64,000 nucleotides of DNA from Leidyana gryllorum EB-2025a (lineage: Eukaryota > Protista > Apicomplexa). Numbering within the stretch: the stretch's first letter is position 1; every line of letters starts with the position of its first letter. Under the pieces are notes generated by a model, which was not told where the DNA came from, searched no databases, and was given only the letters and a program-made list of their open reading frames with translations. The stretch is from contig JBLWGC010000104.1 in the NCBI GenBank assembly GCA_048772705.1, positions 62,001-126,000 on the forward strand, written 5' to 3'. Both the position numbers and the translations under genes were made by a program. Shown here piece after piece: positions 1 through 64,000 of this stretch.

Positions 1-1142
1 CATCCATTCAATGTCGTCTTGTGTTGCAAGAGGCGAATTAATTCCTCCTGCAGTCACCAATCCCCATGGCAAACAGTAAAACATTCCTTACCCAATGATA
101 GGTAACCACCTGTGATCACTATGGTTGAAGAGAGCCTGCGTGTGAGATTTACTGCTCACCTGTGTCATTGCTAAAGTATGCGAATTGGTTGCGTCGCCCG
201 ATGCGTGTAAGAACTTCCTGTAGCTCAATAGCACGGAGATACTGCTGTCTGCCACCCACTTGATCTTTGACTTCGTCAATGAGAGCCTTACGGCCGGCTT
301 CCTTCTGTTCACTTGATCTGTTTATATTTTGCGTCAAACGAGGAAGGTGGGCTCTCGTCACTCACGTAAAGCCCAATCCCATTATGCCGTCCCAACCAAG
401 ACGCTGAAGTCGGCGAATCGACATAGATGATAAATGTTGGAGTGACTCACTGACAGAATGGGAACGTCCATTGACGTAACAAGATTGATGGTAGCGTCTA
501 CATTAACTTCATCCCCTAAATTGACTGTGGGCGGTGAAGTTGGTGATGGGTAATTGGGTGACTGCTTACGGAGTTCTCTTCCGAGAAAAGCTTGGACGTT
601 ACCGCTCAAGAACTGTCAAGGTAGTATGAGGTGGCGTAATCTATGCTTCGTAAGCGTACCTTAACAAAGGTTGTGATGGTGAACCCTAAGGAATCTCTCA
701 ACAATCTTAACGTCGGAGTGGGAGAATACTGCTTGTGGTTCATGCAATCTGGTGAATGACATTGGTCTGATATGATCCAGCTATCGCTAGCTCCCGTATC
801 GAACATGACGGGTATAGCCTGAGCATCTGGTCCAGTTCCTACGGCTGTTTGTGAGATCTGGTATAAGGACTGCGATGAGCAAATGCGGACTGACTTATGA
901 TACTGGAGAACTGATGTGAGCACATGAATGTTGGATGAGAGTCGACAGAGGAAAAACTCACTGATGCTATGTTATCTTGCTTGCGAGCTGCACATGACGG
1001 AAGTGATGAGGTCTTTGTTTTGGTGCAAATTGAGCGTATTACCTCGTCGGAGGAGCGGGAAAGCCATGTGCATCTGTGACTGCAGCTCCAGAGCGTTGGC
1101 GGGGCCCCATAGAGGGACAAAAAGGGGTATGATGAAGCGCAT
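1..1142 (-). CDS. Secreted pepsin-like (A1) aspartyl protease, multi-exon; 3' end runs off the window
   Basis: Signal peptide MRFIIPLFVPLWGPANA (ATG 1142); first catalytic motif and flap VMFDTGASDSWIISDQCHSPDCMNHKQY in ORF 606-923; downstream exons continue to position 1; the second DTG motif is presumably outside the window. Confidence 0.85.
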
Positions 1143-1228
1143 GATTGTGCTGCACACACGTGTGTTCCAGAGGAGGTTCTTAAGTCAGGCAATATTGGGA
1201 AGCACAAAGATAGATGGAGGGGCAGCGA

Positions 1229-4200
1229 TCATAGATACTGAGTGATGTCATCTTCCTCCCTGAGTTTCACTTCAAGTTCTTTGGCGAGGCAACGCGCGTT
1301 GCCGATGACTTCAAGAAGTCTGTGGACAATGTCATCTTGGAGATGTTTCTTCTTGAAGATGGCTTTGAGGCCATTTCGAGCCCTTGTGGTATCGTTCAGA
1401 GCAGAGTCCAATTCCCTCTGAAGATCGCGCACTTCAGCGTCCCTGTCGTTGAGAAGATCTTGGAGGTCTTGGATGCGTTTGTTTTTATTCTCCTCAAGGG
1501 AGTGTAGTGCACGTGCAGATTTGTTGGCAGCATCATCCGCTTCAGCTTTGTGGTTATCGAAAGCAGCCTGCACCTCGCGGAGCAGGTTGCGATACCTGTC
1601 GCATTCCTCGTGTATGTCGCGCAAATCTGCTTCAAGTGTTTTGATTTCCTGATCGTGAGCCTGCTGATTATCCCTGGTCCGTTCTTCTGCAGCGCGGAGG
1701 AGATTATAGAGCTCATCTAAACGGCGGCTCTGTTCTTGGTTATCATGGAGAAGAGCCGATTTTTCGCGTCTAAGGGTGAGTAATTTTTCCTCGGATTCAG
1801 TTGCGAGGTTGTGTATCTGAGCATCGAGCTCCTTTTGGCGAGCATTAGCAGCTTCAAGCGCTTTGGAGACAATTGACAATTCGTCTCTTTTCGATAACAA
1901 AGATTTTGAAAGGTTATCCCTCTCGTCGGTGAGTGATGAAATTTGTTTGTCCAGATTGATCGCTTGTTCCTGAGCGTCGCTGGATATTCTCCGAAGCTCT
2001 CCAGTGAGTGAGCTGACTTGTTGTTCGAGTCTGACAATCTCTTCGTGATGATTTTCAAGTTGATGATCCCTTTCCTGGAGCGTCACTTGCGCATCACGCA
2101 GGCTCCTTTGCAGATCTTCTTGCTCAGACTTGAGCCTATTGTAGTCATGTTGCAATGTCTGCATTTGAGCCTCCCACTGTGCTTTTTCTTCTTCGTGAGC
2201 TTCGATAAGAAGCGCTCGATCTTCTTCGGCCTCGTCAATAGCCTTGAGTCGTCGTCGTTCGGCTTCCTCGACGACTTTGCGGCGTTCTTCGAGGGCGGCC
2301 CCCTCGAAGCTTTTCAGTCGTCCAGCGGCTTCTTCGATTATCCGTTGCTTCTCAGCTTCTCCCTCCTCCATCAATCTCTGTTTTTCCTCGAGCCATTGCT
2401 CTCCTTCCATCTCGAATCGATTGCGAACGTCGTTAAGGTCGCCCTGGAGGATGCCGACTTCCGTCTTGTGTTTCAGACGCAGTTCTTCCAAAACGTCGGC
2501 GTGTTTTGTTTCCAACTGGCCCATAGCAGCGCCATACTCAGCCTTGAGATTGGCCACCGTCACTGCGTGGTCTGCTTTTAGTGCACTGAGATCCTGCTCA
2601 AATTTGGCCAGCGACATGTGATAACGTTTGACCTCTTCGGCGTGCTTCTGCGCGGTTTGCTGATGACGCTGTTGTTCGGCCGCGAGCTCTTCTCTAACGG
2701 CTTGGACTTGGGCATCTTGAGCCGCCAATTGCGCCAGTTGGTGTCCGAGATCCGCACGTGCGCGATCGATCTCGTCCTTCAAGGCATTGATCTCCTCCTT
2801 GTGTTTGCGTGTCTCGCTTTCGAGAGCTCGGAGATGCCGGGCTTCAATTGCCTTCAATTCTTGCTGCAATTCTTGGGCGTGTGACTTTTGCAGTTCCCCT
2901 TTCTGGCGCTCAAAATTCGTTTGGGCATCCGCCAATGCCCGTTGAGCCGATTCGGTGGCTTGTTGTTTCTGTCGCTCAAAATCGGTCCGAGCTTCCGCCA
3001 GCAGACGGTCAGTTGCTCTGGCAGCCTCCTCTTGTTGACTTTTGAAGGTGGCTTCATTCTGGGCACACTTTGTTTGCTCTTTTTCCAGTTTGTCCAGAGC
3101 CCGCAGGGTGGCGTTCTGGGCTTCCTGTAGGGTCTGCTGGAGGGCGGCAATGGCTGTTTTGCAGTCAGATAACTCTGCAACAGCCTGACCGTATTGGATC
3201 TTTTGATTGGCGATCTCATTCTCTGCAGCGTGATGTTTGCGGTGGCACTCTTTGAGCGACTCGTCCAGGGCGGTGGCCCGACCCTCGGCGGAATCCCGTT
3301 CCCGCAGAGCTGTTTGCAAATCTAAGAGGAGCTCTTCGGTCATAGTCTTCTCTCTGGCCGCTTGAGCTGTCCAAGAGGCCACTTGTTGCTTCAGCCGTGC
3401 AATCTCTCCGTCTCGTTCCTCTACTATCCCACGAAGTTGCTCTAATTCCGCCTCGGCCCTCGTCTCCGAGTCTTTCAATTCTCGCTGCATCCTCACCTTG
3501 TCTGCCTCCCAGTTCCTTCGCGACTCCGCCATCTCCCGTCCGACTCGATCATAGGCCTCACTCCTCTCTGTAATCTCCTCCTTCAGCCTCGAGACCTCTT
3601 TCTCTCTGGTCGTCGCCCGGAGCGCTGCCTCGGCCCCCTTCGCGTTGGCTTCCTCGAGCGCTCTGGTCAAAAAGGACACTTCTCGAGTCAATCGAGTGGC
3701 GTGTTGGCGCCCTTCGCCAACCTCCACCTTCAGTTCATCGCGCTCAGCCTCTAATGCCTGCCGGTTGTGGATCCAATGGCTCTCGGCACTCTTCAGCCGC
3801 CGCAACTCCTCCGCATCGGTCCTCATTTGACTCTCCGCTCGGCACAAATGGAGTATCACGTCGCGAACCGTCCCACTGATGTGATTATCCTCCATCTGCA
3901 GCAGAGGAGCAGCACGTGTGGAAACCAACGACGTCGGCTGCCAGTGCTCACCTTTGCGCTGAGACTTTGATGAGGCAGCGGTTTGATAAAATCCAGGCGG
4001 TAGCCCCCGGAAGGCCAGGAGGGCGGCGAGCCAGAAAGATTCCCTCCACCACTCAGGATAATTGACTGCACAAAGTCGCCATCGTATAGTAAACAGGCTT
4101 TATGGGCCTCCAAGTTCGGCGGAATTGGAAAGGTCGCAGTCAAAATGCGCCATTTCTCCGTCCGCAAGTTGAATTCATGCAAGGTACCCAACGTTCGCGG

Positions 4201-5710
4201 CGCCGAAGACCCAGATAGCACTGCCGCTCCCCCGTGGACCATCCAGTGACAGTCCAGGATGGTCGCTGCCGGGCTGATGTCAACAAAACAGTACTCATCC
4301 AAACTGCGCCACCACAAACTTACAATGTGCGCGGCTGTGGCGCGTTGGAGCTTGCCTCAATTCGTGACCATTTGCCTGTTTGGGAACTAAACTTCCAAAC
4401 GCTCGAATCACATAGTTTGTTCTTCACTTGACCTCCGTAAACGTACAAATGACCATTGTAAAGAGCACTGATGTGTCCCCAACGTCGCGGCGGCCGCTGC
4501 GAGACATCGGCAACCATCTTTTCCCAACAGGCATTCTCTAGATCTAATACCCAGATTTCTGTATCTTCATGACATCCGTATCCACCGTATACGAACATAA
4601 ACTTGTCTCTGCAGGGCCGACCGTCAATCAACCAGCCAAGGGCAAACGGCCGAAGAAAGTGTGCGACCGTCGAAAGTGGGGCAGTCTCGAATGTGTGGGA
4701 GTCTCGAAAGTGTGGGAGTGTCGAATGTGTGGGAGTATCGAATGTGTGGGAGTCTCGGAAGGGTGGGAGTGTCGAACGTGGGGGAGTCTCGAAAGGGTGG
4801 GAGTGTCGAAAGTGTGGGAGTGTCGAATCTGGGTGAGCCTCGGGCACGGGGGGGAAGCAAGGGGGTCTCGGATGCAGCAATCTCGAGGCTTACGAGAACA
4901 TTACGGCCGAATGGTAGGCTCTGGCGCCGGGTTTGTCGCCCTGGACTTTGAGTTCTTTCCATTGGTGGGAGATGGGGTCATATTCCCAAACATCATTGAA
5001 GTAGATGAGATCGGAGCCGGTAGCAACGTCTTCATCCGGAGTGGTCGCGGTGGTGGCGGTAGTATTGGTGGTGGTTGTGGCCGAGCATGGAGGGGAGTCG
5101 AGTGTTCGCAATGTCCGCAGTCCCGATCCTCCGATCGATTGTCGGTTTCGCGCGGTGCGACGCGATACAGCGTGCCCCAGCGTACCGACACCTCCAAAGA
5201 GTATTAGGGTTTGCGATTTTTCGCGAGTTACCAGCGTATGTCCTTTACGCTTTTCGGGCCAGAGTTGGCCGTCGGCCTGTTTAGTGGTTCGCCAGAGGCC
5301 GGTTGCCAGATTCAAACAGCATAAATCATTGAGCAGTTGAACGTCAGCCTTGGGGTCTCGAAGGGGCACCTCACCTCCGAACACATAAATTGACCTATGG
5401 GCTGTCGCAACACCATGATGCAGTCGAGGCGGAGCGGCTTCGTCATGTTTGGCACTCGCGGTTAGTCTTTCGAATCGACTCCGCTCCATCAGATTCCGCT
5501 TCATTGTGGGTGAACATCCCGCAACAGTCGATGTCTCTCCGTTGAGGGGAAACGGTCCTGGAACATATTTGATCTCCGCTCTGGGAATCAATGGTGCAGG
5601 CGATCCGTCGCGACTTCGAGTGGACGCCACAATCACCTCTACTCGTCTGTCAGTCAACACACAATGTACTCATTCGATCGATGCGGCTGGACTCACTCGC
5701 TAGCGCCCAT
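1229..5710 (-). CDS. Kelch beta-propeller protein with a ~890-aa C-terminal coiled coil
   Basis: ATG 5710 (MGASE) splices in phase into ORF 4890-5660. Kelch repeats include IYVFGG, LILFGG, MFVYGG, LYVYGG, MVHGG and IILSGG with W-ending strands. An intron after QSLSAK joins the E/Q/K/R heptad-rich ORF 1229-3928. Confidence 0.8.
4671..4840. repeat. 17-bp minisatellite (~10 copies, consensus CGAAWGTGTGGGAGTST) inside a Kelch-gene intron
   Basis: Contiguous 17-nt units read directly from 4671; lies within the minus-strand GT-AG intron 4609-4893. Confidence 0.9.
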
Positions 5711-5779
5711 GGGCTTTTTTTGCCCAACCTTTGGTGAGTGATGGAGCCGAAAAATGACCACCCTGGCACGCACTTCCTC

Positions 5780-6300
5780 ATGGATGAGCTTTCGTCACTC
5801 ATATCACGCCCTCTAGCTACCGTCGCTGCCCAGGTGAAACACTCGTTACAGCTATCCAATAACTAACTCGCTCGCTCGCATCGCACAGGCACTCGCCTCA
5901 ACTCAACATGCCATCACCTTTTTACTCACCCAACGAAGACTGCCAAAGAAGGGCTGGACACCCGAACAAATTCGACTGCTACTTGATCACATAGCTCTCA
6001 TGGACGCGTGAGTGCCTAACGGTCTACGCAGAATCCCGGAAGAAGTCTCAACTTATCAACAGCAATAATCACACCAGCGTGGCCAACGTAGGAGAACGCG
6101 AAGGCCGAGTCTTCTCCTCCATATGTCGACAACGCCACTTTGGATTGGCGCACGGCATCGGCCGCTCGGGAGATATCATGGCCATGCAGCCCAAAGCTGC
6201 GGGCTCCAGCCTCGTCAACTCCCTCACTAAACATCTGGCTGCCGATGCCCTCAGAGTCTGCGGCCTCAAAGTGAGTCAGAGCCCCACCTCCCACCCAACT

Positions 6301-6336
<36 letters not shown>

Positions 6337-7576
6337 CCCCTGACAGACGTCGCACAAGGCCATTGTACTCCCCTTAGCGACCGGGATGACAATGAATCTC
6401 TGCTTCCAATGGTTCAAGGTGAGCTCTGCCTCCCCTTCGCAACGCCGTTGACCCTCCCACCACTGCAGTCCAAAGCTGACGCGCGGCGGACCAGAGTCGT
6501 ATGGACTCGAATAGATCAGAAGACTTGTGTCAAAGCCATCAAGGCCGCTAATCTAGAAATCATCACTGTCAATCCACATCTGGAAAGCGACGGAAGTTTA
6601 ACCACCGGACTCACCGAAACTGATCTCATTCGCAACGGTCCAGACACAATCCTCGCCCTTGTCGCCACAACGTCCTGTTTTGCTCCTCGGGAACCCGATA
6701 ATCTACAGATATTCGTTGAGGTAAATAAACGAAATGAAATGGCTCCTCTCAGCTCGCTCACTCCATACAGCTATGCCGCAAATATCAACTCCCACTCCTC
6801 GTCAATAACGCCTATGGGGTCCAAGACGACACCTGTATGGCCGAAGTGGATCGTGCCTTGCGCTCAATGCCACGTGAGATTCCGTGCCTCGTTGTACAAA
6901 GCACAGACAAGAACTTCATGGTGCCCGTCGGAGGTGCCATAGTCACTTCCAACAATTCAGAGTGAGTCAACCGCAATCTCGCATAAAACCAATACATACA
7001 GCTTCCTCACGGACCTCGGGGCATTCTATCCCGGCCGAGCCTCCCTGACACCCACCCTCGACCTCTTTTGCACCTTACTGGAAATGGGCTGCGAAACCTT
7101 GGACTGCTTGCGCCACGACCGCTATGCCCTCTTCATTCGGATGAAAACAGCCCTCGAGAGCCTCGCAGCCGCTAATCCGCAGTCTATCAAGGTGCTGCAA
7201 ACTCCAAGAAACACCATCAGTATCGCCGTCTCCATACTCGATCCTCCCATTTTAAGGGGTGCCTTGGGACACGATCGATGCAAGGCTATCACAGAGATCG
7301 GCTCCAAGCTTTGGTACCGCCGGTGAGTCGTTGCTGAAGAAGACTTACGCCATACCCCGCCCCCTCAGATGTAGTGGAGTACGAGCTATTCCTTCGGGGG
7401 CTACCTGTCAACACTGCACGAACATCGGAGGGATCAACTTCAATAATTATGGTAGCCATTGCGATTTTTACCCTGAGAGTTACATAGCTGTGGCGGTGGG
7501 TATAGGGGCTCAGCAATCCGATATTGACAGATTTGTCCCACTTTTCGCCTCCATCCTGGGCCTTTCGAAAAGTTGA
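5780..7576 (+). CDS. SEPSECS: O-phosphoseryl-tRNA(Sec) selenium transferase
   Basis: Motifs LPKKGW, NVGEREGRV, HGIGRSGDIMAMQPKAAGSS, VVWTRIDQKTC, TTSCFAPREPD, YPGRAS and IGSKLWYR; multiple short introns; ATG 5780 inferred from splicing. Confidence 0.95.
6304..6333. repeat. (AC)15 microsatellite in a SepSecS intron
   Basis: Direct reading; explains the THTHTH run in the ORF track. Confidence 0.9.
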
Positions 7577-7579
7577 ACG

Positions 7580-8003
7580 ATGGCAGACAGTTTTGGCCCA
7601 TTCACTGTCAGCCCGCATGAGGTTGTAAAGGAAGGATGGCTACTCAAGCAAAGCCGCTATATGAAGGATTGGCGCAGAAGATGGATCGTTCTTACCCACA
7701 GCCATCTCTGCAGCTTCAAGTCGCCTCAATTCTCTGGCGTCACACCCACAGAAGTCCTTTCTCTCGCTCAATGCTCAACGGTAAAGATCTCCTGCGGACC
7801 ACAGACATAAACTCGTGCCTTAGGTCAAGTCTGCCGATGACGACGTTCAAAAAGCGAATGTGTTTCGTGTCGAGACTCCCGGGCGCATATTCCTGCTCGT
7901 AGCCGACACGGCAGCTGAGAAAGAGGCCTGGATCGGCGCCATTGGCTCTCAAATGATCCGGCCATCCGCCAACCAAGTCTGTGAAGACGATATAGTCTAT
8001 TGA
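7580..8003 (+). CDS. Small stand-alone PH-domain protein (2 exons)
   Basis: KEGWLLKQSRYMKDWRRRWIVL; after intron 7781-7823 continues KSADDDVQKANVFRVETPGRIFLLVADTAAEKEAWIGAIG. Confidence 0.9.
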
Positions 8004-8034
8004 AACACACGTGTGTGCTTGGCTGGAGACACAG

Positions 8035-8628
8035 ATGCTCGCCCCCTCCTGGGTATGGGTTTTGACGGTCTTAAGCCTTCCCAGTTACGCTCTGAAGCCC
8101 AAAGTGAAGGGAAGACGAGCCAGAGAGCTTAGTGAGTGGCAAGTGAATGACGGACACCTAGACATAGATCACTAGTGGAGAACTTGCAAATGGGTGCAAA
8201 CCAAGTTGAACAGCCTCCAACTTTTGACAACGCAGAGGTTAGTTCACGAGCTAGAGACTGTGGTGTGGGAAGAGAAGTCGGTCCTTCAGAGAGCAGAGGA
8301 AGAGGACTTTGTCGATGAGATTGTCAGCACAGCTCAGAAAGGGAGCTTGATAGGATTTGGAGTTAGGAACCCGACCGCAATTCGGCAGATGGTCAAAGCG
8401 ACATCGAGTGATCCTCAGCTTGCCGCTCGTCTTAAATCTCAGTGGCAAGCGGCTCGGCAAGCCAAGGATGCTGAAGTTACTACCGAGATTCAAGAGAACT
8501 ATCCCTACCTCAACGAAACATCATCTACCACTCGCGCCCCGTCAGAGAAATACGTACCACCGGAACAGATCGACGGACCAGTGTCTTGGGCCACAGGACG
8601 CGTCATCAATGTGATGAACATCCCTTGA
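8035..8628 (+). CDS. Hypothetical protein with signal-peptide-like N-terminus; may extend by splicing to ~8838
   Basis: ATG 8035 MLAPSWVWVLTVLSLPSYAL, a GTGAGT...TAG intron, then ORF 8194-8628; no recognised domain. Confidence 0.5.
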
Positions 8629-8819
8629 AGCCGAGCCGCTGGAGCTTGAGTGCGCTAGAACTCTCCAGATATCGGTGTGGGCTCTATTACAATGGGTGGC
8701 CATGGAATCATAAGCATTCTGAGTGACTTGATGGAATCTACTTTCGTGGAATCAAGGAAAAGTTCGTGTGCGCCGCCACCGACAAGCCACCCTCGGGAGT
8801 CAGAGGTTCCACTCCCGGA

Positions 8820-10420
8820 TCACTGGTCGGTCGTTTGATTACGCCTACTCTCATAAAGATGCTGGACGTACTTCACCGACATTGGTGCGTCGTCTGTAAT
8901 GACGCCTGCTACGCCCAAACTGGTTACAAATTCCATGTCAGCTTCATCCTTGATAGTCCACACGTGAACTGGGATACATCGCTCTTGTGCCTCCTATGGA
9001 ATTAATGATAATGCGTCATAAATGTAAAATGACTCACCCTGACAATTTCTGGATGCTTTCTGATATACCGGATATCCAGTCCTAATGCATCGACCAAGCA
9101 AGTCAGATCAAAAGCAACTGGTGGGTTGGCGAGCGAATAGGTCTGGCCGACAGCATCTTTATTCGGACAGGACAGCATCATATCGTTGACGTAGGTGTGT
9201 ACACTGTCCTCACAAAATCTGATACGATCCTCCCCCGTCAAATGAGGCGGAAGCAAGCTGACGGGCACGATCTTGAGACCAGTGATGGCTGAGTCTTCAC
9301 AATCTGCACAACTGTTGGCTCCCCCCGCCGCCCGAGATTGAAGGAAACCTTTGTTTGCACTTCGGAAAGGAGCCACAATATCGTCCGATGTACCGGACGG
9401 CGGCTGCAAACAGTCGAGAGTGTTAAGCGGAGCTCCAGCGAGCTGAGAATCCTTCAGAATGGTCGCAGTGATGCCCACAAACATTTCTCCGAAGGTGCCC
9501 GGAAGCCGAACAAATGATCCCTCTGCATCGCCCTCGAACGCTTCCCGCAGCATACGTTGCAGCCACCGATCTTCAGTACAGCAGTCCGGCGGCAAGTCAT
9601 AAGTTGTGTGGAGTATTGTAGACAGTCCAACCAGACTGATGTCCGGGTTCCGGAATCCCAAATGATGTCTCAGCCGAATCAAGTCGCCAACCTCAAAGGA
9701 CTGTATGTGGAGCGGGAAGGGAACATTTCGGTATCCGGCAGTTTTTGAACTCAGATATGCCAGAAAGACCTCCAACAGGTCAATGTCACGACGACTTTGA
9801 TGCCAAGTGCTATGTTTGATCTCCAGATACAACCCTTTGGGGGTGGGAGAAGCCACCGCCATTTCCCAGAGGTCATCGAGGGTAGCAATCGGGTAATGAC
9901 TGTCGAGGTATGACTGACACCGCTGATGTGAGGCGCACGGAGCGCTCAACTTGCTGATAGTATCGTTCCACTGATAGTCAGGCGTATACCAACCCTGACT
10001 CGGTCTAGCATCTTCACGAATGAAGGCTTTCCAACCTTCATGGCGCACACGCTTTCCACTTAGTTCAAAATCAACAACAGGGTCCAACCACTCCTTGCGC
10101 TGCTCGCTTTCGGGGAGGAGACTTCGATATCGATCGTGATTCGCATTGCTGGCCTTTGTCAGGTCAGGTTCATGCTGGCATACCAGAACGCCGTCACTAG
10201 TGATAGTCAAATCACACTCCAGAAAATCAACATCTCGTGAGCTCCATTGTTCTCGATATGCTGCCACAGAGGACTGGGGATACTTGAGTGAGCCTCCTCT
10301 GTGGGCAATAAGTTGCGGCCGTCCTTGGAAGGTCCCAGCACACGTGTGTGTTTCTTGGGGGCTTGATGGACGGGGAGATGCAAGGCTCAAAGTAGCTAAG
10401 GTGACTAACTTTCCTAACAT
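8820..10420 (-). CDS. Secreted glycerophosphodiester phosphodiesterase (GDPD family)
   Basis: Signal peptide MLGKLVTLATLSLAS; IAHRGG, LECDLTITSDGVLVCQHE, LYLEIK and IQSFE; last exon PVHVWTIKDEADMEFVTSLGVAGVITDDA. Confidence 0.9.
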
Positions 10421-10623
10421 GGCGAGTGAGTAGTTTGGGCGCAGGGGCAATTTGGCGCAGGTGGGAAAATGCGAGTCGATCAAAGCAGCGGCATGATGGT
10501 GGTTGGACGAACGGGAGACCTGGCGAACTTGGGCCCACACAGTGAGAGAAGTATCAGGAGCTGGTGCTTGTTTGGTACAGACAGAAGAACAACAAAAGGT
10601 TCCAATGCACCAAAATGCTCCCT

Positions 10624-11382
10624 TTACACCAGTCTAGGCCTGAAAAAGCTCACTGTGATCTCCATGGCCTTTCTGCTTTCCTCCTTTTCCTTTTCATTGA
10701 TTGGACGACAAGCAAGTCCATGAGTGCAACCAATGTGCTCGCTGACAGTGATAAGTGACGGCACCTTGGCCTGCCATTGTCGGGCGAGCTCCAATGGAAA
10801 AGGCTCATCATTTTCGGCCGCGCATATATGTAGGGGCTTTTTGATTAATGTGGGGTCGAAACTTTGACTTCGGGACGGATGAGCAATAAGTCCACCGATA
10901 AGTTGGGCTTCATCAGTTCCCCGTTGTAAGATTGAGCACACGCTGGGCGCACCCCAACAGAAGCCCACCACACCAATACTGGTGGCCTTTTCGTTCTTTA
11001 TCAGATGAGTGACGAGATCGTTATTGACACGAATTGATTGTTCCGGATCAGCCGACTTAAGCCATTCCATGAATGCAGCCATGAATTGCTCTCTGTCGCG
11101 CAGTCTAAAGTCCATGTAATGTCCGAACAGATAGTCTGGTACGAGTACCCGTACATTGGACGGTAGCCTCGCAGCATAATCGTCGGCCAATAGACGTGAA
11201 TTATTGTACTTGAACCCAAATACATCAGTGAATATTATGATCACAGCATCCCCCTTTCCAACTTCATAGACATCCAAAACAACACCTCCTCCCAGATCAA
11301 TCTTCCGCTCCTGACCGACCGGTGTTCCGGGCCGTTCGAGACCCGGATCCGCGCACTTAGAGCAATGACCATCCATACTCAT
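10624..11382 (-). CDS. Dienelactone hydrolase family alpha/beta hydrolase
   Basis: DVFG, nucleophile elbow GVVGFCWGA, AENDE and C-terminal HG; single exon. Confidence 0.9.
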   Translation of the reverse strand: MSMDGHCSKCADPGLERPGTPVGQERKIDLGGGVVLDVYEVGKGDAVIIIFTDVFGFKYNNSRLLADDYAARLPSNVRVLVPDYLFGHYMDFRLRDREQFMAAFMEWLKSADPEQSIRVNNDLVTHLIKNEKATSIGVVGFCWGAPSVCSILQRGTDEAQLIGGLIAHPSRSQSFDPTLIKKPLHICAAENDEPFPLELARQWQAKVPSLITVSEHIGCTHGLACRPINEKEKEESRKAMEITVSFFRPRLV

Positions 11383-11508
11383 CACAGCAGCACTTTACTT
11401 TTTTCACCAACAAGTCAGAGGTTTCGTTTGAGCCTATCACACAAGAAAATGCGATCGGGCGCTATCTACACTAGCTACTAATAGAGAGGCAAGATGCTCC
11501 CATCAAGA

Positions 11509-13349
11509 TCAAATGGTCGTCCGACTTGGGGCTGTGGGTATCAGTCGATAGCCATCACTTCCACCCGCAGTATCAGTTGTCCGTTTCCGTCGGCTTCGCA
11601 ATTCAACCAATTCCACAGCCTCCGCAGGTCGTATTTGACCGCTCGCCAGAGGCAATGGAACGGCGCTTATAGACCCACCTTCTTGTAATAGTGATGATGA
11701 TCGCACAGCTGTGTGCAGCATTCCGCGAATGTCCATCATCCGGGGGACTAACGGTATCGTCATATCAACCATTAGCTGGGCTCGTCGATCATCACTGTCC
11801 TCTTCTCCTCCGGCAGATTTCGTCACTGCTAGCTCGTCATCCCGTCTGGGCCCGCTATCAAACAACTGCAGGATTCTGCATCAGACAACAAGCATATTAC
11901 TCCACTGAAGTGCATTCGAACTCACAATTTGTACAACGACCCGTAGCAGATCAGCAAAATCGACAACGAGCACAAGAGCAATCCGACAGCAAACGCCATT
12001 CGATGATTGTTGTCCAGACTTTGGTGCTCCTTGAACTTCACAAAACCACCAATGGCCCCCAATAGAGTCCAGGCAGTATAATACAGCGCCGAAACGGTAA
12101 TGGGGTCGCCTTCCATATAAGCCGGAAACAACAAGTAATACTGCCCGAATCCTTCTGCTACTAACAAAATCACAGCCATCAAAGGCAAGGGCGACGTTAT
12201 CAGGAACGTGGGGTTGTGCAGCGCTTCTTTGACCACCGCTTCGCATTCCTTCACTTGGCAGACCGTCTGGCTACCTACCATGCCAGCTACACACGCCACA
12301 CACACGCTCAGCAATTGGCTGAATTGCTGGTCGCGCACTGCGAATTCCTCGCGCCGCAACTCGCTTTGTTGACCGAAAAGGTTTCTGCACACATTGGCGA
12401 TGATCCAGTGAGAGCCTCGCGCGTATCACCCACTGAATTTGTGCGGCTGCGGGATGCTCCATCAGTTTGCGGGTTTGCCAATGGGGAGCGCTTATCCAGG
12501 TTTCGAATCTATTTCGCAATCTCTGTTCTCTCAGATAACGCGTCACCGCAATCAGAGCTCCACAAATAGCCATTAGGAGGAATATGAAGAATAAATATGC
12601 TGGATCGGACCATGACGATAGGATCAGCCGGTGATATTCAGCAACACTCTAAAGTCAGATCACAGCTAGATTTCAATACTTGACCACGAGCACTCACTGA
12701 TGTCAAGGGGCCGGCGCCTTCCGCAGCAACAGAGCACGTTATGATCCCCGCAGCGATACCGATGAAAGCGCATCCCACAGGAAGAGTCAGGGGAGTGTCA
12801 GTGAAGAGCTGGAAGGGGTAAGAAGGCTATGTAGGCCTTCCTGTGAATTGTCAGGCGTACCATTACGAAAGCTTGATTAGCGAATAACCCAACCGCGTTT
12901 GCGGGCGCCAAGAGGGAGGCTGGGGCAAACCACAGACCGAGAATATGCATCAGATTGCCAAGGCCAACGAACAAGAAGGCTGATCGATCGATTGGTAGAT
13001 ACAGTGGGGGATTGCATTCAGATTGCGCACCTTTGGCTTGAACTACAGTGAAGCCACCTTTGGCGGCATCTCCCTGTTGAGGGGGTTGAGAGTGGTTATC
13101 ATCTGGCAGATGACTTTCGACGCGCATTAAGGTACTGTAATCTGCTCCTGCCTGAACAGCGGCGATCTTTGGGGAGATCTGTCCCCATGATATGACAATA
13201 TTGCCTATGACTGTCAATGTGACACCAACGAGTACTTCCCAAGTAGAGGGAGTGAGATAAGCGGGGACTGGATTAACACGTTTCGCAGCATCGATCCGGC
13301 CTTGATGGCTGATCCATTCCCATATTATGTTCCACCATTCTAGCCCCAT
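11509..13349 (-). CDS. NIPA-family (DMT superfamily) Mg2+ transporter-like membrane protein
   Basis: Multiple TM helices; GNLMHILGLWFAPASLLAPANAVGLFAN; YYTAWTLLGAIGGFVKFKE; exons in ORFs 12798-13349, 11922-12392 and 11509-11865. Confidence 0.75.
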
Positions 13350-13375
13350 TCTAGTCGTCTATACCACTAAAAAAG

Positions 13376-16300
13376 TCAGAATGCGGAGATAGGTACACCA
13401 GAGACAACAGCACGATTGCCGAGTCTCTCAACCTCTGGAGCCCTAACCACCCTTTTGGAACGCTTCACCGACATCTCCAACAAAGCCGGTTGGTCGGTGG
13501 AGGAAAGCTCGGCGTACTCCATCTGCACAGTACTTTCTTGGTCGACACAGCAAGCGGGGTTGAATCACCTGAATGGTTGCACTGTAACCTCCATCCTGCT
13601 GAAGTGGTCGAGCATTCAAATCACAGCAGCCGTGAGCAATCAGTTGCGGCTCACTGACCGGAGTTGATGCGAATAGTTTCACGCTGAAGTGACAAAGTTG
13701 TAATGACAGAGAAAAGAATCTGATTTGATCGCTTACTGGAGAGGCGGCATACGGGGGGCACTCATCAGAGGTAACCTAAAACGAGCGTTGAGCGGCACCC
13801 TATAGAACTTGTTGGACAAGACTGGAGCGGAACGTTGCGAGAACCCTCCGAACTCAACCTCCATGCAGATTTCCTGTGGATCAATCGATCTTTGGGGAGC
13901 AGTGTCGATCTTCTTCTTCTCACCACGTGTGTGAAGGGAAACGGTGTACGGAGATTGTGAACAACTCGCGCTACCAGAACAAGAGAAGCGACCGCACTCG
14001 GCGAAGCTCCTCCGTCACCAAATTCCAAGGGAATGGAGCTGCTGCCTTGCGAGCTCAAGATGTCAAGCTGAGGCAACTCCAGGGGCACTGCGTCATCAAT
14101 ACCGAAAAAGACGGGATCAGGAGAGTCCTCGGCACATAGCATTGCTGTGTGAAGGCAATATGAAGGCCCCCCTTGCATCTGGAGAGGGCAGCAATATTGA
14201 CGGTAGCTGATTCTCGACGAACAAAGGCGTCCTAAATAGACATTCACTCACTCTGGTGTACCCGTGATCAACTCCAGCCAGTTGATCGGCACAGTTTGCA
14301 TCCCAAACAAAATGCCCCAATTTGAGAGGGGACTTTACCAGCGTTACCTCCAGTAGATCGATTCTGAGCAGCGAGTGTAGAAGAATGCTTTCTGCACACG
14401 AAACTTACTGAATATATCGATGACTGTTTCGGGGAAGGCGGAATACACAGTTCTCGAGGTCAGGGTCTAAATGGTTGAAGCGCAGAGGCGTTGAAACCGC
14501 TGATGCGGAACCCATTCGAGCCACTACTACAACCTTCATCGATTCACACCGATATACGTCGGGAAGGTTCCGGAAGCCGTGTACCTGTGTAAATTAAAGG
14601 TGTTGAAGATTCGACAACAAGGCACTCAGTGTCACCTTGAATAGAATGGAAGAAGCGTTGTTGCGCTCGGGTTTCCATTCGTCGTCAATGTTCTGGGGAG
14701 GGTCCAGGAGGGTGATGTAATGAGAGTCTTTAGGTCTCAGACCTGTCGGACTGCCCAAACATCGCGGAGAAGATGGAGCATTCTGACTCTTGGGAAGGAT
14801 CAGTCTTCCAGTCCTATTGCGGTTCCGCTTGCGTGACGACCCCTCGTTCTCAGACAAGGCCAAGGCTGCCATCTGGGTTGGCGGCAACATCAGATTGCGG
14901 TACTCGGGCGACTCGGCAAAGGCAATGCTTCCCGGCGCCGTACCAATAACCCCAGGTGTTAGCTGCACCCAAAGCTCCACTCGGCCTTGATAAGTTCCCC
15001 GTGAATCCACAAGCTGCACCTCGCGCAAGCCTTCTTCAGAGCGGTGTGAGGGTATTGATATCCTTCCTTCAGCAAACGTATCAGACTCGGTTCGGAGAAC
15101 AGATCGCACAATCATCTCGTCCTCTCCAGCATAGGGCAAAACAAAGATGCGCCGAATCGCTGTATCTTGGAATGTGCAGTTGATCGGCTCACAAATAGCC
15201 TCGTGCTCGCCAACAACTGTTGACAGGTCACAACTCTGCTCGTTCGAATGATGACAAAAAGCACTAGAGCCTCAGTCCTCACCATTGTTCCGGGCACATA
15301 ATCGAATATTCGGGTCACAGAGCACAGCAAGCCCTGCATTCTAGGTTTGCGCGAGATTGTCTCAACTTCTCTTGGCGTAGCCGCGCCGGCAGCAGGATCT
15401 GGGAGCGCCTTTCGGGCACTGCGCTCCTTGTGATGCCCCTTCTTGGAGACGCTTGGACTCACAGTACCACCCACGGATGTGGCCGCGTCGACTGTCTCAT
15501 TCCACCCTCCCGCGTCGCCTTGCTGGGAACCAAGATTATTGGCAGGTGACGACGACCCGTCGCGTTGCGTCACGCCGGGAGCTGTCGTCTCGTCGCCTTC
15601 ATACTGCGCAGACTCTGATCCAAGTCCGCGGGCAGATGGAATGATGTCCTTTGTTTGGGCAGTTGGAGTCACAACCTCCTTCCTTTCCTGACTTTCCACA
15701 GCATTAGCAGTGCCGGGCAGTGCTGCTGCAAAAATACGTGGAGTTCCCGGATCCGAGTACGAGAAGTCGAACACCACTCTAGCGCACCCCGCACTCTTGC
15801 CCAATCCTGAGTAAAACTACAACCACATGTCATTCAGAACTTGTAGCACACGTGTGTGCGATTTTGGACTCACTTTAAGATTCTGGACGCAGGTCACAAT
15901 GCCCATTTCAATCATCATGATGGCATCGACGACAGCATCGCCAACCGGCTCGCCAGATTCGGATGCAATAGACAGACTGATCATTGGATCTAGATGTGGA
16001 GATGATCCTGACGTTGGACTCACAGGATCAATCTTTCGCCATCAAACCGATGTCTAAACAGAAGGTCCATCTTGAAGTCACCCTCAGGGGTCACTTCAGT
16101 CAATTCTTTGCTTCGCATTGGTTTACTACCGACTGTCACAGCAGCCCCAATCTTCTTGCCTGCAACGGTTTTCCATCTGGATCCAATAGTAATTGTAACG
16201 TTGAGTCCTCTGAAAGGTACTTCAATTGCAGCTCGGTCTCCAGCCTTGGGTGACAGTGTTGAGGATTGCGCTGGAAACAGGCAGACGTGTGGCCGCGAAA

Positions 16301-17023
16301 GTGGTGGGAGGTCCACAATACCTGTTGAAAGAGGGAGACCGAATCGTCTGGCCAGGCCCGCCGGTGTCATCGGATGCGTAAAGCTGAGTGGGCTGCGGGG
16401 TGAGAAGCCCCCTTCGCCAACTTCGGCCAGTTCCTCGTCATAAATGAGCTCGACTTCGATGTCGAACAGGCCCAGGATTGTTCCATCGCGCTCTTTCAAC
16501 TAACATTTAGCGTCAGGTTGGCAGACCACTGTCGATACCGTACCGGGATCTGAGTCGAGAGTGAATTGCGATCCGGGCTGATCCCCGAAAGATCAACAAA
16601 GACGTGGCCAAGATACTTGTTACTCCGCGCCTCCAGTCGGGCAGTGATACTATTGTTGCGTAAGTCTTTAGCGTGCGATCGAAAGTAGCGCCTTACGCGA
16701 GTTTGTCGTTTTGTGGGACGTAAGGGAATCTGAGTACATTGCTGATGTTGAACTCCTTCCCAGGTGTTTTGCTCAGAATGAGTCCTGAGCGTTCCTCATG
16801 CTCTCCCAATCGCGCGTGGAATCTGAAGCTCTGTTTGATCTGATGTTAGGAGGCGAGATCGTGAGTTGTTACTAACCCGCTTAGCGGGACCGTGGAATTG
16901 GCCTCTGATGATATGTAGTAAAAGGGTATTGAATTGAGGCATCTGGGCATTGGTCCCCGGCGTCGAGTCTTCCGGGTGAAGCCATTGGGCGGGGGAAGGG
17001 GGGGTAGGCAAACTAAGAGCCAT
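13376..17023 (-). CDS. Multi-C2-domain protein (about 4-5 divergent C2-like modules)
   Basis: Repeated beta-sandwich patterns after splicing, e.g. LLLHIIRGQF...LRFPY...KYLGHVFVDL; FRHRFDGERLI...GEPVGDAVVD; LPYAGEDEMIV...FAEGRISI...QGRVELWV; last exon ends VSGVPISAF. Confidence 0.6.
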
Positions 17024-17052
17024 TATCACCACAAATTTTGACTGACTTCCGC

Positions 17053-17886
17053 TCAGCCTTCCAGCTCACTCCTTTTACGAATCTGAACTAACACGAAAAG
17101 CGACACAAAGACTCGTTGGCGTTCGGCCCTTTCACTGAGGCCCAATACCAATCGGTTCAATTCATCTTCTTGATCCCCTTTGTAAGTCACTATCATCAGA
17201 TCCCGCCCAGCTACAGCGGGAGAAACAACGTCTTTCCCGTACTTGATGCCATAAACCTAAAGTATGTTAAAGTGTCGAGTCGGGCTCCAAAATCCCACTC
17301 CCACCTGAGTCAAGATTACGCTAACCGTTCGAGCATTTGCATCAGACGCAGTGTCCGTGATCACCATAGTCTGCCATATGATACTGCCCATCAACACATT
17401 GACGCCTTACAGATAGGTCTCGATGGAGACGCAATACCGCTGGAACGAAGCGCTCCTCAGACTCGTCATAACGATTTACAGCTACGCCTTCGACAGCATT
17501 CTGCAGATGATGGGCTCGGGCTCAGACTCCACACCCAAACACCCCCAACTTACTTTTATAAACAACTTTACTTCCTCCTTCCACCTCTCCCTCTCGGCCT
17601 GATGAGTTACATGCAGCGGGAAACCCTCGACTTATGTGCTCACTGGACCATATTTGCCGTTATTCGAAAGTTCTTCATGCAACGAAGAAGACCGCGAGTT
17701 AGTGGTGGTCTTAATAAATACCCAGAGTGTTAATACAACTGTCAATTGCAATTTACTCACAGCGTCGTCAAACTCAAATGGATAAGTGGGGTCAAGCGAT
17801 AGCGCTTCGCCGTAAATCACCTCCGTCTTTCCCTCGTTAGGCTTCTCGGTGATGCAACATTGACATAGGGTTTCCCTCAGACCCAT
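17053..17886 (-). CDS. Putative ISP-like (IMC sub-compartment protein-like) acylated PH-fold protein, ~5 exons
   Basis: N-terminus MGLRETLCQCC (Gly2 plus Cys cluster); spliced exons give FVPAVLRLHRDLSTMVIT...VYGIKYGKD...RLVLGLSERAERQRVFVSLFVL, a PH-like strand pattern with a terminal helix. Confidence 0.5.
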
Positions 17887-17952
17887 CAAAAACTTTGACT
17901 TTTGCCGACCACATGTCCATGCACGTCAAGCCGAGACGCCCACAATACGGCG

Positions 17953-19113
17953 ATGGAACCTCCTCGCTCGCCAAGAGGCCAACCGCAGGCCTTTCAAGCC
18001 CTTGCAGAAAGGAGTACCAGTCAAAGAATGGTGCGTTGCTATCTCAATGTCTCCATTTCATCCACCAAAACAGGCTAGTCCACCTGTAGCTTCACCCAGA
18101 CAGCAGCTCGCACCCCGATCAATCAGAGAACGAGCGAGTATCTTCGAGACCAAACCATCACCCAATGTACTCTTACCCAGCCAGCGAGTGGCTCTTACGG
18201 CCCAGGCGGTGAACCGAACCACAGCTATGATCAACGCCAAAAGGCTAGATGCCCTTTCTCGTACTCTTAAGGACCGGGAACTGAAGGTGTGTGTCCAAAC
18301 CCGTTGTCTCTGCTCGTCGTGCGTGTGTGTATGTGACTCTCCACCAATGTAGCCCTTCCCTGCATACTGTGCACTTCGGTACGCATTCGTGGTGGCTGTG
18401 GTGTATAGAGGTATGACGGCCGCGTGTTTGCGGGCGCTGCTCGGTGCAATATCAGTGCGTGTGTTTGTCTGTGTCTCCGTGCGTGACGTGTGGAATGTAT
18501 GCTCAAAGTGCTTTCTTGTACTCAGGGTACAGCTGATGCGATAGTTTTTGTGCGTGAGAAGCTGTCGCTGGCGGACGGAACAGACGAGTGCCTTGGACGG
18601 GAGCGCGTGTTTCTACTTTGGTTATTTCTGTTGCTTGCTGAGGTGGAGCGGACGCAGAAGGACGACACGTTGGAGATATTGTGTTTGTTGGTGGAGCAGA
18701 TAATCGAGCAGAACACGACCAAGTCGTATGAGGCCCATATGGCAAAGTTGCGGTTTTTGCTTCGATACGTGTGGCAGCCAGTGATGGAGCAGTTGATGGA
18801 CGCGGAGTCCAATGGTGGCGTGCCGTCAGCGGACGATCCGAAAGTGTTGATGTTTGCGGTATTGCAGCGGTCTGAGGGGTTGGTAGAGGACACTGGTAGC
18901 AAGCGGCCAAAGGAACTGGAGCGGCGGGCAATATATCTATGTGAAGTGGTGGATCATTGGAAATGGGGGCAGGCACAACGGTTTCGGTTGACAGGTGGTG
19001 CGCAGGCACTTCAGCTGATTGATGCGTTGGCTTTGGCGATGAAGAACTGTCGGTGGTCAGGAGAGGGATACAAAAAGGCAGGTCGGGAGTTGGAGGAATG
19101 CATCCGGGGATGA
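17953..19113 (+). CDS. Hypothetical protein (S/P-rich N-terminus, helical C-terminal domain)
   Basis: ATG 17953 MEPPRSPR splices into ORF 18002-18352 and then ORF 18490-19113; no recognised domain. Confidence 0.55.
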
Positions 19114-19918
19114 GGTCGGCAGCACGGCAGGTCAGAGCATTAGGCGGAGCAGCACCAGGCAGCAGGCAGCGCAAAGGGAGCTGCAGAGTTGATTCACACT
19201 ACGCCCTCTCGTGTTTGAGCAGGTCCAGGTCTCTCTCTCCCTTTGTCGAGGTCTGGTTTGGGACTGACTTGTATATAGAGATGTATATATAAGTCGAAGA
19301 GGGGGAGAGAGAGAGTGTGTACGTTCTACTTGCTAGAAGAGACGGTTTGGAGGGCGGGGCGGAGGACACATCGATTGGTGTGCAGTGTCGATACGTTGGT
19401 GTTGTTGTATGCCAAAAATTATACGAGCAGTTACCAGTGAACGTCGGGGCTGAACTGCTCAAAAGTCGCTTGTGCAAGCGCGGAAAATAATATAATCATC
19501 GTCGTCGTCAGCAGCATTTTGCTTTCTCATTACGTGGGGTTCTCTACTACCTATTACGTTCCACGCATTGCACTCTCTTTCTTCCATCCCCAACATATAA
19601 GTACCTTTCATTGCCATTGTTTGGTGAGCGTACTGGCTCTTATTATAGTAACCTTGTCAGTGCACACGAAGTTTCACTTCCTACGAGTGTTTCAAACCCC
19701 ATCCAATTGACCATTCTAAAACGCAACTGCCACCTGACAATTGCTGCGGAGCGATATATCCACAACCGGCAAAGTCCGTTACATTTAGTGTAGCGCGGTC
19801 CTCAATCTACCGTCTATTCTCACTTTTTCAACGTTGGTTGTTGACCGCCTTGGATTTGAGGCTCCCCAGCTGTGAGATATTATAGCGTCTCAATTTGGTC
19901 GTCCGTCTACTTCTTCTT

Positions 19919-20105
19919 CCTACCTACCTACCTACCTACTCTCTCTGTCTGCTGGTTGGTTGTTCTTCTTCGTCGGTCTATCTGTCTGTCTGCTGCCCGT
20001 CGGAGACTGCCTCTTTGATCGATACTCATTCACTCACTCGCTCGCTCGCTCGCTCGCTCGCTCACACACTCATACACACTTACACACACTCACACACACA
20101 CACAC
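19919..20105. repeat. Compound microsatellites (CCTA)n, (CTCG)n and (CA)n upstream of the RRM gene
   Basis: Direct reading: CCTA run 19919-19939, CTCG run 20037-20063, CA-rich tract to ~20105. Confidence 0.85.
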
Positions 20106-20134
20106 AAGCTCGCGGTGCGCTGCATATATAGAAA

Positions 20135-23100
20135 ATGGTTGACATGAAGATGGGGCCCACTCCGACCTTCTTTCCACCTTATACTGCTACTGTGGATTAC
20201 GAAGCCGCAGTAGGAGGGCCGCCGTCTTCCTCACAACATCTGCACTCTGCGAGTGTGGGCGATTTATCCCGATATCTCAACAACAGCACAACCGCAACTC
20301 CACCATCGGAACTTGGCACTTACTGGCCGGACTTTTCTTCGTGTCGGTGCGATGCCTATTACTTGGGAGGAGGAGAATCGTCGGCCATCACACCCACCCG
20401 AGGCGGGGCCAACAACAGTGGTTCCCGTGCGACTCAGCCCGTCGTCGTGCACTCCCCCCCCGCTCCTGCGTCCTCCCGTACTATGACTTCTTCTTCTCAT
20501 CATCAAAGGGCATCGAATCGCGCGGCAAGGCCTGCCCACAACAATTCGTCATCCTCGTCGGGGGTGGTGAACGTTGGGGGTAATGGCGCTGGCGACGTGG
20601 TCCCTACATCCGCAAGCTCCAACGCCCGTGGGGCACAATTCACCATCATTGCCAACGTCCCGTACGACACCGTACGTCAAGACTTGGTGAGCGAATTTCG
20701 CAAATTCGGCCGTGTTGAATTGGCTATGGTTGTGTGCGACGAGGCCTCTCGCCATCCTCACAAAGAGTGGACATCCACCGCTGGTTATGCTTTTGTCCGC
20801 TTCTCGAAACGTTCGGAGGCCGCCGCTGCAATCCAAGCTGCCACAATGGGACTCATTACGATCCGTGGCACCCGCGTGAGGGCCGACTGGGCTCGCAAGG
20901 ACTCTTATGCGAAACGAGGCCGTGTCTCGCCTGCCCAGGGGGCGCCCTCACTGAACCCGCACGGGATACCAGATGGAATAACGCTCCTACAGGATAGCCT
21001 GAACCGAGCTGCCGCTCGCAATCAATGGAGTATGTATGGAGATATCTCCTACGGTGCTGGAATCGGCGCCGCCCCTCCCTCTTCTTCCTCCACCACCACC
21101 AACAACAACAACAAACAACCACCAGGTCCCAGTGCCGATAACTGGACGACCTCTGCTAAAGCAACAGACGTGGAGTCGCCGTCGTTGTCCAACGAACAAC
21201 AAGTGTACCAGGTACTTGAAGACGTCATTGTGGCATTGGAGCTCATGGGCCCGCAAAAGCAAACTTCCCCTTCTTCTGTATATCAGAACAAAAGTTCCAA
21301 CGAACACCTGCGTCGAAATAATGAACAACCAACCCTCACGCTCCCTACACATCATAACATCTCTAGCAGTGGTGAGTATCTAGACGACTTGTGCCCCTGG
21401 TGGTGAGAGACAGTCTCTGCATTTGCCATTCGTTTGCTGCCTCCCCATCGATCGATATCTCTCACTCCGTGCGTCGCTGACCGCTGCTGACCTTTGTCTC
21501 TCCTAATCAAAGCTTTGATGGTGTGAACCGCCCACCTTTCTGTCGTTAAATGGTTGAAATGTCTGCTGTCGTCGCCGCCTTCTTTCCGTCCGCCTACCTA
21601 CCTACATACATACACTACATATACACATACATACTCACCTACCTACCTACCTACTCGCCGCCCGCCCGCCCGCCTGCCTGTGCCCGTCCACGCAAATCTC
21701 GTCTCGCTATCTGTCGCCCGCCAAGCCGCATCTCAGTGTCCACATTGTCGATCTCACCGATCCAATGGCCTCTGCAGCAACACTCTGATGGCGGCGTGCG
21801 TACTGATTGGTTGATTGATTGAGAAAAATAAGGAGAGTAGGGAGAGGGGGGAGAGGGGGGATTGAGACAGAGAGAGAGACAGAGAGAGAGAGAGCTTCCT
21901 CTCTCTCTCTCTCCTCCTCCTCCTCCTCCCCTTCTCCAACCCCCCCCCCTCTTCGATGTGGGGTCCCAGAGAGAAACGGTTGTCCAAGCTGTGCCTATCT
22001 CTAACTATACAGTAGAGACACCGCCGCCGCCGCCGTAACAGTTTTACATCTCTCCCCCTCCTCCACCATTCCGTACATCTTCTCACCGCGTCCGTCTACC
22101 TGCCTACCCTCCCTGTCTCTCTCTGTCTCTTTCGCTCCGGATCGACTGCTGTTGCGCCTCCCTTCGATCCTCTCAGTCGATGTCTCGCGCTGACCGAAAC
22201 ACCGATCCGGGGTGCAACGATCTTTGTTTCGAGTTGGGCGCTTAACGATTTTCCAATCTGCTGTTCTGTTTCTCTGGGAGCGAGATCTGAATGAGTGCGA
22301 AAGCGCGACCGACCCGCACGCCCGCCCACACAACGACACGAAGACTTTCCGTTTTGATAGCGCTCGTTTGGGCTCTGTACTTTATTCCTCGGTACTTTGT
22401 CGATCCCGCAGCTGGATTTTGACATAGCATTTATCGCTGTCGGATAGACTGATGATGATTGGATTGTCCTCACTCTTCTTGGCGACTTATTTGGTCCTTT
22501 TCTCTCGCCGAGTCTGGCTGGCGGGCCGTTTTCTTTGTTTGTGACTGAGTGATGGATGATTACTTACTGTTGATTGTGATTTCCAACCCGTTTCCAACCG
22601 CTTGTTTGCTTCCATCATATATCTGTTCCCTCCTGCAGATCCATCGTCTTTCTGCAACCGCTTAACCATCCCTGGGGTTGTTCCAGTGGACAGACCCACC
22701 CATCATCAGGGCGGCGGTAGTGGAAACCCGCAAGGAGACGAAGACACGACGGCTTCGAGCTCGGCTGGCGGTGTGATACCGGCAACAACGAGTACTCAGG
22801 AACTCGCCTCGGCCTTATCCCCAGCGTCGAGGGGACTGCTGACTGTTGCGCTGTCTGACGTTGCAGCGCGTGACGCGTTCACTGACGTCTCGCCGATGGC
22901 TCACCAGCCACCAACGAATCACGCTCGGCATCACTTCAACTCGCCCGCAGAGTTGTTGCACCATACGATGCAGAATATATCGGCCGCCGAGGCACCTCCG
23001 GCGGCAACTGCGGGTCCCGCCCCCGCGACGCGCACCAAAGCAGCACCGTCGGGCCCAGGGGGCGCATTGGGCGCTTCCACGGCAAGCGATTTCTCGAGCC

Positions 23101-23831
23101 TTTCGGAAATAGAGGATATGGCGTGCAGTGAGGGTTCACTGACTCCACCACTCTAAACATCCACCTACCTTTCTGTTTGTCTGAGTTGTGACTGACCGAT
23201 TCTACTTAACCTCTTTAATCAAACGCAACAAGAGCAATGAAGTCATGTTATATTGGTGGTGGTGGATGATTTATGTGTGCTGCTTAGGTACGGCGGTGCA
23301 GGACTGTCGTTGTTAGTCGTGTACAGAAGAAGGGGGCGGCTGAGTATATTATTCTGTCTAACGCTCTCTCTCCTTTGTTTCTTCTTCACTCACTCATTAC
23401 AAGCGAGCGAGCCTGAAAATGAACACGAACACACGTGCTCCGATTTTTCCGGTGGTTGGAATTCGTCTTCGGCGGCATCATTACATACACATTCCCATAT
23501 CGATTTCAACATTGGTCAATTGGGTGGCGATGCAATCAACAATACAGCCCCGAAATCGCCCGTAGGGACGGACGGACGGCCGCAACAAAGGGGAGGCTCT
23601 GAGTTTTTTGGAAAGACCCCAACGCCAGCCAATTATGATCTCTATCATCCCGTGCGTTGGGGGAGGGGAGTGTCTCGACACCGTGAAGAAGGCGACATCC
23701 CCACGATCGCACGCCCGCTGCTGCAATTGCGCATTAATAATAATATCCAAACTCGTCGTCGAAAACAGATCAAATCTCAGAGGAACAAACGCTCGAGAGG
23801 CGATCAATCGATCCGTCGTAATATCATATAA
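20135..23831 (+). CDS. Single-RRM RNA-binding protein with long low-complexity flanks, at least 3 exons
   Basis: RNP2 IIANVP, RNP1 AGYAFVRF and RVRADWA; phase-1 introns 21372-22638 and 23128-23403 join ORFs 20135-21406, 22602-23156 and 23253-23831 in frame; 3' end uncertain. Confidence 0.8.
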
Positions 23832-23874
23832 AACAACACGTACATACACACAGTGGTGATAAACAAAGTCCCAC

Positions 23875-26800
23875 TCAGCGTCCCATACGCTCATACACGA
23901 TGTCAATTGCTGCCACCAACGTCATCATCACAATCGCACTCCCCGTATTACTAGGTACATTAGGAATGTTGCTTGTTTGCCTTGCATCCATTCAATCACA
24001 CAATCGCATAATACCATCGATACTTCACGCACGTACGATCGATCGACCAATCTCGCTCGCTCGCTCCGCTCAATCTCACGACGTGGCAACATGCAATTCA
24101 TTCAAGTATCCTTACCAATTACGGTTACTGGATATTTGCAGTGAGTTGCGACTTCGTGAACGAGCTTCTTCCCCTCCGATGATGGGTGTGAATGGCAGAG
24201 CAAGAAGTTCTTGGACACTCAAACCTGCTCCCGTCGCTGCTGGGACCGATGTCCGCTCGCTCGGCGTCGGACATTCCCGTCGGCTAGATGACAGCTCCTT
24301 CGGCAACATTGTCGTCTCGTGGCCATTCACCATTAGATTCTCGCTCGTCCACCGCTGGACAACCGACTTTGGCGTCCCTGCACTCGGCGATGCTCCACTG
24401 CTCTCGGCCAATGGCTGCCCAGTTGCCTTGAACTGCCTTCGCAGGTCGACACCTGATGCAACACGCAAGGCTCCCCTCCAGTCAAACACGCCAGCAGAGC
24501 TTTGGGTTGACATGCTCGTTCGTATGGGCGTCGGCATCAGCTGGTATACGTTCACTTGACCGCAACTCCCCAGTGGCCATCCACCGGGCTCCTTCCCTTC
24601 GGCTTCGCGTAGATTTATCATAACCACGTTGCCCATCAAACTCTGCCACTCCGCCCACTCCTTGCGAGCTTGCTCCAGGCGCTCCGTGTACCGCTAAAGA
24701 CGTTCAGCATCGTCAAAACCAAGTATGGTGGCAACATATATCATCCAACATCCAAAACATCATCTGGGGGGCTCTTGTCAACGCACGGAGGTCACACTCA
24801 ACACAACAACCATTTACACTTATTTACACATATATCATCATCGAGCTGGGGCGATAACATATAACATAATTTACGCCAATATGGCATCATCTATATACCA
24901 CCAACGTCACGCTCTGGGTGTGTCTCCTGTGCGCACACACTTTCCGCACACGCGCGCTCGGCGTCGAAAGTGAGCACGAACACACCCACTGAGAGTGACA
25001 AAGGCCAAAATGCAAGTTTGCTGACGCGTATTATAGTGGCGAATGGTTATATAACCATTTGCTTCACTGGGGTGAAATCTGTTCTGAACACATTTTGTTC
25101 GAACCAATAAGATCAATCAAGCTTTGCGCGTGGTGCTCTGACACTATTCAGTCGGTAGCACACGCAACACACAATGCAGAACACATAATTAGTTCCTTGT
25201 GACGCCTTGATATGTCTTGTAGACAAGGACGCAACCACAATTCGCATGTTGACGCCACAATCACAGATACCATATGTACAAGTATGACAGTCGCGTGTGG
25301 AAATTGAACGTTCTGTTTTCCGAATTATATGCATGATCTGCTTACTTCCGTATAGAGAGCCTGATAGTCGGCTGCCAGCGAGGGAGGCGCGTGAGGAGAT
25401 TGAAGGGTGATAGGAGTTTCCTCAACCCGATCTGCGATCAAGTCAGCCACGTGATGCCATGTTCGGCTGCGAATACATCTCTCCTCATTCCGGAGGCGCC
25501 TACAATTTGTGGATGCGAAATGAGTCTGGCGATGCACCAAGAGCCCACTTACCGCAGTGCTCCCCGCTCCTTGACTGAATGAGACAGGCTTTCTCGCTCA
25601 TCTAGGGCGGGTTCAGAGTTAGGCTCCTCTTTAGCAGCCTCTTTTAATGACTGGAGGGAGATTGACACGACTTCTTGCGATACTTCCTTTTGCCATGGAA
25701 GTCCCACCGCACGAAGGGCAAAGTGCTTCTCCATAATCTCTTCGATGAACGTTCGTAATGCGGGATTCAGTTTCGGAGCAATCTCCGTCGTCAGCTTCCG
25801 AAGAAAAGTGCGCCGGACGTTGCGGTCTGATAGCCATTAATATGTCTTTAGTATCAGACGGATCGCAAGCGATACCCCGATCATAATAACAACAACAACA
25901 ACAACAACGCGTAATCACCATAAAGCATTCGAACGACTTATCGTTCTTGATTCATAAGTGAGGTGAATAAGAGGCTGCCTGCACTTGACCGCTCCAACTA
26001 ACCTCTCCAGAACACCCACACACCCACACACGCAATGCACACCCTTCACACAGTGTGAACGGCTACTCACACACTCACACACTCGGGGACACTCGCACAC
26101 ACACCTGCTTCTACGCACACAAAGCTCACCATGTACACGAAAGAAAGTCAAAGCGTTAGCAGCCTCTGATGTCGGCTCGAGACCAGCAATAGTCTCAGAT
26201 ATTGTCGCTTCCATGCAATAAAATCGGGTAGTAATAACATGTAGTTGGGAAAGAAGGTGTAGGGCGGGATCACGGAGGAACCCGTATACTCTGGGAGCTT
26301 CCAGAGTTCGCGTGCAAGATAGGAGGTTGTAGATCTCGGGGGGAAGGTACAGTGAGCCTTTGGCGCGCAAGGCCACCGATTGTTGTGGAAGTGTCTGTGT
26401 GGGATCCGTTGGAGGGCGCAACTCCTGGGAACGCAGGAAGACATCTTTGAGGGGGAGTAATGACCGGATCTTGTGAGAATCCACCTGGCATATATAGTCG
26501 ACTAAGCTCGCTTCCGGTGCCACCAGAGGTTTCAAGGCAAGGATAAAACTGACGCATTCCCTTTCGGCGGGAGGCATAGCCTGCAGCGCTTTCAATGTGG
26601 ACACGTCCACGTCCTTGCGGCTAGCCTCGGTCGACGGCCCCTCAGACAACCTGCGGAGTTTCGGCGGACGGCCGTGTCTCCATATGTCCAATGTGAGGGG
26701 GGGTCTGCGTCGACTTGGACTCTGTAACCTCTTGCGAGTGCTCGCGGGGGCAACACAGGCTTCGTGTTGCTCCTCCAAATAGGGCGGAGCTGATTCAGAC

Positions 26801-27498
26801 ACAGTCGGTGAGGCAGGTGAGGGGTTGTTTGGCTTCACCGTCGTACTATTAGAAGGAGGTGGTGGTGGTGGTGGTGGTTGTGTCACTTGGGTGCTGTCCG
26901 ACTTCAAATCGAATTCCAAAGAGGTCACATTCTTGCCTACGCGCCAGCCACCCCCAGTAGGCTTGGGTTTGGTGGTAGTGGTGAATGAATATGCACTTTC
27001 TCGGTTGAAGACTGGCAGGGCGCCTGGATCCTCATCTTCCAGTGCGCGACGAACGCGCGCCTGGCTCTGCGGACTCAAACGATCTAGATCCTGTTGAAGC
27101 CCCTCTTTCTCCCGTTGCATGAATTCTTGTAACTGTCGGGCTCCACTGGACTGTACGCTTTCGTCACTCAGCAGACTCGTCCTCAGATGATTCAACGAAG
27201 ACGCGTCTGAACGTGCACTGTCAACCACCGGAGATATCGCCATTGCTCCGGTGGGACGCCGGGAACCCTCATTTTCTGCCTCTCTTCCCTTCCGGTTTCG
27301 TCGGATATTCGACTGCCGGGGACCTTGATCCTCAAGTGGGGGAGGTGGCTTGGGAATTTCCAGCCCTCGTTTTGGCCCTGTACTGCTCTTCTTCTTGGCA
27401 TTCTGGGCACCCGCTGATGTCCGGTTCTGAGCTATTGCTGGAGCCTTGGCACTGGCCTTCACCCCAACGTGGCGGCCCAACTCTTTTCTGAGCACCAA
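23875..27498 (-). CDS. Large multi-exon protein with a poly-Pro tract; possibly a divergent formin (FH1/FH2-like)
   Basis: ORF 25915-27498 has QPPPPPPPP followed by a helical region; further exons at ~25875-25550, 25540-25345, 24690-24115 and 23950-23875 have consensus splice sites. The gene is likely real; the formin call is weak. Confidence 0.4.
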
Positions 27499-28262
27499 TC
27501 ACCATCATCGTCAGATCGCACACTCATCCGTGCACAAAAGTGATCATATCTCAACATTCCACACATATCAAATCATGTGGCTGCCGCCAAGCCGCGTCTC
27601 CATCCTCACGGCCAGTCTCACATACGAGACACCGACTGCCACCACCTATGTATGTTGGAACCCACACAGGCGCGCTTTCGTGTGGCAAACAACACACACT
27701 TGCCACATATGTGTGTGCGGGAAGCCGTGTGACATACGCCTATACACCGGCCACACGCCGCACACACACTTCCTACACACCCCCACACACAGACACGAAG
27801 AGGGTGGGACACACACGTGTGGCAGCCGTGCGACACACGACGTAATGGCACATGGGAACACTCCGCACACACTAACAAGCCGTTGCACACACTATGGGAA
27901 GCTGCGGGGCAAACGCGCACACAGAGTACAATGAAAGAAAGCTGAGTGCTCAGTTCGTGTGTGAGTGATTTGTAGCGGTAGTGGGAAGGGGAACGTGGCG
28001 AAGGCTGGCTGGCTCGCTCGCTCGCTCGCTCACCTCGGGGGAGTAGTGGACGGTTGAATACTCGGGATTCTCGTAGGTGGGTTTTCGGCATGATTGATCT
28101 GGGGACGCGCTATTGGGGGATCTCGTCTGAGTATCCTACCAGTGGCCCGAGAGGGCAATTGCTGCTAGCTCCAGCAAGCTTTGGTGGGGTTAATGGGGCC
28201 ATTGAAGTACAGATATACAGACGAGGCTGCAGGTTTTATCAAATCTCTAACTGCAACACGGC

Positions 28263-31196
28263 TCAAGCAACATAGGTGTACACGTTTGACTGCCCCTGGC
28301 GTGTGAAAAGGTGTTAACCCTAACTATCTGCCGATTAGTCTCACTCACCTCTTCCTCCGAGCGCGCCAGGAAGTCTCGTTGCAGAAGACCTTCAATACAC
28401 TTCTTGATATCTTGAGGCTGAGGCTGAAAGAGACTCAAATGAGCGATCACTTCCGCTATCAGCTGGGCGTGTGTCAAAGACTTCCGCGCCTTCATGACGC
28501 GTACTATCGCGGCCTCGATGGCAATAGAGCGATCCTGCTCAATGTTGTCCTTCGGCTGACCCTCCTCCTGTAAAGGTACGGGCAACTTGAACCTTTTCGC
28601 CGCACAGGTGAACTCTTTGTTCGCCCGGAATGATGGGTTCTCGGGGTCCTCCGGGTTATCAATCTTCAGAACCACCGGCATTTTGCCATACAGACACCTG
28701 AAAAATCCACCACCATCACCATAACACCTGCCGCCACTCACTTGATCTGCTTCCGTAATGTTTGCTCCGGCAACTGAGTGCCCTCAGCCAAAGCCTGGAG
28801 TGTGACGTCCTTGCCGTTTCGGGTGGGCTCGTTGAACAACAGCAACAGAGCAGCTTGAAAACCGGTGCACACCAGATCATGCTCGCGCTTCAATCGAGCC
28901 AACACGATGGCTTGGGCTGCGCACATAAACAGATACCAACGAATCACTCCAAATCACACCGCTTACAAAGAGATGAGATCCAAGTTAATCTTCGATTGTT
29001 CGTCCGTGTGTTGTACCATTGCTTGAACCGTTCGATTCCCTCTTCTATTACACCGGGCAGCCTCATGATTGTCTCTGCATCGCGAAACAGAGAGTAAAAA
29101 CATACTTTTAGATACTCAGGCAGGTTAGCAAATACAATTAGATCCAGAAGAAGACGAAAGCTTCTTCTCGGGGAAGGCACTTACGTGGGTAACTCGGCCA
29201 GTGACCAGTGGTCAGCACCTGCACATTAAAGTCCAAGTGGGGCTGACTCAATGGATGCTGGCGCAGGAAGTGGGCGAAAGCCTCGCGAGGCTCATGGGTC
29301 TCGGCGCTGTCCGCCAACATTCCTTCGAGCTTGCAACTGAAACTATTGCCACATCTGACGGGTAATTACGGATGAGACACCAGACACCACACACGTGTGC
29401 TCACTCCTCTTTCAGCCGGGCCACGAGGTACTTTTCGGCCTCATGTGGCACTCCAGGCGCGCCAATGAGCCGTCTGGCAAGTTGTTGACGATATCCTTCA
29501 GCGAAAAGATCCTTATCCGTCAGATATGTGAACAGTTCGACGAGTTTGCGGATTTCGGCTTCCATTGCTTCTTGGGTAGCGGGTAGCGGAATTGAGGTGT
29601 TAGGTGGTCTCCTGATGAGCTTATCAGCGTAAGTGCACAAGAACGCCGCCATTGGGTATCCGCCCACTTCCCGGTTCATGATCTCCTCAAACGCTGTACA
29701 AACAGACAGATGCGGGGGCAGCAAAATGGGTTACCTTGTTTGAGTGCGCGAGGGAAATGATAGTCGCGTACACCACCGAGTCCATTACTGAAGACTTCAT
29801 CGACGTACTGTTTGTACTTTTGGTGAAGCTGAATAAGTGAGTGTACAAATTCGAGATCCGCGACATCATTGTTGCGGGTGAGGGAGGCAAATGCTCCTTT
29901 GACGATGGGTTTGGCCTTATTAGTGATAGCAGCAGACTTTGCATCGATGATCTTCTTGCCTTCTGCGATGACATACTGTTTGAAGACAGCAGCAATGGGA
30001 GGGAGTCCTTTGTCACACTTCCCGAACAAGTTGAAGCAGCGGTGCAGGTCTTCTTTGGCCTCATTCTGGAGGAGATAGTGGACAGCAGTGGGCATCTGTA
30101 GCAGGCGTGGCTGAGGTTTGACGAGCAAACACTCCTGTAGCGTCTTTTGAAGGACACAGAGCTCATTTCTGCGGCGAATGAGAATGTGGAAGAGGTCGGC
30201 GGTATACCCCTTACTCGAAGAGGAAGAGATGGCTTCGGGCTTCTTCATCTATCAATGCGCGTTCAGTGTGTTTGAGGTAGTCGGCGAAGCTAAGCGTATT
30301 GCTCCACACACTGGCCATCTGAGTGAAGAAACTTTCGGCGCTGCTTATGAGTAGCGGTCGGAGTTTCTCCTGGTAGACAGGTGTGAACTCTACGAGCATC
30401 CCGATCATATCAGTGACAGCCTTGACCAAATCCGCATCGATGGTAGATTGGTACATATAGGAGCCGCTGGTGCTGTCGCAGCTGCGATCGCAGCCAGTTC
30501 GTCTGTCTTGTTCGACCAAATCTAGCATGGCACGGAAGAGAGGTTCTGCTACGGGGGTGTATATCTGCGGGTCAGCATTGGATGATGAGGAGCGGAGGTC
30601 AGCAGTCAGTCAGAACTCACGAAGCGTTCCCACAGCTTTAGTGCTGTTTTGTCTAATGTGTCAAGTCCGGCCAACTTGAGGTAGTAGCGATCCAGATACA
30701 AGAAGAAGCGATGGAGGCACTCTATATAAATTGTGTGATTCCGCCACCTCCTAACCATATTCTTCAGGAAATCAACACCTGTAGGATGACATTCTCGTTT
30801 TATCGTCGGTTCAACCTGAGTGGGGGATAGATTGGAGTGACGAAGCTGGAACGCGCGGTCGGTATCTAACCTTCTCTTTCAGATACTGAGTGACGGATTC
30901 GCGATACCGACTGTACAGTTGCGGCGCATGTCCGTCTTTTTGAGTCGCCAGAGTAAAGACCGTGCTGTGATATGTGTGTCGGTCGTGTTGGCGGATAGTG
31001 TGGGTGCTCACGAATAGAGTTGAGAGTGTTGGTCATTGGTGAAGAGGATAGTCTTGCTGGATCCGTCGGGGTTTTTGATAGATTCGTATCGTGTCTGCCC
31101 CGTTTCCAGGTACTTCTCCACGATTTGAATACCTTCTTCGTTCACAAACCGCCACCCCTGGTCCATATCCATAGCCGCAGTCTCAAGTGGGTGCAT
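28263..31196 (-). CDS. Cullin (CUL1-like) ubiquitin ligase scaffold
   Basis: YLDRYY, FTYLTDKDLFAEGYRQQLARRL, VQVLTTGHWP, RRLTWI; neddylation domain IEQDRSIAIEAAIVRVMKARK...IKKCIEGLLQRDFLAR; ends VYTYVA. Confidence 0.95.
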
Positions 31197-31236
31197 TTAC
31201 TCTCTCTGTGTGAGAAAGGTTAGAACTGTCTGTTTT

Positions 31237-34200
31237 TTATGTGCTACACCTATGCTCTACCATCCTCATCATGTCGTGGTACTGATACATATCCTGACTA
31301 AGCTGCGCAAACCCTCCCCATTCTTGAGCCTTTTGGGCCGAACAGATCTGAACAGACAGAGAATGACACAAAGCTCCCCCTCCAAAGCAAAATCTCACCT
31401 TGTAAGCAGCCTGTCTACGCTCCACTTTCTCCGACACAAACAGCTCCCACAACACACGAACGAACGCATCGTGTAAATGGTCGTGGTACACTATTGTCCT
31501 ACGGGACTTCAGCACATTCCGCATACGGATATCACACAATCCCTGAACCACCGTCGCTGCCACCACTGCTGGAATGAGCACACAATCGGGAATTGGCACT
31601 TCTGGACGACTGGCCGCCGTCTCTCTTGTCGTCTCGCCCTCAAACTCAAACTCGCCGCCACCGCCATAGTCCCATTCCTCGCCGCCATACGAGTATGAAT
31701 GATCCGCCTCGTTGCCACCGTCTTCGCCGCCCTCTGCCACGTCACTCATAAACGCTTCGTGGCCTGCGTCGGCCGCCTCGCCTTCGCCGTCCCCGCTAGC
31801 ATTGCCAACTACATTGTGGTGGAGCACCATCAGCCACGACCACACCCGCAGCCCGTCTTTGAAGGGATACTTGCGAGCAGGAAGTCGGAGCTCTTTCTCG
31901 CTCTGCTTCTTTCGAGCCGCTAATCGCTTCCGTACCGTCCGAGTGGCCATGATATATTGAGCTTTACACCTCCCCAACTCGATCGTATATATATTGTGAT
32001 ACAGTGACAGACCTTCAGCGGCCAAGTTACGTACTTCCTGGTCCTCCAGAGTCAGACCCATCACCAACGCTTCCAAGTGACGTCCGCGTAAACAATTCTC
32101 CAAAAACAGCCGCCGCTTCGCAAACTTCTCTTCCTTCTCGGTGAGGTCCGGAAACAGTCCACAGTCGCCCAACAGTGTGTCGTACACTTCGTCAGACTCC
32201 CAATTCACTCGTGTCCAAAACGGAGTGTTCATATACCACATCCGCAATCCACTCAGAATGACCATCAAACCGGCCCTCCACCGTGCAGTATCGGACGTCC
32301 TGATCAGAGAGTCAATGGTTCCACCATTGATGCAATACATCAGAGCACGAGGATCCAAGTCGGCTTCTGCTGCCGTCTCCGTCTCCGTCTCGGACGAGAC
32401 GGCGCCTGTGTTCAATGTCGATATCACTCGCGCTGCTACCGACTCCGCAATCCAATTCATCCTCTCCTTCCCGCGAACACCAAAAGCTGTCGCTGACAAT
32501 CTGATGATACCATTGAGCATTGCCGTCGAGAGGACTGTCTTCGTACGGGCCACAATGTCTCCAATACTCGTGCACAATGATGTTCTCGTCTTTTCATCGA
32601 CAGGGAGGGAGGTGGCGGTACTGACCAACCGGAGGAGTGTCTCCTCATCAGGAGTCACGTTGGAATGCCGATTGATAGCCCTCAGCTCTTTCATAAGCGC
32701 CGCCAAAGCTGACTGAACCTCCGAGGGCTCTTCCTCGTCCTGTTGTTTGTTGGAGGGAGTGGTCGGCTCAGACGGTTGTGCCACAGAAGCCTTTTCGTCG
32801 GTGGCGATCTGTTTGCGAGCTGCCCACTTTGCCAACTTGGAGACTCTCAGACGCTTCAAAGCTTCCGTCTCCTCTTTCACTCGAGTGAACAGCGGTCGCA
32901 CACTGAGCTCCAAGGATGTGAGGACACCCAAACCCTCACACAGAGTTCTGAGGACGTCTTCGATGACTTGTTGACTCGCCAATTCGCGGTCCCCGATGGC
33001 TTCCAGGAAGGAGTCTTTGCCACCAGTGAAGGGCATATGCAGATTGCGTCGTGGTATACAGCTCGGAGGGGTAACCAGCAAATGACACAGGAGCCCTCGA
33101 CTCAAAGCACTTGCCGTTAACTTCAAAGGACAGTCTTCCCACACCTCGAAAGCCAAGCGGTCACTGGCCACATTGGCTGTCACAGCCAACAGGAATTCTT
33201 GGCGCAGCCGCATCACAGGGCATTTGCCCCGTTGAGGTATGGATGCATACTGAGCCCACACACGCGCTTCGTTTTCGTCAGTGCAGACGCCCAACTTGAG
33301 GAATAACATCCGGAAACTCGCCTCCATTGATGGTAACAGCTTATCGGGTACCGCCTGAGAGGTCGCGATTAACATTGGAAAGTGCTGAATGCTTCTTGTC
33401 ACTTCAGTCAGTGCCGGATATGACCCGGGAGTATCGATCTGTATCATTGTGTGAGTCACAATCTTCAAAAAGAAAGCCGCAACCTCTATCGCCTCCTCTT
33501 CGTAGGAAGACTCGGCCAATGCCCGGAACAGTGTTGAGGGGAAAGTCTTAGCCAAACATAATTTCATTGTGAATGGCACATGCCGGGAGTCACCAATTGA
33601 GCTAAGCTCCTCAACAATTCCGGCATACTGCCGACTGAGCTCTCTGATGAAAGCCATCACAGCATACTTCTCCCCCAACGGCAAAGTCCGCCCGAACACT
33701 CCACCATCTGTCTCCAGCTTTCCGTCAGCAACGAACCGCTCCAATTGTTTCGAAACGCAACTCATTTCCCAATATTGTAACTCGGCTGGTCCTCTCGCAG
33801 CACCTGCTGCCTCCGTAGGTACAATGACTCCGGCCACCATGACGTCCTCATCCTCCGCCTCACCACAGGCCGCTTCTTCGTTCTCGGTCTCCTGAGGGTT
33901 CAAAGCCTTGAGCACTGCATCTTGATACAGATCCTGAAGCTTATATGCTAAGCTCGGGTTCAACCACGATTCGAAGGCATCACCAGACTTTCCCAGCACC
34001 CGCTGGCGGAGCAACGTGAAACGGATAGCCATCAGCAACGCCATCACTCTGCCCGGCTCTGCTGAGGTCGCCTCACTGATCCCCGCCGCAAACCGGGAAC
34101 GCAGCGGTGTCAAACAAGCCAAGTCAGACTTGACAGTCCCACTGACAGTGCCATCCAACGCTCGCGGATCTTGACTGACAGCCAAATTCTCGAGGAAGCG

Positions 34201-35556
34201 CTCATCTTCACCCTTATTGCTGTGAGATTTCGGGTCAGATGGGTAAGAAGGCTCCAAGAGACGTCCAATCCGTGGCCAATGATCCATCTCCATCTCCGCC
34301 TCAGACTCTGTCTCCAACTCCAGTCCAAGAAGGCGGAGGTCAGGACGCACTGCCAAACATAGCAGAGCCATCGACCATGCGGTCTCGTGGGGGGACTTGA
34401 GCCACTGTTCGGCCGTAGGACTGGTCGCAACATGCCGGCACCAGTCTCGGTAGGCCTCCGGTTGCTTGACTAGGATAGTACTCATCACACGCATCATCTG
34501 GGAAGAGTACAACACGTAAGAAGGTAACCGTTTCATGAACTCCAGCACTTCTTCACTTCGCCCAGCGAATGTGAAGTGGTACAGCAACCCACCTTCATCA
34601 TCTGATGATAAGAGAGCTTCCGCAAACTCCTTCAGTTTCTCCGGCTCCAAGTGCAGTCGTCGTGGCAAACTAGCCACATGTTTCAATGAATGCTTTCGGA
34701 ATGCTTCAGATAGTAACGCAGCCTTGGCCTTCCCTCTGCATTTGGACACCAACTGCGAGAACTTGGACAGCCACCGTAATGCAGGTTCCGCGGAGGATTC
34801 ACTTAGTACTGGTAACACGCTGAAGGCGGCTTCTATCATGGAGCGGCACTTCAGATCCGCAGGAGCGGCAGTGAATGTCTTGGCACAGTACCAAGCCACC
34901 TTGAGCCAGACATGGGCACATAGTGCGGTGATTTGATCGCCTTTACGAGTGAGCACACGTGTGTGGTCGCTGTCAGGATCGACGCCAATGGGGTTGACTG
35001 TCGCCGCTTGAGACGCCAGGCGGAGCCACAAGGCGCTTTGTGGACGAAAGGTCAAAAGGATGGCTCGAACTTGCTCTTGCTGCCGTGGATGCCATGGAGC
35101 GTCATCGAAAGCTGTCAAAAGGGCGTGGAGGAGATATAAGAGGCCCAGACCTCTCAGGTCCGAGGCCTTGCGGTCCGAGGCGAAGTTTTCAACCAGCTGA
35201 GGGACTAATGTGTCATGGGCGAAGTGGTCTGAGAGCTTGACACCCTTGAGTGCCAGGTGGCCTAACAAAAATGCAAGTCTATCCGCGAGTCCAGTTGGAG
35301 CTTGCAGGCTGGTCCAGTGGGTGGTGAGTGCCAGCCAAAGGTTCGTGGCTTCCACTCCATTGGGTGAAGTATCAATCCAGTGGCGGATTTCGGTTTGTGA
35401 AACAACTCGCTTGACTTTCTTAGAGGATTGTGCTTCAGAAACCAAACTTTCAGCGAGTGCGACTTCAACTTCCACCACAGAACTTCTTACGTCATCCAGG
35501 GACTTGGGAAGACCCACAGCCCACAAAGCCAACCTCTCCCCTAAGGACCCAAGCAT
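31237..35556 (-). CDS. Large (~1400 aa) alpha-helical hypothetical protein
   Basis: Uninterrupted ORF; true start likely MLGSLGERL at 35556 because the upstream part is antisense to UAP1 exons; Leu/Ala-rich, HEAT/ARM-like composition. Confidence 0.7.
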   Translation of the reverse strand: MLGSLGERLALWAVGLPKSLDDVRSSVVEVEVALAESLVSEAQSSKKVKRVVSQTEIRHWIDTSPNGVEATNLWLALTTHWTSLQAPTGLADRLAFLLGHLALKGVKLSDHFAHDTLVPQLVENFASDRKASDLRGLGLLYLLHALLTAFDDAPWHPRQQEQVRAILLTFRPQSALWLRLASQAATVNPIGVDPDSDHTRVLTRKGDQITALCAHVWLKVAWYCAKTFTAAPADLKCRSMIEAAFSVLPVLSESSAEPALRWLSKFSQLVSKCRGKAKAALLSEAFRKHSLKHVASLPRRLHLEPEKLKEFAEALLSSDDEGGLLYHFTFAGRSEEVLEFMKRLPSYVLYSSQMMRVMSTILVKQPEAYRDWCRHVATSPTAEQWLKSPHETAWSMALLCLAVRPDLRLLGLELETESEAEMEMDHWPRIGRLLEPSYPSDPKSHSNKGEDERFLENLAVSQDPRALDGTVSGTVKSDLACLTPLRSRFAAGISEATSAEPGRVMALLMAIRFTLLRQRVLGKSGDAFESWLNPSLAYKLQDLYQDAVLKALNPQETENEEAACGEAEDEDVMVAGVIVPTEAAGAARGPAELQYWEMSCVSKQLERFVADGKLETDGGVFGRTLPLGEKYAVMAFIRELSRQYAGIVEELSSIGDSRHVPFTMKLCLAKTFPSTLFRALAESSYEEEAIEVAAFFLKIVTHTMIQIDTPGSYPALTEVTRSIQHFPMLIATSQAVPDKLLPSMEASFRMLFLKLGVCTDENEARVWAQYASIPQRGKCPVMRLRQEFLLAVTANVASDRLAFEVWEDCPLKLTASALSRGLLCHLLVTPPSCIPRRNLHMPFTGGKDSFLEAIGDRELASQQVIEDVLRTLCEGLGVLTSLELSVRPLFTRVKEETEALKRLRVSKLAKWAARKQIATDEKASVAQPSEPTTPSNKQQDEEEPSEVQSALAALMKELRAINRHSNVTPDEETLLRLVSTATSLPVDEKTRTSLCTSIGDIVARTKTVLSTAMLNGIIRLSATAFGVRGKERMNWIAESVAARVISTLNTGAVSSETETETAAEADLDPRALMYCINGGTIDSLIRTSDTARWRAGLMVILSGLRMWYMNTPFWTRVNWESDEVYDTLLGDCGLFPDLTEKEEKFAKRRLFLENCLRGRHLEALVMGLTLEDQEVRNLAAEGLSLYHNIYTIELGRCKAQYIMATRTVRKRLAARKKQSEKELRLPARKYPFKDGLRVWSWLMVLHHNVVGNASGDGEGEAADAGHEAFMSDVAEGGEDGGNEADHSYSYGGEEWDYGGGGEFEFEGETTRETAASRPEVPIPDCVLIPAVVAATVVQGLCDIRMRNVLKSRRTIVYHDHLHDAFVRVLWELFVSEKVERRQAAYKVRFCFGGGALCHSLSVQICSAQKAQEWGGFAQLSQDMYQYHDMMRMVEHRCST

Positions 35557-35621
35557 CCACTGTTTTTTTTTGACAGTTTGAGGATGGAAGCGACTATTTC
35601 GGTAGGTTGCTTGGGGAGCGG

Positions 35622-37378
35622 ATGGATGATCGGTTGGATCTTTCTCAGAAGCTATACACGTACGGACAGACCAGACTGGCTGACTATATTGAGAATGCGG
35701 ACCCGGACATTCAAGAGGTAAGGCAGGGGTCAACACAGTGCAACTGAGGGGATATTGATATAGGCGATGATCGAGTACCTGGAGCTGCGAGGAGTCGATC
35801 GACTGTTCGCATGTGTAGAGAATGTAATGAAGCGTCATAGACAGTTCAAGTCGCAAGGCAGTTTTCAACAAGAGGTGATGCCACCTGAGGTGTTGCACAT
35901 CCAGGATAATGACCTGAGTAAATTGAAAGATAATTTCACCAAGGAGAAACCAGTTGCGCTGGTAAAGAAGAGTCAATTGAGCCAAGATATATTGAGAAAG
36001 GCCGAGAACCATGGGTTAGAGCTAATTCGAGCTGGCAAAGGTGAGGAGGCTGCGCTGTGTGTCGAACACTCAATGATGGACAGTTGCTTATTTGATGCTG
36101 GCGGGAGGTCAAGGGAGCCGGTTAGGGTTTGAGGGACCCAAAGGATGTTACGCGCCCGGATTACCCTCGGGAAAGGCGATTTTCCAGGTAACCATGGAAC
36201 GTTTGAAGCGAATTACCCAGATTGGTAAGTTTGTGAGCCGCGACAGTACATCTCCTTCCCAGCGGGAGCTTCCTCACTGCCGTGTTACATAATGACATCT
36301 GTTGAGAACCATCAGTTAACGAAGTACTACTTTGAGACCCACGACTATTTCGGATTAAATCCAAAGCACGTGCTCTTCTTCCCCCAGACCTTCATGCCGT
36401 CATTCGATCTGGACGGTCAAGTACTACTCGAAAGCCCAACGTCTCTAACTTCTAATCCGAATGGCAACGGAGGGCTCTTCCTATCCTTAAAACATACTGG
36501 CATGTTGCCGGATATGCGGAAACGCGGAATTGAGCTGTAAGTGGCAGTGGTCTTGCGGGGTCCAATCTTTCATCACAGAATTCACGTCTGTGGGGTCGAC
36601 AACATATTAGCTTTACCGTGTGAGCCTGTGTTCGTCGGGTTATGCGACTTGGCGGGCACGCCTGTGGGAAACAAATGTTGTACCAAGGTGAGCAGCGAGT
36701 TGTTGATAAGTTCCAAGGTGCCCGATCACTGCTGTAGGCTTATGCTGCCGAGAAGGTGGGAGTTCAGGTTGCTCTGAAAGATCGGAGTGGGATCCATCCA
36801 TGCGTGGTGGAGTACACGGAGATCACCAAGGAGCAAGCAGAAGCGACGGTGCGCGACGCTGAGGGCAAGGAAGAATTGCTTTATAGCGCTGGCAATATCT
36901 GCAATCATATTTTCCGTCGCGACTTCATCGAGCATCTGCTCATCGATCCCAAGTTCGATTATCACGTGGCAGAAAAGAAGATCACTTATTGGGATATGGA
37001 CAAAGGTGTGTGTGGTGTGTGTCCGGGGGCGTTGTGGCGAGACGTCTTTTTGCAGAATGCGCTATCGTGCCCAGGACGGTGAACGGCATAAAGTTGGAGT
37101 ATTTCATCTTCGACGCCTTCATAGTCGCAGAAAGTCTGTTCGCGTTTGAAGTCGAACGAAGCGAGGAGTTCAGTCCGATCAAGAACACTGAGGGGTTGGA
37201 CTCTCCTCAGACGGCTGTTCGTGATGTTCTGAATCTCCACACAAAATGGTTGGATAAGGCTGGAGTCAGAAAGGCTGGAGATACCCATCGTTATGAGATT
37301 TCTCCACTAGTCAGTTACGCAGGGGAGGGTTTGGAGGGTTTAACCCTTCCGAATGAGTCGATTCTGGCGACTCAATAG
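35622..37378 (+). CDS. UAP1: UDP-N-acetylglucosamine pyrophosphorylase
   Basis: LAGGQGSRLGFEGPKG, MTS, PNGNGG, VDNILA, EKVGV, VVEYTEI, GNICNH, KLEYFIFDAF, RSEEFSPIKN and YEISPLVSYAGEGL. Confidence 0.95.
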
Positions 37379-37404
37379 AGAGAGAAGAAATATTTTGTGC
37401 CTTA

Positions 37405-40400
37405 ATGCCTCACTCTGTCAAGTATTTCGTCACTCACGACCATACCTATGTTAACAATCCGCAGCTGCGCCTGTTTGTAGTTCACAATCCCCAAATCCCA
37501 GAGAACCGATATTGCGTCTTAGCCCTCTGTGATGCGGACCGCGGCCGCGATTTTGTCCTCCATTGGGGCGTTGGTATAGATTCGCCTCAGGAATGGACCG
37601 GTCCGCCAGCTACTGTGCTTCCCCCTTTCCAGCCGTCGACGACTGTGACCAAAGATTTTGCGACCACACCGTTCGTCACTGTGAATCAACTTGAACATGA
37701 TGGCGAGCTTCATCACTGGATCGACGACTTTATTGACGCTGAGAACCTTATCCCAACTCAGTGGAGAATGGTTATCATGAAGCTCAGTACGGCCATCCCA
37801 GTCGTGCTGGGTATCAACTTTGTGCTGAACTCTGGTAACGAATGGATTAAGAACGGGAACAACAATTTCAATATTGATCTGGGGAGTGTGGCCAATGCTG
37901 AGAATGAGCTGTTGAGTCTGGGGTCATTTCTGACGAAATACGCTCCGCAAGAGCCGGATGCAACTCTCAAATGGCGCGTCCGATCGGGCAAACGTACCTT
38001 CCTTCTGCAAGCTATGACTAATGCACGTAAGTTCATCCCTCCCTTAGCCGCCCGGATTTGCACTTCCTGCTGCCAGTGACTGAGCGTCTTGACCTTCTCG
38101 TGATCGCTACACATCCCAACAAGTTGGTGTTGCACTGGGGCGGTTGCGCGGGACCCAACTCTCCATGGCGTCGGTTGCCTACCCAGACTTTGGTGGAGGA
38201 CGATGCCCCCCAGAAATCTATAGTAGTCGATGATAAGGCCCTCCAAACGCCTTTCACATTCCCGGAAGCAGAGTTGTCTATGCAACTGTGTCGCATCAGT
38301 ATTCGAGCGGATGCCGTACCTCAGCTGATTTCGTTTGTTCTCAAAGAAGCTGCCAGTAACATCTGGCTCAAGAATGGCGATGTCGACTTTGTCCTCCAGC
38401 TGCCTCATCGGGCCGAGTGGAAAGCCAAACAGATCGAAGCCGAGGAACAGAGACGCAAGGAGGCCGAATTGGCTAACGCACGCCAGGAGCAGGAAGCCAA
38501 GAGATGGAGCCGACGTTTGGAGAGGTTTGCCGAGAATGCCATTGTTCGGGAGCAAGAAGCCACCATTGCATATGAAACGATCCATTTGTCGGATGACATT
38601 GGGGTAATGGATTGCGTCGTCTTATCAGAAGAGAATTCTGATGGGAAACATTTAATAATTCTTCGTATATACGCTGTTCTCCGGGAAGAATGTGTCTTAC
38701 ACTGGGGCTGCGTCGGGGTCGGGGGAGAGATCCAACGACGCCGAACCGGTGAATGGATCTGCCCTCCCGCCCACCTCTGCCCCGGAGGAACAGTCCCAGT
38801 CGATAAGAAGGCTGCGCAAACTCCCCTCACAGCCTCCCCCGAACACAAGTTTGAGTACCACCTCGAAATCAAATTCCCGGCGACCCAAGTTCCAGTCACT
38901 TCTTCCAGTGACATTGGACTGAGAGCGGAGTTTGGCGGTGTCTGCTTTGTGTTAAAAGAGGTCAACGGTGCCAGATGGTTCAAAGCCTCAGACACGAAAG
39001 ATATTCTGGTTCGTCTCCATCCAGTCACGGGTGTCCAATGGACCGGCACTCACCGTCCGCTTGTTTCACGCATCGTCGAGGCTGAAGTTGAATGGGATCA
39101 TATGACTCTGATGCACCGATATCATCTCTGTAACAGCATTCTGGACGATCATCTCAACTCACCCAACACTCATGCGACTCCAGAAACCATCGCCGAAGAA
39201 CACGATTTCTGGGCTTGGATCTATGTGTGGAACCGCTTCAGCTTCCTCTGTGTGAGTTATCAATTCACCGCCGAGGCGACTCAAATCAATTCATTTCTCC
39301 TCTGCAGTGGTTGGATTGGCAGCGAAGATACAACACCAAGCCCAAAGATCTCGCCCATGCAGCCGAAGTCTTGTCCTGTAAGGTGGCCCGGTGCTGGGCC
39401 ACCCATCCGCGTCATCGCGCTTGGATCAGAATGACACTGGCCACTATGGGCCGCGGCGGATCAGCCGGCCAAGCCATCCGTGACCGCATCCTCGATATTA
39501 TGCACAAACACAAAATACCCGAAACCGCTGGAAACTTCTACGAACAGTGGCACCAAAAGCTCCATAACAATACAACTCCAGATGACATTGGCATCTGTCT
39601 GGCAGTCATCAAATACCTCGAGACAAACAGTCTTCACGAGTACTGGAACGTTCTGAAAGCCCACGACATCTCCGCCGAGAAGTTGGCTTCCTATGAGCGA
39701 AAGATCACCCAACAGCCATATATGCCCCACTGTGATATTGGTGGTCTCATCTGGGATCTTCGCCAATACCTCGATATCCTCAAAGAGGTCCACGATGCTC
39801 TCGATCTCGGCGTAAGCACTCTTCAAATTGTCAATACCGCATCCGTGACCTCAGAAATCTGCTGGACGCGTTCGCCACATGCTGGCTGGAGACATCCAGG
39901 GCCGTCTCGACCACATTTGCCATGAAGCCACCCACGGACAGATTCAGAACTTCCAAGAGGCTACCAACCGAATGGGTCGGGTGAGTGCGGGTGGCGACCC
40001 TAAGAATATCTCTACCCATACTATACTCTCTTTCTGCAGATCTATGACGTCCGCAAAGCCATCATTAACCGTCTCAACGGGGGCGAAAGGAACGATAGCG
40101 TCATCCGTGATCTTCTACTCCTTGACTTCAGTCTGGAGTCCCTCCAAAGCACCTTGTTGCAGGGAGCCAACAAGAGTGAGGGCAGCAAAGAGAACTGGAT
40201 GTTGGTTCTCGGATGGTTTGTCGAACTGTGGTCGCTGCACAACCCCGCCGTGGAGGAATGGGCACGATTGGCCGCTGATTGGAGCTCACTCGGTCTCTCG
40301 GCTATCCGCCAGCAGTTCCACCCTGACGCGCGCCTGAACGCCTTACTTGTCAAAGCCCTCATTGACAGACTTACTCGGTGCGTTGGAGAAACTACTGACC

Positions 40401-42232
40401 TCTTCCAAGAGCGTTTGGGCCCCATGGCGAACTTCCTCGGCCAACAAGTTGATGTTGACCCGGCAAAACTCAACGTCTTTGTCGATGAAGTTCTTCGCGG
40501 ATCAGCTTTGTTTGCTATTTCTCTGGGCGTGAAACATTTGGAACCTCATATCCGAGCTGCAGCCGAACTACCTCCCTGGCAACTCATCAGTCTGGTGTCA
40601 AAGACCCGAGGAGTCCTGCAATCCGTAGCGACCTTGTCAAATATCCAAGACAAAGTCTTCGATCCCCCCACTATCCTGATTAGTGATGCTGTGAATGGCG
40701 AAGAAGAGATCCCGACTGGCGTTCAAGCAGTATTGGTGCGATCCGCAGCTGCTGCCCCCGACATTCTGTCTCACATTGCCGTGCGCGCGCGAAACGCACA
40801 CGTTCTGTTGGCTGTATGCTTCGACAGCAATGTCATCAGCAAATGGGTAAGATACCACCAGATCTCCGATCCCACTGTTTCTGACCTTAAATTACAGGAG
40901 AAGGAATACCAAAATGAATGGGTTGAGATTGGATTAATTATGGGCGGTGCAGACTTGTCTATCGAACGCTTTGAAGTACCTCAGTCCCAGCCGGAGGTGC
41001 TGCAGCGCCGCGGCAGCTTGACCAAGCAGACTTCTCGCAAGCTGTCTCAACCGTTTGATCGACAACTGACTCAGAGCAAGTTGGCTGAGCTTGATATGAC
41101 CACCAAGCTGAGCCGGGCTGCATCCATCAAGGATAATCAAGTAGTCGATTTGAGGACCCCGAGTGCCGATTACTTCATTACTGTGGACAAGTTCACCAGG
41201 GATCTGGTGGGAAGCAAGTCTGCGAATCTGCAGCTACTCAAGTCCAAGCTGCCGCACATGAAGACACCCCGAGCCTTCGCTCTTCCGTACGGTTCTCTGC
41301 AAAAGACGCTCTGCGCCGAGGAGAATCAGCACAAGCTGACCCAGTTGGAACGTATCTTGGGAGAGTTGGGTCCATCAATGTGTAACCAGGAAGCCTCTGC
41401 TTGCTTCCAAGAAGCCCAGCGTCTGTTGAAAGACTTGACGATGCCTTTGGAAATGCGTCAAGCTCTGAAGGAAATTTGGAGCGAAATAGAGCGCACCAAT
41501 CAGTCGCAGGACTCGGGTGTCGTGAAATCTACGCTCAAGAGTTTGTTTGAGAGCACCGGCGAAGAGAAGTGTTGGAAAGCCATCAAGGACGTGTGGCGCA
41601 GTATCTATGCGATGCGGCCGTGGGTATCTCTGGCGAAGGCGAACAGATCTTTCATAAGCTTGAATATGGCTGTGTTGGTTCAGGACCTGATGCCAGCTGA
41701 TTACGCTTTTGTGCTCCATAGCCGTAATCCGTTTGTGGCTGAGGATAGTGCGAAAGCGCGCGAGATGTACGGCGAGATCGTGGTGGGATTGGGAGAAGTG
41801 CTGGTGGCCAACTATCCAGGACGTGCGCTGAGCTGGAAGATGACTGAGAAAGATAGTGGACCTCAGGTGAGTTTCTGTCACTTGGCTCCAATCATCAATG
41901 TTGTGGTGCAGATCGTGGCTTTCCCGGCTAAGTCTCAGGCGTTGTTACCGGAAGCATCGCTGATCTTCCGCAGTGATTCCAACGGTGAAGATTTGGAAGG
42001 ATTCGCTGGGGCGGGATTGTTCGAGAGTGTTCCAGGGATAGCTCCCAAGTTAACATATGTTGGTTATCACAAAGTGCGGCTGATCAATGATCATTCCTGG
42101 AGAGACAATCTGCTGGGACGGATTGGAAAAGCTGCTTTCGCAGTCGAGGACGCATTCCAAAGTCCAATGGACATCGAAGGTGTAGTGTGTGGCGAGGACA
42201 TTATTATAGTCCAAGCACGGCCCCAAGTTTAG
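37405..42232 (+). CDS. GWD: Alpha-glucan water dikinase (R1/GWD)
   Basis: Three N-terminal LHWG carbohydrate-binding-like modules; TLMHRY, WQRRYNTKPK and EQWHQKLHNNTTPDD; phospho-His motif PDILSHIAVRARN; nucleotide-binding IFRSDSNGEDLEGFAGAGLFES; ends VQARPQV. Confidence 0.95.
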
Positions 42233-42251
42233 ATGTGGGATGTCTTTTATT

Positions 42252-42657
42252 TTATTGCGGGTTACGTAATACACAAATAACGGAGTCGCCTCTGAGGAAC
42301 AGTCTAGCAATGTATCGATCCTTGTTAACAGTCCTTTTTATTTTCTTGGAACCATCGCCCGTTGGCACTCGCATTTGCTCTGTCCACATTTCGCGGGCGT
42401 CCGTGAGCAATAGATTGCAGTGACGGTCAAAGGCTTTGATCTGCACAGACGAGTGTATGTTAAAAAACACACGTATAGCTTACTCGACCGAGTATTTTCC
42501 GGTTATGGCGGCAGTTGACAAGGACCTGGCAGTTGTCCCTTACACAGGCAGCCAGTAATGATAGGGGACCCTCGGATGGAGTATCCTTATTAACAGGGGC
42601 AGTTTCTGCAGCAGCTGCACCAGCAGCTGGAGCAGAGGACGAGGGAACCGGGGGCAT
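42252..42657 (-). CDS. SNRPD2: Small nuclear ribonucleoprotein Sm D2
   Basis: GPLSLL...[26 protein letters not shown]...EMWTE and [23 protein letters not shown]; one intron. Confidence 0.95.
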
Positions 42658-42688
42658 TATGAGCAATTTCCAAAAGTTTTTCTTTGCA

Positions 42689-43330
42689 TCACAGGACAGC
42701 TGACGCTAGGGCATGGAAGGACTGCTTTGCCACAGACTTATCTTCTTTCTCCTTCCGTTTCATCTGCACTTCGCGGTCTCGGCGCCATTTTACTGCCCTC
42801 CGTAAAATCGAAAGCAGAACTTTCAGCTCTATGCACAACGCAGCTAAATCGGCTCCTTCATCTGCAGCCTGCGCAAGTTGCAGACTGGATTCCCGCAGGT
42901 ACCGATCGCGCTCCCATAACCAGCGCAACTCAAACCGCGATTGTAAGTCAACCAGATCCAAGTCTTCATAGTCAAGCGAAGTATCCAATTGAAATGTATC
43001 CCCTGCCTCATCCACGAACGTTTCAGTGGTTGTCAGCTCGGAGTTCTTCAGGCTATCGCCTTCTGCCAAGAGTCGATGCAGCCCCTTGACATAGGCTGAC
43101 GGTAACTGTGTCCATCCTGAAGCCCTAAAGACAGATTGATACCCCAGACCGACCCGCCGGCGACGGCTTCACCAACCGCACACGCAAACTATCCCCTTAC
43201 TCAAACTGTTTCCACAGCAGCTCATCTTCTGTGTTCAGGAAGTCTCCCAAAGGGACGCCTGAGACACCTGATTCTATGAGGACGAGGCTCTGAACCCACC
43301 TTCCAGGTTGATAAGACGATCTCCGTCCAT
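42689..43330 (-). CDS. Hypothetical protein, 3 exons
   Basis: ATG 43330 [10 protein letters not shown] splices in phase through two GT-AG introns into ORF 42689-43069. Confidence 0.6.
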
Positions 43331-43393
43331 AGCGGCAAGTGTGTGTTACATGCGTGTTCGAAACCTTTCTTTGGTGAACAGGATGGTGACTCC

Positions 43394-44942
43394 ATGATAG
43401 GTGTATTATTGTTGTTGTTCACAATGTTAGCTGACGCGAACTTTGGTCCCAGACCGCGAGGGAAATCTTTGGTACAGCGAAGGACCAGTCTATCGCTGAA
43501 CAAAGGTCATTTCTCTTCCCGCAAAGAAGCTGAGGGTAATGTCACCGTCAGTGATGTGCAGCTATTGCGTATTAATGGCTCTATTTTTCCCCAAACCGAC
43601 AAGAGGCTGGCTGTAGCAGCTTCCTCCAACTCGACCAGAAGAACAACAAGTCGTCGTCGGCATGTTTACCGACACCGGCGGCGTCGAAGGGGTTCGCGGG
43701 GGCCCCGCAGGTATTTCTCTACCGGTACAACTACTGAGCCTCGAGGATCATTTGGGGGCGTGCAGCCCTATGATGAGGATCTGAGGGAATGTACTGCTCG
43801 GAGATTAATATGCGATCCTCCGCCTGACCTTCACAATACGTATCCTGTATTTGGTGATTTGGTTACAGGGGAATGGCAGTGGTGGCAATTGACTTTTGGC
43901 CTGGTTCCGGACGAGATGAAGCCTAATCCCGAGGCAGCTCCGATCTGCAACAGCATTACGGGGGACGGGAGTAACATGAGTTCGGATGAATGCAAGCGGC
44001 ATTGCCAGAGTAGAATTGAAGAATGTTTGGTGGTGCGTCAAAATTGGAAGTATGACAGTTGGGCGAGTCAAATGGAGAACGCTGGGTCCACGACGAGTCA
44101 GCCGGTGTGCGAGTTGGACTACAATGGGGTGTTCGACTGTGTGTATCACGAATTGTTACAATGGTGCGGTGGAGCGTGTTTCTCGGTTGTGGATGGTCGT
44201 GAGACACGGTGTATGATTCCGTTTCAGTCGTGCAAAGACAATCCGGATGGCTACCACCCGGACGAAGCCCCTTTAGTAGATCAGTTTTCTGACGACCCTG
44301 GCGGTAGTGGCGGCGACACTGAGACAGACCCCGACCCCGGGAACGGCGGCAACACTGACGGCGACGACACTGATGGGGACGACGATCCCGGGGATACTAC
44401 GAACACTGATGGGGACCCGACTACCACCAGCACGGAAGAGAGTACATCAACAACGGTTTCGTCCACGTCTGAAGAGACAGAGGCCACCACCATGACGGTA
44501 AGCTGAGAGCGGTTGTCCTTTCGGAGGCGGGTGCGGGGGGGTTGAGGTGGATAGAAAAAGGCACGCACACACACACACACTGCAGGTGGAGGAGGAGGCT
44601 AAGGGCATGGGAAAGGCAGCGGAGTTGCTGGGAGGTGCAATTGTATTGGTGGCAGCGTCAGCAGCGGGGGGGTATTGTTGCCATTGCTGCAACAGCTCTA
44701 TAATTGATGTGAAGGGTATGCGGGACTTTGCCCAGAACACAGCAGATGTAAGTGGTTTGAGTTCTCTTCTTCAGCAGATCCTTTCCATTTGATAGTGTGC
44801 TGACGACGCTGATCGTCTGATGGATGAGGAAAAAGATATGAGAGAGGAGGTGCGAAGAAACAGGGCTTTACAACACAAGACTTTACTCACCCATAGCCAT
44901 CTGTTTGTCCCGAGTGCCACACCATCACCTGATGTAGTTTAG
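43394..44942 (+). CDS. Type-I membrane protein with a 12-Cys ectodomain, D/G/T-rich stalk and acidic tail (paralogue A)
   Basis: Signal peptide MIGVLLLLFTMLADA; Cys-rich domain; intron 44498-44585; TM LLGGAIVLVAASAAGGYCCHCC; tail GMRDFAQ...DDADRLMDEEKDMREE. Confidence 0.8.
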
Positions 44943-44943
44943 C

Positions 44944-46002
44944 ATGTATACGTTACCGTTATGGTTCTTGTTGGATCTGATTCAAATTGTTTTGACCAAT
45001 GGTGTGAGAGAACGCTGGGCTCCCCGAACGTGTGGTACCGCTCAGGAGCTCTGTTCGCCTCCCCCCAATTTGCACGGGTGGGTCTATGACCGGACACACG
45101 GCCGCCCCACCACTCAGCCCACCGTGCCCAGAGAGCCCGTCGGGAAGGTGCCGGCTGGCTATCGGCCCAATCCGGACGCCATGCCGGCCTGCGATACAAG
45201 TTGGTCAGCTCAACAAGCGATCAGTGACGAGTGGTGCCGAGCCCAGTGCTACGTACGCAAATCGGACTGTCTCGAGGTCCCTCAACAATGGGTCTTTGAG
45301 GCGTGGTATATGGACAGCGAAAAGCTCCCCGGAAACTCTTCCTGCGCACGAACTCACGCAAACGGCATATATGACTGCACCTACGCCGACATACTGACAA
45401 TGTGTGGCGTCCACTGCTTCTCTTCTACCTGCGGCAAATGGGTCCGGTGTTTATTACCCCTCAACTATTGCCCAGATGACGACCAATGTCCAGGAGACGT
45501 GATCGCCACTCCCCTCCCCCCTGCAACTACACAACTACTCACAGAACCAGAAGACCCAACCACACAACAGGGCGACTCCACCACATACTCCGACACTTCA
45601 ACATCCATTCCAATTGATGATGACGACCCCCCAACGTCGCCGCCGCCGCCCCCTTTTTGGACCACGAGTACAAAGAGAGATGAACTCTCTGGAGGCCAAT
45701 TGGTCGGCGGCGCGCTTGTTGTCGCTGCCGCCGCCTCTGCCAGTGGCGTTTGTATCTACAGAAGTTCAGTGGCCACCGAAGGTATGAGAGACTTTGCTCA
45801 GACAGTATTGGAGGTACGGCGCCCCACTTACCGCTCCCTTTCCTAAAAACCCTCTCAGGAAGTCGATGATGCAGGCAGAGCCATTGACGAAGAAGAAGCT
45901 CTCAAGGAGGAGGCGCAGGCGAATCGAGCTCGCCAAATGCGCAGATTCAGCACCCAGATGCAGACAATCATACCACCACCCCAACAAACCATGCAGCCTT
46001 AG
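44944..46002 (+). CDS. Type-I membrane protein with a 12-Cys ectodomain, T/P-rich stalk and acidic tail (paralogue B)
   Basis: Signal peptide MYTLPLWFLLDLIQIVLTNG; homologous Cys domain; TM LVGGALVVAAAASASGVCIY; tail GMRDFAQ...DDAGRAIDEEEALKEE after an intron. Confidence 0.8.
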
Positions 46003-46167
46003 CACAAACCAACTGGGTCACTGAGACACAGAGAGACACACAATTAATAGATCGGAGACGCCGTCTCCCGTCTCCCGTCTCCTTACCCTCCCATCCACTT
46101 AACTCAACAAACAACAGCAGATCTTCCTTCTTTGCCTTCTTCTCTCTTCGGCCTTCGATTTCAAACA

Positions 46168-47292
46168 ATGAAGATGTTTGTTCCTCTCGCATTCCTCTTG
46201 GCCACCGTTGCCGCCACTCAAGTGACTTTGGAAGATGTTTACGGACCCGCTCCTCGAGTTGAAAACATGGCTCCCATCGCTGGTGGTCTCCGCTCTCGCG
46301 CTGCTCGTCCCGCTTCCTACACTAAGCGTCGTACCGCTGAGCAGTGTGACTTCCCTTTCGAGATCCTCCTCGTCCAAGATCTCACTGCTTCCTTCAACGA
46401 CAACTTTGATGCGATGGTCCAAACCCAATTGCCTCAAATGTTCTCTGCCCTCGGCTCTTCTCACCCAGACACAACTTACGGCGCCCTCACTTTCCGGGAC
46501 AAACCGGTCCAGCCCCTCGGAAACCCTCCTACCGACTTCTGCCAGCAATTCGGTCTCGACTTCACCGCCAACACCACTGCCATCACATCTTTCTATGAGC
46601 CCCTCCGTCGTGTGGGCGGTGGAGATCCCGCCGAGAATCAGTTTGGTGCCCTTATCGCGTCCATCAGATCCAACCAGATCTCCTGGGCTTCTAATGCAGA
46701 GTCCACCAAGTTGATTGTTTTGGTCACTGATGCTCCTCCTCATTTCGAAGGAGACGAAGGCAACACCTTCGGTATGAAGACTGCCACTGGTCTCTTCAGT
46801 GATGAAACTGCCGAGAAGGACTGCCTCGAATACTATTACCCTTCCCCCGACCAGGTCTTGGCCAACTTGAAGGGATTGGAGGCTTATCTTGCAGTCCTTG
46901 TCTACGACCCCGAGTACTGGAACGGTCTCCCCGCCAAGTCCTGGCAGTGGTTCAACCGTTTCATCGGACAGACCGATGACTTTGCCAATCTCTCTGCAAA
47001 CGATCAATCTGACTTCTGGACTCAATTGAGCAAAGTTGTCGAGTTTATCGAGAATCTCGAGTGTGTTGACTCCACCACCGCTACCCCTGTCGAGCCCACT
47101 GTCACTCCGGTTGGCACTGAGCAAACTCCTGAGGCTCAAACCACTTTCATCCTTCCGCCTCCCCTCACCCGGACTATTCCGGCTACTGATGAGTGTCAAG
47201 AAACCATTATCTGCGAGGAGGACGTCTTGATCAAGATCGGGTTCCCCCCTGACAATCTCAATGTTGTTGTTGATGGAAAGCAAATTGCCTAA
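46168..47292 (+). CDS. Secreted integrin-beta I-like (vWA) domain protein
   Basis: Signal peptide MKMFVPLAFLLATVAA; PFEILLVQDLTASFNDN (MIDAS-like DxTxS), FRDKP, GGGDPAEN, ISW, KLIVLVTDAPPHFEGD and YYPSPDQV match the motif order of the integrin beta I domain; T/P stalk; no TM; intronless. Confidence 0.85.
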   Translation: MKMFVPLAFLLATVAATQVTLEDVYGPAPRVENMAPIAGGLRSRAARPASYTKRRTAEQCDFPFEILLVQDLTASFNDNFDAMVQTQLPQMFSALGSSHPDTTYGALTFRDKPVQPLGNPPTDFCQQFGLDFTANTTAITSFYEPLRRVGGGDPAENQFGALIASIRSNQISWASNAESTKLIVLVTDAPPHFEGDEGNTFGMKTATGLFSDETAEKDCLEYYYPSPDQVLANLKGLEAYLAVLVYDPEYWNGLPAKSWQWFNRFIGQTDDFANLSANDQSDFWTQLSKVVEFIENLECVDSTTATPVEPTVTPVGTEQTPEAQTTFILPPPLTRTIPATDECQETIICEEDVLIKIGFPPDNLNVVVDGKQIA

Positions 47293-47451
47293 ACAACAAG
47301 TATTGATTTGTCTACTATCATTTGAAGTCTTTCATAACATTGGTATTTATTCTTCTTCTTCGCTTCTAGATAGCCTTACAATCAATTGTTCGCCAACTAC
47401 AAATGATCAACAATGCTTCCAAACCAATCCAATCCAGCTTGAGGGACATTC

Positions 47452-49019
47452 TCAATAGTGCCATGAAGCCCAGTATCCAATCCCCATAACACACACCAAT
47501 GTTCCCAATACTCCCAGATTTCGCTGCCGTTTGGTCACATTCGGCATCATCCGTCTCAAGGAAGTCAATTTTGTGGTCACCAAACCCTTTGAAGCCTGAC
47601 CTGCTGGCCATCCTTCTCCAGAGATCTCTGCTACCGTCTCTTCCGATTCTAACGCCTCCAACGAGCTGGAAGTCTCACCACTGCTCTCTGTAGTTGTCTC
47701 CACGGCTGCGGTATCAACCCCAAGCATGGTTTTGGTAGTGATGGGTCTGGTTGTTGCTGTGACTGTGATGGGGCTGGGGGGTTTTGTAGAAGCACTCGTT
47801 GCGGTGCTGTTGACCGTGGAGGTTCGCGACCGCGGAAGTCGGTGGGATGTTGATTTTTGAGCCTTGGTACTCTTCACAGTGGTAGCCAGGGTGCTGTCCG
47901 GTTTTGTCGTCCTCGAAACAGAAGGAAGCGATAGAGGAAGGGGTGGGGGTGAGGTGAGCGGGGACGAGGTCACAGTTGTGGTTGTTGGGGTACTGGTGGT
48001 AGTTGGGGTACTGGTGGATGTGCTCGAAGATGGCGGCAGTGTCACCGCCTGTAACATAACAGGGGTCACCGGATGCAGATATGGAATGACAGCGGTGCTC
48101 ACGGGCTGCTGATGGGACAGCACCACAGCTGGAGCCTGTTGCGCAACGAAGGTCGTGCCTTGACTATGCCCCACGTGGGCTCCCGAGTTGGGCGGCCAAA
48201 CAACATTCGGGTTGACTGTCCAGATAGATTGCGGCGCCGGAAGACTCATGCTTTGAACCAACCTTAGGTCTGCAGCTGCGTCAGCCTCCTCACCCGATGG
48301 TCCGGCCGATAATACGTCTTCGGATTGTTCCTCCAAGCTGTCGTGATTCACCCGCGCCTCTAACTCACCCGCTGCCTCAACTCCATCTTGCTTTTGCGAC
48401 TCGGGATCCGCGACGATCAGAGGAACGCCATTTATGCTCTCCACAGACCTTTGAGTGTCTCGAATCTCTGATGATTCCTGCGTCGTGCGATCGTCTTCCG
48501 CATTCGCGCCGAGGCGAGAACCTTCAAGGGAATCTGCTGGAGGTTCCCTGCTTTTTGGTGCCTCCTCCGGTGCAACAGACTCGGTCACCGAGTACAGGAC
48601 AGTCTGAGTGCTCACATCTGGCCGCTGAGTCGTTTCTTCCGTGCCCTTGATCGACGGTACATCCACAATCAGGGTGCTTGACTTGCGTGCTTCGTCTTTT
48701 GCGGTCTGACTTCGAAGCGTGGTCTTCGTCCGTGGTGGGACAGTGGTAGTCTTATTGCCACTCTGAATCAGCCATTAAGCGGAAAGTTCGGTCTGTGTAC
48801 CTTGGAGTCCTTCATGGGGGTTTCAACCACTGTGATGGGCTCGCTTTCTGGCTCCGGTGGTGCCTCTGCAGTGCTAATAACGGCCTGGGCAGCAGGTTGC
48901 TGCTGGTCTTCCGAGGCTTGCATCAGCCCACCACGGGGTTCTTCCGGTGTGATGGCGACATCCTGCGCAGCTACTGCGCATACAAGAGCAATAATGACAG
49001 CGATCGCGCACGTTCGCAT
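47452..49019 (-). CDS. Mucin-like T/S/P-rich surface protein with a C-terminal hydrophobic anchor
   Basis: Signal peptide MRTCAIAVIIALVCAVAA; one intron; long T/S/P tracts; ends LGVLGTLVCVMGIGYWASWHY. Confidence 0.8.
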
Positions 49020-49055
49020 CGTGTTCGATGGACACACGCTGTGTCTCGGAAGTGG

Positions 49056-49413
49056 TTAAAACCGGCGCTTCCGCTTATCCCGGGCTCGCAAGATGCTTAG
49101 TACGGCCAAGGCGACCGTGAGAATGAGTCCGACCCCCAAGCTACAATAATAAACCACATACCCTTCGCTATCTCGGTACCCTTGATGGCCACGGTTCATG
49201 GTTCGATGAGTATATATTTCCCACACGGTTTGGAATAGTGAAAGTCCACCTTCCCGCATGGGAGGGCGGCTGCAGGTGAGTTGAGAGGCGGTGTGTGTCG
49301 GTTTCTCACCGTACTATACGTTTAAGCCTACGTTCCGGAAAGGGTACAAAAGGTAGGTATTGTCCATTGTACCAAGCAGACTGGGGGGGTTTGGGGAGTT
49401 GGTCTAGACGCAT
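49056..49413 (-). CDS. Small tail-anchored membrane protein (~105 aa, 2 exons)
   Basis: ATG 49413 MRLDQLPKPP; a phase-2 GTGAGA...CTGCAG intron joins in frame to ORF 49056-49259, which has TM YVVYYCSLGVGLILTVALAVLSIL and basic tail RARDKRKRRF. Confidence 0.55.
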
Positions 49414-49441
49414 TGTAAAAATTTGCCAAGGGTTCCAAGTA

Positions 49442-50951
49442 ATGAAGCTCCACGTACAGACCCTTGGACGTCAGCAAGGCACTATTGAGGTGGATGAGAA
49501 TACTGAGACCTTTGATGATTTGAGACAGAAGGTTCGAAACCAGTTCCAGTTTAGTCAGGATGCGGATGTGACTTTGATTCATCAATCCAAGATCATCACC
49601 AAGACAGATGCTTTAATCAAGACGATTGAGAAGCTGAAAGATGGCGACCGCGTTGTAGTGATGAAGAAACAAGTAGCGGCCAAGCAGGTGGCTGCCGTGA
49701 ACCAATCGCTTCCGCAAGTGAGTGGTGGCGGACTAAGTGGGGTCGCGGCCCCTCTAACCGTTTCTACCCCCGCTGGGACATTGGCTTCATCGTCTGGCAC
49801 TGCTCCTGTAGCCCAAAGTGGGACTGCCGCTGCAGCACCGGCGGCCGCTCCGGTCCCGACTCCAACTCCAGCTCCTGCTCCAGCGACCTCTGCGTCGGGT
49901 CTGGCTGCTTCCTCCACGAGCGCCTCTGTTCCAGCGGCCTCCGCTGCAGCTGAGTCAAACTCCAGCGCCGGTGGAGTGGCGACTGAGAGTACGGGAGGTG
50001 AAGCTTTGTCTGGCCATAACGCGGCCAATGCACTGGTGATTGGAGAGCAAGCTACCAAGGTGAGTGAAATTTATCGAGTTTGGGCCAATGCCTCCGTCAG
50101 ATGATCGATGATATTACTGCAATGGGCTTTGACCGAGCCCGAGTGGAATTGGCTATGCGGGCTGCGTTCAATAATCCCGATCGCGCCGTAGAGTATCTGA
50201 TGACAGTGAGACTTTAGCCCTGTAGTCCCGTTACCAAATCGACCTTCCCGCAGCGTATCCCGGAAACCCAAGCCAATGTCAGTGGCGGTCTGATGGATCC
50301 TCAAACGAGTGCACCCCCAGGAAGCAACGTGGCTGTATCCGGCTCGAACCCCACAATGCCAATTGGGGGTGAGCAGCCTTTCCCCCAGGCTCCCGTAACA
50401 GTCCCGAACCCGGCTGAGCAGCTCTCGGCTGCCAACCCACAGGCTGTGGCAGAAGACGATTCCAATGGTGACGACGATATGGCGGAAAGCAACTTCTCTG
50501 CAAATGACAATCAAATCCTCCTCCGTCTGCGGGGCCTCTTACAGAGCAATCCTCAATTGGTCCCCGCCGTAATGGAGTCCATCAGCCAGCAAAATCCTGA
50601 ACTGATGCAGCTCCTGACCGAGAATCCCGACCAACTTATTCGAATGCTCCAGGGACCCGTCGAGGGCCAGCCTGACACCGCTGCTGGCAATGAGGATGGG
50701 GAATATGGAACGCACATTGTCAGACTCTCCCAGGAGGAGTTAGACACTGTCAACAGAGTAAGCTGACAATGTCCTCTCTGTTGGTATTACTCGTGCTTCA
50801 GTTGATGGAAATGGGCTTTCCCCGTAACGCTGTGATCCAAGCGTACATTGCTTGCGACCGCAACGAGAATGACACCGCCAACTATCTCTTCGACAACATC
50901 AACGACCTCTTCGACGAGGCTGCAGGCCCCGAGCAACCTCAGCAGCAGTAG
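49442..50951 (+). CDS. RAD23: UV excision repair / proteasome shuttle protein RAD23
   Basis: N-terminal UBL (MKLHVQTL...LIHQSKI), A/P/S linker, UBA1 ([26 protein letters not shown]), XPC-binding ([22 protein letters not shown]) and UBA2 ([27 protein letters not shown]). Confidence 0.95.
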
Positions 50952-50970
50952 GGTTTTCAACTAGAGTGTT

Positions 50971-51422
50971 ATGGAAAAAGAAAGGCGATACTCCCGTATG
51001 ACCGAATTGACAGATAACACCAGCGAATTCTGCAGTTTCAAGATCCATCGATCATGTGATGTACACCTGCTACACGGGCTCTAACTTTGGTCACGACCAA
51101 AAAGATTGAAAGAGTCTTTGAGCATGTGACCTACGACAATGTCCTCAAACCCGTCTTGTGACCGTTCGATCTCCTCACTCCGGTGCTATCATCTTCGCCT
51201 TCACTGATGTGCTGTCCACTCGTCAAAGACCGCGAGTGGAGCGGTGATGGAGTTCAGCTGCGGTGTGCGAAGGAGACACGCGACCTCAGCACACACTTTA
51301 CGGCATCACCAACATTTGATTTGGCGGCTGCTCCAGTCGCCCATTTGACTCTGCGGCGGAGTTCCCAGTTTGCAGCCAGCCAGCAACGATCTTGTAGTTG
51401 TAGGGTTTTTGTAGGCAACTAG
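50971..51422 (+). CDS. Possible small multi-exon gene
   Basis: ATG 19 bp after the RAD23 stop; clean GTATGA...CTGCAG intron; protein-like fragment IERVFEHVTYDNVLKPV; 3' structure not resolved. Confidence 0.3.
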
Positions 51423-51455
51423 TGCGTTCTGAAAAAAGAAAGTGGTGGAGAGAGA

Positions 51456-54400
51456 ATGACCCTGAAACTGGAATGGAAGAAGAAGCTCGTGACACAGACT
51501 GACAGGGTCAAGGCTGTAGACCTCCACCCCACAGAAACTTGGGTGCTCGCTGCTCTATATAAGTGAGGAGGAACCAATTACAATATCAGGACATATTGTT
51601 TGCGTCACTTTGCAGTGGTCAAGTCATCATATATGACTACTCAACACAGAGCCTCACAAAATCGATTGAGGCCTCCTCACAACCCCTACGATGTGGACGG
51701 TTCGTTGCGAGGGAGAACTGGGTCGTTTGTGCAGGTGACGACTTGAAGGTTCGCGTTTACGACTATCTGACGCTGGAGAAGGTACTGTGGGACAATGAGA
51801 TGTGATCGGCTAATTTGGTGTCTGTAACAGGTGACGTCATTCGACGCACATTCGGATTACATCCGGTCCATTGCTGTGCACGCAACTCTGCCGCTCCTAT
51901 TGACAGCTGCAGATGACCTGACGGTTAAGTGTTGGAACTGGGAGAAAGGCTGGGCTCGAGTCCAATCATACGAATCTCACGCCCATTATGTGATGATGGT
52001 AGCCTGGAGTCCCAGAGACCCTCAGCAATTTGCTTCCGCGTCGTTGGATCGTACCATCAAGGTAAAGAATCGTCCACCTTCTGTAACTCACCTGCCCTTC
52101 CCACCTAATGACAACACTTCATTTGCCTCCCTTATCAGGTTTGGTCCGTTCCAGCGGTCGGAGCGTCGAATGTGGCACCAATCCAGTACAGCCCGGATTT
52201 CACTCTCTCTGGTCACGAGCGGGGTGTGAACAGTATTGCATACGCATTGGGGTAAGAGCCGACGCTCGCAGTGCCAAGTTGTACGCTAACGTCTCTTTCT
52301 CATTGCAGCGACAAGCCGTATCTGATCAGTGGCAGTGATGATATGACCATTCGTGTATGGGACTACCATTCACGCCAGTGCCTGCAGATCTTGTCGGGCC
52401 ACAGCAAGAATGTGTGTCATGCCGTCTTCCATCCTTATCTGCCGTTGATCATATCGTGCAGTGAGGACGGGACAATGATGGTGTGGAACAGCACGACATA
52501 TAGAGAGGAAAACATTCAGTTGTATGATGCTGGGCGTCTATGGGGTATTTCCATCAAGAACAACAGTAATGATATTGCTGTTGCTACGGATGACGGTACA
52601 TTGGTGATTGCCATTGGTAACGAGAAACCGGTTATCACGATGTATCAAGGCAAACTGTTGTATGTGAAGGGTGTCGAAATCTACATGACAAATGTTCGCA
52701 CGTGTGCGAACGCTTACGGCAGCAATGATGATGGTCCGCCAGATGGCGAGAAGTTGCTTCTGAGTGTCAAAGAAGTAGGCAGTGTTGGATTGTATCCCCA
52801 ATCCATCTCGTATAATCCTTCTAACGGTCGTTTGGTGTCGGTGTGTGGTGACGGCGAGTACTCGATTCTGACTGCCCAAGCTTTGCGTAACAAGGCCTAC
52901 GGAGAAGGATTTGACATTGTGTGGAGTATCGATGGGCAGAACTATGCGATTCGCGAACTTGATGGACGAATTCGTGTGTACTACGACTTCAACGAGCTGA
53001 TTAACTTCAAGCCGAGTTTTAATACTAAGGATCTGCACGGAAACGGGCCTCTGTTATGTCTTAACAGCGGTGAATTCATCTGCTTCTATGATTGGGGCAC
53101 CACAAGATTCATTAGACGGATTGATGTATCACAATTCACCGGGCTATATTGGAACGACTCGGGTAGTCGTGTGTGTGTGGCGACTACGGATGGTTTTTAT
53201 GTGCTCAAGTACGACACACATTTAGTGCAGACGACGATAGTCACCAACCAGCCCGAGACTGACGATGGTATTGAGGCGGCGTTTGAGTTGATGGAAGATT
53301 GCATCTCGGAGAACATTATCAGTGGTCTCTGGGTTCAAGAGGAGTGTTTCATCTATGTGACGAACGAGTTACGGCTGCAGATTTATGTGGCAGGGCAGAC
53401 TGACACTCTGGCCTTCTTGCCGAACAAGCAGTATCTGTTGGGCTATTTGCCGGAAACATCTCGATTCTACCTGTCAGATCGAGACATCAACATTACCAGT
53501 TACCGTCTGAGTCTTCCGTACATTCAATTCCAATCGCAGTTGGCCCAAGGCAACATTGCCCGAGCTGAGGAGATACTCCGAACGCAAGTTCCTGAAGCCA
53601 TGTACGAGAAGGCGTCCAAGTTTTTGGCGCAGAAGAACTACAAGTCTTTGGCTTTTGAGTATACTAAGGACCAAGACATCAAATTCGATTTGGCTCTGTC
53701 TATGGGGGATCTCAAGGCCGCTTCCGACATTGTGACGGAAATGGAGAGAGAGAACACGAGACATAAAAGATTGGTCAGAGCGAAATGGACTGCTTTGGGT
53801 GACGTCGCTTTTGGTGTGGGTGAGTTCGATTTGGCTCGTCGGTCCTACGAGAAAGGTCACGACACCAAGGCTCTGCTCCTGATGGGCACCACTCTGGGTG
53901 ATCCCGAGTTGGTGAGAGCCGCCCGACTTCAGGACTTCCAACCGAATGTGTGTTTCGTCGCGGATCTGTTGCTGCACGAGCTGGAAGATTGTGTTGATGT
54001 AAGTTCGCGCAAACTGTGTCGCAATCGACTTCTCTCGACCATTGCAGCTGTTGGTTGAGGACAATGGGAAGGCAGACGCGATGCTGTTTGCGCGATCCTT
54101 CAAGCCCTCGCTGCTCTCAGAGCAGGCCAAGCCGTGGATCGAGAGCATCAAAGAGATGAATACTCATTATGCCTCACGAATAGCCCTACCGCTGGAACAG
54201 GCCGAGACCGAAAAGTTCTTCCCACACCTCCCGGCCCAACTGGAATTGGAGACACTCTTTGTGGAATTCGAAAACACGCATGAGAGATCGGGACTAAAGT
54301 ATCGCGAATGGAAGAACTTTGCCGAATATGACTTTGTCGCCGAGTTCAACGAGTTGGGGGCTGAACAGTTGAAGGAGGCGCTCGCAAGTGTGGAGACCAC

Positions 54401-54605
54401 CGATGAGATCGACGGAGAACCGGAAGTCGAGGAGGCTCCCAAGCAGACCGACCATCAACCCCTCCTGGAAATGGATCTGGATGCCCCCCAACCTGTTGCC
54501 CCGCGCTTTGAAGAGAGTGCTAACGCTGATCACTCGGCTGTCGAAGAGAGAGCTTCTCTCTATGAAGAAGCCGATGAGGGCTCAAATGACTCAGATCTGT
54601 TGTGA
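51456..54605 (+). CDS. COPB2: Coatomer subunit beta' (WD40)
   Basis: [83 protein letters not shown] and FICFYDW. Confidence 0.95.
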
Positions 54606-54937
54606 GGCATCGAAAACGTTGGTTCCCAGGTTTAGACAAACTTGACAGCAGCTAGTTTGAACTATCTATTTCCAATAACAACAAACCAATCAACGAACAG
54701 CGGAGACGGCGTGTATCCCACCTCTTCACACAAAGCTGACTCAAAATTATCCCTCTTTTGCCTTTACAATATTGTTACTTAAATAGATACTAACTCAATT
54801 TGTTGTTGATCGTTCTAATTATACTGGTGATCGACGTTTGAAGAGTTTTAGTACTCCCATTGGATAACTGGTTTGTGTTGCCAGTTTTTGGTCTGAAACG
54901 CCTAAGTGCTGTTTTTCAGTCTTTGGTATTCAATATC

Positions 54938-56508
54938 ATGATCGACACACGAGTGCCGCCCCTACCGAACATGTCTAAGCTCTCCTCCTCTATTTCTGTC
55001 AAGTCCACTTCTTCTGAGTTGAATAGCTTTCGGACCGATGACTCGAGAGCACACTATACTTCTGCTGCTCTGTACCGAGCCGACTGGCACTTCCACCAAC
55101 AAGACGAACTTGTAACACCTTGCCAGAATCGAAAGAGAACCGACTTCGCCCACTTGCCCCCTACTTCGGAGAATACATCCACCACTGGAAACGAAGCTCG
55201 ACTCTTGTCCGATTTCTGCAATTGGACCGCCAAGTCCTCTCAATCACCGTTGAGCTCATACGAAGGAAGTGTGCCTCCCCCACCTCTCCCGGTCCCCACT
55301 GGTGGTAATAAGAAAACACAGTACCACAAGACCAAAATGTGCCCCTGGCACCGTGAAGGCAAATGCTTCATGGGTTCAGCTTGTAACTATGCTCATTCAC
55401 GCGATGAATTGAGGCCAAAACCTGATCTTTCAAAGACAAAGCTATGTCCTGAGATAATGAAGGTGTGTACACACACGTGTGCTAAATTGCGTGCCAAGTG
55501 TCAAATGAACTCGAAACCCTTGTTGCTGCTGCATTTCGGAACTGCACCTCATTTCGTGTCATTTTCAGGGTCGGCCCTGTACGAGGCCCTGTTGCCGCTT
55601 TGCGCACGACTTTGTGGAACTCCGTGCGACGGCTGCCTTCTTCAAGACCCGTCTCTGCAAGTATTGGCAACGAGGAAACTGTCCTGCGGGGCGCGACTGT
55701 CGACATGCGGTGAGTCCCAGCATTGGGTGGTGAGCGATCTGTCATGATCTGATGACAGCATGGTCGAGATGAGGTTCGGGCACCTGCGATTCCGCCGGCG
55801 GAGCCAATCTCTGGATTGACAGAAACAACCACGGCTTCGTCGGCGAGAGGCGGTTTCAATAGCTCTTCGGGATCCTTTGCTCCGAGTCCACGCAACGGTG
55901 GGCGCAAGCGAGTGGACGGGCTTTATAGTGATGGTTGTTCCACAACGATGATACCGCCTGCTGCAAACCAGTTGCCATCGCCTTCCTTCTTGTCAGCATC
56001 CGCCGCCTCAACACCAAGCCCTAATGGGCGTCGTCAAGGTTTGCCTTCCCTCCAGCAATGCGCTGCCCTATTGAATGGGGGCGGTTGTGGAGGTGATGAG
56101 GGCGCCTTGAACCTGTTGAAGAGCTGGATCAGTCAGGAGGTTGAAAGGCAGGTGCAGATCCGTCAGCAGGCGACCGAGAATTCTGTGAGCGAGGCTGACG
56201 AGACCTGTTTCCTGCCTGCCGATGTGTTGCAAGGACTGAACACAACGACGCCAGCTCACAGTCGTGGCTGGTTGGGTGCCGGTAGATCTCCGGATGCCAC
56301 TACTCAAAGCGGAGCGAGTCCGGCCACGTTTGCAGCAGCGGTACAGTCCCTGGTGGCAAGCACGACAACGTGCGACGACCGCACCCCCACTCATTTGCTC
56401 TTGAAGACCCTCGGTGACCTCTCGGCCACGGCAGGTTGGGGCGCGCCTCCCTCTTCTATATTAGAGAAAGATTTACCTTCGTTCCCCCCAATGCCTACTA
56501 CCTATTGA
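54938..56508 (+). CDS. Triple CCCH zinc-finger RNA-binding protein
   Basis: KTKMCPWHREGKCFMGSACNYAH; KTKLCPEIMK/GRPCTRPCCRFAH; KTRLCKYWQRGNCPAGRDCRHA/H across two introns; low-complexity C-terminus. Confidence 0.9.
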
Positions 56509-56630
56509 ATCATCATTTGAAGTTAGTATTTGAAGTCTTAGCTAATAGGAACCATTTGGTTGTGTTAACGTTTTTGCGAACCGATTAACGATTGAAGAGC
56601 GAAAGATTGATTGATCGACTGATTGCAATC

Positions 56631-57114
56631 TCAGACGTCGAGCGTATTGGCTTCGCCTGTTGGATCGTGATCGTGTACTTGTGAGTGCAGATTGTGCAGA
56701 GTTTTCCGTCGTTTTTGAGGCCTCGCTCTCAGCAATTCTTCATCAGTCCGCGCACGCATCCGTGGCTTTCGAATCTTTGCTAAGCTTATCGCCTCCTCTG
56801 TTCTCAATGGGTGGTGAGGTATGTCACTGGGACTGGCCGGTGGGTGTTTCCGGGGCCGCCCTCGCCTCCGTGGCTGAGATTGGAGCACATTTAAAAGGGA
56901 CCGGGCTTCGGCCAAAGTACTGGGGGGTAGTCTCAATAGGGCTTCTTGTGTCTCCTCTGAGGAGTGGTGGGGGAACATTCAAAGGGAAACAAAGAGGTGG
57001 CTCACTTGGTAACGAGCTGCAGACAATTCTGATGGCCAGATATGCCAAACTGACCGCGAATGCCCGACTTTGCTCACTCTGAGCTCCTAAACCAGGACCC
57101 GCTAGCATATCCAT
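56631..57114 (-). CDS. Small basic protein with an AT-hook motif
   Basis: PRRRGRPRK in ORF 56631-56978; probable first exon from ATG 57114 with a GTGAGC donor. Confidence 0.55.
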
Positions 57115-57182
57115 GATCTCACTGAGTGATGTTCAATTGGCCTTTAACCCCCCCTCTCACACTACTCACTCTGGTACTGGTG

Positions 57183-58460
57183 ATGGAACTGCAAAGGGAC
57201 CACCTTGATACCAACATGATGCGTCGAACGGATTTTGGACCGCACCAACTGATTCATCACTCTCCTCTACTGGGACAGGCATGGGCACGTGACCCTCTGT
57301 CCCAGAGGGTTCAGCTATCTGCCCTGGTGGCACTTCCTCCAACAGTCTTTCCAAAACATTTTGTAGGTCCCCCATATAGCATGCACACCCAAAGCCCCAC
57401 GCCCTGCGTTATTGGCATTGCAGGCACTATAGCCTCCGGCAAGTCCACTGTTGTCACCGCTCTCCACCAACGCTTTCACCCTACTTTCATCATCAATGCC
57501 GATATCATTGCGCACGAGTGTTACGCTCCACGTAAGATGATTCACACCCACGCTCACACACACCACCACTTTCCCCACTGGCCGCTCAACTCGACGCTCT
57601 ACACATTGAATCTGCAGACACACGACTGAATTATTCGTTGGTCCAACTGTTTGGACCACAAATTCGCGACAATGGCGGCGGAATCAATAGGGCAGCGTTG
57701 GCTCGTGAGGTTTTTGCGGATGAGAGCAAGCGCCAAAAGCTGAACGAGCTCGTTTGGCCAGCGGTGGAGGAGTCCGTTTGGCGTAAGATCCAGGAGTTAA
57801 ACTGGGATGAAATCCCAGCTGGATCCTCCAAGCTTTTGACCAGAAGGGTTGTCTTCCTCGAGGCAGCCCTCCTGCTGGAGGCCGGCTGGTGAGTAATCAG
57901 ACTTGGAACTGTGCTTTGTCGGTGTTCGGTCGGGTGATCACTGCTAAAGTTGTAAATCCAAAGTAGACGGTGACGCTGTGTAACCTGGGAGCGATGGTTG
58001 CAGTGCGACTTGATTGTCAGGTGTCTGCGGCACGCACCGGACTGGCGTCTCCATGTGTGTGCTGCTGACTTTCTACACGTGTGGTGTGTCTCCACACCCC
58101 TGTTTATGAGTCTTTGAAGTGAATCTTCAATCGTGTTTCGTCTGACAGGGCCACCAAATGCGACCAGGTGTGGGTTTTAACCTCCGATTTAGCTACAGCA
58201 ATCAAACGGGGCCGCTTGCGAGATATGTCGCCTGAAGCTGTCGAAAATCGATGGAAAAGGCAACGTGACACTCTGGAACTCTCAATGAACCAGGTGAGCG
58301 GCAGCCGTAGCCGATCATCAATTTTGAAACATGACCCCCCCAGATTCAAGACTCCTCACACGAAATAGTGGACACTTCTAATCGGACAGTGGACGATGTT
58401 GTGGGGGTGTTGAGTAAGAGGTTGGAGCAATGCCAGCTGCTGTCTCAAATGAGTGCGTAG
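57183..58460 (+). CDS. Dephospho-CoA kinase (CoaE family); start uncertain (57183 or 57381)
   Basis: VIGIAGTIASGKSTV, INADIIAHE, INRAALAREVF, LNELVWPAV, VFLEAALLLEAGW and CDQVWV. Confidence 0.9.
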
Positions 58461-58499
58461 AAGTTTTTAGTTGAGTGAACAACCTTCCGTCTGTGCGAT

Positions 58500-59472
58500 A
58501 TGGCTCCCAAAAGAGATCCAATTTTGATTGCCGAAATGATGCCCAAGACGACCAATCCTTTGGTCGAGTCAATTCGACGCTCATTGGAAGCTGAGTCTGA
58601 ATCAGGGTCGAACGACGCTCCATTTGAGTCCACTTTACACTTGCGGCTGTCCCGGCAGCCCGCCAATGACAAGAAACCGGACCTCATATATCCTTATGCC
58701 CATCTACCAGCACGCGTTCACACATATAGGTATGCAGTCTATCGACACTGCGAGCGCATACCATGTGCTACCCGCATGGACATCTCCCTCCCCATTGTTG
58801 TTACCTCCCCATTGTCGCTACCTCCCCCCCCTCCCGCTATCCCACAGCATGGATTCTCGAAGTCTCGGACACACACACACACACACGCGTAGTGGTCCCT
58901 GAGACGGGTGGTCTCTTGAGGCGGACAGTGTGTAGAAACTCTCTCTTCTCGACAGAGGATACCCAACGAAAGGGGCAGAGGAGTTAAAGAAGGCTAAGAA
59001 GTGGAAGGTTCAAATAGTACGTGGCATGGGGAAGAATGGTGATCATCAGGGCTTGCTCCATCTATTCAGGTTAACCCGGCATGCGGCTCGCCGCCGTACC
59101 CACTGCCTCAGTTTCCTCAACAGGAAGTATTAGTGAGGGACAAAGGTGGCGACTATAAAGGATCAGCGCCATTAACACTCAATGGGAAGGAGGTGAGAGT
59201 GGTCGGGTGATTGTGATTTATCGTGCTTCTCTTTCAGACTAATAATAATAGCGGTGAAACGTGGCTGGTTGGAGATGAGAAGCCCCGATCGGAGTTCTTC
59301 TTCACGGCTGGGTATAAGGAAGGCTCAGCTGTACGGCTTCAGAAACCGTACACTGAATCTATCTACCGATCAGTCATTAGCGGTGAGTGCCCCCAGCGAT
59401 AAGTGAGGATCCATTTATTATCCTATAGGGACTCCTGTACCTGTGAAAGTCGTGAAAACGTCAATCTCCTGA
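58500..59472 (+). CDS. Hypothetical multi-exon protein
   Basis: ATG 58500 MAPKRDPIL; several consensus GT-AG introns; ends PVKVVKTSIS; no recognised domain. Confidence 0.55.
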
Positions 59473-59566
59473 TGAGCCTTTTTAGTCGGTAGAATCTCCA
59501 TTACCATCGAAACCTCTCTGCCACGATTTGATCGAATCCGCTTGAGAAAAAATTTGAGCTCCCAAC

Positions 59567-61147
59567 ATGGCCCGGAGCGGAAGCAAAGTCGACCCCTCAG
59601 AGCCTGTAGTATTTGACTCCTCTTCAGGATGCGAGGTGAGTGCCGTTTTCGGCCGTACTATGATGAAACTCCGTCAATAGGTTGTCACCTCCTTCGAGGC
59701 CATGGGTCTTAAGCCCGAAATCCTGCGAGGTATTGTGCAGTATGGACTGGAGAAACCCTCGGCCGTTCAGCAACGGGCTATCAAACCCATTCTTCAAGGT
59801 CGAGATGTTATTGTTCAGTCTCAGTCGGGAACGGGAAAGACGGTCGTCTTCTGCTTGGGCGCCCTTGAGACAATCTCGACGGCCAAAAAGAGTCCACAAG
59901 TACTCATTCTCTCTCCCACAAGAGAGCTGGCCGAACAGAGTCAGAAAGTTTGCCTCGCGCTTGGCGAATACCTAAACGCGCAAGTGCATTGCTGCACTGG
60001 AGGCAAACGAATGGTAGACGATATCAAGGCCTTAGAAGCGGGAGTTCACATTGTCTCGGGCACTTGTGGTCGGGTATACCACATGATTTACGAGCGACAC
60101 CTCTCGACGAGGTAAGTGTCCGAGAGACATTCATTCTCTCTCAGCGCGAACTGTCCATCCCTCTGCTACCCTACACAAAAGGCGACCAACATAACTCCCC
60201 CCCTGCGACACACAATGTTAGCGGAACTAAAAGAGTTGGTTGACTTGTTGGTGGGGCAGAGGAGGGATGGATGGATGGATGGGAACGCGTTGCTGTGACT
60301 ACGTGACTATCTGACTGTGTGGTTCCTCCTCTCGCGTCAACTTGTGTCTGTCTGATCGATTGGGCTCCGATAAATGATTCACTTTCTTCTCCTGCAGAGA
60401 GATCAAGATGTTAGTTATGGATGAAGCTGATGAGCTGTTGAATCGGGGTTTCAAGACGCAAGTTTATGAGATATATCGTTACTTGCCGCCTCAGACTCAA
60501 GTGGTGTTAGTGAGCGCCACCTTACCCAATGAAGTGTTGGAGATGTCAACTCAATTCATGAACGAGCCGTTCCGAGTCCTGGTCAAACGTGATGAACTCA
60601 CGCTGGAAGGCATTCGGCAATTCTTTGTTGCCGTTGAGAAAGAGAGCTGGAAATTCGATACCTTGACTGACCTGTATGATACGTTAACGATCACACAGGC
60701 AGTCGTGTTCTGCAATACTAAGAACAAGGTGGACTGGTTGGCGGGGAAAATGCTCGCTATGAACTTCACGGTGAGGAGGCTGGTAGCACATTGCAAAAAC
60801 GCATCGTTTGTCTGTTTTAGGTACTGAAGATGCATGGTGATATGCCGCAGCAAGAGCGGGACGTGATCATGGAAGAGTTCCGGAGGGGTGACAAACGCGT
60901 TCTGATAACAACGGACGTATGGGGTCGCGGTCTGGATGTTCAGCAGGTCTCACTTGTAATCAATTATGACCTGCCGAACAACCGTGAGCTCTATATACAT
61001 CGAATTGGCCGATCGGGTCGTTACGGACGGAAGGGTGTGGCCATTAATTTCGTAAAGAATGATGATGTGCGTATTTTACGAGATATCGAGCAATACTACT
61101 CGACTCAGATTGATGAAATGCCAATGAACGTCACTGACCTCATCTAA
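59567..61147 (+). CDS. EIF4A3: DEAD-box helicase eIF4A-III (exon junction complex core)
   Basis: Q motif [32 protein letters not shown], eIF4A3-typical [37 protein letters not shown] and [16 protein letters not shown]. Confidence 0.95.
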
Positions 61148-61180
61148 AATTCTGTTAGAACGCAAAAACATAAACTCGCC

Positions 61181-62472
61181 ATGCAGGCTGACCGCGCTGG
61201 CAGAACCTTGAGCCTGGTCGCCGTAGCGGCAGTAATTGGAGTGATTGCGGGGACTGTGATAGGCCGCCAGGTCAAGCAATACCGAAAGAGAGGGGCCATT
61301 GGGACCCCAGAGGACCTGGTTGCATTTGAAGAAGCACAAGGACAATCCACTGATGTCCCCGAAAATGCTAATCATGGGTGTCCAGGGGTACAGAGCACTG
61401 ACGCCGGCCTTGATCCGGCGTGCCAAGGGTGTCCTAACCGGTCCCTTTGTGCGTCAGGACAGGTAAAGCTCCTCTTACGCCGACTCTTTCTTTCTATTTC
61501 AATACGATCTTATCGTCAGGCTAGTGAAATGTCACCACACATAGCGCAAATTGCAGCCAAGATGGTAAACATTAAGCATAAGGTGAGTGGCTAACGCACG
61601 TGTGTGTCACTTGGAGACATCGCAAATGGCAGATATTGGTGCTGTCCGGAAAGGGCGGCGTGGGAAAATCAACTGTTTCATGTCAAATCGCATGGGAGCT
61701 ACAGAGCCGTGGGCTTTCTGTGGGCTTGCTGGACATTGATATCTGCGGACCAAGTGTGCCAAAGATGACGGGTATGTCTAGTTGAGCACTTTCGGACTGC
61801 ATTGTTTTGATCCGTTTCGTCATACAGGAACACACGGCCATGAAGTACGGTCGTTTGGTGAAGGGTGGTTGCCTGTGTGCGTGAATGAGAATTTCTGCGT
61901 AATGTCAACTGGATATCTATTGCCCAACGACGACGGGGCAGTGATATGGCGAGGGCCGAAGAAGAATGGACTGATTCGTCAGTTCCTCAGTGACGTTTAT
62001 TGGGGCGATTTGGATTATCTTATTGTGGATACTCCGCCGGGGACGTCGGACGAGCACTTGTCGATTGTGACACTACTGGGTGCTGCGGGAGTTGACGGCG
62101 CGATTGTGGTGACTACACCACAGGAGGTGTCATTGCAGGATGTGCGCAAAGAGATTAACTTTTGGTGAGTGTCATTTTTGACAGGCAGGTGGGAATGTTT
62201 TCTGCAGCAAGCAAACCCAGATCAAAGTGTTGGGCGTGATTGAGAATATGGCCGGGTCTGTTTTTGCTTCTCTGGATCCCGAGGCAGCTCGGAGGACATG
62301 TCAGAAGATGGAGGTCCCATATGCGGGGGCTATAGAACTTGACAGTGCAGTGCTTGCTGCTGGCGAGAAGGGGATGCAACTATCGGAAGGGTCTGCTGCG
62401 GCGAAGCAGTTTAAGATCGCTTTGGATGCTTGTTTACAGAACATGGACGTTCGGAAGCCGTCGTCAAGTTAG
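61181..62472 (+). CDS. NBP35: Cytosolic Fe-S cluster assembly factor NBP35 with an N-terminal TM segment
   Basis: C-x13-C-x2-C-x5-C N-terminal motif; [42 protein letters not shown] and ENM. Confidence 0.95.
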
Positions 62473-62804
62473 CATGTCCTTATAACGGTCAGACGCGAGA
62501 GGTCTGTGGGAGGGGGCCTGCGTGGGCTGGTATGTATGCGGGAAGAAGGTGGGGAGACACACAGAGATATGCAATGCACGTGCCGGGTACTATGGACACT
62601 CACTTTCTTATCTCGAGCTGCAGCCATTTGTTGTACGGCTTGATCGGACAGATTTCCACGTCGTTGATTTTCGTTTGCTCGAGCCTCTGCCGCTGCAATT
62701 ACAAGTCTTCTCCTTTCGTCGGCGTCATGTTTCTCGGTCAGTGCAGTTTTGGATTGCTGATTCGACGTGGACTTGCGCTTGAACAGTTTTTTCAGCGAGT
62801 GCAT
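62464..62804 (-). CDS. SVIP-like small p97/VCP-interacting protein
   Basis: ERRRLVIAAAEARANENQRRGNL fits the VIM consensus R-x5-AA-x2-R; a GTGAGT...CGCAG intron leads to last exon [17 protein letters not shown]. Confidence 0.6.
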
Positions 62805-62823
62805 ATTGGATCTGAGTCTGTTT

Positions 62824-64000
62824 TCAGAGCGCCAGAGCTCGGAACGGTTTCCACACTGCAGATGTATATAGATTTTGGGAATAAAATACACGGTCTGCTC
62901 ACAGAAATCTGGTCCCACTTGAGGCCACCGTAAGCCAGGCGTTCGGTACCAGCGTTTGTGATAGTGTCCGCTCCAGACGAGTGCTGCCGCGACTACGGCG
63001 ATGTGTACAGTGTATACGATGAGCGATTTGTATATTCCGGTAGCTAAACTCAAAAGAAGTGCTTTTGTCTATAATGAGTGAAAACTCACTACCGCCCAAA
63101 AGGTATTGCATTCCTTGGTGAAGGGACCAGTACGCCTCCTCAAGACTATCAGAGGTGGCTTGCATTTGGAATGTGTCAAAATCGCGGCCCAGATCGCCTA
63201 GACGCAGATAAATCAAGTCCAGATTGGAGCTCCATAATTCGGAAGACTCCACTACTTCCATTCGGCTTTTTGAGATTAAGCATGAGTGTTCCTTCACAGC
63301 AGCCTTCCACATCTCACCTCCCCGTGTCTCCAGCTTGGAGACGGGTAATGCCTCAAGCGCTACCAGGGAGGTCTTGGAGACCTCTGAACCAGAGGGCTCC
63401 AAGCAGTCTCGAGGTGTCAAAATGGCTTCCGCAGTATTTGCCTCTAAATCGACGTTCGCATCCGCTTCATGTGTAACCACCAAGTTATCGGGATCAGCTT
63501 CGATCCTAATCAATCAATTCGTCACAGTGTCGATCCACTCCCCAGACACTCACTCTCTTAATTTCTCAAGTTCGGCTGCTGTGGGAGGCGGTGCGAATCG
63601 CGCCTTTAGGCGTTGCATTTCTCTATCGTGGGGAAGATTAAACGTGACGAGGCACCTGTCGTCCCCGACGTCGACTGAACGCCACGACCCATCCCTAGAC
63701 TTCAGCCCAACGGGATACAGGCAGCGCTGACCTTCAACGCAAGTCGCTGGAAAAGCGCGGTAACGACTCAAACATTGGAGATCTGAATCGAAAGATATAA
63801 ACTTCGACGACGACTGTCCTCAAATTCGACACTCACGTGGTCCTAGTTTCTGATCCACCAAGAGACACTCCTTTATCCATTTCCGGCAGGTCCCGACACG
63901 TGCTGCGCCCGCCCCATTGAGGGGTTTGGAGCAAGTGCCTGAACATAAAGCGACAGCGAGGAAGAGAATCGCGGCTACCAGGACAAGAAAGGCCAGGGAT
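62824..64000 (-). CDS. Hypothetical type-I membrane protein, 5' end outside the window
   Basis: Hydrophobic leader at the window edge (SLAFLVLVAAILFLAVAL); exons in ORFs 63550-63771 and 62899-63513; phase-1 intron into TM SLIVYTVHIAVVAAALVW; probable last exon LWKPFRALAL. Confidence 0.55.

What the first reader, a model, noticed from the sequence alone, without database searches (positions are those of the whole stretch)
43394..46002. Tandem paralogues defining an unrecognised 12-cysteine ectodomain with a conserved acidic tail
The ~150-aa domains align with 12 shared Cys and conserved motifs (CxPPPxLH, G.VP...PNP.A.P.C, C...C......CL.V.Q.W....W, NG..DC.Y...L..CG..CFS...RC..P...C). I cannot match this to EGF, TSP1, PAN/apple, 6-Cys or SRS spacing. 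Both proteins have a mucin-like stalk and a GGA-containing, Ala-rich TM resembling rhomboid-cleaved apicomplexan adhesins. Both have juxtamembrane Cys and a tail GMRDFAQ...DDAxRxxDEExxx(R/K)EE, interrupted by an intron at the same position. Tail conservation despite ectodomain divergence implies a shared cytoplasmic partner. Inference: a new adhesin or receptor family.
Basis: partly seen in the sequence, partly recalled or inferred. Interest (0 to 1): 0.8.

Follow-up and report, generated by a model that had tools for sequence, protein, structure and literature searches.

The report
Gregarine-only cysteine-rich surface protein pair
Two neighbouring genes in a gregarine parasite genome encode single-pass membrane proteins whose cysteine-rich outer domain matches no described family. 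Uncharacterised relatives exist in five insect gregarines, so they are candidates for the still unidentified surface adhesins of these parasites.

Summary
Window 43394-44942 (gene A, 3 exons) and 44944-46002 (gene B, 2 exons) are tandem paralogues. Each encodes a signal peptide, a roughly 150-aa Cys-rich domain, an acidic Thr/Pro/Asp-rich stalk, a Gly/Ala-rich TM helix, juxtamembrane Cys, and a GMRDF-x8-DD acidic tail split by a phase-0 intron at the same residue.

The Cys domains are 31% identical (E 4e-24). They have no Pfam or PDB sequence match, and AlphaFold2 gives no usable model (pLDDT 36-39).

The family is not unique to this genome. A profile search of 1.84 billion proteins found five true relatives, and a word search found a sixth. 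All are uncharacterised proteins of insect eugregarines: Gregarina niphandrodes GNI_026800, Blabericola migrator (two), two Protomagalhaensia species, and a contig from a locust RNA run. All share the architecture, except that the two Blabericola ORFs end before the DD. Ten Cys are invariant across the family, and the window pair shares two more.

The intronless or transcript-derived orthologues keep the same DF-x8-DD spacing, which supports the splice models.

The family fails the TRAP/MIC2 membership tests: no TSP1 or vWA domain and no Trp in the tail.

Adhesion, rhomboid shedding, palmitoylation and a tail partner remain inference. The scan noted this same stretch once more (s1-598591), not on other DNA.

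The parts
43394..44497 (+). Gene A exon 1. Signal peptide MIGVLLLLFTMLADA (43394-43438); Arg-rich low-complexity N-terminal region (43439-43789); Cys domain; acidic Thr/Asp/Gly stalk (44234-44497).
   Evidence: ORF and translation. Kyte-Doolittle 1.61 for residues 1-19. First in-frame ATG.
43790..44233 (+). Gene A 12-Cys ectodomain module, first to last Cys (C133-C280).
   Evidence: BLASTP against B, E 4e-24. Family profile A3 hit E 8e-50 in the own genome. Cys positions.
44498..44585 (+). Gene A intron 1 (88 nt, GTAAGC...CTGCAG), with a (CA)n run at 44565-44580.
   Evidence: Exon 1 and the TM exon are in different frames. This is the only in-frame AG for the GTAAG donor.
44586..44747 (+). Gene A exon 2. 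TM helix LLGGAIVLVAASAAGGY (44625-44675), CCHCC cluster (44676-44690), GMRDF motif (44715-44729).
   Evidence: Kyte-Doolittle 1.82. Aligns with the TM, CC[HRY]C and G[IM][KRQ]DF of the orthologues.
44748..44795 (+). Gene A intron 2 (48 nt, GTAAGT...GATAG), phase 0, six residues after DF.
   Evidence: The tail profile reads across it.
44796..44942 (+). Gene A exon 3. Acidic tail CADDADRLMDEEKDMREEVRRNRALQHK... plus stop TAG (44940-44942).
   Evidence: BLASTP against B's last exon, E 7e-10. DD lies 8 residues after DF, as in the orthologues.
44944..45813 (+). Gene B exon 1. Hydrophobic N-terminus MYTLPLWFLLDLIQIVLTNG; Cys domain; Pro/Thr/Asp stalk; TM LVGGALVVAAAASASGVCI (45700-45756); GMRDF (45781-45795).
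   Evidence: ORF. Kyte-Doolittle 2.07 for the TM and 1.32 for the N-terminus. Alignments.
45031..45471 (+). Gene B Cys module, C30-C176. It has the 12 Cys shared with A plus C163; a further Cys, C182, lies at 45487-45489.
   Evidence: Family profile hit E 1.9e-47.
45814..45858 (+). Gene B intron (45 nt, GTACGG...CTCAG), phase 0, at the same position as A intron 2.
   Evidence: The tail profile reads across it with one TAA inside.
45859..46002 (+). Gene B exon 2. Tail EVDDAGRAIDEEEALKEEAQANRARQMRR... plus stop TAG (46000-46002).

Best explanation
Genes A and B are a lineage-specific tandem duplicate of an unnamed protein family that has so far been found only in eugregarines.

Shown by sequence and comparison: each encodes a type I membrane protein. 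A signal peptide takes it into the secretory pathway. A compact domain built on 10 invariant Cys (12 in this species) sits on an acidic Thr/Pro-rich stalk outside the membrane. One Gly/Ala-rich helix spans the membrane. A 55-65-residue cytoplasmic tail carries the family motif G[IM][KRQ]DF, then DD eight residues later, then a charged stretch.

Inferred:
- The Cys domain is disulphide-bonded and binds an extracellular ligand, such as host gut surface or a partner cell, on the trophozoite surface.
- The stalk is O-glycosylated.
- The CC[HRY]C cluster at the cytoplasmic end of the helix is palmitoylated.
- The conserved tail motif recruits a conserved cytoplasmic partner, either a sorting factor or a cortical/cytoskeletal one.
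- The small-residue helix may allow rhomboid shedding or helix-helix pairing.
For: - Paralogy.
- Only two copies in the 15.5-Mb genome.
- The host genome is a eugregarine. The best COPB2 hits are Blabericola migrator (49%) and Gregarina sp. (51%), against about 42% for dinoflagellates.
- A profile search of 1.84e9 representatives gave five true relatives, E 2.8e-14 to 8e-8. A sixth came from the word search.
- Sources of the relatives: G. niphandrodes GNI_026800, Blabericola migrator (two), Protomagalhaensia sp. and P. wolfi, and a contig from run SRR5171258. That run is a locust/Antonospora transcriptome (PMC7643970).
- All share SP, Cys domain, T-rich stalk, G/A TM and a Cys cluster. All but Blabericola P0123 (GMNEA) have G[IM][KRQ]DF. 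The four with complete tails have DF-x8-DD.
- The G. niphandrodes gene is one uninterrupted 936-nt ORF, so ectodomain, TM and tail form one protein.
- The Blabericola and Protomagalhaensia sequences come from hand-picked trophozoites (PMC8051059), so the family is transcribed in that stage.
- A and B group together in the family tree, support 90/88. They share two extra Cys and the tail intron, which indicates a duplication within this lineage.
- Three rhomboid loci exist in the genome.
Against: - There is no functional, localisation or expression datum for this organism. No sequencing run was listed.
- The fold is unknown: pLDDT 36 and 39, and Foldseek found nothing.
- The distal tail is not significantly similar to the orthologues' tails.
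- B has lost the Cys cluster, keeping one Cys.
- The tail has no Trp, so coupling of the TRAP/GAC type is not indicated.
- A's stop and B's ATG are 1 nt apart, so B's start codon and its independent transcription are unverified.
- The 115-aa Arg-rich stretch before A's Cys domain has no counterpart in any relative and could hide an unrecognised intron.
Confidence: 0.6

Rival explanations
1. Escorter or cargo receptor of the secretory pathway, in the manner of Toxoplasma MIC6. The Cys domain would hold a soluble adhesin, for example the secreted integrin-beta-like vWA protein encoded 165 nt downstream. The conserved tail motif would be a sorting signal, not a motor link.
For: The gene immediately downstream (46132-47292) encodes a signal-peptide protein with an Integrin_beta vWA match, PF00362, 28 bits against a cut-off of 24.8. 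The ORF shows no obvious TM. The tail has a short conserved motif near the membrane, as sorting signals do.
Against: The adjacency is not conserved. The G. niphandrodes orthologue has RNA-polymerase subunit genes and unannotated genes as neighbours. No YxxPhi motif is present in either tail. No binding test was run.
Confidence: 0.15
2. Cell-cell recognition protein for gamont pairing (syzygy) or gamete contact, not host adhesion.
For: All named source species (Gregarina, Blabericola, Protomagalhaensia) belong to eugregarines whose trophozoites associate early; this rests on general knowledge and was not tested here. The family has one or two copies per genome, which suits a recognition pair. 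Orthologues are transcribed in trophozoites.
Against: No stage-resolved data exist. The restricted distribution may simply reflect search sensitivity and sampling. The large search used only a two-sequence profile.
Confidence: 0.12
3. True member of the TRAP/MIC2 gliding-adhesin family, cleaved by ROM4 and linked to actomyosin through its acidic tail.
For: It has a signal peptide, a single TM rich in Gly/Ala, and a charged tail with net charge of about -4 in both (counted by hand from the translations). Rhomboid genes are present. Boisard et al. 2022 (PMC9250747) report that canonical adhesins are poorly conserved in gregarines and that other domains might substitute.
Against: No TSP1 or vWA domain at E <= 1 in any member. 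No Trp anywhere in the tails of A, B or the orthologues. No YxxPhi. In the orthologues the small residues cluster in the cytoplasmic half of the helix, not at the outer end.
Confidence: 0.05
4. Annotation artefact: the small downstream ORFs are not exons, and the genes encode secreted Cys-rich proteins without an anchor.
For: There is no RNA evidence for this genome. The introns are very short (45-88 nt).
Against: B's TM and GMRDF lie in the same ORF as its ectodomain. All six relatives carry TM and the post-TM motif in one ORF with the ectodomain. The splice sites are canonical, and splicing restores DF-x8-DD exactly. The terminal exons are homologous to each other, E 7e-10.
Confidence: 0.03

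Closest known systems
Gregarina niphandrodes GNI_026800 (XP_011129058, UniProt A0A023BBA1; 'hypothetical protein') and its transcriptome orthologues in Blabericola migrator and Protomagalhaensia spp.
   Same: Same family. All have the 10 invariant Cys with spacing C-x43-48-C-x11-21-C-x3-C-x6-7-C-x31-37-C-x8-11-C-x3-C-x9-11-C-x6-C. All have the PNPxAxPxC, QxW..W and NGxxDC motifs, a T-rich stalk, a G/A-rich TM and a Cys cluster. The tail motif G[IM][KRQ]DF-x8-DD is present in GNI_026800 and both Protomagalhaensia orthologues.
   Different: Only 25-32% identical to the window proteins. The window pair has one extra shared Cys pair, tail introns (GNI_026800 is intronless), a tandem duplication, and a different distal tail. 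Blabericola P0123 has GMNEA instead of the tail motif, and both Blabericola ORFs end before the DD. None of these proteins has been studied: a full-text search for the locus tag found nothing.
TRAP/MIC2-family micronemal adhesins of Plasmodium and Toxoplasma
   Same: Overall chassis: signal peptide, adhesive ectodomain, spacer, a single small-residue-rich TM, and a short charged cytoplasmic tail. Rhomboid proteases are present in the genome.
   Different: No TSP1 or vWA domain and no Trp in the tail. The tail motif (GMRDF...DD) is unrelated. See the membership test.
Toxoplasma MIC6-type escorters and other lineage-specific apicomplexan Cys-rich type I proteins (EGF, PAN/Apple, 6-Cys, SRS)
   Same: Small disulphide-rich ectodomain modules on a type I anchor, encoded in tandem arrays and restricted to one lineage.
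   Different: No Pfam model for EGF, PAN, 6-Cys (s48/45), SRS or any other family reaches E <= 1. The Cys spacing differs. There is no internal repeat: hhalign of the two halves gives probability 0.65%.

Membership tests
TRAP/MIC2-type gliding adhesins (definition as in Boisard et al. 2022, PMC9250747) | Ectodomain with one or more TSP1 and/or vWA domains | tested here: not met
   A Pfam scan of A, B and five orthologues at E <= 1 found no TSP1, vWA or any other family.
TRAP/MIC2-type gliding adhesins (definition as in Boisard et al. 2022, PMC9250747) | Signal peptide and a single TM domain (type I) | tested here: met
   Each has a hydrophobic N-terminus and exactly one internal hydrophobic window. 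Kyte-Doolittle scores are 1.82 (A) and 2.07 (B).
TRAP/MIC2-type gliding adhesins (definition as in Boisard et al. 2022, PMC9250747) | Short charged cytoplasmic tail with aromatic residues, classically a subterminal Trp; sometimes YxxPhi | tested here: not met
   The tails are charged and net acidic, but there is no Trp in any tail of the family and no YxxPhi. The C-termini are ...SPDVV and ...QTMQP.
TRAP/MIC2-type gliding adhesins (definition as in Boisard et al. 2022, PMC9250747) | Intramembrane cleavage by a rhomboid protease | not testable with these tools
   The TM is rich in Gly, Ala and Ser, and three rhomboid loci exist in the genome. Cleavage itself needs an assay.
Unnamed eugregarine 10-Cys family (GNI_026800-like) | Ten invariant Cys plus the PNPxAxPxC, QxW..W and NGxxDC motifs | tested here: met
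   Alignments A2 and A3. Spacing table. HMM E-values 2.8e-14 to 8e-8 against a library of 1.84e9 proteins.
Unnamed eugregarine 10-Cys family (GNI_026800-like) | C-terminal G/A-rich TM, juxtamembrane Cys, and G[IM][KRQ]DF followed by DD eight residues later | tested here: met
   Alignments A4 and A6. The feature is met in A and B only after splicing. B keeps one Cys of the cluster.
Described Cys-rich extracellular domains (EGF, TSP1, PAN/Apple, 6-Cys, SRS, others in Pfam) | Significant match to the family's profile | tested here: not met
   the only row is DUF7796, E 0.045, in one member. PDB sequence profiles found nothing meaningful. Fold-level comparison was not possible because the model is too poor.

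The most novel reading that the evidence does not exclude
This family is the missing substrate or host adhesin of insect eugregarine trophozoites. It would be a surface protein with a fold not yet seen. It would couple to the cortex through a palmitoylated G/A helix and the GMRDF-DD tail, instead of the Trp-tail/GAC route of TRAP/MIC2. It would be released by a rhomboid protease. That would give gregarine gliding or attachment its first molecular handle.
Probability: 0.12. Interest if true: 0.8.

Novelty: new variant of a known kind. Interest (0 to 1): 0.5.

Why it matters
Gregarines glide and attach, yet their canonical apicomplexan adhesins are poorly conserved, and alternative adhesins have been proposed (Boisard et al. 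2022, PMC9250747). This is a conserved, trophozoite-expressed type I protein family with an undescribed Cys-rich domain and its own tail motif. It is a concrete candidate that can be tested with antibodies, a rhomboid cleavage assay and tail pull-downs.

It also defines a domain that could be added to the family databases. At present the public members are all 'hypothetical' or unnamed.

Tried and rejected
- Word search with B's 300-aa ORF found nothing, not even itself, so this genome's proteins are not in that collection.
- ESM Atlas feature search with B's domain and with the Protomagalhaensia domain gave no usable hit.
- PDB sequence search with 2-row and 8-row profiles returned only a nanobody at E 0.11, and then nothing.
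- AlphaFold2 with the 2-row and 8-row alignments gave pLDDT 35.9 and 38.8. Foldseek against PDB gave one row at E 9. I did not run the VIA or Atlas fold searches, because a model this poor gives meaningless matches.
- Internal duplication of the domain (a twin CxxxC idea) is not supported: hhalign of the halves gave probability 0.65%.
- Two metagenome scans found no true relative. The only hits, L013 and L014, lie in a 1023-aa bacterial-type ORF and are pattern coincidences.
- An orthologue-only tail HMM against the six-frame window gave E 0.48 for A exon 3 and did not list B exon 2. I therefore do not claim distal-tail homology to the orthologues beyond the DD spacing.
- A search for other genes in this genome sharing the TM/tail chassis found none. 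The best other hit had E 0.22.
- Sequencing runs: none was listed.
- No DNA record was found for the Blabericola proteins, so possible intron retention there could not be checked.
- No paper mentions GNI_026800.
All searches and alignments used single exons by reference.
Full report
**What is there**

The region holds two head-to-tail genes on the + strand.

Gene A:
- Exon 1 (43394-44497) opens with the first in-frame ATG and a hydrophobic signal-like peptide, MIGVLLLLFTMLADA.
- A 115-aa Arg-rich stretch follows, with no counterpart in any relative.
- Next comes a module with 12 Cys (C133-C280).
- Then comes a 90-aa stalk: Asp 21%, Thr 21%, Gly 13%.
- The ORF then hits a stop. The TM-encoding ORF is in another frame.
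- A GTAAG donor at 44498 and the only in-frame AG (44584-85) define an 88-nt intron.
- Exon 2 (44586-44747) encodes LLGGAIVLVAASAAGGY-CCHCC-NSSIIDVK-GMRDF-AQNTAD.
- A 48-nt GTAAGT..TAG intron follows.
- Exon 3 (44796-44939) encodes CADDADRLMDEEKDMREEVRRNRALQHK....

Gene B:
- It starts at 44944, one nucleotide after A's stop codon.
- One exon (to 45813) carries the hydrophobic N-terminus, the Cys module, a Pro/Thr/Asp stalk, the TM helix LVGGALVVAAAASASGVCI and GMRDFAQTVLE.
- A 45-nt GTACG..CAG intron leads to the tail exon (45859-45999), EVDDAGRAIDEEEALKEEAQANRARQMRR....
- Both tail introns are phase 0 and lie six residues after DF.

**Is it more than chance?**

Yes.
- The Cys modules are 31% identical over 160 aa, E 4e-24.
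- The TM exons are 43% identical, E 0.005.
- The last exons are 41% identical, E 7e-10.

**Organism and copy number**

- The window lies in a 15.5-Mb assembly of 237 contigs.
- The COPB2 ORF in the window is closest to Blabericola migrator (49%) and Gregarina sp. (51%). Dinoflagellates, Perkinsus and Cryptosporidium are at about 40-43%.
- The genome is therefore that of a eugregarine, distinct from the sampled ones.
- Searches of the whole assembly with either protein, with the 8-row domain profile and with the TM/tail profile find only these two genes.

**Relatives**

- Pfam has nothing at E <= 1 for A or B.
- The word-index search found nothing.
- The claim rests on absence of relatives, so I spent the exhaustive HMMER search on a profile of the two domains. 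Among 1.84 billion representatives, six scored E <= 0.001. Five are true relatives, E 2.8e-14 to 8e-8. The sixth is a repeat protein and is noise.
- A word search with the family alignment added one more relative.

The relatives are:
- Gregarina niphandrodes GNI_026800, a 'hypothetical protein'
- two Blabericola migrator proteins
- one Protomagalhaensia sp. protein
- one P. wolfi protein
- a protein on a 5.4-kb Logan contig of run SRR5171258

That run is a transcriptome of the locust/Antonospora locustae project (PMC7643970). A locust gregarine is the probable source, which is an inference.

All relatives show the same architecture:
- a signal peptide
- a domain with ten invariant Cys and the motifs PNPxAxPxC, QxW..W and NGxxDC
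- a Thr-rich stalk
- a Gly/Ala-rich TM helix ending in a Cys cluster (CC[HRY]C in five of the six; Blabericola P0123 has CCHS)
- G[IM][KRQ]DF, except in Blabericola P0123, which has GMNEA
- in the four with complete tails, DD exactly eight residues after DF, then a charged stretch

Further points:
- None of seven members has a Pfam match.
- No PDB sequence matches the profile.
- The Cys spacing signature is C-x43-48-C-x11-21-C-x3-C-x6-7-C-x31-37-C-x8-11-C-x3-C-x9-11-C-x6-C.
- There is no internal repeat.

**Splice models**

No RNA data could be found for this genome: no run was listed. The support is comparative.
- The G. niphandrodes gene is one uninterrupted 936-nt ORF.
- The transcript-derived orthologues are continuous.
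- So ectodomain, TM and tail form one polypeptide in the family.
- Splicing at the canonical sites restores DF-x8-DD in both A and B, the same spacing as in four orthologues.
- The family TM/tail profile aligns across both introns, positions 2-98 and 2-92.
- The two Blabericola ORFs end shortly after DF+6 and continue there with Val, which a GTN codon would encode. This would fit a retained intron at the same site. I could not check it, because no DNA record exists.

Every search used single exons by reference.

**Limits of tail conservation**

An HMM built only from the orthologues' post-DF tails scores A's exon 3 at E 0.48 and does not list B's exon 2. Beyond the DD, therefore, the tail is conserved between the paralogues but not demonstrably across the family.

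**Evolution**

- A and B are sisters in the family tree, support 90/88, on saturated branches.
- They share two Cys that no orthologue has: one upstream of the first invariant Cys and one 5-6 residues before the NG motif. A paired gain suggests these two form a disulphide with each other (inference).
- B has a further pair (C163, C182), has lost A's first intron, and has lost most of the Cys cluster.

**Fold**

AlphaFold2 with 2 or 8 rows gives pLDDT 36 and 39. Foldseek finds nothing. The fold remains unknown.

**How it most likely works**

Shown: a type I topology and a conserved family.

Inferred:
- a disulphide-rich ligand-binding head on a glycosylated stalk at the trophozoite surface
- palmitoylation of the Cys cluster
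- a tail motif that binds a conserved cytoplasmic factor
- a small-residue helix that could be a rhomboid substrate or a helix-packing interface; three rhomboid loci exist

Orthologue transcripts come from hand-picked trophozoites (PMC8051059), so the family is expressed in the gliding and feeding stage.

**Comparison with the known**

The chassis resembles TRAP/MIC2-type adhesins, but membership fails on two defining features. There is no TSP1 or vWA domain, and there is no Trp and no YxxPhi in the tail. The criteria are as summarised by Boisard et al. 2022. That paper also notes that canonical adhesins are poorly conserved in gregarines, which is why an undescribed conserved surface family is of interest.

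**Verdict**

This is a real family, unnamed and restricted to eugregarines as far as can be seen. The 'new family' reading is supported. The functional reading is plausible but untested. Interest 0.5.

Noticed in passing
window 44940-44946: Gene A's stop codon (TAG, 44940-44942) and gene B's ATG (44944-44946) are separated by a single base. B's promoter and 5'UTR must therefore lie inside gene A, or the two genes are co-transcribed. The orthologue contig from a locust RNA run also carries four ORFs on 5.4 kb (L007), which hints at overlapping or long transcripts in gregarines.
   Followed up: partly
window 46132-47292 (+): An ORF with a signal-peptide-like start (MKMFVPLAFLLATVAA) and an Integrin_beta vWA match (PF00362, E 2.3e-6, 28 bits, cut-off 24.8) lies 165 nt downstream of gene B. 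Earlier scan notes list many integrin-beta-like adhesins elsewhere in this genome.
   Followed up: partly
window 43439-43789 (+): Gene A has a 115-aa Arg-rich, low-complexity stretch (...RRRHVYRHRRRRRGSRGPRR...) between its signal peptide and its Cys domain. It is absent from gene B and from all orthologues. It could be a propeptide with basic cleavage sites, or it could hide an unrecognised intron.
   Followed up: no
window 44565-44580: A (CA)n microsatellite lies inside gene A's first intron, directly before the acceptor site.
   Followed up: no
window 42252-42666 (-): An Sm/LSM-domain gene in two ORF pieces lies on the opposite strand, between the glucan water dikinase gene and gene A (PF01423, E 4.4e-9 for 42252-42470).
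   Followed up: partly
window 40154-42232 (+): The C-terminal part of an alpha-glucan water dikinase (PF22973, E 1e-27; PF01326, E 8e-18). This is consistent with a parasite that stores amylopectin.
   Followed up: partly
L007:1348-2901 and window 54860-55747: On the locust-run contig, the gene next to orthologue P0125 is a CCCH zinc-finger protein. Its finger region is 46% identical over 72 aa (E 5e-16) to the CCCH gene 9 kb downstream in the window. This is a weak hint of conserved neighbourhood, because CCCH fingers are common.
   Followed up: partly
window 47452-48666 (-): A 404-aa Ser/Thr/Pro-rich ORF with a C-terminal hydrophobic segment and no Pfam match. It is another probable mucin-like membrane protein in the same cluster.
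   Followed up: no
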